The position numbers and the translations under genes were made by a program. Below are positions 1 through 64,000 of a stretch of DNA of 64,000 bases, one piece after another. Source of the stretch: Tubulanus polymorphus. Its lineage: Eukaryota; Animalia; Nemertea. Location: the NCBI RefSeq assembly GCF_964204645.1, contig NC_134035.1, positions 8,340,451 to 8,404,450 of the forward strand. Reading direction: 5' to 3'. Below the pieces are notes generated by a model. It searched no databases and was not told where the DNA came from. It saw nothing but the letters and a program-made list of their open reading frames with translations. Each line of letters starts with the position of its first letter. Position 1 is the first letter of the stretch.

Positions 1-2230
1 AAACCCCGTAAGGCCTGCTTAAACAAAATGCTTATCAGTCCTATGTTATGGATTCTACATTGAATTTCTATTGAATGGCGGTAAACCAAATGCCGCCCCC
101 TGTCAAGACCCGGCCTCAATACTGTATTTTACTTAGTTTAGTAAGGTTTACTGCATTACATCTTACAACATAAATCTTTGCTTTCTCGCGGAATATAATC
201 CGTCAGAAAAACAGATGAAATATTTTTAATTCGTTTGGTCGGGGGTAGCGATCGAATTACGACCAACATGGGTCATGGGTATGTTGTATGGGTCAACAAT
301 TCTCGAAATTTGGATACAATTTTTTTTGCAATTGCAAAGTAATCCATTCTCAAATCATACTGAGGTACCAGGCATTCGTATTTACGATCTGTCCGGCCTC
401 TTCAATAGGAACGTGTCCCTTTTCAAGGTAAAAGTTTTTCTTGAAATAGAACTGTCCCTCAAAAGCTCGACACGGGCCTGGCCTATTCAGAAATTAATAT
501 ACCGGTATACACATAAATAGGGTTCATAAACAGCGCAAGGCGGCCTATTGCAAAATAACATATCGCCAGATGAAATATCGATTCGATCAATCATCACATA
601 AAAATTCATGTAGGTCTATAAAGCAAGTAGGCATGCTAGGTCAGATCCAGATGTCTTGTGGCACAGCTGTTGCCCGCTTACTTATTTCTAGAGGTCTCGA
701 ACACGAGGCGAATTAAATGCTTCGCCCCCTGTGTGCGGGTGATTTTTCCAGCACATTTTGTCGCACGCCAATTATGCGTTCGCTGACGCAATGCAAATTA
801 ACTTTGCGCAGCGCAAAAGGGCAAATACTATTCACTCACGAGTGTGCTTTGCAAGAACGCAGGCCTATATACTGATACTTTTCTACTTGATAATGTGAGG
901 AGTTTTTGAATTGCAAAATAATCTACATTATCAATTCATGAACCTCATTAATATACATTGAAATCATAGACCCATAGAAATGTCCTAGGGTGTCACTTAA
1001 GATTTTTTTTGTTAATGGGCTCCGTCAGAATTAATACAAGCGGATATATATCTAAATATGCCATACTTTGCGCCGTATCCGCCAAGCGCTGAAAGCAACG
1101 AGCATTTATGAATCCTTGAAATTGCTCGAAGGTTCTTATAGTCTTAATTTTGAAATTCGAAGCTTGAGAGGCGCATTTTCTGGACATTTTAAAGGCAAAT
1201 ATTCATTGAAATTTCCGGTATGTGAATAAACAAAATCTGGAACTAAGGGAATGCGGAACTTGGATTTTAAGGGGGGGGGTCGTCTTCATCCCCTTCTCTG
1301 GCGACACCCATGATAAGTGCTTAATATAGCTAATTCAGGAAGCAATCATATTATGATGAATTTCGTATGAGAAAAATATGGTCTCTCTTCGGTTATCTTT
1401 TACCTTCGATTGATTAATTGAATAAAAATCGATATATCCGATTATATCGACAGCTGCTGCTGCGTGGAAAACGTTTGGTCGATGACTAAAACAGCAGCTG
1501 ACTAAAGACAGGCACGCTGAAGTCGCCTATAAACCGATATTAAAACAGCTTTCGTATCGATGTAGACTAAGCGGTAAAAAACGGTTGTGATTTAAGTATA
1601 CGAAATCTATCAACAGAAAGGTAATCAATTATTAAGCATTCGCCGTGTTTGAGATGTAAGCCTATTTAAAAAATGTATATCATATATGGGAGACTCCTCT
1701 TCTATTGGAATGCTTTCAAGTCGAATTCTCTTCGTTAGCGCAGCCGATGAAATTGAAATCATTTAACCATTCACCAAATAATCATTCAATGATCCATTAC
1801 GGTTTACAAAATGACCCGGCCGATTAGGAGAAACAAGGTATCATTTGATTCTTGCCGTGTCAAAGTGACAAAATTGGCAAAGATATCATACTGAATGAAT
1901 TACATACATCATAAAATACCGACTATTAGGAATTAGGAAATTGATGAGGATTTTTGACCACAGATTTGGTTTCATTAACAGGGGTTGATAGGGGTAGACG
2001 AAACCACTCAAAAGTTGCTTATCAAATCTTATTAAATCGCTCTGTCTTATTTTGAAATTAGATATAAGCTTCTTTCCGGAAACCACTGTATCGATTAGTA
2101 GAGTTAAATGCTGTAGACATAAGGCGCAGCAGATAATTTCGCGATGCAGGTGTCGTGTTTCATACGACGACGGCTTGCTGCATCTGTAATTGTATTCGTC
2201 AACGATGATCATGATATTACACAGGACATT

Positions 2231-2480
2231 TCTGGGGCGGATCTGGAAATGTCATCAGAGGCCGGGGCCGGGTCAGGGCTTTCCGAGATGTCTTTTTCAT
2301 TTCCAATGAAAAATGCATTCATGAAAATTTGTGCTTCTGGCAGACGCCGAAACAGCAATCGATAAATATTTGAATTGTGGTTGACTTCAATCATTGGCCT
2401 GATTGACACCACGATCAGAAAATGTTTCGAATTCCGGAGCAGGGGGTCGATACACCCTAAACCCCTTGTATCCGCCCGTG
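2231..2480. mobile_element. MITE with GGGGCGGATC...ATCCGCCC termini (intronic)
   Basis: Inverted termini ctggggcggatctgg / cttgtatccgcccgtg. The internal sequence (ctggcagacgc.gaaacagca.tcgataaa) recurs at ~51620-51770. Confidence 0.55.
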
Positions 2481-2537
2481 CATTTAATATCAATGACCGG
2501 TTCTCTTTCTTTCACTGTAGATCGCGAAGAAGAAACG

Positions 2538-3098
2538 ATGGACCCGTCCGCTCCAGCTGCAGAAACAGCACCTCTCGAAAACATCGACGAAAAGCCGACT
2601 GGTTATGGCGGCACTAAAAGCGATATGGAACCGCTGACGTACGACAACGCGAGCTTAGAGAAAAGAGTCAGCATAGTGAGGCGCCATCTGCTTAGAACCG
2701 GTACCCTGTTGGCATTTCTGGGAATGGCCGTTCTGATATTCGGCATTTATTACTCAATTCGATATTGCTCGGCCTTCGCCAACTACATTTTCGTTACTTG
2801 CGCATATTTTTCGGAGATATACCTGCCGGCTTTGAGTATGATCGCCGGCCTGATGGGTATCATGGCCGGTAAAACGGGCCACAGTTGTTTCGCTACTTTC
2901 TCCATAATATTTTCCGTACTAAGCGTCATGTCGAGCATGTCTCAGTTCGGTGGCTTTATCTACGCTATCGTGAACGTTTGGGGCGTAACCAGAATTGGAA
3001 TCGCCGCGGCGGTGATGGTTTTTTTCTACTTCGCGATATTTGTTACGTCAATCGTGCAAACCTGCTTCAGCTGTACGGGATTGAACCCCAGGTATTGA
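2538..3098 (+). CDS. Four-transmembrane MS4A/CD20-like (tetraspan) membrane protein, 186 aa
   Basis: The ORF has four hydrophobic segments (GTLLAFLGMAVLIFGIYY; IYLPALSMIAGLMGIMA; FATFSIIFSVLSVMSS; IGIAAAVMVFFYFAIFVTSIV), an acidic N-tail and a Cys-rich C-end. An acceptor ttcactgtag ends at 2520, just before ATG 2538. A donor AAG|GTAATC at 1620/1621 suggests a 5'UTR exon. The ORF-track extension 2403-2520 lies in an intron/MITE. Confidence 0.7.
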   Translation: MDPSAPAAETAPLENIDEKPTGYGGTKSDMEPLTYDNASLEKRVSIVRRHLLRTGTLLAFLGMAVLIFGIYYSIRYCSAFANYIFVTCAYFSEIYLPALSMIAGLMGIMAGKTGHSCFATFSIIFSVLSVMSSMSQFGGFIYAIVNVWGVTRIGIAAAVMVFFYFAIFVTSIVQTCFSCTGLNPRY

Positions 3099-5208
3099 AC
3101 GACGGAAACGATATGGCGATATTCATCTCGTCTGCCGAACGCGCTTTTAATCTTACTCGCAGTTTAACAACTTTTTTGTTGGGTATTTTGGTAGCATTTA
3201 TAAAATGACTTAATAACCGTCGTCGTCCGGACCAAGTTCCACCCGTAAAGAACTGTAGGTGTAGAAAAGTGCACTTTTTCACCGTGAAAATGGGGTACTT
3301 TCCTATTGAAAACTGACCCGAAAGCTGCCTCCCCCAAAAATCTGAGTACCTGAATACATCATTTGAGAATGGATTGCTTGGATCATTCTCCCACAAAACA
3401 TGATAATTGTATCCGAATTTCAAAAAAATTGACCCGAATGTTTTAACAGTGAATTTTGATAGGACAATTTAGGCTGATTCGTTCGCCTACCCCTCGAACT
3501 CCTCTCGGCACGGGCCTGAGTCGATATTCAATAGACTATAATAACGACCGGTCATTTTTTTAGATTAATCAAACATGCGTATGACCAAACGAGTTTAGTT
3601 CGGTTTCTGGAACTAGTGCTTTTTTAGTATTAGCTGCGTCGTGTTTACGCAAGTTGGGCGCAGAAAATTCAACACATTTTTGCAAGAATCGAAAAAAGCC
3701 TCATTTAATTTTTATCGATTGGCCTCTCGCTAATATCAGCTTTTTACTGCTAGATTCAACGTTACTTATTGTTAGCGTTCTTGTTGTGATCATTCGCTGT
3801 CTCGATTTGTAAAATGGTTTGATTTTTTTTGTTTATCATCATGGATGCCAAATAAATAATTAGTATAAAACATTTGAATCATGGCTTACGTTTTGTGATG
3901 GAGTAAGGAGGTATTGTGAAAGTAAATAGGTTTCATGGGACTAAGGCGCGCTCTTTTTATACCTATCTTTTGAAAGACACTAGGCCTATATGTTAAATCT
4001 CGTCACTGAAAATAATCGTTTTTTATTCAGCTCTATATATATATATTCAAATACGCCTGAATAAATATTCGGGGATTGAGTTGGCTTTGATTTAAAACAG
4101 GAATACAGTCTCTCCGTCGAATTCCGGGTGAGAATACGGTATTTCCGTTAACAACAAAGTCGAGGACGAAAATGTTGATTATACTTATTGAATTGGCCGT
4201 AATAATATATGCCATGAAACGACTGTCCGACTAAACGTATGTACATACAAATTATCCGATCACACTTGTTCATACAGATGACTTCCAGTTCATATGGCAA
4301 GATACAAGTTAAGTATTGAAGATCTATCTGAGTGAAGTATTAGAAATCTATGCGGAGTGAGCCATCAAATAAAACTGAAACGACTGTGCGACAAATGCCG
4401 ATTGAATACGCATTTTTCCAAGTCAGACCGAGTATTCTTCAAACTCAATTCCTTCAGCCTCAAATTTATGCCTTCTGGGTCCAGCTGTGATCTCATTTTG
4501 TCCGCTTATACAAAAATTGAACTCATTGAAATTGAATCCTAGTGAACATTTTACTTTCTTAAAATGAAGAGTTATTTGAAGAAAATGAATAGCTTTTGAC
4601 GTATTTGTAAAATCTTCGTGGTTAAGTCCGTTGATTTATGAAATGAGTCAATCTCCTAAAATCACAAATTTTTCTTTTCGTATAGTATTGATTAATTCTA
4701 TGCATTGCATGTAATATGACATTCTGAATAATGAAATTCATAACCTTAATTCAAGATGGCAAAATCGTATGGATGTTATGATCCGAGAAAGCAAAAAGAA
4801 AATTATGAAATCCGTACGTTATACGTCTATTTTCACGTATCTTTATTATTTTCAAAAAAGTTTTATAAACATATATTTCATATACATCTAACAATCGCGA
4901 ATTCGGACCTATGATGCTGTGTAAACAAATGTATTGAAGTTAGTTGTATAGTTGGTATAGCTAACCTTATTGCAGAAGGTAGTTGTCATATTTCTAATAT
5001 ACGTATATTTATTGCAGAAGTGACCTCTCGGGAATTATTTGTTACACTATGAACATGCAAGTATGAATGGTCGCGATAATTCGATAGAGCGGTTGATAAA
5101 ATCGATTGTGTCTTATTCATTAATAAATGAACGGGGAAATCACAATGAACAGACGGTGGACGGATTCCGCGCGTCGATCGATAGTGTATGGAAGCTTTTA
5201 TAGAAAGT

Positions 5209-6748
5209 CTACGCGACCAGTTTAGTAAAGTCAGCGTCTGCCGTTATATTCGAAATTATTCTGCTTATATTGACGATATTCTTGACCACATCGTGAACGG
5301 AGAAGCGAACTTTGTATTCGGGGTTGGCGTCGTAATAAACATGATTTCGAACGTCCTTTGAGATGACCACGGCAGGTTTAGTAGTCGCACCAGCAGGTGT
5401 AACTTGCGTTACGTTGACTTGGACGGGTGTAATGGTCGTGTGCGTTGTTGTTGTTACGGCGGGCGACCTTGTCGTTCTGATAATCTGCGGCGACTTGTGA
5501 CGATAAATCGATTCTTCAGTATATGGTATGAATCTTGTACGATTGGCGCGGTAAACGGCTTTGCATACCAACACGCTTCGGTTGCGCTCGTCGCCAGCCG
5601 CCTTTTCGAACGCGCTCAAAACCTTGGCGACCATACGCGAGCCTGCCTTATTGGCGACGTCGTCTTTGCCCGTCTTGCGATTAGCCGCCGGCAGGAATTC
5701 GATGCTTCTACGCAAAAACTCGTGTTCCGGCGCCGAGAACATCAGCGCGTTATCGGGGATCCCGTCGTTATCACGGACGGGTATCATCGCCGGGTGCGAA
5801 GATATCAAATTATTAAAAGCACCAACTGCCCCGACATTCAAATCTGCGAATAGTCCTCCGAATGTATACAACACGAAATACCGAATCGCTTCGGATCTGT
5901 GAATTCCCCAGTGATAGTTTTTGTACATCGGGTGATAGGCGGGAAATCTCCTTTTGATGAACGCGTCCGCGACGCTATCGGTCCACAGCCAATATTCCCA
6001 GTCGGGGTGAAGTTTCATCCAAGATGTCACATTTCTCAGGAACGCTTTCGGGACGCTTTCGTTTTTCCACGTCTGGTGTATTCGTTTCGGGATGCCGTTG
6101 CATTCGCATCTGGCCGTTATTTGAAACTTCTCGAGCAACGTGGCGACTTCGTCACCGTATACGACGTCCGTTTTGATGGCCCATCGATGACGGCTTTCTC
6201 CGCCACGACCGCCGCCGAGCTTCCACTTGTCGAATAACGAGTAGGTGTTCGCCGTGTCTTTTAAGCATAGGCCAGCGAGCAGCAAAGCGCCGACAAAAAA
6301 CGCGAACCCGAGCACTCGGTGAAACCTTGTATTCCTTGAACATAAATTCACTGGCACCCTAGGGCAACAATCAAGAGAATATGTTATAATACATTAATAC
6401 ATAGGAACCAAAGTATTTGATTAGAAATGATAGATACCGTAGGAGAGATAACAATTGAGGGTAGAATTCATGGATCGTAGCAAAGATCCGGACAAAATCC
6501 ATTACACCTCATTCATAAACCTGTTTATAACGAGCTCGGATTTAATGATTTATCGGTTATTATGCAACCCTGGAATTTCTTCCCAAATAGGACAATTTTA
6601 ATAATTTCATACAACTATCGCTTAGCGAACATATTTCCTGGTCCCTTGAAATTCGTTGTAACTCCGATAGGAAGAATTTATGATTTAGTCAAGAGATGTA
6701 CTGGTTCTGCGTATTAACATACCTAGTTGCTGATCGAAGAAAGTCCAT
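5209..6748 (-). CDS. Glycosyltransferase family 32 (Och1/SUR1/MIPC-synthase-like) type II membrane protein, ~391 aa, with DXD altered to DLN
   Basis: Exon 6748-6723 encodes MDFLRSAT (in-frame upstream TAG, donor AG|GTATGT, phase 2) and joins exon 6358-5209 (acceptor ccctag). The protein has an N-terminal TM (VLGFAFFVGALLLAGLCL), the motifs IPKRIHQTWK, HPDWEYWLWTD and RSEAIRYFVLYTFGGLFADLN, and a Thr/Pro-rich segment near the C-terminus. Confidence 0.85.
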
Positions 6749-9700
6749 AGTCTTCTATACGCGTAGTATGGTGGTCAAGTATGTTTATGTCGTCCCTTGG
6801 TACACACCCGTAGCAATGCTTAATATTATCGCGACCATATCCCAGACAATGGTTTCAAATCGGTATCGAAGAATAATAGGTGTACGCAGCCGATTGCGCG
6901 CGTCGGGATCTCCTAGGCAACAGGACGAGAAGTGGCCTGTGCTCCGGTGTGCCCGTATTTACACTCCTGAGTAGCCTCATCAACACGGTCGTTGCGATGG
7001 CCTGAAACAGACGAATCGATGCCGTCTTTCATCGAGAGTTTTACCAAAGCGTATCGCAAAAATATAAGCATGTTTGAAATAAGGTGGGAATAGCGTCATT
7101 GATATCATTGAGAATGAGCAACTAATCAATCTTCGGATTTTCTTTAAAAGAAAAATCGTATATCGTATGAGTTGATAGATTCTAATTCAAAACCACCCAG
7201 TATAAATTAACAATTCTGAGTTTGCAAAACACGCCCCTATGCCTAGTTAGAAAAAAAGATCAGTTTTAATGTTAGGGGTTAATGAAAAGTGATCGCAAAA
7301 CTAGCCGCTGGATTTCGCATTTAAAAGTTCATTGTTTTTTAATGAAAATTTATAATGCCTTCATGGAGTGAAATGGGTGAAGTCAGGATCTATATTCCCA
7401 GTTGCGAGAGGGAGTTCTCTGATAATTCTCACGATACCTCTACATTAGAATTAGGTTATTTACACCAAAACGAACTAGAAAATCGATCTTTTGAATTGAA
7501 AAAAGTTCATTATGAAAATCTTATACTAAATCAAAATCTATAAATCTCATCAAGTACATCATTATGATTTGTCTGTCGTGTTGGTTATGGCATATTCAAT
7601 AAGGGATTTCAATGGCCAGTACTAATTCAAATACAATAGTTACTGGGCGATGAAACCCTTGCCAAATAAGCAGCTCCCGTAAAGCATTTCGACCCTGTTT
7701 CCGGCGGCTATTCTTCCGTCGACGCATATTCTGCTCTAAGAAAACTCCAGTCGACTTGAGTTGTAATACTTCTTCGGTCGCAGAGATCGAACATATAACC
7801 GAGCTAATGGCTCAGTCGGAACCACTAACCCCGAGCGCATTTGGCATGTTTTAAGCAACGCGGAAGTTTGATACGATTTAGAAAAACACGCGTTAAACAC
7901 GTAACGATTTCTGATTGTTCGGCGCGTCGGTTTATAGTCTTCAAACGGGGCGACGCCTACGTGTATAGTTACCTAGATCGGATTAATCGCGACCAGTTTT
8001 CGTAGTCAGATGCTAAAAATAAGCCGAGAGAAAATGTCGTCGTTTATGTTTACCTATAAACAAAGCCATCGGCATACTTTACTGATAAAACGGTGACCGG
8101 GTTCTGATTCGAAAAAAAATCGCTTTCCAAGAAATATGTATGTAAATTCGACCGATCGTCCAATCATATCTGTACTTCGATGTTTCGCGACCGGCTGGTG
8201 TGGTGGGTTTACAAGTGATACAAAATTAAAATTCAAATCAAAATTAACCAATCAAATAAATAACAGGGACCATTTGCTTAATTAAAAGATTTTTAAAAAT
8301 CGTATTTCAACTGATCACAAACAGTTTATGTTGTTTGAAATGCGGGAACAATTTCAATCCATACATTATGTTTATCGAATCATTTCGTATTTCAAAAGAA
8401 TCAATTTGAATTAAAAAATGACAGGTATTTTCAACGAAATATATGCGCGTGAGTTTTTTGCACCATAGCGTATAAGCTGTCCCTATAGCGAGTTTGGATG
8501 TTCGATGTTTAGGCTAAAAAATGGCAACTTGTTTCTGCTAATCGGCTACCGGGTCATTTTGTAAATCGCAATAAAATTTGTCAAAATCAGTTCATTGCTA
8601 TAGCTGCCTGGTCTATAATGGTTAGCTTGATCGTGATTCTGAGAAATAAGTACAGGGTATAATAGGCGGCCGGCCGGGTCGGCCTTAAAGCGCAGCAGAA
8701 ATGAAAAACGAGGCATGAATTTTTTAGCCCAAAATCATAAATCACCCCTGCGAATGAGTGTCTACGGGTAAAACGCTAAATGCAATTATCGATTTATTTT
8801 CTACAGGCGTGTCTGAATTTTTCAATTCGATTATCGTTACCATTCAAGAAACATTTGGTGGCAAATTGGCAATCAAAACGCCTTAACACGAATTCCAGCG
8901 ATTTCGTTCATTTCGTTGTTCTCTATGAATTATTGGGAGGTCGATCGCTCCCGAAAACTACTCGACGACACACCCCAAATTTAACCAACATCATGCATAC
9001 ACAAAGTAGGTCACTCGACTTTCAATTTTCGTTATTTGTCGAAGTTCTCAAATTCTAGAATTCTCTTCCACGTTCTATTTTCCACGTTTCTCAAATAACT
9101 TATGTGGTTAATTTCTGTTATCGTCGTCTCCTATACGCAATATATATCATATAAATAACATTTTGAATCGTCTGATAGACATTCTAAAAGAGAAACTATA
9201 AAATCAGGTTTTACAGTTGTTTAGCTATTAGCCAAAGGAGTTGACTATGTGATTGCAAAATTCCTTTGCAACATTAAGTCTTTACATTTGTAGATGCAAG
9301 AGCTACTTTTTAAGGTCTTGTGACACACATCGAAGCGCATTTTTCGGTCATTTAAAAGGAGTATGTGTAGCCGTATTAGCAATTAAGACTTCGGTCTTTG
9401 GACTTTCGTCCTTGGAAATTCGTGGATGGGTTAGATGCATTTTGCAGCATCTTATCAGGCATTAAACGTGCCGTTTTCCTACAAATTTATGCGAGAGAAG
9501 TTTATAAGAGTCCTTAAATTGAGAGTTCAAGGGGCAATTTACAACATTTGCGAGTGATGTACAAAGTCGCAAGAATCCAGGATCCGTACCTGCTTTATAG
9601 AAGCCCTTATTGTGCATAATCCTTTTAGGTACGTGGTCGAGTAATGTACGTAACATTTTGTTATTACACATTATGTTCGGCTCCGTATGATATACACTAT

Positions 9701-11339
9701 ATATTGCTGTTGTTTTTGAAAAACCATTTTCAATCTTCAAAGCATGCTACAGGTTTCTCCACTAGATTTCCGTACGTTTTACAATCAACGATATTTCTTT
9801 TGAAAATATGTTTTTGAAATTCGTGGCATCCTTCAAGAGAATGTCCACAAATTATAGGTTTAACATGCACACAATATATTTTTTTTCACACGCGAACTTT
9901 TCGAGATATATTCTCCGCAATATTGTTAATCATTTCTCGACGTGTCAAGACATCACCGAGACTGATGAATTGAAGTGAAATATCTTACTAGAAAAATGTG
10001 GGTTAGCAGACTCAATAGATCGTAAAACCTCCCCTTGACTCATACTGTTTCAAATTTTTTTCGGCTTCAAGGGGAGGTACGTATTCCGGTATACCGGCTT
10101 TGTTAAGTAATGAAAAAATGTTCACCTTCGTGCGATGTGCTAGGGCGTCCATCCTCTTGTTCGTCGCCTTGCTAAAATGGTATCTTTCGGAGATTTGAAA
10201 TATATACAATTAGCCGTTATCGATATTCTTTGGCGCATCTAGCACGCACTTCACACCGCGTAATCGAAAACATACAGTCACGTGATATCTCGGGGATTCC
10301 CCTTCGTCACATTTCGAAGAAATCGTTAGTCAGTTTCGATGACATAATTCCTTTGGCGTAATAAATCTTGAAATGTACTATATGGCTTGTCCGATATCAT
10401 GGCCTATAAATGAATCATATGTGTGTGTTGGGTTTTTTGTCGAATTCACGGGTGTAAAGTAGTTGAATGAACATTTTTGGCGTGGTAGAAATGTTGAATA
10501 GGTCGTTGCAATGACACCAAAATCTATACATAGATCAAGAAAAAAAAATGATGTTTTCATAAGATATTCGCTCTAATATCACATAGTGGAAAAAAGTTTG
10601 TGAATGTCAATGAGATTTCCCTAAAAAGGCTATTCGACTAACTTACATTCCACAGATTCCTTTGAAGCGGAATGAATCATTCATATATTCAATTAATTTA
10701 GTGCGTACAGCTTGTCTTGCCCAGGCCCGTTACTTGTCCAGTCTTTGGGAGGTTCGATGTTCAACGTAGATCTATAAGGAACACATCTTTTTATAAATGG
10801 GAACCACATTGAAACAGTAAATTGCTTTGAATATCTTGGCGGTGAAATTTAATTTTACTTGCAGTAGAAAAGCTTTGACAGAACTGGTAATGTTTTCTGT
10901 ACCGTACTAAAAAAGGTCCGTAAGCATTCCATTAGAGCTACCTCTATAGAGCTATATGGTGGTATCAATCCTTATTCCATAGGTACATAGCTACCTCCAG
11001 AGCTATATGTTGGTATCGATCCTAACGTTTGGATGTAAACTTTGGGGTTTTGAAAAAGTAGCCACTAATTCTAGAAAAAGTACGTGACTTCTACAAAATG
11101 TCTTTTAAATTTGAGTTGCATTACCACCTATATTATCATTTATATCACGGTAGCCTTGTTTATGGTTGTTTGCTGGACCAATTTAGCTGTAGATGATAGC
11201 ATTTATTGTCCTTACAAATTTATAGGATTTTACATAGGTACCGTGGAATCGGTTTTCGTATGTCATGTAACAACTTTGTAAGAATCTAATAAATTAGGTT
11301 TGGGCATTACTGGTACAACCATAATACTTAAAAAAATGC

Positions 11340-11885
11340 AATCTTTGTCATATTAGATCTATATGTAAAAAAGTGCCACGTTGTGTTGGTGTTCTACATC
11401 GAGTCAAGCACAGGTTATCTTCTAATTCTTAACGCACCTTTTATTCATCTTTAATAGAGTCATATCTTCAATACTGCAATATTGTTTGGGGGAAGAACTT
11501 CTGATTATAAACTGCATCCATTGATAATCTTACAAAAACACGCTGTCCGTTTGGTCAGCAAATCCCATTATTTAGAACACACTGATCCTATTTTTCCTCG
11601 GTTGAATGTAATAAAAATTAACATTAACAAATTCCAACTTGCTATTTTTGTACATGAATTCGTCAATTCAAAATTACCCAAAACCTTTAATACCTATTGA
11701 AACTTCAATTACTAAATTCACCATCAACCTGCGCGTTACTAAGAGTAACTTTAACTAGAAAATCTTCTGTTAAAATATCTGGTCCCCTATTATGGAATAC
11801 CTTCTCAGAGTCAATTCAATCATTGCAAAGCGAACCTGCCTTCAAGCGTACTTATATCAAATCATTATACAATATCTTGTAAATT
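11340..11885 (+). mobile_element. Degenerate non-LTR retrotransposon (CR1/L2-clade) ORF2 C-terminal fragment
   Basis: Frame-shifted peptides LQKHAVRLVSKSHYLEHTDPIF and SVKISGPLLWNTFSESIQ...FKR match the typical LINE post-RT C-terminus. Confidence 0.75.
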
Positions 11886-13078
11886 CTATTAATGTTTAAA
11901 ATGTGTAATCATTTTCTGTTTCTATTCGTCTGTTTACTACTCGTGTGCATGGTGTGTGAGTGTGATGAATGTGGGGTGGATGCCTCCGGGTGATACGGGT
12001 TAGATAGACTGTTTCAGTCTCTCCATGTAGCCCGAATATCCTGTTCCATATTTCTTGGTTAACTTATATTTGTGATATCGTCCAATAATGTAACATTCTA
12101 AAAAAGATAAGTTTTAATTCAATTCAAAAAAATAAAATGGGAAACCCATTTCTGTATAAGGTAAGGATCACGCCATATGGCTGTACGAGTATTGCCCAAC
12201 AGCGAAAAAGGAAATAAAATCATACTGTAATTGGTTTTGTTTATCCTAATATTTGGATATGTATTTTTTTCAGTGCCCTCAGTTAATTTGTTGTTGTTGT
12301 TAAGCCAAATAAATCAGTTCTAGATTCTAAAAGTGCCAAAGGTGCGTAATCTTACTCGGGGCTCCTCGAAATGCTCAACTTCATAGCTTTTGACGTATTG
12401 GGGTTGAAAACGGATGAAACTTTAGTTCAACAAAACAACAGTCCTCTGATAGTTTTGCTCAACGTGCTTCAATTGCTTTGCTGAACTTTGTTTCAGTCAA
12501 AATAAGTTTGGACAAGAATTAGTAAAAAAGTGTGAAAAATTAGTGAATTAGAAAAAAAAAATCATTGCTCACATCAGGGCGGGCTAACGTTGACATGTGT
12601 TTGAACCCTTTAAACGGGCCTGATTGCCGCAGAATCGAACATACTCTGGACCAGTGAATATTCTATTATATCGGATGCTTGTATTTGCCATGTACCGGTT
12701 TACGTCTACAATAAAGAATTAGTAGCAAGGCGGGCACTTAATCTAGAAAATTCCGAAGAGCTGAATCCTACATCAAATAGAGCTCTTGCGGGTAACGATT
12801 TATAGAAAAAGACAAAACTTCAAAGATCTCGACAATGGAAAAAGCATGTTATCAGAGGGAAGTTACGAATGAAGTTGAAATTATACTCATCATGGTAGTT
12901 GAAGTCGGCGAAGATACGCATTGCGGACGTCAGATTTTGCCACCAACAAATAAAACCGACTTCATACGCGCACTAATACAACAGCTACATAATTTCGTAT
13001 CCAAATAGTCCCTAGTTTGTTCTAGTTTCCCTGTTTCTACGTGTATACTATTTTGATATATTGCAAAAATGTCTTTAA

Positions 13079-13637
13079 GGCCACACCAAAAAATACTGTT
13101 TCTCGGGCAATCACCAAAATGGATAGGCAGGTAGGGATTTTTTCATTTTACAGAAAAAATTGGGTATTCTTCTGAAAGTGGCTAGGTTGCCGTTAATAAT
13201 TTTTATTTTTTACAGCACCAAATCTCCAGTTAAAAATATGATTAGCAGCTAGAAGATTACATAGAATGCGTTTATAAAAAGAAAAACTTGAATATCTTGA
13301 ATAGGCCTATACTGAATTTTATATGGAATTCCTGGCATTTTACAATTCAGGGTCGCCATCAATGTCCGATTAGCAAAGTTGTCTGAACACGGCTGTACCA
13401 TTTCCAGAATCAAATGGTTAAATCTGATGTAATGAAATATTTTCATGATGTCGATCTCAGTGCCGACATAACGATTTGATTAAATAGAACAATGGAAAGC
13501 TTTGTAGTTAGTCGGCCACATATGTATTTTTGAAAAAGGTTATTTCATCCAAAATTATGAAATAGTCAGTAGGCAGTTATTTAAAATGAAATATCGGGTC
13601 GATCGGGCCCGAGAAACACGTTTTCTTTTGGTGTGGC
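13079..13637. mobile_element. Non-autonomous TIR DNA transposon with TTAA target site (Kolobok/piggyBac-type MITE)
   Basis: Left end TTAA-GGCCACACCAAAAA...TGTTTCTCGGGC; right end GCCCGAGAAACA...TTTTGGTGTGGC-TTAA. Confidence 0.7.
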
Positions 13638-14224
13638 TTAAGTTGATGAAATGTTTTCGACGATGTCGCCTTACTAATCCACATTTTCACCGTGAACATC
13701 TGCGAAACGTCATCGATCTGTTGACACTACATAAAACTGATCGACATTTACGAAAGGAAAATACCAAGAATCCTAAGATAAAGACTTATTTTCCGGGAAA
13801 ATGTGAAATATAAATATATTTTATTGATGAAATACGTAAAGATAAGATAAATATAAACGATTTCGCTTCGATGGGTATTCTTTGGGTCATCCAAATCTTC
13901 ACTTAGAATTTACACAACGTTACGGAGACAATATGTTTTGAGGGGAACTTTGAGAAAACAAAACGGTTTTGGGAAATTATAAATCGACGCATCTTAAAAA
14001 AGAGGAAAAACAAACGAACAAAATAGCTACATCCTTTGAGCATTGGCAAATACGCTATAGGTCGAGAGGTTTCACAATTCAGAGCGCGATGAATACGTAA
14101 AATGATTCCATCGGCTTGGAGTTGTCCTTTTCTCGAATATTCATTCATTTTAGTATTCATTCATTCATTCACCATAAATTTAGAAAACGGCGAAAAGTTC
14201 TGTTGAAAACGAATGAAATGCATC

Positions 14225-14272
14225 ATTGAGCCTGGTGATGGCTATCAGAATGTAGCCGAAACGTAGCTCAAT
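14225..14272 (+). ncRNA. Minimal type I hammerhead ribozyme-like motif (A6G core variant)
   Basis: Stem I ATTGAGC/GCTCAAT, core CTGGTGA, stem II GGCTA/TAGCC, then GAAAC-GTA (palindromic stem III, GUA cleavage triplet). Confidence 0.6.
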
Positions 14273-15127
14273 AATATACATTATTCATTTTCTAGACATT
14301 TCGTCTTTTTCTGGACTTACTGTCGGATTTTAGCGCGAAGAAACAATAAGCTTTTTTATTAAGAAAAGAAAATATGAAGTTTTGCACCCCCGAAATGGAT
14401 GGTACATGACGTACACGCGAATATCGCAATCTACAGAACATATAATTCAATACAACTTAGATCCCGAAGTGGAAAAGCTTTTTTTTCTTGAATAATGTCT
14501 GTTGGGTTAAACCCAAGATTCCGGTATCATCCAGCACATGTGAACTGTTCGAGTCCATCAAATCAAGCGAACACATTTCGCTTTGTTTAATAACAAATCA
14601 TGTTAATGAAATCGTGTTTAGGTTTAATGTTTTGACGGAAAGAAACAATTTTTGTTTTAAAAATACAGGAAAATGGGATCGATACATCAATCAAATTATA
14701 ATCATGAGATCACAAACGGGACTATTTACATATGACATTGTATTTGCGTTGTGAAACGCGACAAACAGTACTAAAACTTCAGTCAGTAGAAAGTAATTTT
14801 TGAAAGTAATTCTTGATATAAAATTGTCCAGTATCAGTATTCTAGACTAGCCATAACTAGCTAAAAACCAAAGATACTTGTTGAAAAAACGTATTCAAAA
14901 TTCGGCCGGAGGAAAGACAGTGTCGTCCACCGTTAGAAAAATTGTTCATACGAAAAAGTCACTTGAAATATTATGTTTCGTATAGAGGAGCCGTGTTAAC
15001 TGCGGGTGTAGAGTGAATGCAACGAGTCAAGAAGTACTATTTATGTTAACTATTTTACACTCGCATGCGTCTAATGAAATAGTTAACCTTTAAATTACTA
15101 CTCGTCTCGTTGTAAATATTATGTTTT

Positions 15128-15369
15128 GTAAGATAAAAACACACTATGTAGAAATTAAAAGAATTTTACAATCTAGAATTTGTTTATTCAAAAAATCTAA
15201 TATGTTAAATACACGATGTTTCGATCTCACCCTAGAGATCATCGTCAGGTGTGAGAGCATCTCTAGGGTGGGATCGAAACTTCGTGTATTTTACTTTTTA
15301 GATTTTTTGAATAAATAAATTCTAGATTTTAAAATTCTTTTAATTTCCACATAGTGGGTTTTTATCTTA
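15128..15369. mobile_element. Penelope-like pLTR inverted repeat (~240-bp palindrome) with central hammerhead motif
   Basis: The two arms are near-perfect reverse complements. The minus strand at 15252-15211 reads ACAC-CTGACGA-T-GATCTC/GAGATC-GAAAC-ATC-GTGT. Confidence 0.7.
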
Positions 15370-16884
15370 TTATCCGTTCTCCACGTTTGAGTGTGGTTAT
15401 CGTACTATTATGTTTTGTATTGAATATTTTACGAACATTTCAAAACAAGACTCGTGCCCACGCTTATATAAATTTTCACGCTGGAATAGATGGAAATTAT
15501 AGTGTTATAACGCAGAAATGGTTTTATACGCATATGGAAATAACGTAGAGGGAATTGTCTATTAGAGAATGTGTTCTTAGATAGTTGAAGATTCTTGAAG
15601 GAATAGAAAGCTTTGTAAACTGAAAAACGATCTAACATGAAAAATGTTCTAGAAAAATTTGCGAGAGTTTATCTCAGATAATAGAAACCTTCGTTGGTTT
15701 CCATAGACGAGTGACTGTCTGATATCAATAATGTAAAAATGCACAACAAAATAATAAAAAAAACCTATAATAAAATCTGACGTTTCGAGTCAAATCAAAT
15801 TCTGATCTTGAAAATATTAAACTTCTCTCTAGTATTTTCTCTTCATTTTAATGCGAGTTTTTACTTCGACGAAAAACCTCTGTTTTGGTAGAAATGGAGA
15901 ACACGAGTTTTGATACAACATTCACTCACGTCGCCCTTCATTCGGTCGTCCATTCCAGTTACATTTTTTATACATGTTTGTTACGGTCGAATCGTTTGAA
16001 GGATAACATCAAATTCTAGCTTAATAGATTTTGCGCTGCGTGTGTTTGTTGGTTTTAGATGATCAACACTAACCTGCTGTGTTTATTCACTCCCACTTAC
16101 ATTTTGATCAACAAACGGTGCTTACGCGCAGCCATTTTGGTGTCGTGTCATATTTCCCAATAGAAATGCACCATGTCTCAACAGGCACGGATCCAGGAGG
16201 TGTGCGTTGGGTGCTATAGCAACCCCCTTTCCGAAATTTCCTTCTTATTCAGTTTTTATTCTATCGCTACATATCAAAATACCGTTATATTTCAAAAGTA
16301 CGAGATTATAAAACAGTGCCTAAAAACGCTTACAACGCATGAAAATTAGGCCAATCTTTCAAAATGTTCTGGAGAAAGGCCAGTAGAGTAAACACCCCTA
16401 CTTTGAAAACCCGAGATCCCCCTACTCAATCGGAAGAACAATCATAAAAAAACACAATTATAACTTACGGGGATTTGCCAGCTTGGCGCATGGAGTTACA
16501 AATTTGAAACCGAGCTTATATTGAGAACTTAACTATACGCACAAAACGGTGATCTAGTATCGCATTTTAGATAGGTTGACTCCGATACTATTAGATCATC
16601 TGGACTCACCGGTTTTATTTGTTCATCTGGACATCAACTGGTTTTATTTGTTCCTTTTCAATCAATTAACCCTGGAGTAAAATGCATCTCAAAATATAGC
16701 AGCAGTCTCAGAGTTTCTGTTTACATTTCTAGACCGCGTTGCTTTCAGTTTCTGTTTTACGTTTTGTATGGGATTTTTTTTTGTGCGTAAATGTACGTTT
16801 TGTATTTTATTGGTTGGTGCATATTTCTGAACGCAAAAAAACTCTCGAATAGACTAAGGCAAATGCGTCAGGGGCTTCGGGTCA

Positions 16885-19800
16885 TCAAGAGGGTTCTGCT
16901 GAGTGCGGGTATTCACCGTAGTCGTGACCGGTAAAAAATTGGCTCAACAGGTCGAATATACAGGCCAGCGCGATGTACATCATGGCAGCCGATGAGGTGT
17001 ATTTAGAAGCTGAGCTGCTTGGCCTGAAGTATCCGTCGTATTCTTCTCGACAGTAGCCGGGTATCACAGGCGACGATGGAATCCCTAACCTAGAAATAGA
17101 GAGAAAGAAATCAAAACTGAACATTTATTTATAGAGGTCTTTATGCCATGTACTTTTTCGACGCGAACTATGGCATAATGGTTGGTGGTCAACCGCAAAA
17201 TTTAACACCACCAGAAAATAGAAATTGTCACCTTTATAACGATTCATAAGTTTTAATTTTGTGCCAAAAGAGGGATGTACGACAATTAATCGCGCTAGAG
17301 GTTTTAGTTTTAAAAATGTTAAAATCTGTACAACAATGCGGGACCTTTAGGACCTTCTCAAAATGGTGCCTGGTAACTGGAAACTTCCCTATTCACTTGA
17401 AAGCAACCCTTGAAGTTTGAAACTCTTCTGATTATCTTTTGATTATCATAATATGTAAGTCTCCAGCACTGGTTGTACTCATGGTTGGCGAACGAACTAT
17501 AATGTCACATGCAAGACCTCTACTGCTCGACGTGAAGGGCACGTTGTACTCCTGTCAATCATCGGGCGTCATGAGGCCGAAATGTGGGCGGGGTTTCACG
17601 GAGATATTCAAAAAAAATCAAATCATAAACTATTTGGATGAGTTTTATCTTGGTTCCAATAAGCCAATAGACGAATCACACGCGGCCGGGTGCCTGGATG
17701 ATAGTATATTCGGGAGGCGGTTCCAAATACTATTTTGTTCCGGGTCAAAAGCTTACATGATCATGCGACATCGCTGTTCTTCCAGCCGGAATATGGCGTC
17801 ATCTAAATCGCGGGTAGATTTTGTACTCCACAATCGTTCTGCCACGGCCGCCGCCCTCGGCCTGTTCGAAAAATTAAACAACAACACGTTTGAAGAAAAA
17901 GAAACTTAAAGTCACGGAAGATGCTTCGAAGAATTCAAGCATTTGGGTAATGAATATTTTTGAAGCGCTACGATGCCGACCAAGATTCCGCCGACTGAAA
18001 GGTTACATATAAGGTTATGAATTTGACTATAGAAACGTAAACTGAAGTTTGATAAACTTTCTAGATTACCGCAGTATTCTAAGTTTCCTCTTATTTCCAG
18101 AAACAAAATTTCGGTTTGCGTAAAGAAATAATTTGGCATTCAATTCGTCGTATAGATCTAATGAAAATCTTCATCGTCAATAGTTATAGGTTCCAATTGG
18201 ATATCATTGCCGAATTGAGAAACATTAGTATAAATTACCATAATGATCCAAAGAAATTTGACGAACCGATCTGCATTCCCCAGTGTAACATTTCACCGCC
18301 AACGACAAGGTCGTAGTCTAATATGGACCCTACAAAGACACGAGCAAAAACAATCGTTTCATACAGTCGTTTCATTTTAGAATATGCTTAGCTTTCGTCA
18401 AAAACCAGTTCATGTCATTGCGGCCGTACCATGTGGTTTTATGGTTGGGCTAATCTTATTGGTCAACAGTTCCATTAAAAATTTTAAAAGAGGTTATGCG
18501 CGGATGTCACGCGTATCTTGTACATTATTTTAGCTACATAACTGTGCATTTTCACTCAAGTTAGCCAACTGCGCTTGGTAGCTAATATCATTTGTTTACT
18601 TGTGTGGTATTTTAAAATAGTACCCAGTCCACGAAAGGACTTTTAAGTCACGGCATATAATACAAAAAAAAGTTATAAAATGACAGGTGTTTTGCTTTTA
18701 CATATAAGGTTCACATGAATTAATTATTACATAGGTTATCTTGCCTAAATATAGAGAATGTCGCACTAATGAATCGAGAACGATTAAGTCCGAAAAGTTT
18801 CCGTCAAGCGAATGATTTATTGATTCAACGTTTCGACTGTCGAATTTTCCATTCAATAAATTATTAGCCGGAAGACACCTTTCGGACTTCATCTTTTACT
18901 CGTTTTATGAGTGTGAGACTCTCTATATATTGTTAAAACACGGACATAGTGTTTCATCAATGGTTATCTTGTCTTAAGTTTCAATTTCTTTCAATATATT
19001 TTCCAAATACAATACACTGAGTTTCGAAACAAATATTGTCATTTCTGGGCATTGAGCAAATATCGAAATTCGTCGTGACAGCACTGATGGAATTCATAAA
19101 AATCTCTTGTTTGAATTGATGGAATATCAATCAGCTTTGCTGTTCCTTGCTTGAAAAGCGTAATTCAAACACTGTATGAAGGAAATGGAATGCAGATTTT
19201 TCCAAACGCAACAATTTACATTACATATATTGAATCAAAACCCAATTCATAGAGACAGCCCGAAACGTCGGGCCTCTTCGCTGCAGATTTAGTAAACAAA
19301 ATTCAAATTTGTTTTGAGTCTTTTGAATTTGTATACATTGTATGGTGCGTCTTCAATTTCATCATCTCGTCTCCACGTCTGAATACATATGGCTATTGTA
19401 CCTTATACATTATCCCTATACCAATATACCAATATACAAGTAGTACACTTGAAAGTATCATTAACTGGCTTTTGTGTAATTCGATAAAGGGAAATCCCCG
19501 AGTTATGTTCGTAAACGTATTTTGCATGCGGGGTTGGGGTATTCTTATTGAAGCCATAAAAACCGTTACAATACAGTTTATATACATTGATAACTACTAA
19601 GCCTTATTTAAGAGGTACTGTGTGGGTTGATGTGCACTCCGTCATCGATATAAGCGTTTCAAAATAACAATTACAATTGTGAAATTTGGCGTTCGATTAT
19701 GGTTACTCTATCAATTATATATCATATCAAATATCATTATATCAAATATTGATAGGCCAATATTTTAGGCCTATTTGATAAATGTCCTTTTGATGATGAA

Positions 19801-22800
19801 TGTTGATTGAATATGTCATAATGTGATCACACTGGCTGCCGGTCAATTCAATTCAATTCAGTTATTCATAAAGTCAAATTCAAAATAATTTTGTAGATCC
19901 TTAACATGATATCGTATCATTCATTGTCGATATCATAATTGTGTTTTTTATCAAGTTAGTTTACATGGTTCTAGTTACCGGTACGTACCTGGGAATTTAT
20001 GTGGATCGCAAAGATAGTCAGTTTTCCACGCGTCAGGTGAAGGGACACTCGACGTATTCCAACACGTCGAATCAATCACTCGATATTCTTGTCTGACCAC
20101 AGTTCCGATCGGATCCCGTTTCCAGTTTTTATACACCTGCACTATCACAGTTCGTCTATGCATCTATACGACAGCGAACATAGAAAAAAACAATCGGATC
20201 AATATTGATGCTAAAGTCGCGAGGCTAAAAAGCCCAATGCACACGATGCAGGGAACACGGAAAACAGAAACATGGAATTTAAAATTCAACGCACACGATG
20301 TAGGTAAACATGGAAAGAAAAAGACGCGGATTCCAACTTGTTTGATCTCGGAAACAATGTTTACCGAACCATGTTCCTCCTTTTTCGTATAGACGCGCAG
20401 GACACAGGAAACGCTCGGAAACATGTTTCTGTTTACAAGACCCACAATATTGCAGACTAAAACGACAATATTGGTTAAACTGATGTTTTGGACCGATTGC
20501 TTTTATCCCACTTATGAGATTTATTAGAAAAATGATACATTCCTTCTTTCAAATTGATCTGCGGAGGCGGGTATTGAAGCATTCTTTTCAGAAAAGTAAA
20601 TTCAACTAATTTTCGTTGTTGAACTCCGATATTGTTGGTAATATTGTAAATATTCATGAAAAACTCTACCTACGAGGTCATAGGGAGACAGTGGAACAAT
20701 AAGGCTTCATAGAGTCTTCCTTTCCTACATACGTATAGTGATATGACTTACCTTGACCCCGATATCGAGTGGGTCTTCCCAGACTATGGCGTTTTTGGCG
20801 GTCTTTTCTATCAACTTTTGGATGCGAGTGACGTAATAGCGAGCCATTTGAGACATCAATACGAGCCCGGATTTTTTCATATAATTAGAAACGGCTTCGT
20901 TGGTTTTCCTGCAAGCAAACAAGAGAAATCGGTGTTGTTTCTGCGACACTTGACAGTGGACAAGTTTTAAGTGAGCCTAGTAGCCCCCTCCGATAAAGAA
21001 AGAGTCTATAAAACTAAAATGATTTACTCTTAAAGCAACTGGATTATGGATTAATGAACAATTTAAATCGAGTTGAGAGTTAAGCCTTTATGCGAAACTG
21101 CCCCCCCCCCTTGGGTATGATCAAAGACAACCCCACATGACAGACAGATCTTAAAACTTGTTAGTATTAACTAGTAACATTGAATGAATGATGCGTTCAG
21201 TATAATGGGATACTGCCGAGATTTCTTAGTCGAATTCACGATTAAATGCACTTCGATTATCGGAGTTAGACGACTATTTGCGAACTAAGCGAAACCGATC
21301 GTCAGTTAGTCGGTTAAAGGTTTATTTATTTCGCTCTAACCAAACATTGGTATATAGTCGAGGTTACAAGAATTTGCACAATAAAATTTACAGTTTACAA
21401 AACTTAAAAAACAAGATAACAGAGATACACATAGAATAGAATAATAATAGAGATAACAGATATGTATACATGAATTTTACTTAAGTAGCGTGAGACCAGC
21501 ATTTACAAATCTAGCGAGTTTAATTAATATATTGTCATTTTCAGCATTGTGACATTTTAAAAGTGTTAGGTCTTTTTACGTAAAAAGGTGTTAGGAAAGC
21601 TCTTCGTATATTGTTAAGTTTGGAACATTCAATAAGGAAATCGGCACTATAGATACGCACGCCATCTAGTGTTATAGCTGGGTCAGCATTTGATAGCTTA
21701 CCAACACGACATGTCGAAGTCGTTCATTCCTATATGAATATATTTGTCTCGGAAAACTTCGGAGATCTCTGTGTATAAATTTTCGAGGAACGCGTAAGTC
21801 TTATTCGTCGCTGGATTGAGAATATCGTCGGCCCGTTTACTACCGTTGCAGCGAATTATCAATTCTGAAAAAAGTAGAAGCGTCGTGATGATATAAATGA
21901 CGTTCAACGGCGATCTTATATTTCCAGCACGGTTAGCAGAAACAATAACTATTGCTACTAGTGCTAAAATCCCTTTGTACTGAATATTGTTATGTAATGA
22001 TGTACTTGTCATAAAAGTTTTCTTTGACATTAAAGTTACTATATGATAGTTATTAAGTTCAATTAAAAAACAGCATGTGGCCAACATATAAACTTTTATA
22101 AAAAGAACTCAACATTTCGACTTCGGGGTGAGAAATCTGACTTCATTGACTGAAATATTTATTTAAAAAATAAAACGACTCATAAAACGCGGACTTCAGT
22201 TCAAACCAGATAGAATAAGAACATTTTGAAATTTTGCAATGCTTCTCCCGTAAGGTCATAATGTCGATATAGAATTTCTCGTATTCAATCTTCGAATCTA
22301 ACTTTTATTTCTAACATTTTTTCCATTTCTCTAAGATTAGAAATAGAAACCGATTAATTCTAGTTGCAGCGAGTATACTTACCGGGATGTGAACGGCCGA
22401 TCGAGTACGTGTGCCTGGGCGTCCCAATTTCTGGTATAACACGAATCCCTCTGAGTCTAGCGTGTTCTATCACTTCAGCTACCGAGGCAGATGAATACGT
22501 ATGATAGCTCGAATAAGCTGCCTGAAACGACGAAACACCGGAGAAAATATAGAAAAATCCCTCGGATCAGTTTCATTTCGAAGTTAATACTGGTCCATCT
22601 TCAACCTTGTAAAATAGTAACTTCCGAAATCTCGATGCACTAAATAAGACAGCCAACAAAATTCACCCCAATCAGTCGCTTGCCGGTTCAGACTGAATGG
22701 AAGATTGTTTGAATGAACCGGAACCGAATTTCCCAATTATGTACTTCGATTTAAACAAAAAAAATCAGTAAACCAGAGATCACACAACTATATCTGTACT

Positions 22801-25800
22801 TCGATTTCCGATTTCAAAATCAAGCCCCTTATTTCGCTCCCGGCAGGTGTGGTGGGTCTGCAAGGGACACTAAATCAAAACAAATCAGACGAAACCTACC
22901 AATCAAATAAACAACTGGATCAATCCCCATTTTAAGGTCGAAGGGGATCATCATATGTGTATATTGCTTCGGAGCGGAACGGCCCATTTAAGAAAAAGCA
23001 CGCGGTCGAATTCACGATTTTACATACCTGATTATGAAGCTCGGGGAATGTATTGCTTTGATAAGGGAACGACTGATCATCGATGATATGCCAGTGCAAC
23101 ACGTTGAATTTGTTGAATTCCATTGCATCCTGAGGCATGAAATGATTACAGAAAAAAAAAACATAACCAATCAACCACGGATCCATAATGATTATGACTT
23201 TAATGATATTTTTACTTCTATATATGGTAGCTGATTCGGGCCATAAAATCTTTTAACATGAACGCGATTTTCTTAATTCTCCCACGACTAAACTTCATGA
23301 ATTCTCACACGAGAAAACCAAAATGTTTTAAATTCGAAACCAAAATATTTTTCTCGCACGAGAAAACCAAGCTCTCCTTTTTTCTAAACCAAACTTTTTT
23401 GTTTTCTCGCACGAGAAAACCATTTGTTTTGAATTCTCGTGCGAGTAGAATAACAACAAAAAACCAGCGTCCATGTAAACATTTTTATCGTTCGTCTAGC
23501 CGTATCGAATTTTTCTTTCATGGTCCGAATCAGCCGCCATACTCATATTTCTGAATAGTCCTATTAGTTACAATTTGCAATGGGATACCGGCAAGGCTAC
23601 TGACGAGGGAAGTGAGGATTCGGCGATAATCGCTTGTGGCACTGGGTTACCGCGTTTCCTTCTACATCTAAATATGATTCTAATCTATCTTTCTCCTAAG
23701 TTAATCAAATTTTCAGCGAAATCTCTACCACATACACTGAGTGACAAAGCAGATCTTATATCTATTCAACGACTTGTTTGATAATTTTCGTATTTGTAAG
23801 ACTAATTAATATCAAGTTCAAAGTTCATCGAAAATGAACTGATTTTCAGTACGAATGAATGCGAGTACGAATACGAATACGAATATTTATTACACTCCGA
23901 CCATTTCCATGATATATGGAGGAAAACAGTATTTACAATAGTTACATAAACGGTAATAAAGATAACATAATAGACTGGCCGACCCAGTGTTCTGTCGCGC
24001 AATCTGGCGGTACCGGTATCCCGTATTATTTCCAGACTCTTTCTGTTCGTCGACTTGTAATTGATAACCAATTCTGTGCATTTTCGTTCGTTAAGCGCGT
24101 TTATATTTATCTATATTACTGATTAGCAAGTTATCGCAAACCAATTATCGGTGAATACACTTGTTCGCACTTACTAAGTTACGTAATAAAACGGCCACTG
24201 GAATGTAGTGTCTAGCTGTATCTACGAGTATCCCTCGATGTGAAAATCTCGGCGAATCTTCGATTTCCGTGTGGTTTATTCGAACCTGAATCATATTAGA
24301 GCACTGAACAGTGAAATTGCCATTTTTCTTTCTCGGCGGGTTTTGGGATGTCTGCTGCGCGGGTATCAGGCTGCAGAACGCTGGTAAATGTGGTAGATAT
24401 ATTGGTAGATATCCGTTAAATAGACTCGTTTGTAGGATAGATTTGTATTGGGGTTTGAAGTATATTTAAATACAACTGAAACATAACTCTAAAAACTGAT
24501 GACAGATGACTATTTCCCTCGGTATCAAAGGTTGCTCCGGTCCAAGGCTGGCTCAAATATCAAAGCAGTTTTTTAACCACTACCAGTTACTTCCAACATG
24601 GTTTGAGCAGTTTATGGATACATTTTTCTTTCAAAATTAAGAATGTGTTTTCTTTCGGATCCGAATAATAACACAAAACAACATATGCCACGGTTTCGAA
24701 TAAAACACATAATAAGCAATGGTTTTACGGGGATCGAATTCTAAGGTTCAGTCGCAGATGTGTTCGAACCTATTTGTAAACCGCTGCTGGGGACTGAAAT
24801 AACGGTCAAGATTTTCTTCTTTCTTTCTTATTCTATTTCTCGGCATTTCATATCGATGTAAAGTTGGCTCTAGCCGTCTATACGCACTATTCGAAGAATG
24901 CATTTTTGGCATTCGGGGGCAACCCGGCGAGGTTAAACGGAATTCGAGACCTCTAGACAACTGCTCGGAAATGATACTGCAATATCCGTCGCTCATAAGA
25001 ATATACGATGGTATCTAACCGTGCAAACATACCAGTCCTACTTTTCGACAAGTGGCGATGTTGGTATAAAGTTATATCAAAATAATCCGATACGCGTTAC
25101 ATTTCGAATTCGGTCTGTTAAAACATTTTCCATAAACACGCGAATTATACCAACCATTACGACGCAGCAGACATATCGCTTTATTTTGCGAAGAAATTAG
25201 AACGAGATAATACATAAAAGAAATATATGTATATATGTACTAGACGCTGGCTGGCTAGTTACCTTGTTATCCGGGCTTGCCCAGATCAGCTGACTGAATG
25301 TTGCCAATCCTCGCAATGCACCCCATACGTTTTTTGCTATGACCCGAGCAATCTTATTAGAGGAGACCTTTATATTATCTACAAATCAGCATAATATTTT
25401 TCGCATTAGGTTCAAGCAAAATACAATGAGAGGAAGTGTCTATGATGTGATTTCAGTCCGATAACACATAAACAATAACATTTCAGCTACGAATTGCCTG
25501 AGAAATGTAAAACAATTTGTTATAAATAAATCGACGACCATATTTTGATTTCTTTACATCTGACATTTGAGCAATTCTTAGGGTCAGGAATCTTAGAATC
25601 AGTTTCTGCAGATCCCTCCAAGTCTCATTTACTCTATTTGTATACTGCTTCTACATTATGCTGTAAGTTGTACTTGAAAGTAATTGATTGATCGATTGAT
25701 TGATTGATGATCGATTGATTGATCGATCGATTGATTTATTCATGACATATTTTCTTTTTACGTTAACTAGAATACGATCAGGCAGGGTTAGAAATCCCGA

Positions 25801-26325
25801 AATCAAAGTAATGAAACTAACTTGAATTCGAATAACTATGAACAATCTATAATGTCGAGAGTTTTCGCTTTTTAACTATCTAAAGTTATACATATTTAAT
25901 TATAAAGACACCAGTTGAGAGGAAGATATAGATTACTTACACGATTCTATCATATTGAATTTCGGACTGAAATCGCACTTTTTGCTCGTTACTTCAACGT
26001 GTAGACCTTTCAGAACGGGTAGAAATGCATCTTCTTGATTCGTAAAATCGTCCGGAAAGATTATCGTCTTGTATCTATTCAGACAACGAGTTTTGAATTA
26101 CTTTGCCGTTTATCTATCATTGGTATAATTTTATTATCTATGACTATGACATCCTGATCTATTTTTCCTTTTTCGACGTACAAACCTTTTTAGGGCACTG
26201 TCTACTATATCACACCCTTTTATACTGCCCGTGAACGTAAAATCGTCTTTGTTGATCGTCATCATTGTCGTCGAGTTCTTCCAAATTTTCGGCATAGGCC
26301 ACGGGGAACCAGGCGGTACTGCCTT
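16885..26325 (-). CDS. GH20 beta-hexosaminidase (HEXA/HEXB-like) homologue with degenerate active site; 5' exon(s) not located
   Basis: Phase-consistent GT-AG exons: 26325-26186, 26074-25941, 25378-25263, 24285-24175, 23129-23028, 22521-22383, 21864-21702, 20908-20752, 20163-19989, 18329-18239, 17861-17757, 17089-16885 (545 aa). Motifs: [92 protein letters not shown]. Confidence 0.92.
22660..22930 (+). repeat. Dispersed ~270-bp repeat family (core CCGGCAGGTGTGGTGGG...GGGACAC.AAATCAAAAC)
   Basis: Copies or fragments at ~8100-8270(+), 31130-31240(+), 37240-37410(-), 37480-37740(-), 52660-52715(-) and 53330-53580(-). Confidence 0.75.
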
Positions 26326-29300
26326 CTGCAATTACAAATAACGATTACGCGATAACTTATACATTATCAGTAATAACGAGATTACATGAAAATACCTTCA
26401 AAACTCATGGTAATGACATCGTAATTAATTATCAATTTGCTGGATAAAACATCCGTTTATTTTTTTGTGGATTATGCGCATGCACTATTCCTTTCGTATC
26501 CTCATTACAATAGAAACAGTTTGGTGAACACTGAACCGATAGTTCTGACCAAGTTATTTCCGACCAAGTTGTGGATTTTTCATATAAGGCTAAGTCATTT
26601 ACTTTTTATGCAGTCAAACAGATTAAACTTCACTTCAAAATCTAGGATTCGGTTTGTGGTAGAAAATGTCCGCATGTTTGTTTACGCGTTATATCAGGGA
26701 TTCGAACTTATACTGCGATTGTGCAGCAGCGTATAGGTTTATTGCATTAAGTGATCGCGGCCTGGTCATCGCCAAACCGGAGCCTCCGATACGTGATTTT
26801 TCGGTTAAAGAAAAATGTACGTACTTTCCTGATAGGAGGTCCTTGAAGATGTACGTACTTAGTGGACGAGAGATATCCAAATTACAGTATCCTGATATCG
26901 TCCCACGGAACATTATAATAAAATACGGCAAAATTGATCGCACGTACTTCTCTTAAGTAAAATCAGTTTAGTATAAGCTTTGAGCATTGAGCCTAACTAC
27001 ATAGATTCCGTACATCCGACCCGTTTCGTACTGGAATTGCAATTTTTTCCACATGTACAAATACAAAAATCAGGTCGGCATTATTTTGCAACATGGCTGC
27101 GCCATTTATCTCGGGATGGACAGAAATAAAATCGGGCTCCGTTCCAGAAACTGTAACAATACGAAGCACGCAGACACCTGCTTGAAACCGACTTAAAATA
27201 GAATTGGAATCTATAGATAGTAAGCTAACATTTTCTCATGGTTTCGCGTTCGTGTAGATGACTCTGCGATATCATTTTTACTTGTTGTGTATATATTTCC
27301 TGGTGTTTTACGTGTATTTTAGCGTCTAAATATACAGTCGACGAACGTGCAAGTCGAGCGCGCGTTTACAAACAAAGATCCCGACCTCAGCTGCCCGGGA
27401 TCGTATCCGCCGACGACCCGGGCATAAAAATCGTCCGCACAAATCGTTCGAAAAGAACACGAACGAGCGTTTAACAAGAGAAGGAAATTACTGGGGTTTC
27501 TCCGAACTTCATAAACCAGCTTATTGCCTGCTGCGTTTATACTCTCCGAAGAATAATGGCTCACTTGCATCTTTCGCAGATAAGAAATGGAAGTAAATTT
27601 CAATAACCCGCGATGTATTTTGCGGGTTTTTTTCAGCTTCAGCGATTGCAGTCAGTACATTACACTCGAAAACCTATGATTAAAAGCTATTTCTAGCACA
27701 ACTCTGACAAATCCTTCAGTTAGTTATTTATGTTTTTTTGGTTCAAAGCAGATTTATACTTAAACCTTGTAATTTTCGTGTATTTTTTGCTTTAAACAAT
27801 TGTATTTTTGCGTAGCGATAGACTTTAATCCTAAATTTAACTTTGACTAAACGACCACTGATTTTGTAACAAACAGCCAAATATCCCTTAGAGTAATAAT
27901 ACAGTTTATAAGCACTAGTTTTACTAGTTTTAATAAAATTCATTCGTTTATTCAGTTAGCTTATTATTGGAGTACGGAACTGTTACTTATCAATCGATGC
28001 GACAACATCTACTTGTCGGAAATCTATTAAATGTAAGTGCCGAATAAAGCGTATTATTGTCGGTTTGTTTCACGATAAACGCCTATTTCCACAAACCCAA
28101 TCCGGAGTAGGTTTGCATACTGCTCTGAGCGCACACTCCAATTTCGCTCGTATTTTCCTGAACATCTATTCATTCATTAAGAAGTGAAGAAATGAGAACC
28201 GTTCAATAGCACTGATCGACCGCGAACGATAGACCTACACTGGAATTCATTTCTTCTTACTCCAAAATCAAAACTAACCAATATACCAATTTCATTTGGC
28301 TAAGCGTTGGCAGAAAAAGGCAACTGCGAAACCCGTAGGGAAAATAGGGGAAATTTCTGACAATCTTACAGTAACTCTTCCGAGCATCTGAGAACATGTT
28401 TCTGCGTTATGGCAACGGCGAAACTACACATGTATTTATAAAAACGTATTAGAATGAAATTGGGGCCAGGAAAAATGGCACAATTTTGGGAGGGTGCGTG
28501 CCAATCTGGATCCGCCCCTGCGATCTCACGGACGTCGAGGTATGTATATAAACACGCTGCAACATGTATATATATATATATATATATATCGGCTATTTAG
28601 CGCAGATTACGGGGAGGCCATGTCAGTTGTATCCCGGGATATTCTATCGCATTTTCCACTAATTAACGTCTTATCTAGTTAGTTTTAGCGATTATATGCC
28701 CAACCTGCAAACATTGCGCTCGCCGATCAAACATAAATCATTCGTCGTAACAACTCATACTAACGCGATTTCATTTAGAGACACCCGGTATTCTACAACA
28801 TCACACTGGTATTCTAGTCTGTACTGTATGGAAATTGCGTTTTCTATATACATTTCCTATGCATTTCCGATTCGAATAACATAACTTTTTCAAACGAGTA
28901 TCTATCTTTGAGTAATGTTTCAATCGAAAGCATTTTGATTGATTCAGATTGTTCTACGGGCTGTCTAAATGGATCATCGCTGATTGTTTATGTGAAAATA
29001 TTCGTCAAATTGTTAGCTTCACGCATAGTCATATGATTATTACAGATTATTAATATTCGGTTTCTCGTTCTTTGATCACACGAGAAATCAAACCGAGGAC
29101 ATTTTCTGCTGGTTGATTTTATCAAGGGCAGGTGCAGGGGGACCAGGGGACCTCCTTCTATGACGTGCCCTCAACGTAATTTGGAAAAATCCTTTTTCAA
29201 TTTAAAAGAAATATGAATTATTCCCTTATGACAGCCATCAAATAGCCTTGGAGAACACTAAAATATCAGTTCCCCCTTTGGTATCTTCGTGATCGCCACG

Positions 29301-29461
29301 TCGGGGTGCCCTTTGCGATTAATTTTGTACCCTTCAGTACCACGGTCCACCACCTTCCAAGTATCCTGGTTCCGCCCTTGTTTTTTATACGACGAGAGAC
29401 ATTATTTCAAAGAATGGGAAAAGCCATCGAATTACACGCTAAAGCTCGTATGTAATGTTTC

Positions 29462-30036
<575 letters not shown>

Positions 30037-33000
30037 GTTACATTAATGACAATGAATTAAATTACAATAGGAAATACAACGTGATTAAGTACACAATATT
30101 GTAACAAAAGGCGTTGGACGACTGGTGAAGTAAAAAAAGAAACTTATTACCTATAAGGTCCAGTCGCCCACACACTCGCAATCATATAGATTTATACATG
30201 AGTTACATGACAAAAACATTAAAACTCTGATAAATAATTCCACGGCCCGGTTTTGTAGAATGCTGTCAACACTTTAACTCAGAGGTTAACAAAACTGAAA
30301 ATGAATTGAGTTAGCCCCGGGTTAAACTTAATACCAGTCTATAAAACCGGGCTCAGGATATTCTGTACATTGAATCAATCAGAAATACATGATTTGATTT
30401 AAGCGCATTGATAAATGAGATTATATTTTACAGGTGTTTCCAAAATACGTGAGAGAATGATATAATTTTACATGTGTTTTTTGTTGGTTTCTTTCCGATT
30501 TCCAGGGTTTTTGGCCTTGATACATTATCGTAAATTGTCTATAATCATTCTTTGTGAAAGTACTTCCTTGCATCAACGTGTATTGTGTGGCTGCGTTTAA
30601 CTTTGTATCTAGAATCGCTCATCAGATACAGGTATGGATAACTGAGTCACTTCGGCTGCTGTTAAACTAATCTCCTAATTAAACATCACCGTTACCGCTA
30701 TCAGATAAAACGGCAGGTATCTGCGTTGATTATTGAAGCTAGGACAGATTTCGTGTAATGCGCCGAGCGCGGAACAACGTAAATCTCACGAGTCATATCA
30801 GCAAACTGATACCGATGAGGATGCAACTTTTATCATCAGACCACATTTATTTTCGCCTGATACATCATATTACACGCTTGATTAAAGACAAACTTTGTTC
30901 GAGTAGTCCGTATTGTAAATAGATATATCTTCTCTTTTCTACGAATTGGTTTAGCTTGAACTTGAACTTGTGGGACTCCGCTTGCCTCGGATCTCGCGGG
31001 ACCAATAAGTTATTTCCGAGTTAAGCGAATTACGGAGCAGGCGGAGCATGGATCGACCGCCATCACGACGAATTGCGTGTAAGATAATTTGTTATGTCCG
31101 GGCTACACGATAATCCGAAAACCCCCGTTTCGATCCCGGCAGGTGGGCTTGTAGGGGACACCAACTCAAAACAAAGATCAGACGAAATCTACTAATGAAA
31201 TAGATAACTGGATCAATCCCTATTTCAAGAAAAAAATCCGAAGAAATAAATCAATTAATATTTCATTTACGAAATAATTTAAGAAGTATAGCATCAGGAA
31301 ATACAGAATATTGTAAAAATAGTACGCCGGACGACTGGTGAATTTAAAAAGATCACTTATATATGACCTTATAGGCAATCGACTCGGTAATCTGAGTAAA
31401 CGGAGTTTGCGTGTAATGTTAAGTCGTTCCATGAAAACGGGCCCGCAGATCGACACGGATCGCGAGCTATAGCGAACCTGGGACGGTTCTGGTCGAGCTT
31501 ATCTGCCACTAACTCGTAGCTTTAATGCTTGAACCGTTTCGATAATCGACGTAATACCGGCTCAAAAGTCAAGCTTTTCCCACACATACTCCGGTAGTCG
31601 GTTCAAACATTCGTGTACATTAGACGTGTGTTTTACGGGTAAACGTTTCGCGTTGAAGTGTCTTACCGCGCCGGAACCAAGTCAGAAAGAACGCGCGCAA
31701 ACATTAAACACGCCACTCCGCCGTATTTACCCTCGAATCAACGTTTTAGCTGAAAAATCGACTGAAAACGTCTTTAGTATCTCAACGCTGATGGCGGTCG
31801 CAAATTTCCTACTTAAAACCTTAAAACTCTTCGTCGTGTGACAAGTTTTTAGAAGATGTAGATCTAATCGATATTCAGTGTTCGAGTAGGCTGGTTGGAT
31901 TTGTTTTCGATGCTTCTACATTTCAAAAAATAACCAAGGAACTTATCGAACGGAATCGAATCCTCGTTGATAGGTTTACATTCGTTTACGATGTTTTTTT
32001 CATTTCGAAAAATAACGAAGCAACTTATTTAACGGAATCGAAAACTCAATATATGGAATCCTTTCGCAAATCCTCGTTAGACCGTCCCTTAAAACCCCGA
32101 TGTCAGCGCTGTGTGACCTGTTCCGGGCTTAATCTATTTGCCGTTTCTCTAAGATTCCTGGAATAGAACTGCCTTGGGAGACCGTAGATATCACTTGGAG
32201 TGAAATTTGCAAAATACATATCAAAAAGAGACAACACGCTTTCTGCCGATCGCAAATCTTGGATTTGTCCTCATCGACGCCTCATTGTTACTCTATATGC
32301 AAAAAGATTATGTACACCAATCATGAGGTCGCGTCATAGATCACATCTTGTCTACCCAGTACTGCCAGACGATGTTTTTAGTTAAGTTAGTCATGTTAGT
32401 ATGATGAGATAACCTCGTCTGGCAAAAAGCGGTACACCCGCTATGACGAGTAATCTAGAATGTACAAATGAATGGAGGCCATAGTTTTGCCGAATATCAT
32501 ACATGATAAATATCATGATATTTTCATAATATATCCAATCAAAACATACATCTTATGTTGAAAAAACTGTCGATTGATCCGAATGTAAGGCATAGCGTAC
32601 ATTTTGGATTCGTAAAATTTGTTAAAATTAAGATTTGTAAGATTTGTAAAATTAAGCACTGACTACGATCGAAACGCTCTTTACAGTTCAAACGAGTTCC
32701 CCCGAGAAGCCAATTTAGACTTCTACTTCGAAATAGACTCACGCAGAGTTTTATTCAAAGCTTAATCCGACAAAAAAAGATTTCTCCGACGAAGAGATGT
32801 AAATATTTAGGTTATCAATCGGAGGTGAAACCGCGGGCGTGCTCGGCATGTGTCGGAACCGTGGAACAATATAATTCCGATATAAATTCTCTATTCGCTT
32901 TCTCTGAACCGTTTTGTTATGCGCGCATGTGTTGTGTGTTTTTTCGTTATAATCTTAAGTAGTTTACACCTGTTCGGCAGAATAGTCGGCAAACAACGGG

Positions 33001-33277
33001 CGCTAATTCAACTTGTAAAGATAAGGTGATAATTTCATCAAGAACCCGTGTGGCATCTGTTTCGATGCCGATTGTTGAACCATTCAAAAAACGATGAATA
33101 AATACCCGCGCCTTTAGACTTGTTTTCTGTTCGTATCTCAATCTTCGTCCCGGTAGACCTGGAAGCGTTTAACGCGAAAACGTGTGTGTGTGTGTTTAAC
33201 CCCAGCGTCTTCTTTCCCATTCGAATTTTGCGCTTGAAAACGATTCAGATCCAGTCGCAGCTCAAGCCCAGATCGCA

Positions 33278-33400
33278 CATGACGCAAGGAAACACGGAAA
33301 AACACAGATTAAACAAACATGTTTGTCTCGGGAAACGTGTTTCTATCTGCTGTATCCGTGTTTCCCCACGTCGAATTTTAGTGAACAAGAAACACGACAA
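33278..33400. repeat. Short palindromic dispersed repeat (GCA.GGAAACACGGAAA...ACATGTTT) family
   Basis: Related copies at ~20241-20430, 39323-39470, 41225-41372 and 59200-59340. Confidence 0.55.
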
Positions 33401-36400
33401 AATAATGTCCGCTTGACAGAAAATCATTCAATTTCATGGGCATTTATCAAAGACGATGTCCATCAATGTAATCCAATCAAGCATCAAACTTCAAACTAAG
33501 AGTACTGTAAATCGCGACTTTGTCAGATCGTTTCGAAGGGAAAAGGGTTAGGGTTAAGGTTATAGCTCATTCTATCTAAAATCCTCGGAAGCATCGTTAT
33601 TTTTCAAGCAAGTCAAGTTTAAACTACTGAAAGTCGCGACTTAGTCAGTTCATGGTAATATCCAATATAGGGGGCACCGAGCTTATCAAAATGACGGCAT
33701 TCGGAGCTACCCGTTCTCCTTTTTCAGACTGAGTTCGTGTATGGCACATATGGAAGAATGAAGCAACGGGGTCGAAATGCTTTTAGCAAGATGATCGCAT
33801 GAAGCCGGATGTGATAATATTTCCCGAATCTCGAAAACAAAACTGTAGCATGGTTAAATTGTAGAATTCAAGTTACAGTTTTCATTTTTATAAAACCGAC
33901 CGATTTGATTTCGAATTGCTCGTGAATATTAATTTTTCAGATCAAAACCTTGTGTTTAATAATTGTCGATATTTCAAACTAATCACTTAAATTGATGTTT
34001 GCATAGAAAGCTATGTGCGGTGATTCATCTTAATACTCGAAAAAGTAGAGTCTAACGTTTTACCTTGATTGTTCGATAATTGTTATTTCATTAGAAATAA
34101 AAAAACATATTAAAAAAACATTTCCACTTACCGGGATGTGATTGACGCCTATAGTCGAAATGTAACCATCGCACGTTTCGATGACGTAGTTGGCGATCAA
34201 GAGCCACGCGCAGACGAACGGTGACGTCATCGATTTATTCCTAGCGAGTTTTGCGATGAGCTGCATGTCTGACGCGACGTGATCGTTGTGTTAACGCGAG
34301 ATCTGACTTCGAATTAGAAGAATTAAAACTCACAGTTTTACAGCCATCTGCTATTCTGACTAATTTGAAAACGGATCTTCGAACATATGGACAATTTCAT
34401 GATTATATCATCGCTTTCTTCGCCGCTCCGTTTAAACGTCTGTATATCAGAATTAGATTCTCCTATTTATCTAAAAAAACACAACAGCGTTACAATGTAA
34501 AAGCTATTAGCCGATAAATAACCATTGCGGGTCATTATGATATCCACTTATTAATTGATTATCCTCTATTGTTGATTCACTTTAAGCTGCTATATTCAAA
34601 ACCACAATTGTGAGATAGATTTAACGCTGAGTTGGAATTAGTTCATTTTCGATGTTTTAACTTCAGAGTCAAATCTTAACTCACAACTGTGGAACTGGAT
34701 CCTGGTGTATTTTCAAATCTCTGTATCTATTTATCGCAGTTAATTTTGAACAGTTCTCGATCAGCCTACTACTACGTCTCATGTATTCAACATTCCTTTT
34801 CAGGGTTTCAGTTTATACGAGCCTTGCTTTTTTGAAAACCCAGTTTTATATTACAACATAGTGTATTACTAGCAGTTATTTCTGAAATGAATAAAATACC
34901 GAATCGGATGATTTGCGCGGATGACCGATTTCAAATCTCGATTCTCAAGATTGGTCAACATAGCCTTGTTTACTATCCATCTCGCCGTATTTTCTCGGTA
35001 TATCTCATATTTTTCTATACGCCTTTCCCCGATTTGGCATCGCATCTCGTAAACGCCCGCGTGTTTTCTTTTCTGTATGTAAACAAGACAAATATATCGA
35101 GTTGTCTTCACGAAACCGGGTAAAGTCGGGATTACTTGAGTTTCCAGCGGAATTATCTCTAAATCGCGGATTATTTGTTCTAGCTCGCTTCTCTACGGCT
35201 GCCAGTGTAACCTCTATAGGCTATGTTATATCGCGGAAGTTATCGCCTCGCCGCGGGCTACTCAAACATACGAAATCGGAGATATTTCCCCCACTTTTTT
35301 GTTGCTTAAGTTAACGAAGGAAAATATGGATGAAAATTCGCTTGGTTTTCAAATCAATGTAAAATCCAATTCACAAGAAGTAAACGGGCGAATAAAGCCG
35401 TGTAGGTTCGTTTTCGTACGGTTTTGATTTTGGGGTGCGTTTACAATACAAGGGGTCATTGATTCGATTTGAAATTTCGTTCGACGAAATACGTGTCGGA
35501 TTCACATTTTAGAACCTAAATTATAGGACGTCCATGAAATCGATTTCAATTCGAAAAAACCTCGCGATCTTATTTTTTTATTGGAATAACTCGATGTTAT
35601 TTCCCAAAATACGTATGGCGTCGAAATGAAAATACACTGGAATGAAATCATGAATTGTATGATAAATTAAAAGACAAAGCAGGCAGAGTTTATCAATTGA
35701 ATTATGTAACATTAGAGAACGAACAATTATTCTGAAAGATGCTGTAAGTAGTATTTTCCCTAGAAGGCGTACTGGTAAGTACCTACGTATTAGTCATGGC
35801 ATGGTCCACGACTCGAGCCCTGCCTTGGTTGGTCACATAACTATTCTAAAAGATTAGCACCATTTGTAATAACGAACTTATTTATTGCCTATTTCTACAT
35901 CTATACATATGACTATTACATTTGTATAAAACTATATAAGACTAAGGGCTTCAGTTCCTTAGTTTTACCTACAGCCTGTTGACTAACCAATTGATCCCTC
36001 GTAGCAATATCACGAATTATAATTAGAAGTATCGAGATGTTGTATGTATTGCATTATCGTTAACGAAAAATAGATATTATTTTTATCATTATTACTTCTC
36101 TGAAAGTGTTTGCAGTGAAAATATTAGTTAAAAAGAAAACTATTTTGAAGGTTTAATGACGCATTGGCGAAAAATAACTGATTCTACCAGAAATTGTCGA
36201 TCTAGCTGCGATGTATTGATAAAGTCGTGCGCATTCTCTCAAAAAGATATTTAATTCATCAAATAGAAAATAAGAGAAATGAAATATGTTTAATAAGCAA
36301 ATGAACGCCAAAATTCACAAATATAATTATTATTTTGAAACGCAAAAATTGATGACGTAGTGCGCATCGACTCACACAGAACCTCTGATAGATGATGTAT

Positions 36401-36478
36401 ACTAGGTTTCAATGTACATAAACGTTATTGTCCACGAATAATAAAAACCCACAGTAGATTTGTAGAAACAGTTTATTT

Positions 36479-36520
36479 CCTAACGGTTTCGAGGTTAAAA
36501 CTTAACCTCATCTTCTGAGG
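36479..36520 (-). ncRNA. Degenerate minimal hammerhead-like motif (PLE-derived)
   Basis: CCT-CAGAAGA-T-GAGGTTAA/TTAACCTC-GAAAC-CGTT-AGG; U4 is mutated to A. Confidence 0.45.
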
Positions 36521-39019
36521 AACAAAAAATACAATAACTACAATCAAAATGTCACTACAGTCAAACGTTATTGTAACGGTTTTTACGGCGTCAAAAAAAA
36601 AACTCCAAAATATACGTACCATTCAACTGTCGATCTATCCTCGATAGCGATCAATAACAAGATCATCGCTTATTCAAAATATCGCGGCGCGCATAACGTT
36701 ATTCTTCCTTCTGTAATCCACGACGTCTTATCAAACACAAACCACCACCTGGCAGATGAGAGAACTGCGCGTTCGCACGCGGCGTTTCCTTGTTTATCAA
36801 CGTTATTAACGACTCCGAACTTTCCGAGAGCGAACGAACGAACGAACGAGCGAGCGTGTACCGTGCCCCGTCAGAACATCCCTTCACCTCACAAACAGTT
36901 CTGCAAAATTAACTTTCCGATTTACGGCTGCAAACCGCGCTCTATTGTGCTGCTATATTGTTATTAAAAGCCTCGGTTGCAAGGATCGCCCCGTACCTAG
37001 CGGTTTGTATGTGTGTTACCTTCAATGCGTAAATGTGTGTATATACAGGAGTCGAGAGGTTATCTCTCGTTTTCAGGTCGCGTTTCGTTATGACGTAAAC
37101 GATGAAAATCGAAATACGCATGAAATGAAGATATTTCATTTTTGAATAATGTCGACATCTGGCATTTCTGTTCGGCTCTCGATAATGACGAAATCTTGAT
37201 TTTTTTCCTAGCATATGCTATCATTACGAACAGTAATTTTTTAAATCTAAAATAGGGAATTTTTTCCCTCTTATTTTGTGATTGATTGATTAGATAAATT
37301 TGAGTTTTGTATCGCTTACAAATCCGCCACACCTGCCGGGAACGAAACGGGGGGTTGATTTTGAAATTAGAAATCAGTACAGATATAGTTCGATTTTCGG
37401 TCGAATTAACATAGGCCTAATCATATACAGTTTTTGCACAGAATTTGTTTTCACTTCAAAAAGGAACTGAACCTGTTATTTATCTAATCGGTAGATTTTG
37501 TTTGATTTGTTTTGATTTGGTGTCCCTTACAAACCCAACCACACCTGCCGGGAGCGAAACAGGGGATTTGATTTTGAAATCAGAAATCCGAGTACAGATA
37601 TAGATATAGTGTGATCGGCGGTCGAATTTACAGAATATTTTGTTCAAATCGAAGTACATAATTGGGAAATTCGGGTCCGGTTCATTCAAAACAATCTTCC
37701 AAACCGTCTGAACCGGCAAGTGACTGGTTGGGTTAATTGTTCTTGGCTCTCTAATTACATCAAAATCATGGAAATGACTACTAAATACAAGGTTAAAAAT
37801 GAAAATTTCTAGCCTATGATCCCGAAGCCATTTGATGATTTATAAATTTTAGATAGGGCAAGGCAGATTCCGACGTCCGTTTAATTACGTGCATATCACT
37901 TCTGAAATGCATGTTTACTAAATCCAATGAAATTCTAAGTTAACCACAGAGCGTTCATCGGTCGAACTTGTCAATTAAAGGATACGAACGTGTTGTGTTG
38001 AATCGGGGCTCTATATCTCATTTGAAAATGAACATTTATCAAATGAAATATTCATCCGATTCCCGGGGTACCCCAACGGCCACAAAGGCGGGCCATGTTT
38101 GATTATAGTCAACCGTACATGTTTGCGCGATCGAATTACGTTTAACGCCGTCCGAAGCTTAACCGAATCGAATATTCATACATCCGACGTGGTGTTTGGA
38201 CACGTTTCTAAACTATAAAAGGTTTCGCCGACTGAGTAGTTGAAGTCGCGGTCTTAGGGAACGTTGCTCGTCTACGACAAACCATTGACGTAGATGTTTC
38301 GAATTACGAAAAGAATTTCATTTCACGTTATCTACGGCGCTGTTGTTGTTAGTGATTCTATAGATTAGCAGGAATACTTTGATTTACATCTAAGTAATTG
38401 CGAAAATCTTATGAATTCCGTAAAAAATTTCATTTCAATTTATTAACGGCGCTGCTGTTGTTAATGATTCTAAATTAATAGGAATGTTTTAAGGACAAAC
38501 TAGCGTACATGCTCCGCATTTACAGTTTCAGTCATTACGTACATATTTCGAATTCCGATTTTCGGATTTAATTTCAATTTATCAACGGCGCTGTTGTTAT
38601 CAGTGATTCTTCTGCTTATTAGGAACATTTTGAAATTAAAGTGTGGTTAATGAGCGAGTGTTATTGCATCATTTCATTCTTTGTTAAATAGAAATAATCT
38701 AAATTTCTGTACATGAATTATTTCTCCCGGTTCAGCGGCGATGATTCGGATTCCGATATTACGCGTTATATTTCTCTCTACTGCTGTATTTCTGCCACGT
38801 TGTTGGATGCTAAAAGCTGGATTCACAAACGGATGGATTTTCACTGCAAATGATGTCTTTTCTGATTCCGGTGGAGGTGGTTTAACCACCGATCTAACAA
38901 GCCGTCTCCTACGAGCAAAAGGTAAGAGATGAACGCTAACAACTCCTCAAAATCTTTTTCACTGTAGTAGAGATTCATTTGCCTGGACCTCGTTCCCCTC
39001 CAGAACGTCATATTAGCCT

Positions 39020-39226
39020 TCATTTCATCGTTTCACTAAGTGTTCATCGTTTCACCTTATCATCGTTTAACCTTTTCATTGTTTCACCTTTCCATCGTTT
39101 CATCTTTTTATCATTAGTTCACTATCTTTTCATTGTTTCACTATCTTTTCATCATCTTTTCACTATCTTTTCATCATCTTTTCACTATCTTTTCACTATC
39201 TTTTCATCATCTTTCCACTATCTTTC
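39020..39226. repeat. Degenerate 11-bp tandem repeat (TTTTCACTATC/TTTTCATCATC)
   Basis: Seen directly in the sequence. Confidence 0.85.
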
Positions 39227-40559
39227 AAAGTAATGCTATTAATAGTATATATATTATAGTAATGCTTTTGGTGGTTATCGCCCGCCATATTGGTGGCCTA
39301 ACGACGGCCAGTATCTGGCGCTACACGAAAACACGGAATCAAACAGGTTTGATGATTGAAACATTGATACGTGTTTCTCACAAACGCTCGGGAACACGCT
39401 TCCGTCTCCTGTTATTGATTCATTTTTTTCTGCGTTGCTGTCTTTCCCGTTGCCCATGCGTCGCGTAACATGAACAGGTCTCTAAAATGCCCTATTTCAA
39501 TGCATTCTAGGTCTAGGTGACGTCACTCGGTATATCGGCAACGAATCGGGATTAGAGTTCGGTGACGAATCCATCAGCAGTTGTCCAGGAAATCTGACCC
39601 CCGTGAGTTGTAAGTGCGTGCCATTTTTGCGCTGTCTCGGAGTCAGGTTCCGATTTGGAAAATGCGTAGCCTTTCACCCGGGAAACGTGCCCATGTCAAT
39701 ATCGGTGAGTTCGATTATCTGTCGCCAGCTTAAGTTCTTTAAAGAATGCATGAGATATGACTAAAATTATGACTACTTTTCCGGCTTCAATTGGACATCA
39801 AAAGCGTTGCCATTTAGCATATCTAGCGGGACCAGTGGTTTTAATAAAAAATTTTCATAAAAGTCGTAATAATGAAAATAATGATAATATAGTATCAATA
39901 ATAATAAACACTTGTAAAGCACCTATTTCTCTGTGCGCTAAGTTCACCGACGCTGTGAATGGTCAAGTAAGTTAGTGATAAGCCTGCAGGTAAAGTTAAT
40001 GCTTTAATAATCGCTTGAAACTGTCTAGATCCGAGGCACAGCAAAGATTGAGGTGATAATGATATTCATCATCAATTAAAAGAGAATAGAAAATTACAAG
40101 AAGAACGCATGGTACACGATACAATTGGTATTGATAATAAGGGCCTGAACAGAGCCATAAAGTCTGTAAATCACTAGGACGTTCATGCCCCTTGACCATC
40201 GAGACTCGTGTAAAAAGGGACTCAGTTTTCAGAAAAATTGAATCGAAAATTTTTCCTTCTAATCTTAAGAGCGTTGTCGAATGTGCCTATTCAGAAAATG
40301 CGATTACTACCCGACAAATCGGCGATTACGAAATAGCTACGCGATTACAGTGTGAAAACGATGAAATAATTATTTCATGCAATGTATATTCACCGTAAGT
40401 GTGTTTCAAAGTTTTGTTTTGAAATCGATTTGTAAATTAAACTCATTGTTAGGACGCAGAGCGTTTCATCCCTTCCCCGGCTGGGATTCGAACCCTACCA
40501 CACTCGACTGGGTGCGCCATCAGGTTCGAATCCCCGTCGAGGGAGGAACGTGTAACAAG

Positions 40560-40893
40560 TGCAATACAAGGCATCCTCTAGAGTGTTAAGATCAAACAGT
40601 CAATCACTTCTAGTCATCCCTCGTGTCAATCTAGTCTCTGCGGGTCACAGGGCCTTCTCTTACTGCGCCCCACTACTTTGGAACTCCTTACCAGATGCAA
40701 TTAAATCTAGTCCTTCTACTGATGTTTTTAAATCGCAACTTAAAACCCATTTGTTCACTAAAGCTTTTAACTAATGATGTAAATTGTTTTTTCTATCTTT
40801 ATGTTTAAATTGTGTCTTTATATTGTAAAGCCAATGAGCATATTATATATGGATTTTAGGCTCAATAAACTATTATTATTATTATTATTATTA
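40560..40893 (+). mobile_element. L2-clade LINE 3' end with (TAT)n tail
   Basis: Encodes GHRAFSYCAPLLWNSLPDAIKSSPSTDVFKSQLKTHLF, followed by AATAAA and (TAT)n. Confidence 0.85.
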
Positions 40894-43006
40894 TGTTGAG
40901 GAAAGTTTTGATAGTCCATTCGGCAAATCATCGAATTACGCAGATAGGCTAGACTCGTCAAGTTGAAATTAATTCATTTGAATAGAAAATCTCTTACAGC
41001 CTAGCAGTTAACCAAGACTCCGTAAATATGGTTATTAGAAATAACGAATGTAGCGTCACTGACTGCGACGTGTGTTATTTACAAGTACGATGTCTTAAAA
41101 ATCCAGGTAAGTACATTTCAAACTCGACGCTAAAACAGTTAAACGTTGTCGGTTAAGTTTCACTTGAAAGTTAAGAGCTGCAAGTCATTCGTGTTTCAGC
41201 TTTTATTACATGGCGTTATGCCCAAACGCGCATGATGCAAGGACACACGGAAACACGGAAACATGTTTCCGAGCGTTTTTCTGTGTCAAACATGGTTCCG
41301 GCAACGACGTTTCCGAGATCAAGCGTGTTTGATTCCACGTTTCCGTGTTTCCGTGTTTCTCTGTGTCGTGCTGTGATTTGACTCTGAAACTAGATTGTGG
41401 TCAAGTCAATAACGACTATATGAATTTTCCTTTGAGTCTAGTTTTGAATTAATGAATTTATATATCGGATGAAAGTCGAGATTTTAATCGAAATCGTAAA
41501 ATGTAAAATGTATCGCATTCATAGACTTCCAGATAACCATATTTTTTGAAGCGCTGATGACGACGATAAAAAGAGGTAAGATCAATGTTTTAATCTATCA
41601 CAATTGATATCCAAAAAGTGAATGCAGTTGAAAGTCTACGGTTTGTATCAACGAGGTAAATTTGTGGAGCAGTATAGGGCCAGTTCAACTAGTGATGTTA
41701 GTGTTGAGTCTGAACCTTCGAACTTTTCCATCTGCCCGGAACGACGCAGTGGTCATTTCCCTGCGAAGGGCAGCTATCGACCTTCAATCTTCGCAAGAAC
41801 TAGAATTAAAATCTTCTTCGGTTAGTAAGATTCATGAAGCTGAGGCCTGCATGAACGCGTGCTCTACCTATACATGCATGTCAAATACAACGTATCGCTG
41901 GTTGTATTTCGCGTTCTTCCGAGTACCGTATTTAGCAGGTCGCAAGGGGGAAGTTTGCTCCCTAGATGTTCTGGAAAAGTGCCCTTTTTGTAAATATAAT
42001 TGTTATAACCTCTAGAAATGCCCTTTTCGGGTTTCTCTGCACCCCTAAAATTCAGGTACGGGCCTGACTCCAGTAAGGTAGCACATTTCTTCTCGGTAAT
42101 GTTTAGATAGTATTTCTGATCGTAAAACATATAAGTGGTTATCAAGTTACTTCTGAATACCTTTGAAAACTGTCGAGAATTTCGTCGTTTGACTATTTGA
42201 CGATGACGATGGGGACTTCGCGTGATCTCCACAGATAAACATGCCGCCTAGAAACGGGAAACTTATTGTAATAAATGGCGAAATAACATCTTATAATTAA
42301 ACAAACCAGCTTTACGGATGTGATATAGATTACGCTTAAAGTTTGAATTATATCTACGCGTTGAAATCTGCTAATGGTGTCACGTATGGTGTAGGTATAT
42401 CTAATGTCATATGGACGAAGATTATCAGTGGTGGATATGTAGCCGGTGAATGAGATAACGTCGTTTCGGTGTGTCAGGTGTCGAAATTCACATCGATTTA
42501 CATTGAATCCACTATAGGAAATAATAGCGTATCCCACCCAGTTGATACCGGAAATCTTCGCAATTTAGAAAGCACGAAATTCCAGGCGATTTCATTTTGT
42601 CGTCGAGTTGGAACAATTGGAACTAATTGCGTTTATGTATGTAATTTACTTCACCCTGGGCCCAGTTTCACGAAAAAGTTTAACTCAGATGTTTGGTTTA
42701 ATTGCTATTGGTTACTTCATGTTTTCTACGAGGAAAACTTCAAACTTAACTGCTTTAAGCTTAAACTTTCCAATGAAACTGAACCCAGGTGTTTATTGGA
42801 TGTCTGAGTAATCTGTAGTTAGACGTCCATCCTGTATGATTGAATGGATACGATATAAATTAATTGTAATTGCGAATTACGAAATACTTGGATATACGTT
42901 GAAACAGACGCGGCATCTCATCGTCATATGCGTATCGAGAATCGATCGGTGAACACGGCGGCGTCTCTGCGATATCGAATCTAAAGCGGCGTCGCAAAAG
43001 ATTCGA

Positions 43007-44026
43007 ATGTTCTCCGAAAACGAATTCGTCGTCGAAGTAGTCATTATTGCCGTACTTCTAGCCGAAGGAACTGCTATCGTGATCGGCAACGGTTTGACGA
43101 TCCACTGCGTGCGGAGCGTGCGCAGTTTACAAAAAATGATGTACTTTCTAGTGGCCAACTTAGCGGCTAGCGATTTACTCGTCGGTATTTCGTTGATCGT
43201 TTACGGCGTCTATCGTATATTTCAAACGGCGTCGGCGCCGCGCGAGTGCGTTTTAGTGTCGAGAATTCTGTGCAAAGGGTGGTTCGTCACCAAAGTCGTG
43301 TCGGTATCGTCATCGGTTCAAACGTTGGTCATCATCGCCTTCGATCAATACTTTTCGATTCGTCTGCCGTTTCGTTACCAGAGAATCAGCGTAAAGAAAT
43401 ACTACCGCGCGTTCTGCGTCGCGGTGCCGTGGATAACAGCGTCTGCTACGATGGTGCCGCTGGTCGTCTTCAATCTACTGGTCGGTCAAAAAACCTTCGA
43501 CCCGCGGACGCAGTTTTGCGTCTTTTTCTCCGTATTGAAGGACGAATATCTGATCGTGTGCGCGTCGGCTATTTGCGGCATCTGCTCGCTGTTATTCGCA
43601 TTTCATTCATGCATTTACCAAATCGCTAAAAAACATATTTTTCGCCTAGAGCTACTCGGAGGCTATACGACGACGGCGACCTCCCGTAAATACCGGTACG
43701 TATCGTCAATCTCAAAATCGAAAAAGTCGATCATGACGATAATCATCGTTTTGGGGGCGTTCTCCCTTTGCTGGACGCCGAATCTGATCATATCTATTCT
43801 GAAATTGCGCTACGGGAAACTGTCTCAAATCTATAGCGATATGGCTATAATTCTTATACCGCTGAATTCGATATTCAACCCGTTAATCTACGCTTGGAGG
43901 TTCAAGGAGTTTCGAAACGCCTACAAGACGATGTACTCGCGCAAATGTCGTTGTCGCCGGGCGTCACCACTGGCGTCGCCACGGAGGTCGCCATGGATGT
44001 TGGACAAATCGAGACGGTATCGTTGA
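43007..44026 (+). CDS. Class A (rhodopsin-like) orphan GPCR, 339 aa, single coding exon
   Basis: Seven TM segments with GN (TM1), LAASD (TM2), DQY at the DRY position, CWTP (TM6) and NPLIY (TM7), plus helix 8 FKEFR and a Cys/Ser-rich tail. Confidence 0.93.
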   Translation: MFSENEFVVEVVIIAVLLAEGTAIVIGNGLTIHCVRSVRSLQKMMYFLVANLAASDLLVGISLIVYGVYRIFQTASAPRECVLVSRILCKGWFVTKVVSVSSSVQTLVIIAFDQYFSIRLPFRYQRISVKKYYRAFCVAVPWITASATMVPLVVFNLLVGQKTFDPRTQFCVFFSVLKDEYLIVCASAICGICSLLFAFHSCIYQIAKKHIFRLELLGGYTTTATSRKYRYVSSISKSKKSIMTIIIVLGAFSLCWTPNLIISILKLRYGKLSQIYSDMAIILIPLNSIFNPLIYAWRFKEFRNAYKTMYSRKCRCRRASPLASPRRSPWMLDKSRRYR

Positions 44027-44469
44027 TATAGAGTTCAATCGGGTGTCAACCTATCCGAAGAAGCCTGGATATTGAACAGTGCGTCTATTAATGCACGTCC
44101 CAAAATCAGGCCTTTGTTAAGATTCAAAATCTTCCAGGATGGTTTGAGAAAATCATCGTTTGATAATTCAACAACAACATCGATGGCCACTCGGGATTTT
44201 TTGAAAAGATAATATATGTACGAAACCACTTTCTATAAAATACCAGAAAGAAACTGTTCTGAAGAAATGTTCTTTTGCAAGATGACATGTAACAGCTCAT
44301 CGGTCGGGTGCAAAATCGATAGATTTAAGGAGAGACATTGGACCTATAGGATATAGTTACTAGTTATCTGTTAATTTGTTTCGTTGGCAAGAGATGGAAT
44401 CGCTTTTCTATTGTTTGAGTGGCATCTGCGAAAAAAAATCTCTGTCGATCTTTCAGACATACTTATGAA

Positions 44470-44690
44470 GGAGCGGCGTGGCCGAGTGGTTAGTGTTCGG
44501 CTCTGGGAAGCCAGGTCATGGGTTCGAACCCCGTACATAACCGTTGTCCCCGGGCGAGAAACTACCCTCAGGTAGAAGTGACTGATACATGTTAGGGTAT
44601 TTAATGGCTGGGGAAATAATACCGAACATGGTAAAGCGCTCTTAACAGCTTCGCTGGATTTAGCGATTTAAAAGACGTAAGATTATTATC
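44470..44690 (+). mobile_element. tRNA-derived SINE with LINE-like 3' tail
   Basis: A box TGGCCGAGTGG (44479-44489) and B box GGTTCGAACCC (44521-44531), with no complete cloverleaf. The 3' end reads AAAGCGCTCT...GCTGGATTTAGCG...ATTATTAT. Confidence 0.75.
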
Positions 44691-45705
44691 ATATCCACCC
44701 ACACTTCGGTTTTGTCGGCGATCCTTTTCACAGGCGACTTGAAGGTAGGTGAACGCAAGGTTTTAAATGAAAATACGCGTCGTCGACCGACGAATACTGA
44801 GAATCGCACAATATATATTTGATCGAGGTGACAACCCCATATTCTGTACCGACAATGACCGATGATGACTTCTGAGAAACCGTGCGAGGATCGAGTGTAC
44901 TTCTCGAGGGCATAAGCTTAGTGTAAATAAAAACCGCATTAACTACATTAATGCGGCGTAGCCTCTAAGAGCACGTAATCCGTATCCAGGCGTCACAACT
45001 ATATCGGTAGAATAACCCGTACACTCCTCGTACGTGGAGAACATATATTAAGTTTAAAACCCACTTTAAACAGAATTTAAAAGATTAAAAACGAATTTTG
45101 TTTATCGTGAATTTTAAAATGAAAATACAACCGAACTCTCACTAGAGTTCATCGTCGGATCACGAAGGTCTCCAGTTCGATACGAATTCTTAATAAATAT
45201 AGTCTTTGATCTTTTATAGATTCTGTATGTAGCTGGTTACGATCAGAGTGCTGATCATAGAGACTTCGGACACGGCATTCTACGTTTTGAATTTATTTCA
45301 ATAATATCGTGCGAAGAGCGGATCGAAATAAACCATTATTTTTTTTTTCAACAAATAACAATTACGAATCTGAATATCATAACAACGGACGGGACCTATA
45401 GTTTTTTTTTCATGCGTTCAGGGAAGATATATACACGATACGCACGCGCGCCAAACAACATCGTTAGGATCTTTGAAATTATACACGATACCAGTCGGAC
45501 TGCGCGATTCCTTAGTTGCGGTTAGAATCGACTCTGTGGTCAAATCGATGATCACCTCGATTAGCGTTTGATCCCGCGTAGGAACTTACGGAAGTGAATA
45601 CTTCAACCGCAACTGCGGAATCGAGTCCGGCTGACCGAACGAGTTAAACGTTTTATTTGTATCATGCAAACAACGATTGATAGAACACTATATCCGTGTT
45701 GACGC

Positions 45706-45913
45706 GATGTAGAGAGAATCCCACTATGATAAGAAAAAGTCCGAAAATGTAACTTCGAGATAGTAGTTTATTTCAACGTTTCGACTATATCCTATCCTTT
45801 ATCATTCCTGAAGATGGCTATTAGGATATAGTCGAAACGTTGAAATAAACTACTATCTCGAAGTTACATTTTCGGACTTTTTCTTAATCATTGTGGGATT
45901 CTCTCTATACATC
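45706..45913. mobile_element. Penelope-like pLTR palindrome (~200 bp) with hammerhead motif
   Basis: Near-perfect inverted arms. The plus strand at 45805-45844 reads TTC-CTGAAGA-T-GGCTAT/ATAGTC-GAAAC-GTT-GAA. Confidence 0.7.
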
Positions 45914-46052
45914 ATGCAAAGAAAATTTTAGGCCAAAACACGCGCTCCCTCATTTGACACAGCAGTATTCTCGGCATACGATCCATCCATGTTCCCGAAC
46001 TACTCTTTTCAGGTTTCTTGTATGGCGTCGTTTGCTGCCTTCGTTCTGTAAC

Positions 46053-49000
46053 TCATTCGATGTACACGTCGTTCAGATCGCCGTTAAAAACGTCGTCGGG
46101 ATCGGCTGCGGTGCTGGAGTCAGCGGCGTCGTCGGGTCGTATATCGCGCGTCGGCGGCATCGAAAACGGATTCCTTTTCGCGGACGGTTTTCTTACCAGT
46201 CGGAAAACTGAAAAAGAGTTCAAAAATACGTTCTCAATAATGCTAGTTCTCACGGAAATGCTGAACGCGGGGCGTCTGTCATTAATTGTTAATTACTAAT
46301 CGGTTGACTATATCGATTCCCCGTATCACAGCAGCATTATCTCAGCATTAACTATTCCTCGGTGTAAAGTGTATTGTCCTAAATGACTATTGAGACTGGT
46401 TTTAATTAGTTGTAATGCCAGAACAAATTAGTACTAATTGGTTCGACGTGGAAACGTGGGTTTCGCCCAACGAGAATTATAAAACCTAAATCGAACTTCT
46501 CATAATGGAAATATATCATATTCTTATTCAAGTTGATATTTTTTGACTTGATACTCTATACAAGTAATCGTTGAAATGATGGCGCACTACAGTAGTAGTT
46601 CCAAGATGACCGCCGACACTTTCAAATGCGTTAATACCGAACTATAGTGCATTGGATTAATTAGCTCCGACTAATTACGAAATCCGAAGTCCACCTAATT
46701 TACCGCCGTTTGACATAAATTGTAATCAGTGCTCGAAATGACGTCATCAGTCGTTATTAAAAGCAGTTCATTGTCCGCATCGTACTAATTTCACAGTACA
46801 CGTGGTACTGTACTGGGATTACGATATGTTTCCATAATCATTGTTTAAGCGGATTGTAACTGTCGTAACAATGTGAACCCGATTAGGGGTCCTCAGTGGG
46901 TTTCAATCAATATTCATTGGAGCAATGGCACCAGCGCAACGATAAAGAAGAATTGCTGTAAGGAAATATTTGGGTGGCAAGGTTTAGATAAACTTTCAAG
47001 TCTTTTCGTCTCTAACCCCATTTTAGTTAAAGTTTTCGTTTGTATCGTATTTAAGCGTAACTTCACAAAGAGAATGAATATATTGTCAATATAATCTGAT
47101 TCATTAACGACATGCATCGAGGACTCTTCCGCAGAATAAATGTCAGATATAAACGCAAGTATTTCTGTATTTTTTTCCGCGAGATATTGCCTAAAAATAC
47201 TAGAAAAATTGCCACCAGCATAACTTGTATATTTCGAATTGCATGATTTCGTCGAAACATTTGACCTGGTTTGTCGTTAAATAGGTGTTTGGAAGCTAAA
47301 CATCGATGCGTATTATGCCCTGATCTGGATTTAATGAACAACGACAACGTATTCAAAAGGATTAACGGGTGCGGTTGAAGACGACCTCGCTTAATAATAG
47401 CTTTCTATCAAAAACGAAATGTCTAATTCAAACATCGCCAATACGTGAGAAATTTGACAACGGCATAAGAACGTATACCACACCCCTGTTTCATGGACAC
47501 CACAGTTATTGTCATTTCGAGAGAATCCCAGACTTCACCACCTGTCTGTCATCACCATTCAGCGCACCCGTTATTCACGATTCAATGGTTATTCTTAAGT
47601 ATCCACAATATACACACCCTTCCATTTCTGATACCTAAGATGACTGGATATTTCGACATAACCTCTATTCGTCCTTTCCGCCGTAAATTTTATTCGAGCC
47701 ATTTCGAAAGAAAATGATTTTGTCAGAAATTCTTAAATCTACAACAGCAAGAATTACAAGCACAAATTCGTTGATTGTCAGAAATTCTTATTTCTATAAC
47801 CAGCAAGAATTAACGAGCAGCGATTCTTCGACGATTCATGCCGTCTAGAAATTGTACTCGACGGAAATGTAAGGTTACGATATCATGAAACTCGCAGAGG
47901 AGGCAGACCCACTGTCGAGGGTAGCACAACTTACACAAAGGGCATAATCCACTACAAACAAAGCGGTCTTTTTGAAAATTCACTGCTTTTTGGTGCTATT
48001 TCTATGCAAGTATAAAGAAGTCATGATGTGAAGTTCTTTTTTTTAAGAAAATTTACTGCATTAAGATGTAGTTTCAAGGCAACGATGATGAAATCCTGAA
48101 GAAGGCAGTTCAATATTATCCGCCTCGTCATGTAAAAATGTGCCCTTTTCTACTTTTTTGGACTAATAGGGACGACTAAATTTAAAAATGAAAAATGGCA
48201 CAGAATTTTTGCGACGGTAGCTCATGCCTACGACCCTCTGAATCCGCACCTCGCTCGATTACAAAGTAATAGAAAACATGACACTGATTTTCACCTCCCA
48301 TCCCATGTTGATAAGCAAAACATGTTGATTGCATAAAAAGTTTATTCTAGCAGTTTTTTTATTTCTCTGATGAGGAGGTTTTGTTCAAAACCTTGAAATT
48401 GTTAGAATAAACTTTTATATCATCAAAATTGAAGGTTTCGCTATTAAACTTCGAGAATATATTAGTCTTCCAGTGCTCCTATCCCATGTCGGCAGTTTAA
48501 AGCATTATGGAGGAATGTATGTTTGAACTAATTTCCAATGACCGCTACCTCATATACAAGCAGTCAATATCAGGATGTTTCCCCAAATACACATCCAAAT
48601 GGTCTTCGAAAATGATCCAACACTTACTTTTCTTCAAATGTAATTTAGAAATGGAGGTACCTAGATTGTAACGCTATAGTCTATCCTAACTTATCGCTAC
48701 TGAACTCATTTTTAGTTTTCTCAATTTATTTCAACTCGCTTAAAGCGGTTTTTCGTTCCCTCTAAGATCCTTTTTGTCCTTTTCTACATTTCATAGTGTT
48801 GATTGAAATACATTTTGGTAACTTTCTCAACTATTATATTTTGATGTGACTGTCTATTCGTATTGCACTTTTTAGCAAAAAATTTCTTTACTAATTTAAT
48901 TGACATTGACTTTCGATGAGTAACCACCGATTCAAGATATTACCCATCCTAGATATCGATAACCCATTTTATACTTTGAAAAATGCGTCCGTTGGATTCT

Positions 49001-49413
49001 TATCGTTTGATATATAAAATATAACCTCACGGGAAATTAGTAAAACTGCACACTAGTCATTTCTTACCTTTTTTGCGTTTAATAGGTGTGCATATTCCCT
49101 TGCCTAGAAGCAGGTCTTTTAGAGGACGTGACGAGCCGACTTCGGGCCTGCACCGTAAAGCCGTTCCGCATCTTGCCGTCCTGATACCGCAACTTTCACC
49201 GGCCAATCGCGCGCACGTCAGACAGCACGAACATATACCCGGTTCGCGGACCAACTCCTGGCAGTCGATCGGGAACGGACATTTTGCCGCGTCGCACGGT
49301 TTACATTGGAATTTCTGTCGGAGGTGCCAGCTGTGCTTCAAGTTGTAGCAAAAAGCTTTGTCGACGATGGCCAGTAATACAGGCAAAATCGTCGCGATTA
49401 TCGTAGCTTTCAT
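46053..49413 (-). CDS. Secreted single insulin-like growth factor binding (IB) domain protein, 166 aa
   Basis: Exon 49413-49068 encodes a signal peptide (MKATIIATILPVLLAIVDKAFC) and a 12-Cys IB domain with GICSCCLTC, CGIRTARC and RPLKDLLLGKGIC; its donor G|GTAAGA is phase 1. Exon 46207-46053 (acceptor tttttcag) continues in phase to TGA. Confidence 0.85.
48361..48408 (+). ncRNA. Minimal hammerhead-like motif in the intron of the IB-domain gene
   Basis: TTCT-CTGATGA-G-GAGGTTTTG/CAAAACCTT-GAAA-TTGTT-AGAA. Confidence 0.5.
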
Positions 49414-49920
49414 TTTCGATAGATTGCCCCTATAAAGTTCGAACGAATGACGTACGATTGCGTTGTTGAAGAGTGTGTCACGCCGAGTAGTAGTTGGTGA
49501 CAACCGCCAATGAGGATCGAGAAGCTAAATGCAGACTCGCTCCGACCGACGACGGTAAGATAAAGAAAGATGGGTGTGCAGTCGCGTTCTTAAATAACTA
49601 AAACAAAACCGTGTCGCGCCTCCACTTATCGACGGGTGTGTGTCGCCCGTGACGTGGAAAAGTTACGAGTTGCGGGATTGGTTTTCGTCTGCAAAATGTA
49701 TTCGAATTAGATAAAGTAACCGTAACGCGAAGTGCTGCGAAACATAGGATTCGTATTACATTGAATTTAAAGTTCGTTTTCCTGAAACTGGGATTGCCGA
49801 TGACTCCTGTTTTTATAACGCAAGTTTATCGCCGAACATATCAAGTTACATCAATCCATGTTACGAATGATTTCAGATTTATTTCGAATATAATATGTAC
49901 CGTTCATTGACCTCACCCCG

Positions 49921-50084
49921 TATTCATCTACATTCATCAACGTTCATCTACATTCATCTACGTTCATCTACATTCATCTACGTTCATCTACATTCATCTA
50001 CATTCATCAACGTTCATCTACATTCATCTACGTTCATCTACATTCATCTACATTCATCTACCTTCATCTACATTCATCTACGTT
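49921..50084. repeat. 10-bp minisatellite (CATTCATCTA/CGTTCATCTA), ~16 units
   Basis: Seen directly in the sequence. Confidence 0.95.
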
Positions 50085-53000
50085 CTTTCGTTCGTTTAGA
50101 ACTTTTAGCATTTCTGGTAGTTTGACGACGGCAATATGTCAATCCAAGTATTTTCAGAAAGTGTCATATATACGTAGATGTATATATGTATTTTTTCAAG
50201 GTGCCGACAAACTTTCATGTTAGTTGGATTTCGATCGTGCTCTGAGGAGGAGGTTTATAAAAAGAAATTCTCAATGATTACGACCACGTTTGGCATTGAA
50301 TTTGCGACAAATAAGCCTTTATCATACATGATATCATCTCGGTTATCATAAATATTGTAGGAGGGAGTAGCTACAGTGACGTGATGCAATTTGCTCAGTT
50401 TAGGGAATATCGCTTGAATACATCAGCGCTATATATAACACCAGATAAGTTGAAACAAGAAACGTAAGTTAAAAGTTGATTGACGCTTTGAAAAATAACA
50501 CATATATTACTTTATATTTTCGACAATTCATGGTATAATACTAATACAATACTAAGGATCAAAGTTTGGATTTGAGCATATCACTACTTTAGATGAATCG
50601 ACCGGCAACCAGTCCAGCCCCGATATATAGATGACCCACTTAATTATATGAAAATCCACCATGAATTGTATGCTGTATCGTTCGCAAGAAATTTGAGATA
50701 GCTGCCCTGACGGCCATATTCGATGGCCAATAACCTGCATTTTCAATAGGGTTGGACACCTCAACTTCTTTATCCTAACTAAGTGAAAGAAAATATCCAT
50801 CAAGAATTGCAGGCTGTATCTTAAAGGACGGCGGACGGTTGACACTGAGTGAAATAAGAAGTCTCCGCGGGGAGACTTGGTAAACATACACGGAGTATCT
50901 CGTATCACAGTACTACACATTAGTACGGAGATATTATGACCAGTATCTCTGGTCATTCTATCCAACGAAAGCTGCTAGCCAACTGTTGGGGTTTCGTTTC
51001 AAAATATTTGTGCCGATATCAGTTCTAAAATGTTACTAGCTTGAGAATTCTACGGCTGCGTTCCTGTTTGGAATATGGCTGATTTGAAGGTGTAATTTGT
51101 CAAAAATAAAAGCTCTTCTGGCCGAGTGTTGTTCTGAAAAATGATATAATGTTTCTGGTAATTCATTGGCGAACAAAGTTTTCTTCTCGTCGTGAGGTAT
51201 CGAGTGGAATGCCAGAGAAAACTTTTCCGATCTGTCGACTTCCAATGACACGACCTTGCGCAATAATCAGCGATGAACCGATTTATTCGATCTCCGTTTA
51301 AGGAATAGTTATCGAAAGACGATCGCCTATCGTGTTGGAGCCACCCGTCCCACGCACGTCGTCGACGCGTTAAATATGAAATTGTGTCGTCGCGACGTTT
51401 CGAATAGCTGTTAGACATAATAACACAGCACACACACGCACACGCGCACACACGCACACACACACCGAGAAAGATATTCATGATTCATTGTTTTAATTGG
51501 AAATACGAAAATGTATCGGATTAAGACATCCTCGTTAAAAACGACGAGAAAAGATAGATCTGATATTGCTATTTGCCCAAAGATTGGCATCAGTTTACAA
51601 TTGACTAGATACTAGTTACACGGTGGCGGGCCCAGAAATTTGAGCCGGGTCTGGTCCCGAGTTTATAATTTTTTTATATTTCAATGAAAAATATTTTAAC
51701 ACAGCAATTGCTGGCAGACGCTGAAACAGCAGTCGATAAAGTTTCGGATTTTGGTTTGGTTTCATCATGATTAAAGGGGCGAGGAGGGGTCGAGACACTT
51801 ATCTACAGGTTGAAATGAATCATTGACTGGCAAAAGATTTCCTTCTATTGGCATATTTCAGAAAATGAAACGAACGTATTTACAAGAATTTGCGTTTTCA
51901 TTAAATTATGATCTTTGAAGAAAACTTTCATTTAATGGTTTTTTTTTCAACCGGCGGTGATTACATTTTTGACTTTTTCAAGATTTGACTCAGAATTGAC
52001 TCATTGAAAACGAACTAATTTCAACTCAGAGTTAACGCAAACTCACGACTGTGGAACTGGATAGATGTATACTATTAGTTCAAAATGTATAAAATGTATA
52101 TTGGATTGCTTCGAAATCGTAGGAAAACGTTTGAATACTTCGAAGTGAAACAATTCGTTACTTTTCGAATTGAGAACGAGCATCAATTCAGGAAATGATC
52201 CGAATACCTATAGAATATACCTGTTCAGAACATTTACTGAAACGGAGCAAAGCGTTCCCTCTTTTATCGCAAAACAACGAATTGAATTTGATTTCGACCC
52301 AGATTTCGCAAGACTTTGTATTCGAACAAAATCGATTTCGTCGGTATCTGATTAGACCTTTGTTTTATGGCACAGATTTGTTACTTCCTGGTGACATTTG
52401 AGCAGGCACACACACGGAGCTAGTGAATGCTCGCCAATCCACCATCTAGATATCTTCCTTTAGTGGTAAGATTTTAGAAACATTTTAATTCATCAGTAAA
52501 TTGGTGGGGTAATGTATATACTTAGAGAGGTTTCTTTTCATTTATTGATGTGAATGCGTAGGCCGCGTTCACTAGGTTATATTGTATACATGTTCGCAGT
52601 TTGATTTATCGACATGTTCGATCTTGAAATCTGAATTATTGTCCGTCTTGTTGACTTCATTTGGTCTGTCTCTTACAAACTCACCACACCTGCCGGGAAC
52701 GAAATAGTGGGTTTCAAATCGACACTACTGACTGGCGAACGGTGAAACTTTGACAGCACCGTTTGCCTTTTCTCTAGAACTTAGGCGTATGTCATGCCAT
52801 GTACAACCAAAATACATCTGGATGTATGCATTTGTAAATATCAGAACCAAATGCGGGGTAATATGAGTGTCCCTCATGGAGATGCAATTAGCCAGCTATT
52901 TCTCACGAACCCTATACAATATCGTTAATATCTCATGTACGTCGTGTAAGTCTAGGTTCGATATTACGCGTGCGACGGGCTTAATGCGGACTTAAATTCA

Positions 53001-53661
53001 GCTTAATTCTAATCCTCAGCCAGCTATGACATTTTTACTGTAATGGCCTTGTGATAACGAGCAGCATAGACGAAGTGTGTAATGCAATATGTATGAAGCG
53101 ATTATTTGCGTCCTCCGCGGCGACTTTAATAGCAATACATACATCTGTAATTTAAGATGCACTTTCCAACGTTTCGTTTATATAAGCCCTTTCGATAGAA
53201 GGTCAAAAGTTTGGTTGATCTTTAAAAAAGATCTTCCATATTGAATGACTACCACTCGATACACCACTCCCACTCAGTGCTGCTAGCGGCGCCATTTTAA
53301 ATAAATCTTAGAAAATAGGGATTGTCCCTGTTATTTATTTGTGAATTGATTTGATTTGTTTTGATTTGATATTCCTTACAAACCCACTACATCTGCTGGG
53401 AGCGAAACAGGGGTTTGATTTTGAAATCGGAAATCGAAGTTAAGAAATAGTTACGTGATTGGTAGTCGAATTCGCAGAATATTTTTTGTTTAAATCAATA
53501 CATAATTGGAAATTACGGTTCCAGTTAATGTAAGCAATTTTCCAACCAGTCTGCACCGACAAGCGACTGGGTAGGGTTTATCTTAGGTTACCCATGTCTC
53601 CCAAGTCCCGAGGGGTAAAAAGAAATCAGAATTCAGTTCAAAAATCATTTCAGGATGCGAT

Positions 53662-56600
53662 ATGATATCTGGAGACGAACAAAACTATTTGAGGATATGT
53701 TGGCTGATAGGCGACGTCGTAACGGGCATCGTTCGTCAGTTTTTCGACCAGCAGTTCCACAATGTATCGTCGTTACTGAAGAACAAACAGTCGCAAATCA
53801 ACAAGCTAAAAACGAAGCGGGTCGTAACGAACACCATGTGGAAGGTGCTTTACACAGCGAATAGACAGGTAATAGAAACACCGGGGACCACCGTGGGCGT
53901 CACCAGACTGGGGGTCGGGGTGCGGACGACCCCCTTTTTATATCCAAGTTCCGCAGTTTTAGTTCCAAACTTTCTCATTCCGGAAATTTCATCAGCATTT
54001 GCCTTTAAAGGTCCAGAAAATCAAACTTAGAATTTCAAAAATTGAGACTATCTAAGAACATCCAAGCGATTTCAAGGAATCAGAAATGTTCGTTTGCTTT
54101 CGGCGCTTGGCGGATACGGTGCAAAGTTAGTAACGGTACGGCATATAGTTCCTTTGACCCCCCCCCCCTTGAAAGAGCCTAGTAACACCCTACCTACAGT
54201 TCCAAAGTTGACTAATGACAAGAGTTGAACGGCTGCAAGCGACATTTCGAAAATCTTTGTATTCCATGGTTCACAGATCGTGACCTAATGCCATAGAGAC
54301 CATGGTATAATGCATGGTCAACCCATCTAAATGCTCATTTCAAATTCAAAGCTGTCCATCTTTTAGGGATCCGGTACCTTATTCATCAACTTCGCACAAG
54401 TTTGCTCTGGTGACATGCGTTGCGAGACGATTTGCGAGGTATTGACTCGCAAAAAGTCGTCGCAAAAAGTGATTCGCCCCGGTGATATTATAATGGCGCG
54501 TGTTACTTTAATAGCATGGAGATAATTTGATCCGTCATAAAAATAACATCCTATGTTTATTTTCTTTTGTGATCGTTGAAACCGTGTCTTCCTACGCCGT
54601 TCATCACAAAATCCAAATGTCAAAAACTTTTCCAGGTTAGTGATGCATTTTTCAGAGGCAACTTTAAAGGCAACGATTCACGGGGGCATATTCCCGCGTT
54701 GTACACGTCGCCCATTTTCTCAACACAAGTGAGCCATAGAAATTAATAATCTATAAGTATCTCTTAGATATAATGCGCGATATGTGCCATGGGTTATTCT
54801 TGAAACAGATTGCTAGCTGTTATCGCGTTAAAACCTTGAACGTGTAGACTACGTGTGATCGAAAAAATGCGTCAATAATTGTCTTATCTTGTTTTTGGTA
54901 TTTCGTTATTTATCAGTCATCTGATGTGACCCCGCGACTTCAGTAGGAAACCTATTCATAAACAAGAAAATTAACTTGAAATTGTATCGACGCCTTGAAA
55001 AATAACACTTATATCGCTTGATATCGTCGACAATGAATAATAAATCATTTCATCGATAGTATAACATTAATTATCAATAAAGTTATTTCAGATTTGAATT
55101 TCGATAATTGAATCGAATCGAGCGGCAACCAGTCTAGCCCCGATATATTCAAGCTCAAGTTCAAATTTATTTCACGGAGAGCAGGGAGGGAGAGAGGGAG
55201 AGAGGGAGAGAGGGAGAGAACAGTAGCTTTCTGTGTGGGCCAAGCAAAGCCTTAAGGCCGCTGTCGCAAGCGCCCAGGAAAAAAGAAACAAAAGGAAAAT
55301 GAAGAAACGAAGGGAAAGGAGATGAGAGATGATAATATTGATGACACCATGATGTAGTGCACATCGCACTCATACAGAGGTGTTTGGAGGCGTTTCACCG
55401 TTCAGGGTTAGATCCGACTGAAAAGATCAAATTTACATATGTGTTCATTTAAAACAAAAAATAACCATAAAGTTAATATCAACTCGCATTAGAACCGGAG
55501 ACCGATTATGTTGGTGGAAACTTGGAAGTTAGAAAAAAGGCCAAGTTTTCGTCCTATCTGAAATAAAACCATTCAAACAAGAACAGTTACTGCGAAGAAA
55601 AATATGTACGATCCTATGTTCTGTTTTCCTTCACCAAAACTAACCCACACAAAAAATATTTTCCATCCACTTCTATTCGACTTAGTTACTTACTTTTTTA
55701 TTCATTCTCAACTGTTTAGAATTCCTGTGATTTCTACGTTCAAGTATCCCCTGATGTTTTTATAGCATTGGTCGGTTTTTCTTTAGTTCTGATAGACATA
55801 GTTTCTGTTTTATTCCTGCGAGTTAACATACTTTGTTACTTGTGTTTTTGGTCATTCCACCCGATGATGGCTTTTGGTCAACAGCCGAAACATTGTGGTT
55901 TCATTATAATGAATGCTATCATATAATATTGGAATTGTGGGACTATTTCAATCATACACAGACTCTACGGATATTGTAGATATCGATATTCCAAACGATC
56001 AACCAATTTTGAAATTTTAGCTGATTGTGCAATTTGAAGAATGGATTTTCTCCACACGATTTCTGAATTCGTTACATTCTAATAATGTTACATTCGTTAC
56101 ATTCTAACGATTTTAAGCTATCACGACGTGACGTTTTCAGATTCCTGTCACGTCGACAGATATGGACATATCCCTGATGATGGTGCTCATTCGTAACTTC
56201 GGTAAAGTGGCGCCGAATGACCTGGTCAATCTGAATCAGTTGGTAACATGGAGGAACGAAATTATACACGATTACGGAAAGACAAGCCAGCTAAAAACCG
56301 CTAAATATAACGCGTTTGTAGGTAAGGGAAAAACTTTCATTGCGGTATTTATGATAGGGAGCATTCAAATAAAACCCTTAAATCTGTAAATAGCGGGTTA
56401 TATCTTGTAAACTATGGAAGACCTCAGACGACATACAAGATATGAGATATAACATCCGAGATATGAGATGCAACATACGAGATACGACATATGACATACG
56501 AGATACGACTTGTTTTACAGTACGGGTGTCCATCCGCTAGCGCCACCGCAGTGTATATTTTTCAACATCTACTCGGCGTATACTACGACACGTGCGCAGG

Positions 56601-59600
56601 CAGTGGCGTATACATTAACTATGAATATCGATATGCGAAAAACGTTTCATTTGAAAAATATTTAAAAATATTCGATCAACCGCTACCGGGGACCGGCCTC
56701 TCGCTACGGTAAGTGGGCCACTCTTAGTGTGAGACACCGATGGTCCGGTGATTCGAGTTGGCTCCAAATACGGGGCTACAGCCCATAAATCCACCAAAAA
56801 CGCCTCAAATTCCAAAATCCATTTTTGAGTGTACAAAAATCCCTCAAAAAGAGTTAGCCATGGCCCCTTCAAATTGGTGGTGCTAAGAATCGCGCTAGTC
56901 AAGGGTTTAAACTTCGCGTTCGATCGAGGGTTTTCGATGAAAAATGATAGATGTATGTATATTACGAATGCCGATGACCAAAGAGTTTAAAAAAAAGTCC
57001 GACACACGCGGAATCTGTTTAGTGTACTATGATTTCAACGAATGAATTGAAACATGGACATGAATTAAAAATACTAAAGATAACAAATTTATTGAATGAA
57101 TTATTCATTAAATATCAGAATGGAGTTCCATTGTATCACTCTCAGCTCCTGGCCCTAGTCCAGCTGATTTCGTTTATCACGACGTTTTTTTGCGACGGGT
57201 GCAAACGCACCATACAAGCAACGTTCCGGTGTTCCGCTAATTCCCTGTCTAAAAAAATGTTACTTGATATTTCCATGGATCTCTCATCTGTACAAATGTA
57301 AGAGCTGTTGTGTTTTGCTGAAGATTTATTATTTATGTGGTTCCTGTAGTTTTGTCAATAAACAGTTTTAAAACTGGCCATGATGATAAGAATGATCTTA
57401 AATTGGATTCTCCGATTATGAAAGTTATTCAGATTCAGCCATTGGCCCTTTTCATGAAAGATGTCAGAAAAGAAAGATAGCCAAAAAGCCCTCAGAATAC
57501 ACAAGTACCTAAATTGAACAAATTTTCAGGGAAGGACCCCAGACTATGGCTTCAAAAAGACAGTGCCGCATACTGCCCTGACGGTTAGCGAAAACTGGCC
57601 AGTCTCGACTCTCAACGGCTGGTCTAGTGGACTCACCAGTCAGCCCCGGTAGCTCGATAGGGATGGAATTTAGCTGGGGATTTCAAACCTTGAGAGAGAG
57701 CACGGGAGTTCTTAATCTGGATACCAGGGCGATGTACGGGTTCCCGGGTTGTTTGGGATTCAAGAACTCAGGCAGGGGTGTCAAACAGCCGAGGCGTACA
57801 CTAGAGGGCCGGGATTTCCGGCTGCGGAGTTTTTTTTTAGAATTTTGATTTCTAATGCAGAAAAGCCGGCGATCTAGCGGGCGGTGAACAGTTATTTTTT
57901 CTGCAGGCAGTGAGTAATCGGAACTCCGGCTCCTGAACACCAGGCCGTTTTCAGACCAAAGGAAGACAAGAAATAGCATAATATTATGAACTTGAACAGT
58001 TTGATATCTTTTGAAAATCTTTTGATTTGAAAAACTTTGTCGCCCGCGGGAGAGGAACGGCCGGCGCGCCTAGTCCAGGGTGTTCACAGTATGGCCTAAA
58101 ATCGTTGTGTCCGGTCCAGGTGTCCATTATCCAAAAGAAATATATTTCTGGTTTGAATAAAATGTTGACTATGTTGGTTTTCATATAATTGACGATGACT
58201 GTACGAGTCACCGTATTAAACGATTTATATGCAATAAATATTGAAAAAACATACACTGCGGTGGCGCTAGCGGACGGATACCTGTACTGTAAATAAGTCG
58301 TATCTCGTATGTCATATGTCGTATCTCGTATGTTGCATCACATATCTCGTATGTTATATCTCATATCTCGTATGTCGTCTGAGGTCTTCCATAGTAAACA
58401 ACCAGATAAGATATTTACTGCTGAAAATTGACTACGATTATCTCAGAAAAGCTGCTGTTACCCTATAATCTTGGTATCAATAAATCCATTCATATCTCAT
58501 AATCTTTTACAATTTGCGCTTACGTTTGCCTTCTCGAACTAACGTGCAGAACTAACGAAATCATGGACAATATCATAACCAGGCAACTTTCACGCTGCGC
58601 ATCGAATTATTTCTTAATTGAAACTTGAACTAGGAACTGAATATTCATCTATTTATGCATATATAGCTAATTTCACGCAGTCAATTATTCAACTGGGTGG
58701 AGTTGAGTGGCAAGGTGCAATTGACAAGGTCGTCACCGGATACATGGACCTAAATCTCGCCGAGGACTACAGCAACGAAATCGAACGCGAGTACAAGGAA
58801 GAAAAAGAACTCAAGGCCGAGGTGGCCGAACTGCATCAAAAACTCGACAAAGTAAACCTCGAAATACAGAAACTCGGCCAACAACAAGTCGTGCACGATA
58901 TAAACCGAAACGGTAAGGTTAAAAAACAATGAAAACTTGTTTCTCATTCCTGCTGAGCTTAAAAGTTGACCCAATCGGACGCAAGCACCCTGTACAGTAC
59001 TTTATCAAAAATCACGATCAAGCTTACCATAACATACCCGGCATCTATAGAAATGAACTGAAATTCAAATTTTATTAAAATTAACTGAATGGCCCGGCCG
59101 ATTAGGAGAAACGAGGTATTTTTTATTATAGCCTATTTAATTGGTTTATTTGATATTTCGTTTCAAATGTGAATAAACTGTCGATAAAGATTAACGTTGC
59201 GGTGCAGGGAAACACAGAAACACGGAAATCTCGAAAACATTGTTTTCCGAAATTATATTTCCTCGTTTGTCGTATAAAACGCACACGACACTCGGAAACA
59301 TGTTTCTGTCTCTTATTTCCGTGTTTCCCGGCGTCCGTCGTGAGCGCTGGTCTGAACGGCGCGTCACGTTTGCTTGCTTTCACTTGCAGCCGAATGTTCG
59401 AACCGCGTGATACCGCCCGAACAGGGAGGTAGCGCGGCGAGGTCACGCACTTCGCTAATTGACGACCCAGACGGCTTTACCGACATCAGCGGCGAGTGGT
59501 TGTTCATCACTGACAGTTTGCGAGCCAAAGACGTTATATTAATAACTGACATGCCAAAAGGTGAGGATCGCGCAAACACGCCCGTAAATGACGTTTTTAA

Positions 59601-60812
59601 AAATAGAATACATCAACGTATCAGGTATCTTCTTAATCTTGCATTTCCATTTACAGAAGTTGAATACAAACAAATTTGCAATCTGCCAGTTCGCAAAAAG
59701 GATCGGGCGACTTTTTCACCGAGTGACGTCATCAAATTAAACGACGGTCGCCTTGCCGTCTGCGACGATGTCAACGACGCCATCTATATTTTCGCTTTGA
59801 AACGCCAACGCGTTCGGTTTTACCTGGAATCAAAGTTTACAGGTTACAAACTAGATTTTCTATCATCTGTGGTGTTAAAGTAAGGTCACTATGTATACAT
59901 AAACGGGATATATAAATTTTCTGAGAAATTTTTTTATGGAATAGAGCCAGTTCTCTGCATATTTCATACACGTGTTTTGAATAACGAGAAAAATCAAACG
60001 ATAAATTCAGCCAGAAATAAAAGTTCTATAGTTCAAACTTTCAAACTGTCAAACTTTCAAAATATTTCAAACTGGTTCCCGAATTCTAATTATGATTACG
60101 GTGTTATTTACTCATTCTAGGCGGAGATGGAGATTTCGCTTTGAAGTCACCGATTCGCATGGCGCAATGGCGGAACTACCTGCTCGTGTTGATGCGCGCT
60201 AGAAACGAGGTCTACCTCTACCAAACCGATGACGGTTATCCGGTTACTTCCTTGACTTTACGGAAAACTCACCGAGGATTTCTGACGGCCGTCGCCGTCC
60301 GGGACGACGACGTCTACATCGGCAATTCGCGATGCGTCGAACACTACCGTTTTACGGAAGATGCCGAAAGAATCCGTATAATCCCGAAGCATCGCCGTTA
60401 CATGTTGAAGAATTTCGAATTCTGGGTATCGCATTTGAACGTTACGGGCGATGGCGACGTGATCGCCTCGACCGGATGGCAAAACGAACTTTATTTCTGG
60501 AAAAAAGGCAAATCGGAACCGGTGGCCGTCGAAGCGTTTCAAAATCCACGTGGCATTTCTCTAGATCCGGACGGCAATGTATTGGTGGCCGAGTTCGATA
60601 CACGCGCCATCTGGCGGATACCGGTGTCGCCGGGCCGGTTGCACGTCGACAAAAAAGAAACGGTTTTGGACGCGAGAAGTTTAAACGACGGACCGTCGTG
60701 TATCGTTGAGACAGACGACACGAACGTTTTCGTAGCGAACACTAGCGCGCGTCGAGTAACACACTTTTATAAAGGAGACCCTCCGAGGTACGTTTTGAGC
60801 GGAAATTTCTAA
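53662..60812 (+). CDS. DZIP3/hRUL138-type HEPN domain + coiled coil + six-bladed NHL-like beta-propeller protein, ~560 aa
   Basis: Phase-consistent exons 53662-53868, 56141-56321, 58667-58912, 59390-59560, 59657-59842 and 60121-60812 (1683 nt). The N-terminus EQNYLRICWLIGDVVTGIVRQFFD...WKVLY...DMDISLMMVLIRN...WRNEIIH...IIQLGG matches the DZIP3-HEPN pattern. Heptad coil: ELKAEVAELHQKLDKVNLEIQKL. NHL-like blades include FQNPRGISLDPDGNVLVAE and SPSDVIKLNDGRLAVCD. An acceptor at 53653 implies a further upstream exon. Confidence 0.85.
55857..55898 (+). ncRNA. Degenerate hammerhead-like motif (same family as the 62078-62117 motif)
   Basis: CCAC-CCGATGA-T-GGCT...AGCC-GAAAC-ATT-GTGG. Confidence 0.45.
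56413..58393. mobile_element. Non-autonomous DNA transposon with ~155-bp TIRs, TAT...ATA termini and 6-bp TSD GTAAAC (IS3EU-like)
   Basis: Left: GTAAAC(56407-56412)|TATGGAAGACCTCAGACGAC. Right: GTCGTCTGAGGTCTTCCATA|GTAAAC(58394-58399). The TIRs contain ATACGAGAT subrepeats. No transposase ORF inside. Confidence 0.85.
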
Positions 60813-61269
60813 AGTACATCAACATCTATATGAAATCGACTGAGATCGTGGCATTTTCCATCGGGACCTCGAGTAACCAGAGTGACCAGCAAGGGACTTT
60901 TTATAACTGTGTGCAAATCGGTGCAAGAGTCAATTTAGGTTCCAGCCAATAGATTTTCTTTTTTGAACACACCGTACACAATAAACCTCGCCTTTCCCGG
61001 ACCAACTGGGCAGCATGATTGGTCTGAGTTAAGCCTGAGTTAAGGATTGGAATATACGTCAAGTAGTCAGATGATGACTTCATTCTACGAAGTCGAAAGT
61101 CCGAATTGGCGAGGTTTACTGTATACATATGTACATGTATATATGTTAGATCTAAAGTAAACACAACGAGACGAATAGTACTGTTACCTATTTTATTTGA
61201 CACACGAACTTTCGCTATACTATTGCATAAAATTTAAGTAGCTTCATCATTGGGTCAGATGAAGCTACT

Positions 61270-61560
61270 ATAATGAAAATAAGTGTTTTTTATAAAGCGC
61301 TAAATCCAGCACATGAAAAGCCGCACAGAGCGCTTCACATAAAAGCCTCATTAAAGAAGACATGTTTAAGTTGCCTCCTGAAGATCTCCAAAGATGTTAT
61401 AGACCGGAGGTCTCCAGGAAGCTGATTCCACAGGGTCGGGCCATCGATGGAAGAGGCTCGAGAACCGAAAAACTCTCTATTGTATCTAGGGACTGTCAGT
61501 GAGATAAAGGCAGAAGAACGAAGAGGACGGCCAGGAACATGAATAAGCTCGTGCATCAAA
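61270..61560 (-). mobile_element. L2-clade LINE 3' fragment
   Basis: Encodes LRSSAFISLTVPRYNREFFGSRASSIDGPTLWNQLPGDLRSITSLEIFRRQLKH, followed by a 3' stem-loop tail. Confidence 0.85.
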
Positions 61561-62019
61561 TGATGTAGTTAACCTTTAAAGTACAACTCGTCTCGTTGTA
61601 TTTGTTCTACACCCGGTTAACACCAGGCTACTCTACGAATCTTCTCATCCGTGTATCCAACGGAACAACGCTTACTCCCGGGCTAAATTTGGCTAGTTCG
61701 TTGCACCAATATGATGGTTAACCGTATCCGACTTAGAGCGACGTTTTGGACTGAAGTCGTGGTCATTGAAACTGGATCCCGATTTCCCTAACTTCCTGAC
61801 ATTTATCAATAAAACAATTCCAATTGTCTTTTCAGTGAGATGTCCTGCACGATAATTTGAAAAAATGAAGACACGCGTGCAACCCCAATTCTGAACGAGC
61901 TTTCTTCTTGTGTTCGTACATCCGACTTACGCATCAAATTTGTCCGCGCGAAGGGACACTTCGCAAGAATGTCAGGATATGTCGTCGAATGAAACACTAT
62001 AATCCGTGTATATTGAAGA

Positions 62020-62197
62020 TTAATTGAAGAAGTCCCACAATTCAAATTTCATATGAGATAATTTATCAAAATGAAACCTCAACGTTTCGGCTGTTGACAA
62101 ACAGCCATCGTCAGGTGTTAGTCAACAGCCAAACGTTGTGGTTTCATTTTGATAAATTATCTTATATTAAATTTGAATTGTGGGACTTCTTCAATTT
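62020..62197. mobile_element. Penelope-like pLTR palindrome with hammerhead motif
   Basis: Inverted arms. The minus strand at 62117-62078 reads CAC-CTGACGA-T-GGCTGTT/AACAGCC-GAAAC-GTT-GAG. Confidence 0.7.
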
Positions 62198-62816
62198 GTC
62201 AGGATATAATAAACGAGATGTTTTATACTGCACTGTTAAACTGTTCCGTATATCTATAATGCTGCATATGATTTATCGCACCCCCATCACATTTATTCGA
62301 TCAATTCCAACGTTCGTAGTTCCCGATGAGATATCAACTCAAAAATGTTTTTTCTAGCAATTCTAAAACAGGAAATAATATATCTAATTCCCCCCAAAAA
62401 AATCGCTGATGATTTTGATATTTCATTTCCCGGCATGGATGAAAAATGGCACAGTTCCAACTCCAGTTGGCGCGTGCATGTTCGTGCAGTGACGTGATTT
62501 GGTTGAGTGGGGACAGGGTACATTTGTCTTAAGGTGAAAAATGTTGAATGCGCCCTCAGATATTTATACTCTCTTAGATATTTTCGATATACACAGTAAA
62601 CTTCGCCTAATTCAGAAATGGCCACCTCATGTTTTTGGTAAACTTGAACGAAAATCTATATCATAATTTACTGATCTAAACTAAACTACATCGTAACTTC
62701 GATTAGAAACGACCGACTATGCTGGTCCCAGTTTGGGCGCGAAGTTTACTGTAGATATGTCCAGATAGACTAATGGACAAATGAAAAATCCGCGGTGCCT
62801 TCTCCAAAAATAATCA

Positions 62817-62973
62817 CAGTACAATCCGCTTAATTCGGATCATTCGGGACCAACAAAATTCATCCAGTTTGCGGGAAATCCGGATTAAAACCCAATTTCG
62901 TGTAGATTGCGAATATAATCCGGATTAGATCAAGATTCAGATTAAGCCGATCCGGATTAAGCGGGTTTGACTG
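62817..62973. mobile_element. Tc1/pogo-type MITE
   Basis: TIRs CAGTACAATCCGCTTAATTCGGATC / GATCCGGATTAAGCGGGTTTGACTG, with TA on the right side. Confidence 0.6.
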
Positions 62974-64000
62974 TATTACATCAGCGGTGTTTGCGCGGCG
63001 CCATTTCGAAGTCACACGCGCAAGGTCCACGCGCTGCTTGCTCGAATCGATGACAGTGAAGTCAGCTGTTACTGATTCCAACGGGTGTCGTCATTGATTC
63101 GAGGCGCCTGACAGACGGCTGCAAATGAGCATCTTTGTCTCCGGTCGCACAAGGCGAATGATTTTTTCATGCAAAGATAATAGTCGACGGGGTTAATAGA
63201 CGTCGGTTTTACTAGCTTATAATCACGTTTCGCCAGTTAGCGGGTCTCGTGTCTGTTGTTCGGCAACGGATGAACAGTTTTACGGCGACTGATGAGCGCA
63301 TTGTGTCTTTATGGAACGGTGATCGATCAAACCGAATGAAACATCGGCGCGGTCGGCGCATTTCAAGAAGCCGATTGAAAAAGAATAGATATTTCTCGAA
63401 GATCAAAATTCGTACATTTCTATTCCTATAACTACGTTTTCAAATTATACTTAATAGATATTTGCGAGGAACAACAACAACGACATTCTCAAGCTAACGA
63501 AATAGCGTTTAGGTGTGGAAAAGCGAGCTCAGATCGCCCGTACACGAAACAACCTTCAGAAGCAACTGGTGGACTTGACTTGTAGTGTTACTTGATCCAT
63601 GAGGTCGTTGATGATCGGACTTCTATGAGCTCCAGCGCTCTTTGAATGTAGCGTGACAGACTTTTTTCAGATTAACGCTTATATCGGGAAAACAAATACA
63701 TCATTATTCCAAGATTATTCCTCTTGCAATTCTTCCTACGTTATTGCTGTCAGTAACATGATCATCAAGCGCTTCATTTCGCCAGCGATAGTTACTATTC
63801 TATACCATCCTCACGAGTGGCCATGTATAGAACCAGCTAGGAATCAGTAACATTTCCTGACACATAACACGAACTCAAAATTATACTTAGTGGCAAACGA
63901 TATTGAGTGTTTTTCTCGTATCGCGTTTCGTCTTAACAATTAACATTTTCGTCTTTAAGCAATAACAATGATAATACAAGTCGTGTCATTATATGGGGCA

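Follow-up and report, generated by a model that had tools for sequence, protein, structure and literature searches.

Does the locus LOC141912641 of the nemertean Tubulanus polymorphus encode a single protein in which a DZIP3-type HEPN domain, a coiled coil and an NHL propeller are combined, and, if it does, might this protein work as a ribonuclease coupled to a sensor? Both parts of the question had been raised by a first-pass annotation of the window (the whole stretch of 64,000 nucleotides of DNA that was analysed and in which all positions given here are counted).

Gene structure

The gene was read by hand as six phase-matched exons on the plus strand at 53662–60812, separated by GT-AG introns (Table 1). 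The joined coding sequence of 1680 nt translated into 560 amino acids without interruption of the frame, and the RefSeq protein XP_074660057.1 ("uncharacterized protein LOC141912641", 560 aa) had the same sequence as the exon peptides up to ...FYKGDPP. The sole difference concerned the last eight residues: the RefSeq model leaves exon 6 at a donor between 60787 and 60788 and ends with a mini-exon encoding SEMSCTII, in place of the read-through tail of exon 6, RYVLSGNF, with its stop codon at 60810–60812. The start codon and the first HEPN helices are located in exon 1, which is identical to residues 1–69 of the RefSeq protein; exon 2 encodes the HEPN core including the catalytic helix, and exon 3 the final HEPN helices followed by the coiled-coil helix. 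The first propeller blade or blades are encoded by exon 5 and the others by exon 6, the latter being 100% identical to residues 332–553 of XP_074660057.1 in a protein search with exon 6 as the query. The junctions, the open frame and the RefSeq record thus agree with the initial claim of six phase-matched exons joining into a protein of about 560 residues, and LOC141912641 is almost certainly an intact, single-copy protein-coding gene with a HEPN–coil–linker–NHL architecture.

Table 1. Positions of the exons and sequence features of LOC141912641 in the window
Feature	Residues	Position	Strand	Signals and remarks
Exon 1	1–69	53662..53868	+	ATG 53662; donor CAG/GTAATA; phase 0
Exon 2	70–129 and first base of codon 130	56141..56321	+	acceptor ttttcag; donor TAG/GTAAGG; phase 1
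Rx4H motif RNEIIH	R107–H112	56252..56269	+	predicted HEPN RNase active-site motif
Exon 3	130–211	58667..58912	+	acceptor atatatag; donor ACG/GTAAGG; phase 1
Heptad segment	158–199	58750..58875	+	best register, inside modelled helix 158–215
Exon 4	212–268	59390..59560	+	acceptor cttgcag; donor AAG/GTGAGG; phase 1
Exon 5	269–330	59657..59842	+	acceptor tttacag; donor CAG/GTTACA; phase 1
Exon 6	331–end	60121..60812 (RefSeq end 60787)	+	acceptor attctag; alternative donor CCGAG/GTACGT
RefSeq exon 7	8 codons (SEMSCTII) and stop	61836..61860	+	acceptor cttttcag; C-terminus of XP_074660057.1

HEPN domain and its Rx4H motif

With the full-length protein, Pfam HEPN_DZIP3 (PF18738) was recognised at residues 34–164 over profile positions 3–144 with 48.6 bits (E 9.4e-13) against a gathering score of 27 bits, and the score rose to 53.5 bits when residues 1–170 were scanned alone. 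With the exons scanned singly the matches were sub-threshold yet collinear: exon 1 covered profile positions 3–38 and exon 2 positions 38–61, together with a sub-threshold match to the catalytic helix of HEPN_RiboL-PSP. The AlphaFold2 model of the HEPN domain with the coil (pLDDT 79.5) had an all-helical HEPN, with TM scores of 0.66–0.71 to HEPN_DZIP3 clusters of the ESM Atlas, and the Atlas model of the domain reached 0.65–0.75 to such clusters, vertebrate DZIP3 included; the original assignment of the N-terminus to the DZIP3 type was therefore borne out by both the profile score and the predicted fold. The best solved structures in an exhaustive VIA search were the HEPN RNases Csm6 (Z 8.5) and AbiF (7.3), and a Cas nuclease (7.3), with RnlA lower in the list; all these scores are weak for a helical bundle, and even 8.5 does not reach the caution level for such folds. 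A Foldseek search of the HEPN and coil model against the PDB returned only noise (globins, E > 0.5).

The motif RNEIIH was found intact at the very residues named in the first-pass annotation, at the C-terminal end of the predicted helix 94–114, with R107 aligned to the motif arginine of two other DZIP3-HEPN loci in the genome (L004 and L005). An N directly follows the R, as in the version of Rx4H that is reported to be the commonest among oyster DZIP3-HEPNs (PMC9646362). The shortening of the loop after LIRN, also suspected from the beginning, could be recognised in the profile match, where 131 residues span 142 profile positions, and in the comparison with the canonical DZIP3-HEPN paralog L004, in which the stretch after LIRN is 10–13 residues longer. 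The domain is basic (pI 9.4).

Coiled coil, linker and propeller

Joint MAFFT alignments of the HEPN domain and the propeller were dropped, as the HEPN was misplaced onto the propeller, and the two halves of the protein were folded separately. Residues 158–215 were modelled by AlphaFold2 as a single helix of 58 residues that carries about 4–6 heptads. In the best register 9 of the 12 a/d positions are hydrophobic, and the clean ones run from L178 to L199 (L178, V182, L185, L189, V192, I196 and L199), so the proposed heptad coiled coil is present but short, and it resembles a leucine zipper. Its E/K-rich N-terminal part could be a single alpha-helix spacer instead of a coil; structures of the myosin VI SAH were among the helix matches in the structure search with the HEPN and coil model. 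The exon 4 segment that follows is an acidic linker (pI 4.5) with one NHL-like motif and no Pfam match, and residues 216–268, modelled at pLDDT < 50, lie outside the six blades.

The region of residues ~269–550 was modelled as a six-bladed NHL propeller (pLDDT 76, pTM 0.76) with 24 strands between residues ~272 and 548. All of them are encoded by exons 5–6 and none by exon 4, in agreement with the six NHL-like blades counted in the first reading. The top solved match of the predicted propeller was the NHL domain of Lin41 (Z 27.9, rmsd 2.7 over 257 residues), followed by those of TRIM71, Thin, Mei-P26, TRIM2/3 and Brat with Z about 27 (range 26.5–27.9 with Lin41 included); the entire NHL domain of TRIM71 (579–855) was aligned, and the TM scores normalised by target were 0.76–0.77 to TRIM2 and Brat. 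The NHL domains of TRIM3 (E 8e-4) and TRIM2 were also the best sequence matches. Pfam NHL (PF01436, gathering score 20 bits) scored 22.6 bits with exon 6 alone, 20.3 bits with residues 265–560 and 16.9 bits with the whole protein, recognising one blade (470–491), and exon 6 also matched Pfam SGL. Besides the protein itself, the best 150 matches of exon 6 among the protein representatives were multi-repeat NHL proteins with 1–2 blades matched, and none of these 150 contained a HEPN domain. The propeller is basic (pI 8.6).

Paralogs and genomic setting

Only two paralogs of the propeller were detectable in the T. polymorphus genome (E 5.7e-15 and 5.2e-8), and the exon 5 part aligned with both of them. 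Directly upstream of each lies a Death-like exon (E 7e-4, slightly below the Pfam cut-off), and no HEPN exons were found upstream of either. Since the two paralogs carry a Death-like domain at the place of the HEPN in LOC141912641, the sequences look like a case of a shared propeller with exchanged effector modules, either RNase or death-fold signalling. Kinship with a caspase-linked propeller of the same genome was rejected (E 4.5). Neither the DZIP3-type HEPN family nor LOC141912641 is expanded in this genome, and no tandem paralogs were found in the window. The neighbouring genes are ordinary (glycosyltransferase, GPCR and IGFBP-like) and do not form an immune gene cluster. An Rfam scan of positions 52000–64000 gave no match.

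Similar proteins in other animals

According to the cluster summaries (not the sequences), two molluscan clusters of the ESM Atlas appear to combine HEPN_DZIP3 with a propeller at a length and in a layout similar to those of LOC141912641, albeit in another phylum. The first, named "hypothetical protein" (~543 aa, 142 members, feature score 0.93), has HEPN_DZIP3 in 78% and also structurally matches propeller residues 266–549; the second, "DZIP3-like HEPN domain-containing protein" (617 aa, 113 members, score 0.87), has HEPN_DZIP3 in 48% and NHL in 12%. When the protein was compared over its entire length, the structurally nearest Atlas entry was a molluscan B-box and NHL cluster (TM 0.51). The initial caution that the architecture may already exist among unannotated proteins was thus justified, and, because two molluscan clusters appear to share the layout, the combination is probably not unique to T. 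polymorphus. Word-index searches with the whole protein, with residues 1–215 and with a profile including both paralogous propellers returned only the protein itself and thus no close relative, but such searches are insensitive to distant kin and did not return the paralogs from the same genome either; the lack of detectable shared 5-residue words makes the relationship between the nemertean and molluscan proteins a distant one. The literature search found no published description of an HEPN_DZIP3 and NHL propeller architecture, and the supplement of the pearl-oyster paper does not mention NHL.

Comparison with known systems

With the DZIP3/hRUL138-like HEPN family (PF18738) LOC141912641 has in common a score above the cut-off, the Rx4H with N after R and the predicted fold, and many invertebrate members likewise have the HEPN at the N-terminus followed by a repeat module. 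It differs from the family by its NHL propeller and the shorter loop after LIRN. In the TRIM-NHL proteins (LIN-41/TRIM71, Brat, Mei-P26, Thin and TRIM2/3) a C-terminal six-bladed propeller follows a coil and a linker in the same way; in contrast to them, the N-terminus here is a predicted nuclease instead of an E3 ligase, and the sequence identity is 13–18%. Neither RING nor B-box was among the full-length Pfam matches, which were considered up to E 1. The antiparallel coils of TRIM proteins reach about 100 residues or more, compared with ~40–58 residues here. Given the missing RING/B-box and the best solved matches, a TRIM-NHL-like scaffold with a HEPN in place of RING/B-box, as originally suggested, is a fair description.

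The likeness to RNase L and Ire1, which combine a sensor module with a HEPN RNase active as a dimer (PMC3710099), is in concept only: the HEPN families are different, and no ankyrin 2-5A sensor, kinase/pseudokinase or KEN-type HEPN appeared when the full-length protein was scanned against Pfam. In the HEPN-NACHT-repeat NLR-like proteins an N-terminal DZIP3-HEPN, the presumed effector, also precedes a repeat module. In the NLR-like proteins of bivalves and cnidarians Death and DZIP3-HEPN domains are reported to be interchangeable at the N-terminus (PMC9646362; PMC9334734), and the Death-NHL paralogs of LOC141912641 parallel this exchange. Unlike these proteins, LOC141912641 has no NACHT/NTPase switch, and it has a coiled coil where they have their oligomerisation module.

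Proposed mechanism and alternatives

The best explanation overall, to which we give a probability of about 0.5, is an intact HEPN–coil–NHL gene whose product combines a putative propeller sensor with a putative HEPN RNase. The propeller would serve as the recognition module for RNA or some other ligand. Two HEPN domains might be brought together by the coil, by clustering upon ligand binding or by the two combined; their paired Rx4H motifs would then form a composite active site and nearby RNA would be cut. To our knowledge, every characterised HEPN RNase needs such a composite site made from two motifs. This mechanism, taken by itself, is proposed tentatively and at clearly less than even odds; the RNase activity, the dimerisation, an immune role and the RNase L-like antiviral or mRNA-decay function suggested at first are putative. 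An antiparallel coil of the TRIM type would keep the two HEPN domains apart and not together.

A possible error at the level of the gene model would be a chimera, with a HEPN gene (exons 1–3) and a separate NHL gene (exons 4–6) wrongly merged. It may be suspected from the long introns 1 and 2 (2.27 and 2.35 kb), the second of which contains a transposon-like insertion, and from the fact that XP_ records are computational predictions, but it is made very improbable by the five junctions out of five that match in phase, have convincing splice signals and leave the frame free of stops, by the mid-codon positions of the end of exon 3 and the starts of exons 4 and 5, and by the lack of an own start codon in good context in exon 4. 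Moreover, HEPN_DZIP3 and propeller are apparently also fused in the two molluscan clusters, and a terminal exon of eight codons would rarely be chosen ab initio absent transcript support. The other two alternatives accept the gene and question its function. According to one, the HEPN is a non-nuclease RNA-binding or adaptor module of a post-transcriptional regulator or scaffold of the TRIM-NHL type, acting by other means than RNA cleavage. In its favor, the literature search found no report of RNase activity for any DZIP3-type HEPN, the propeller is nearest to RNA-binding regulators that work without a nuclease, and LOC141912641 exists as one copy among ordinary neighbours. Furthermore, the other two scored DZIP3-HEPN loci in the genome (L004 and L005) have lost the motif histidine and kept their reading frames open, which means that the family tolerates inactive forms. 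The same loss, however, suggests selection on the catalytic residues of LOC141912641, where the full R-N-x3-H was kept, and Rx4-6H is reported to be retained in 194 of the 202 oyster DZIP3-HEPN proteins (PMC9646362); a HEPN devoid of nuclease function appears somewhat unlikely.

The remaining alternative concerns the propeller, which might be a protein-interaction platform in a network of the death-fold or apoptosis type and not a sensor of RNA or another ligand, the HEPN being one of several interchangeable output domains that are directed to a common partner. NHL propellers are known to bind proteins too, both paralogous propellers are combined with Death-like domains and not with a HEPN, and in the same genome a caspase first exon sits in an open frame of 396 aa. 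Against this, the caspase-linked propeller has no sequence similarity detectable with that of LOC141912641, and among solved structures RNA-binding NHL domains come closest, albeit similarity of fold is not proof of a shared ligand; overall, an interaction platform is considered distinctly improbable.

Significance

In molluscs, cnidarians and amphioxus, the DZIP3-type HEPN domains belong to those presumed immune effector modules that have expanded most. A broader and unlikely reading of the sensor-coupled RNase is that HEPN–coil–NHL proteins might form an undescribed lophotrochozoan class (nemertean and mollusc), a functional analogue of RNase L on a TRIM-NHL-like chassis. In such a class, the propeller would sense RNA of viral or cellular origin or some other ligand, RNA cleavage would be turned on by the pairing of the HEPN domains, and one nemertean propeller lineage would serve either an RNase, as in LOC141912641, or death-fold signalling, as in the two paralogs. 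Compared to the NACHT-linked HEPNs, LOC141912641 may be better suited for testing: it is a single-copy gene for a protein of 560 aa that lacks an NTPase switch and keeps an intact catalytic motif, and the RNA-binding relatives of its recognition domain (Brat, LIN-41) are well studied. If its HEPN is inactive, the protein would be another shuffled member of a known family. If motif-dependent RNase activity and a ligand of the propeller are demonstrated, it would provide the first mechanism for the animal DZIP3-type HEPN family and test whether animals, RNase L and Ire1 aside, also use a "sensor plus HEPN RNase" logic of the bacterial style.

Gene structure

LOC141912641 of Tubulanus polymorphus is a seven-exon gene for a member of the HEPN_DZIP3 family with an intact Rx4H motif, a short coiled coil and a six-bladed NHL propeller. 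The surrounding window DNA is eukaryotic (G+C ~39%). Direct reading of the plus strand from 53580 to 60160 for exon boundaries bore out the six phase-matched exons of the first-pass annotation: no stop interrupted the joins, all donor and acceptor phases agreed, and 1680 nt of coding sequence gave 560 aa. Exons were queried singly, and in an exhaustive protein search exon 6 alone retrieved the 560-aa RefSeq protein XP_074660057.1 from this palaeonemertean ribbon worm (100% identity over residues 332–553), which then became the full-length reference. The exon-derived peptides agreed with this record at every residue as far as ...FYKGDPP. From there RefSeq uses a donor at 60787/60788 (CCGAG/GTACGT) and an 8-codon terminal exon at 61836–61860 (tail SEMSCTII); the alternative is read-through past 60787 to the tail RYVLSGNF and a stop at 60810–60812. 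The two possible 3' ends of the coding sequence lie within 60787–61860, and AATAAA signals were seen at 60980, 61808 and 62208.

At a distance of 7 nt before the start at 53662, a second, out-of-frame ATG opens a 69-codon overlapping frame (53655–53864), and the 5' UTR may be spliced, since an acceptor-like tttcag (~53646–53652) immediately precedes both ATGs. Intron 2 is mostly occupied by an element at 56405–58401 that is bounded by ~160-nt inverted repeats and looks like a non-autonomous DNA-transposon insertion; its arms (56405–56562 and 58245–58401) are 92–95% complementary, ~1.7 kb apart and contain short 14/21-nt tandem units.

Coordinates of the exons of LOC141912641, of related and other loci in the genome, and of neighbouring coding frames (C, contigs of the assembly; L, loci with their own numbering; other positions are those of the window)
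Feature	Position	Strand	Details	3' phase
Exon 1	53662–53868	+	ATG start; donor CAG/GTAATA	0
Exon 2	56141–56321	+	acceptor ttttcag; donor TAG/GTAAGG	1
Exon 3	58667–58912	+	acceptor atatatag; donor ACG/GTAAGG	1
Exon 4	59390–59560	+	acceptor cttgcag; donor AAG/GTGAGG	1
Exon 5	59657–59842	+	acceptor tttacag; donor CAG/GTTACA	1
Exon 6	60121–60812	+	acceptor attctag; stop 60810–60812 (read-through form)	
DZIP3-type HEPN, single exon	L004:1153–2064 (C5)	-	101.6 bits; FRKQLVW, motif histidine lost	
DZIP3-type HEPN, single exon	L005:1312–2004 (C3)	+	42.2 bits; IRNYLGR, motif histidine lost	
Death-like exon + single-exon NHL-like propeller	L008:1932–3802 (C1:6631932–6633802)	-	same lineage as LOC141912641 propeller	
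Death-like exon + single-exon NHL-like propeller	L010:1652–3936 (C11:6267652–6269936)	-	same lineage as LOC141912641 propeller	
Calpain-like catalytic exon	L009:8422–8727 (C1:6648422–6648727)	-	GDCWLLAA...EFW..LLEKAYAK, by eye	
Caspase first exon in open frame	L023:1450–2637 (C8:929380–930567)	-	396-aa frame	
DXD glycosyltransferase domain	5209–6357	-	neighbouring coding frame	
Rhodopsin-family GPCR, intronless	43007–44026	+	neighbouring coding frame	
IGFBP-like exon	49057–49503	-	neighbouring coding frame	

HEPN domain

Single exons matched the Pfam profile HEPN_DZIP3 weakly and collinearly (profile positions 3–38 in exon 1 and 38–61 in exon 2), exon 2 also matching the catalytic helix of HEPN_RiboL-PSP. 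In the whole protein, residues 34–164 scored 48.6 bits (E 9.4e-13, profile positions 3–144), and residues 1–170 alone 53.5 bits, at a curated cut-off of 27 bits, in agreement with the DZIP3-type N-terminus proposed from the first reading. The RNEIIH motif lay exactly where it had been placed, at R107–H112 (56252–56269), and belongs to the Rx4H form with asparagine after the arginine, which is reported to be the commonest among oyster DZIP3-HEPN proteins (PMC9646362). The suspected shortening of the loop after LIRN was also recovered: 131 residues span 142 profile positions, and 10–13 residues that follow LIRN in L004, the canonical DZIP3-HEPN of this genome, are missing.

The AlphaFold2 model of residues 1–225, built on a three-sequence alignment, was all helical (pLDDT 79.5, pTM 0.66), with the Rx4H motif at the C-terminal end of helix 94–114. 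A Foldseek search of the PDB with this model gave no match above noise. An exhaustive VIA search placed Csm6 (4rgp_B) at the top (Z 8.5, rmsd 3.4, 115 aligned), followed by AbiF and a Cas nuclease (both Z 7.3) and, lower in the list, RnlA and a second Csm6; for helical bundles the tool advises caution at Z-scores this low, so the matches to HEPN RNases are taken as consistent with the predicted HEPN fold and no more. Stronger support for the modelled fold came from the HEPN_DZIP3 clusters of the ESM Atlas, which matched the residues 1–225 model with TM 0.66–0.71 and the Atlas's own model with TM 0.65–0.75, vertebrate DZIP3 included. The domain is basic (pI 9.4).

Coiled coil and NHL propeller

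The heptad coiled coil noticed earlier is present and short. The model contains a single long helix (158–215) with the best register at 158–199 and ~4 clean heptads (a/d residues L178, V182, L185, L189, V192, I196, L199); the E/K-rich stretch before them could instead be a single-alpha-helix spacer. The coiled coil of TRIM proteins is much longer. The orientation of the short coil matters to the mechanism, as it decides whether the HEPN domains meet: a parallel zipper would keep two of them together, whereas a TRIM-like antiparallel coil would hold them at opposite ends, and activity would then rely on higher-order clustering. The acidic exon 4 segment (residues 212–268, pI 4.5), without a Pfam match, is treated as a linker; its pLDDT below 50 is not strong evidence of disorder, because the alignment had no paralog sequence there.

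By sequence, the Pfam NHL profile recognised one blade only, with 22.6 bits for exon 6 alone, 20.3 for residues 265–560 and 16.9 for the whole protein (cut-off 20), while SGL scored marginally below its own cut-off; the best solved sequence relatives were the NHL domains of TRIM3, TRIM2 and TRIM71 (E 8e-4 or weaker). The model of residues 216–560, based on an alignment with two paralogs (pLDDT 76, pTM 0.76), predicted 24 strands forming six four-stranded blades at residues ~272–548, all from exons 5 and 6, which matches the number of NHL-like blades counted in the first-pass annotation. In VIA this model was closest to the Lin41 filamin-NHL structure (Z 27.9, rmsd 2.7, 257 aligned), followed by Thin, TRIM71, Mei-P26, TRIM3, TRIM2 and Brat (Z 26.5–27.8), with PknD, paraoxonase and strictosidine synthase ranking below the TRIM-NHL propellers; the best Foldseek TM-scores were to TRIM2, Brat and Thin. 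The propeller is also basic (pI 8.6).

Paralogs and genomic context

In the assembly (268 Mb, 77 contigs; the window is C11:8340451–8404450) exon 2 had no second copy. A Pfam HEPN_DZIP3 search of the genome found at least three other loci, two of them strong (L004 and L005), which is a lower bound because intron-split genes like LOC141912641 escape a profile search. Judged by sequence, L004 and L005 are candidate inactive HEPNs, and since both lack the motif histidine, LOC141912641 is the sole catalytically competent-looking DZIP3-HEPN among those found.

Exon 6 has two paralogs, at C1:6.63 Mb (E 5.7e-15) and C11:6.27 Mb (E 5.2e-8), with 24–30% identity across the propeller. In both, a Death-like exon precedes the propeller on the same strand by 0.7–1 kb (Pfam Death, 20 bits at a cut-off of 22.6; E 7e-4 and 6e-4); no HEPN was found near either, and no other domain was seen within ~6 kb further upstream. 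One propeller lineage thus bears either a HEPN or a Death-like domain, and bivalve NLR-like proteins are reported to begin with either Death or HEPN in a like manner (PMC9646362). NHL repeats occur at ~15 other loci, some in long single-exon TRIM-NHL-like frames.

The calpain-like exon lies ~15 kb upstream of the Death-NHL paralog on C1 and probably belongs to another gene. At several loci, open frames of 390–800 aa end in the first exon of a caspase (Peptidase_C14 positions 1–57), with frames like that of L023 at C8:2.27, 2.31, 3.08 and 3.72 Mb and C11:13.88 Mb; such frames fit caspases whose N-terminal prodomain is large. That of L023 had no detectable sequence similarity to the LOC141912641 propeller (E 4.5) and is therefore a parallel theme, not its kin. 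The neighbourhood of LOC141912641 itself is ordinary, with no immune gene cluster.

Relatives in other animals

Word-index protein searches returned XP_074660057.1 itself and nothing else, and the matches listed in the exhaustive exon 6 search were dominated by long multi-repeat NHL proteins aligned over one or two blades, so that these searches gave no close relative. The nearest ESM Atlas cluster by features (score 0.93, 204/256 common) comprises 142 molluscan members of ~543 aa, 78% with HEPN_DZIP3, and also matches propeller residues 266–549 structurally. The second (score 0.87; 113 molluscan members, 617 aa), named "DZIP3-like HEPN domain-containing protein", has HEPN_DZIP3 in 48% and NHL in 12% of members, and the best whole-length structural neighbour was a molluscan B-box+NHL cluster (TM 0.51). 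The clusters, known from their summaries, are leads, not alignments; compared at this level, upwards of 250 molluscan proteins likely have the HEPN-coil-NHL layout already, a possibility that the first-pass annotation had raised for unannotated proteins.

The literature searched yielded no description of this layout, no paper pairing HEPN with "NHL repeat", no report of RNase activity of any DZIP3-type HEPN and no experimental study of the family. The pearl-oyster paper reports WD40 and TPR on NACHT proteins, and NHL is not mentioned in its supplement (PMC9646362).

Proposed mechanism and classification

In the proposed sensor-RNase mechanism the propeller would recognise RNA or another ligand, two HEPN domains would pair into a composite active site, and RNA would be cleaved locally, either for defence or to control RNA. 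Such a mechanism would fit the basic charge of HEPN and propeller, the retention of the motif and the interchange of Death and HEPN. With neither RING nor B-box, the protein is not a TRIM; nor is it a relative of RNase L/Ire1, since KEN domain, kinase and ankyrin repeats are all absent. It resembles both in layout and concept only. We class it with the domain-shuffled invertebrate DZIP3-HEPN proteins; RefSeq already lists it without a name, and its counterparts in molluscs are probably many. The main appeal of LOC141912641 is as a compact test case for a large family of animal HEPN proteins.
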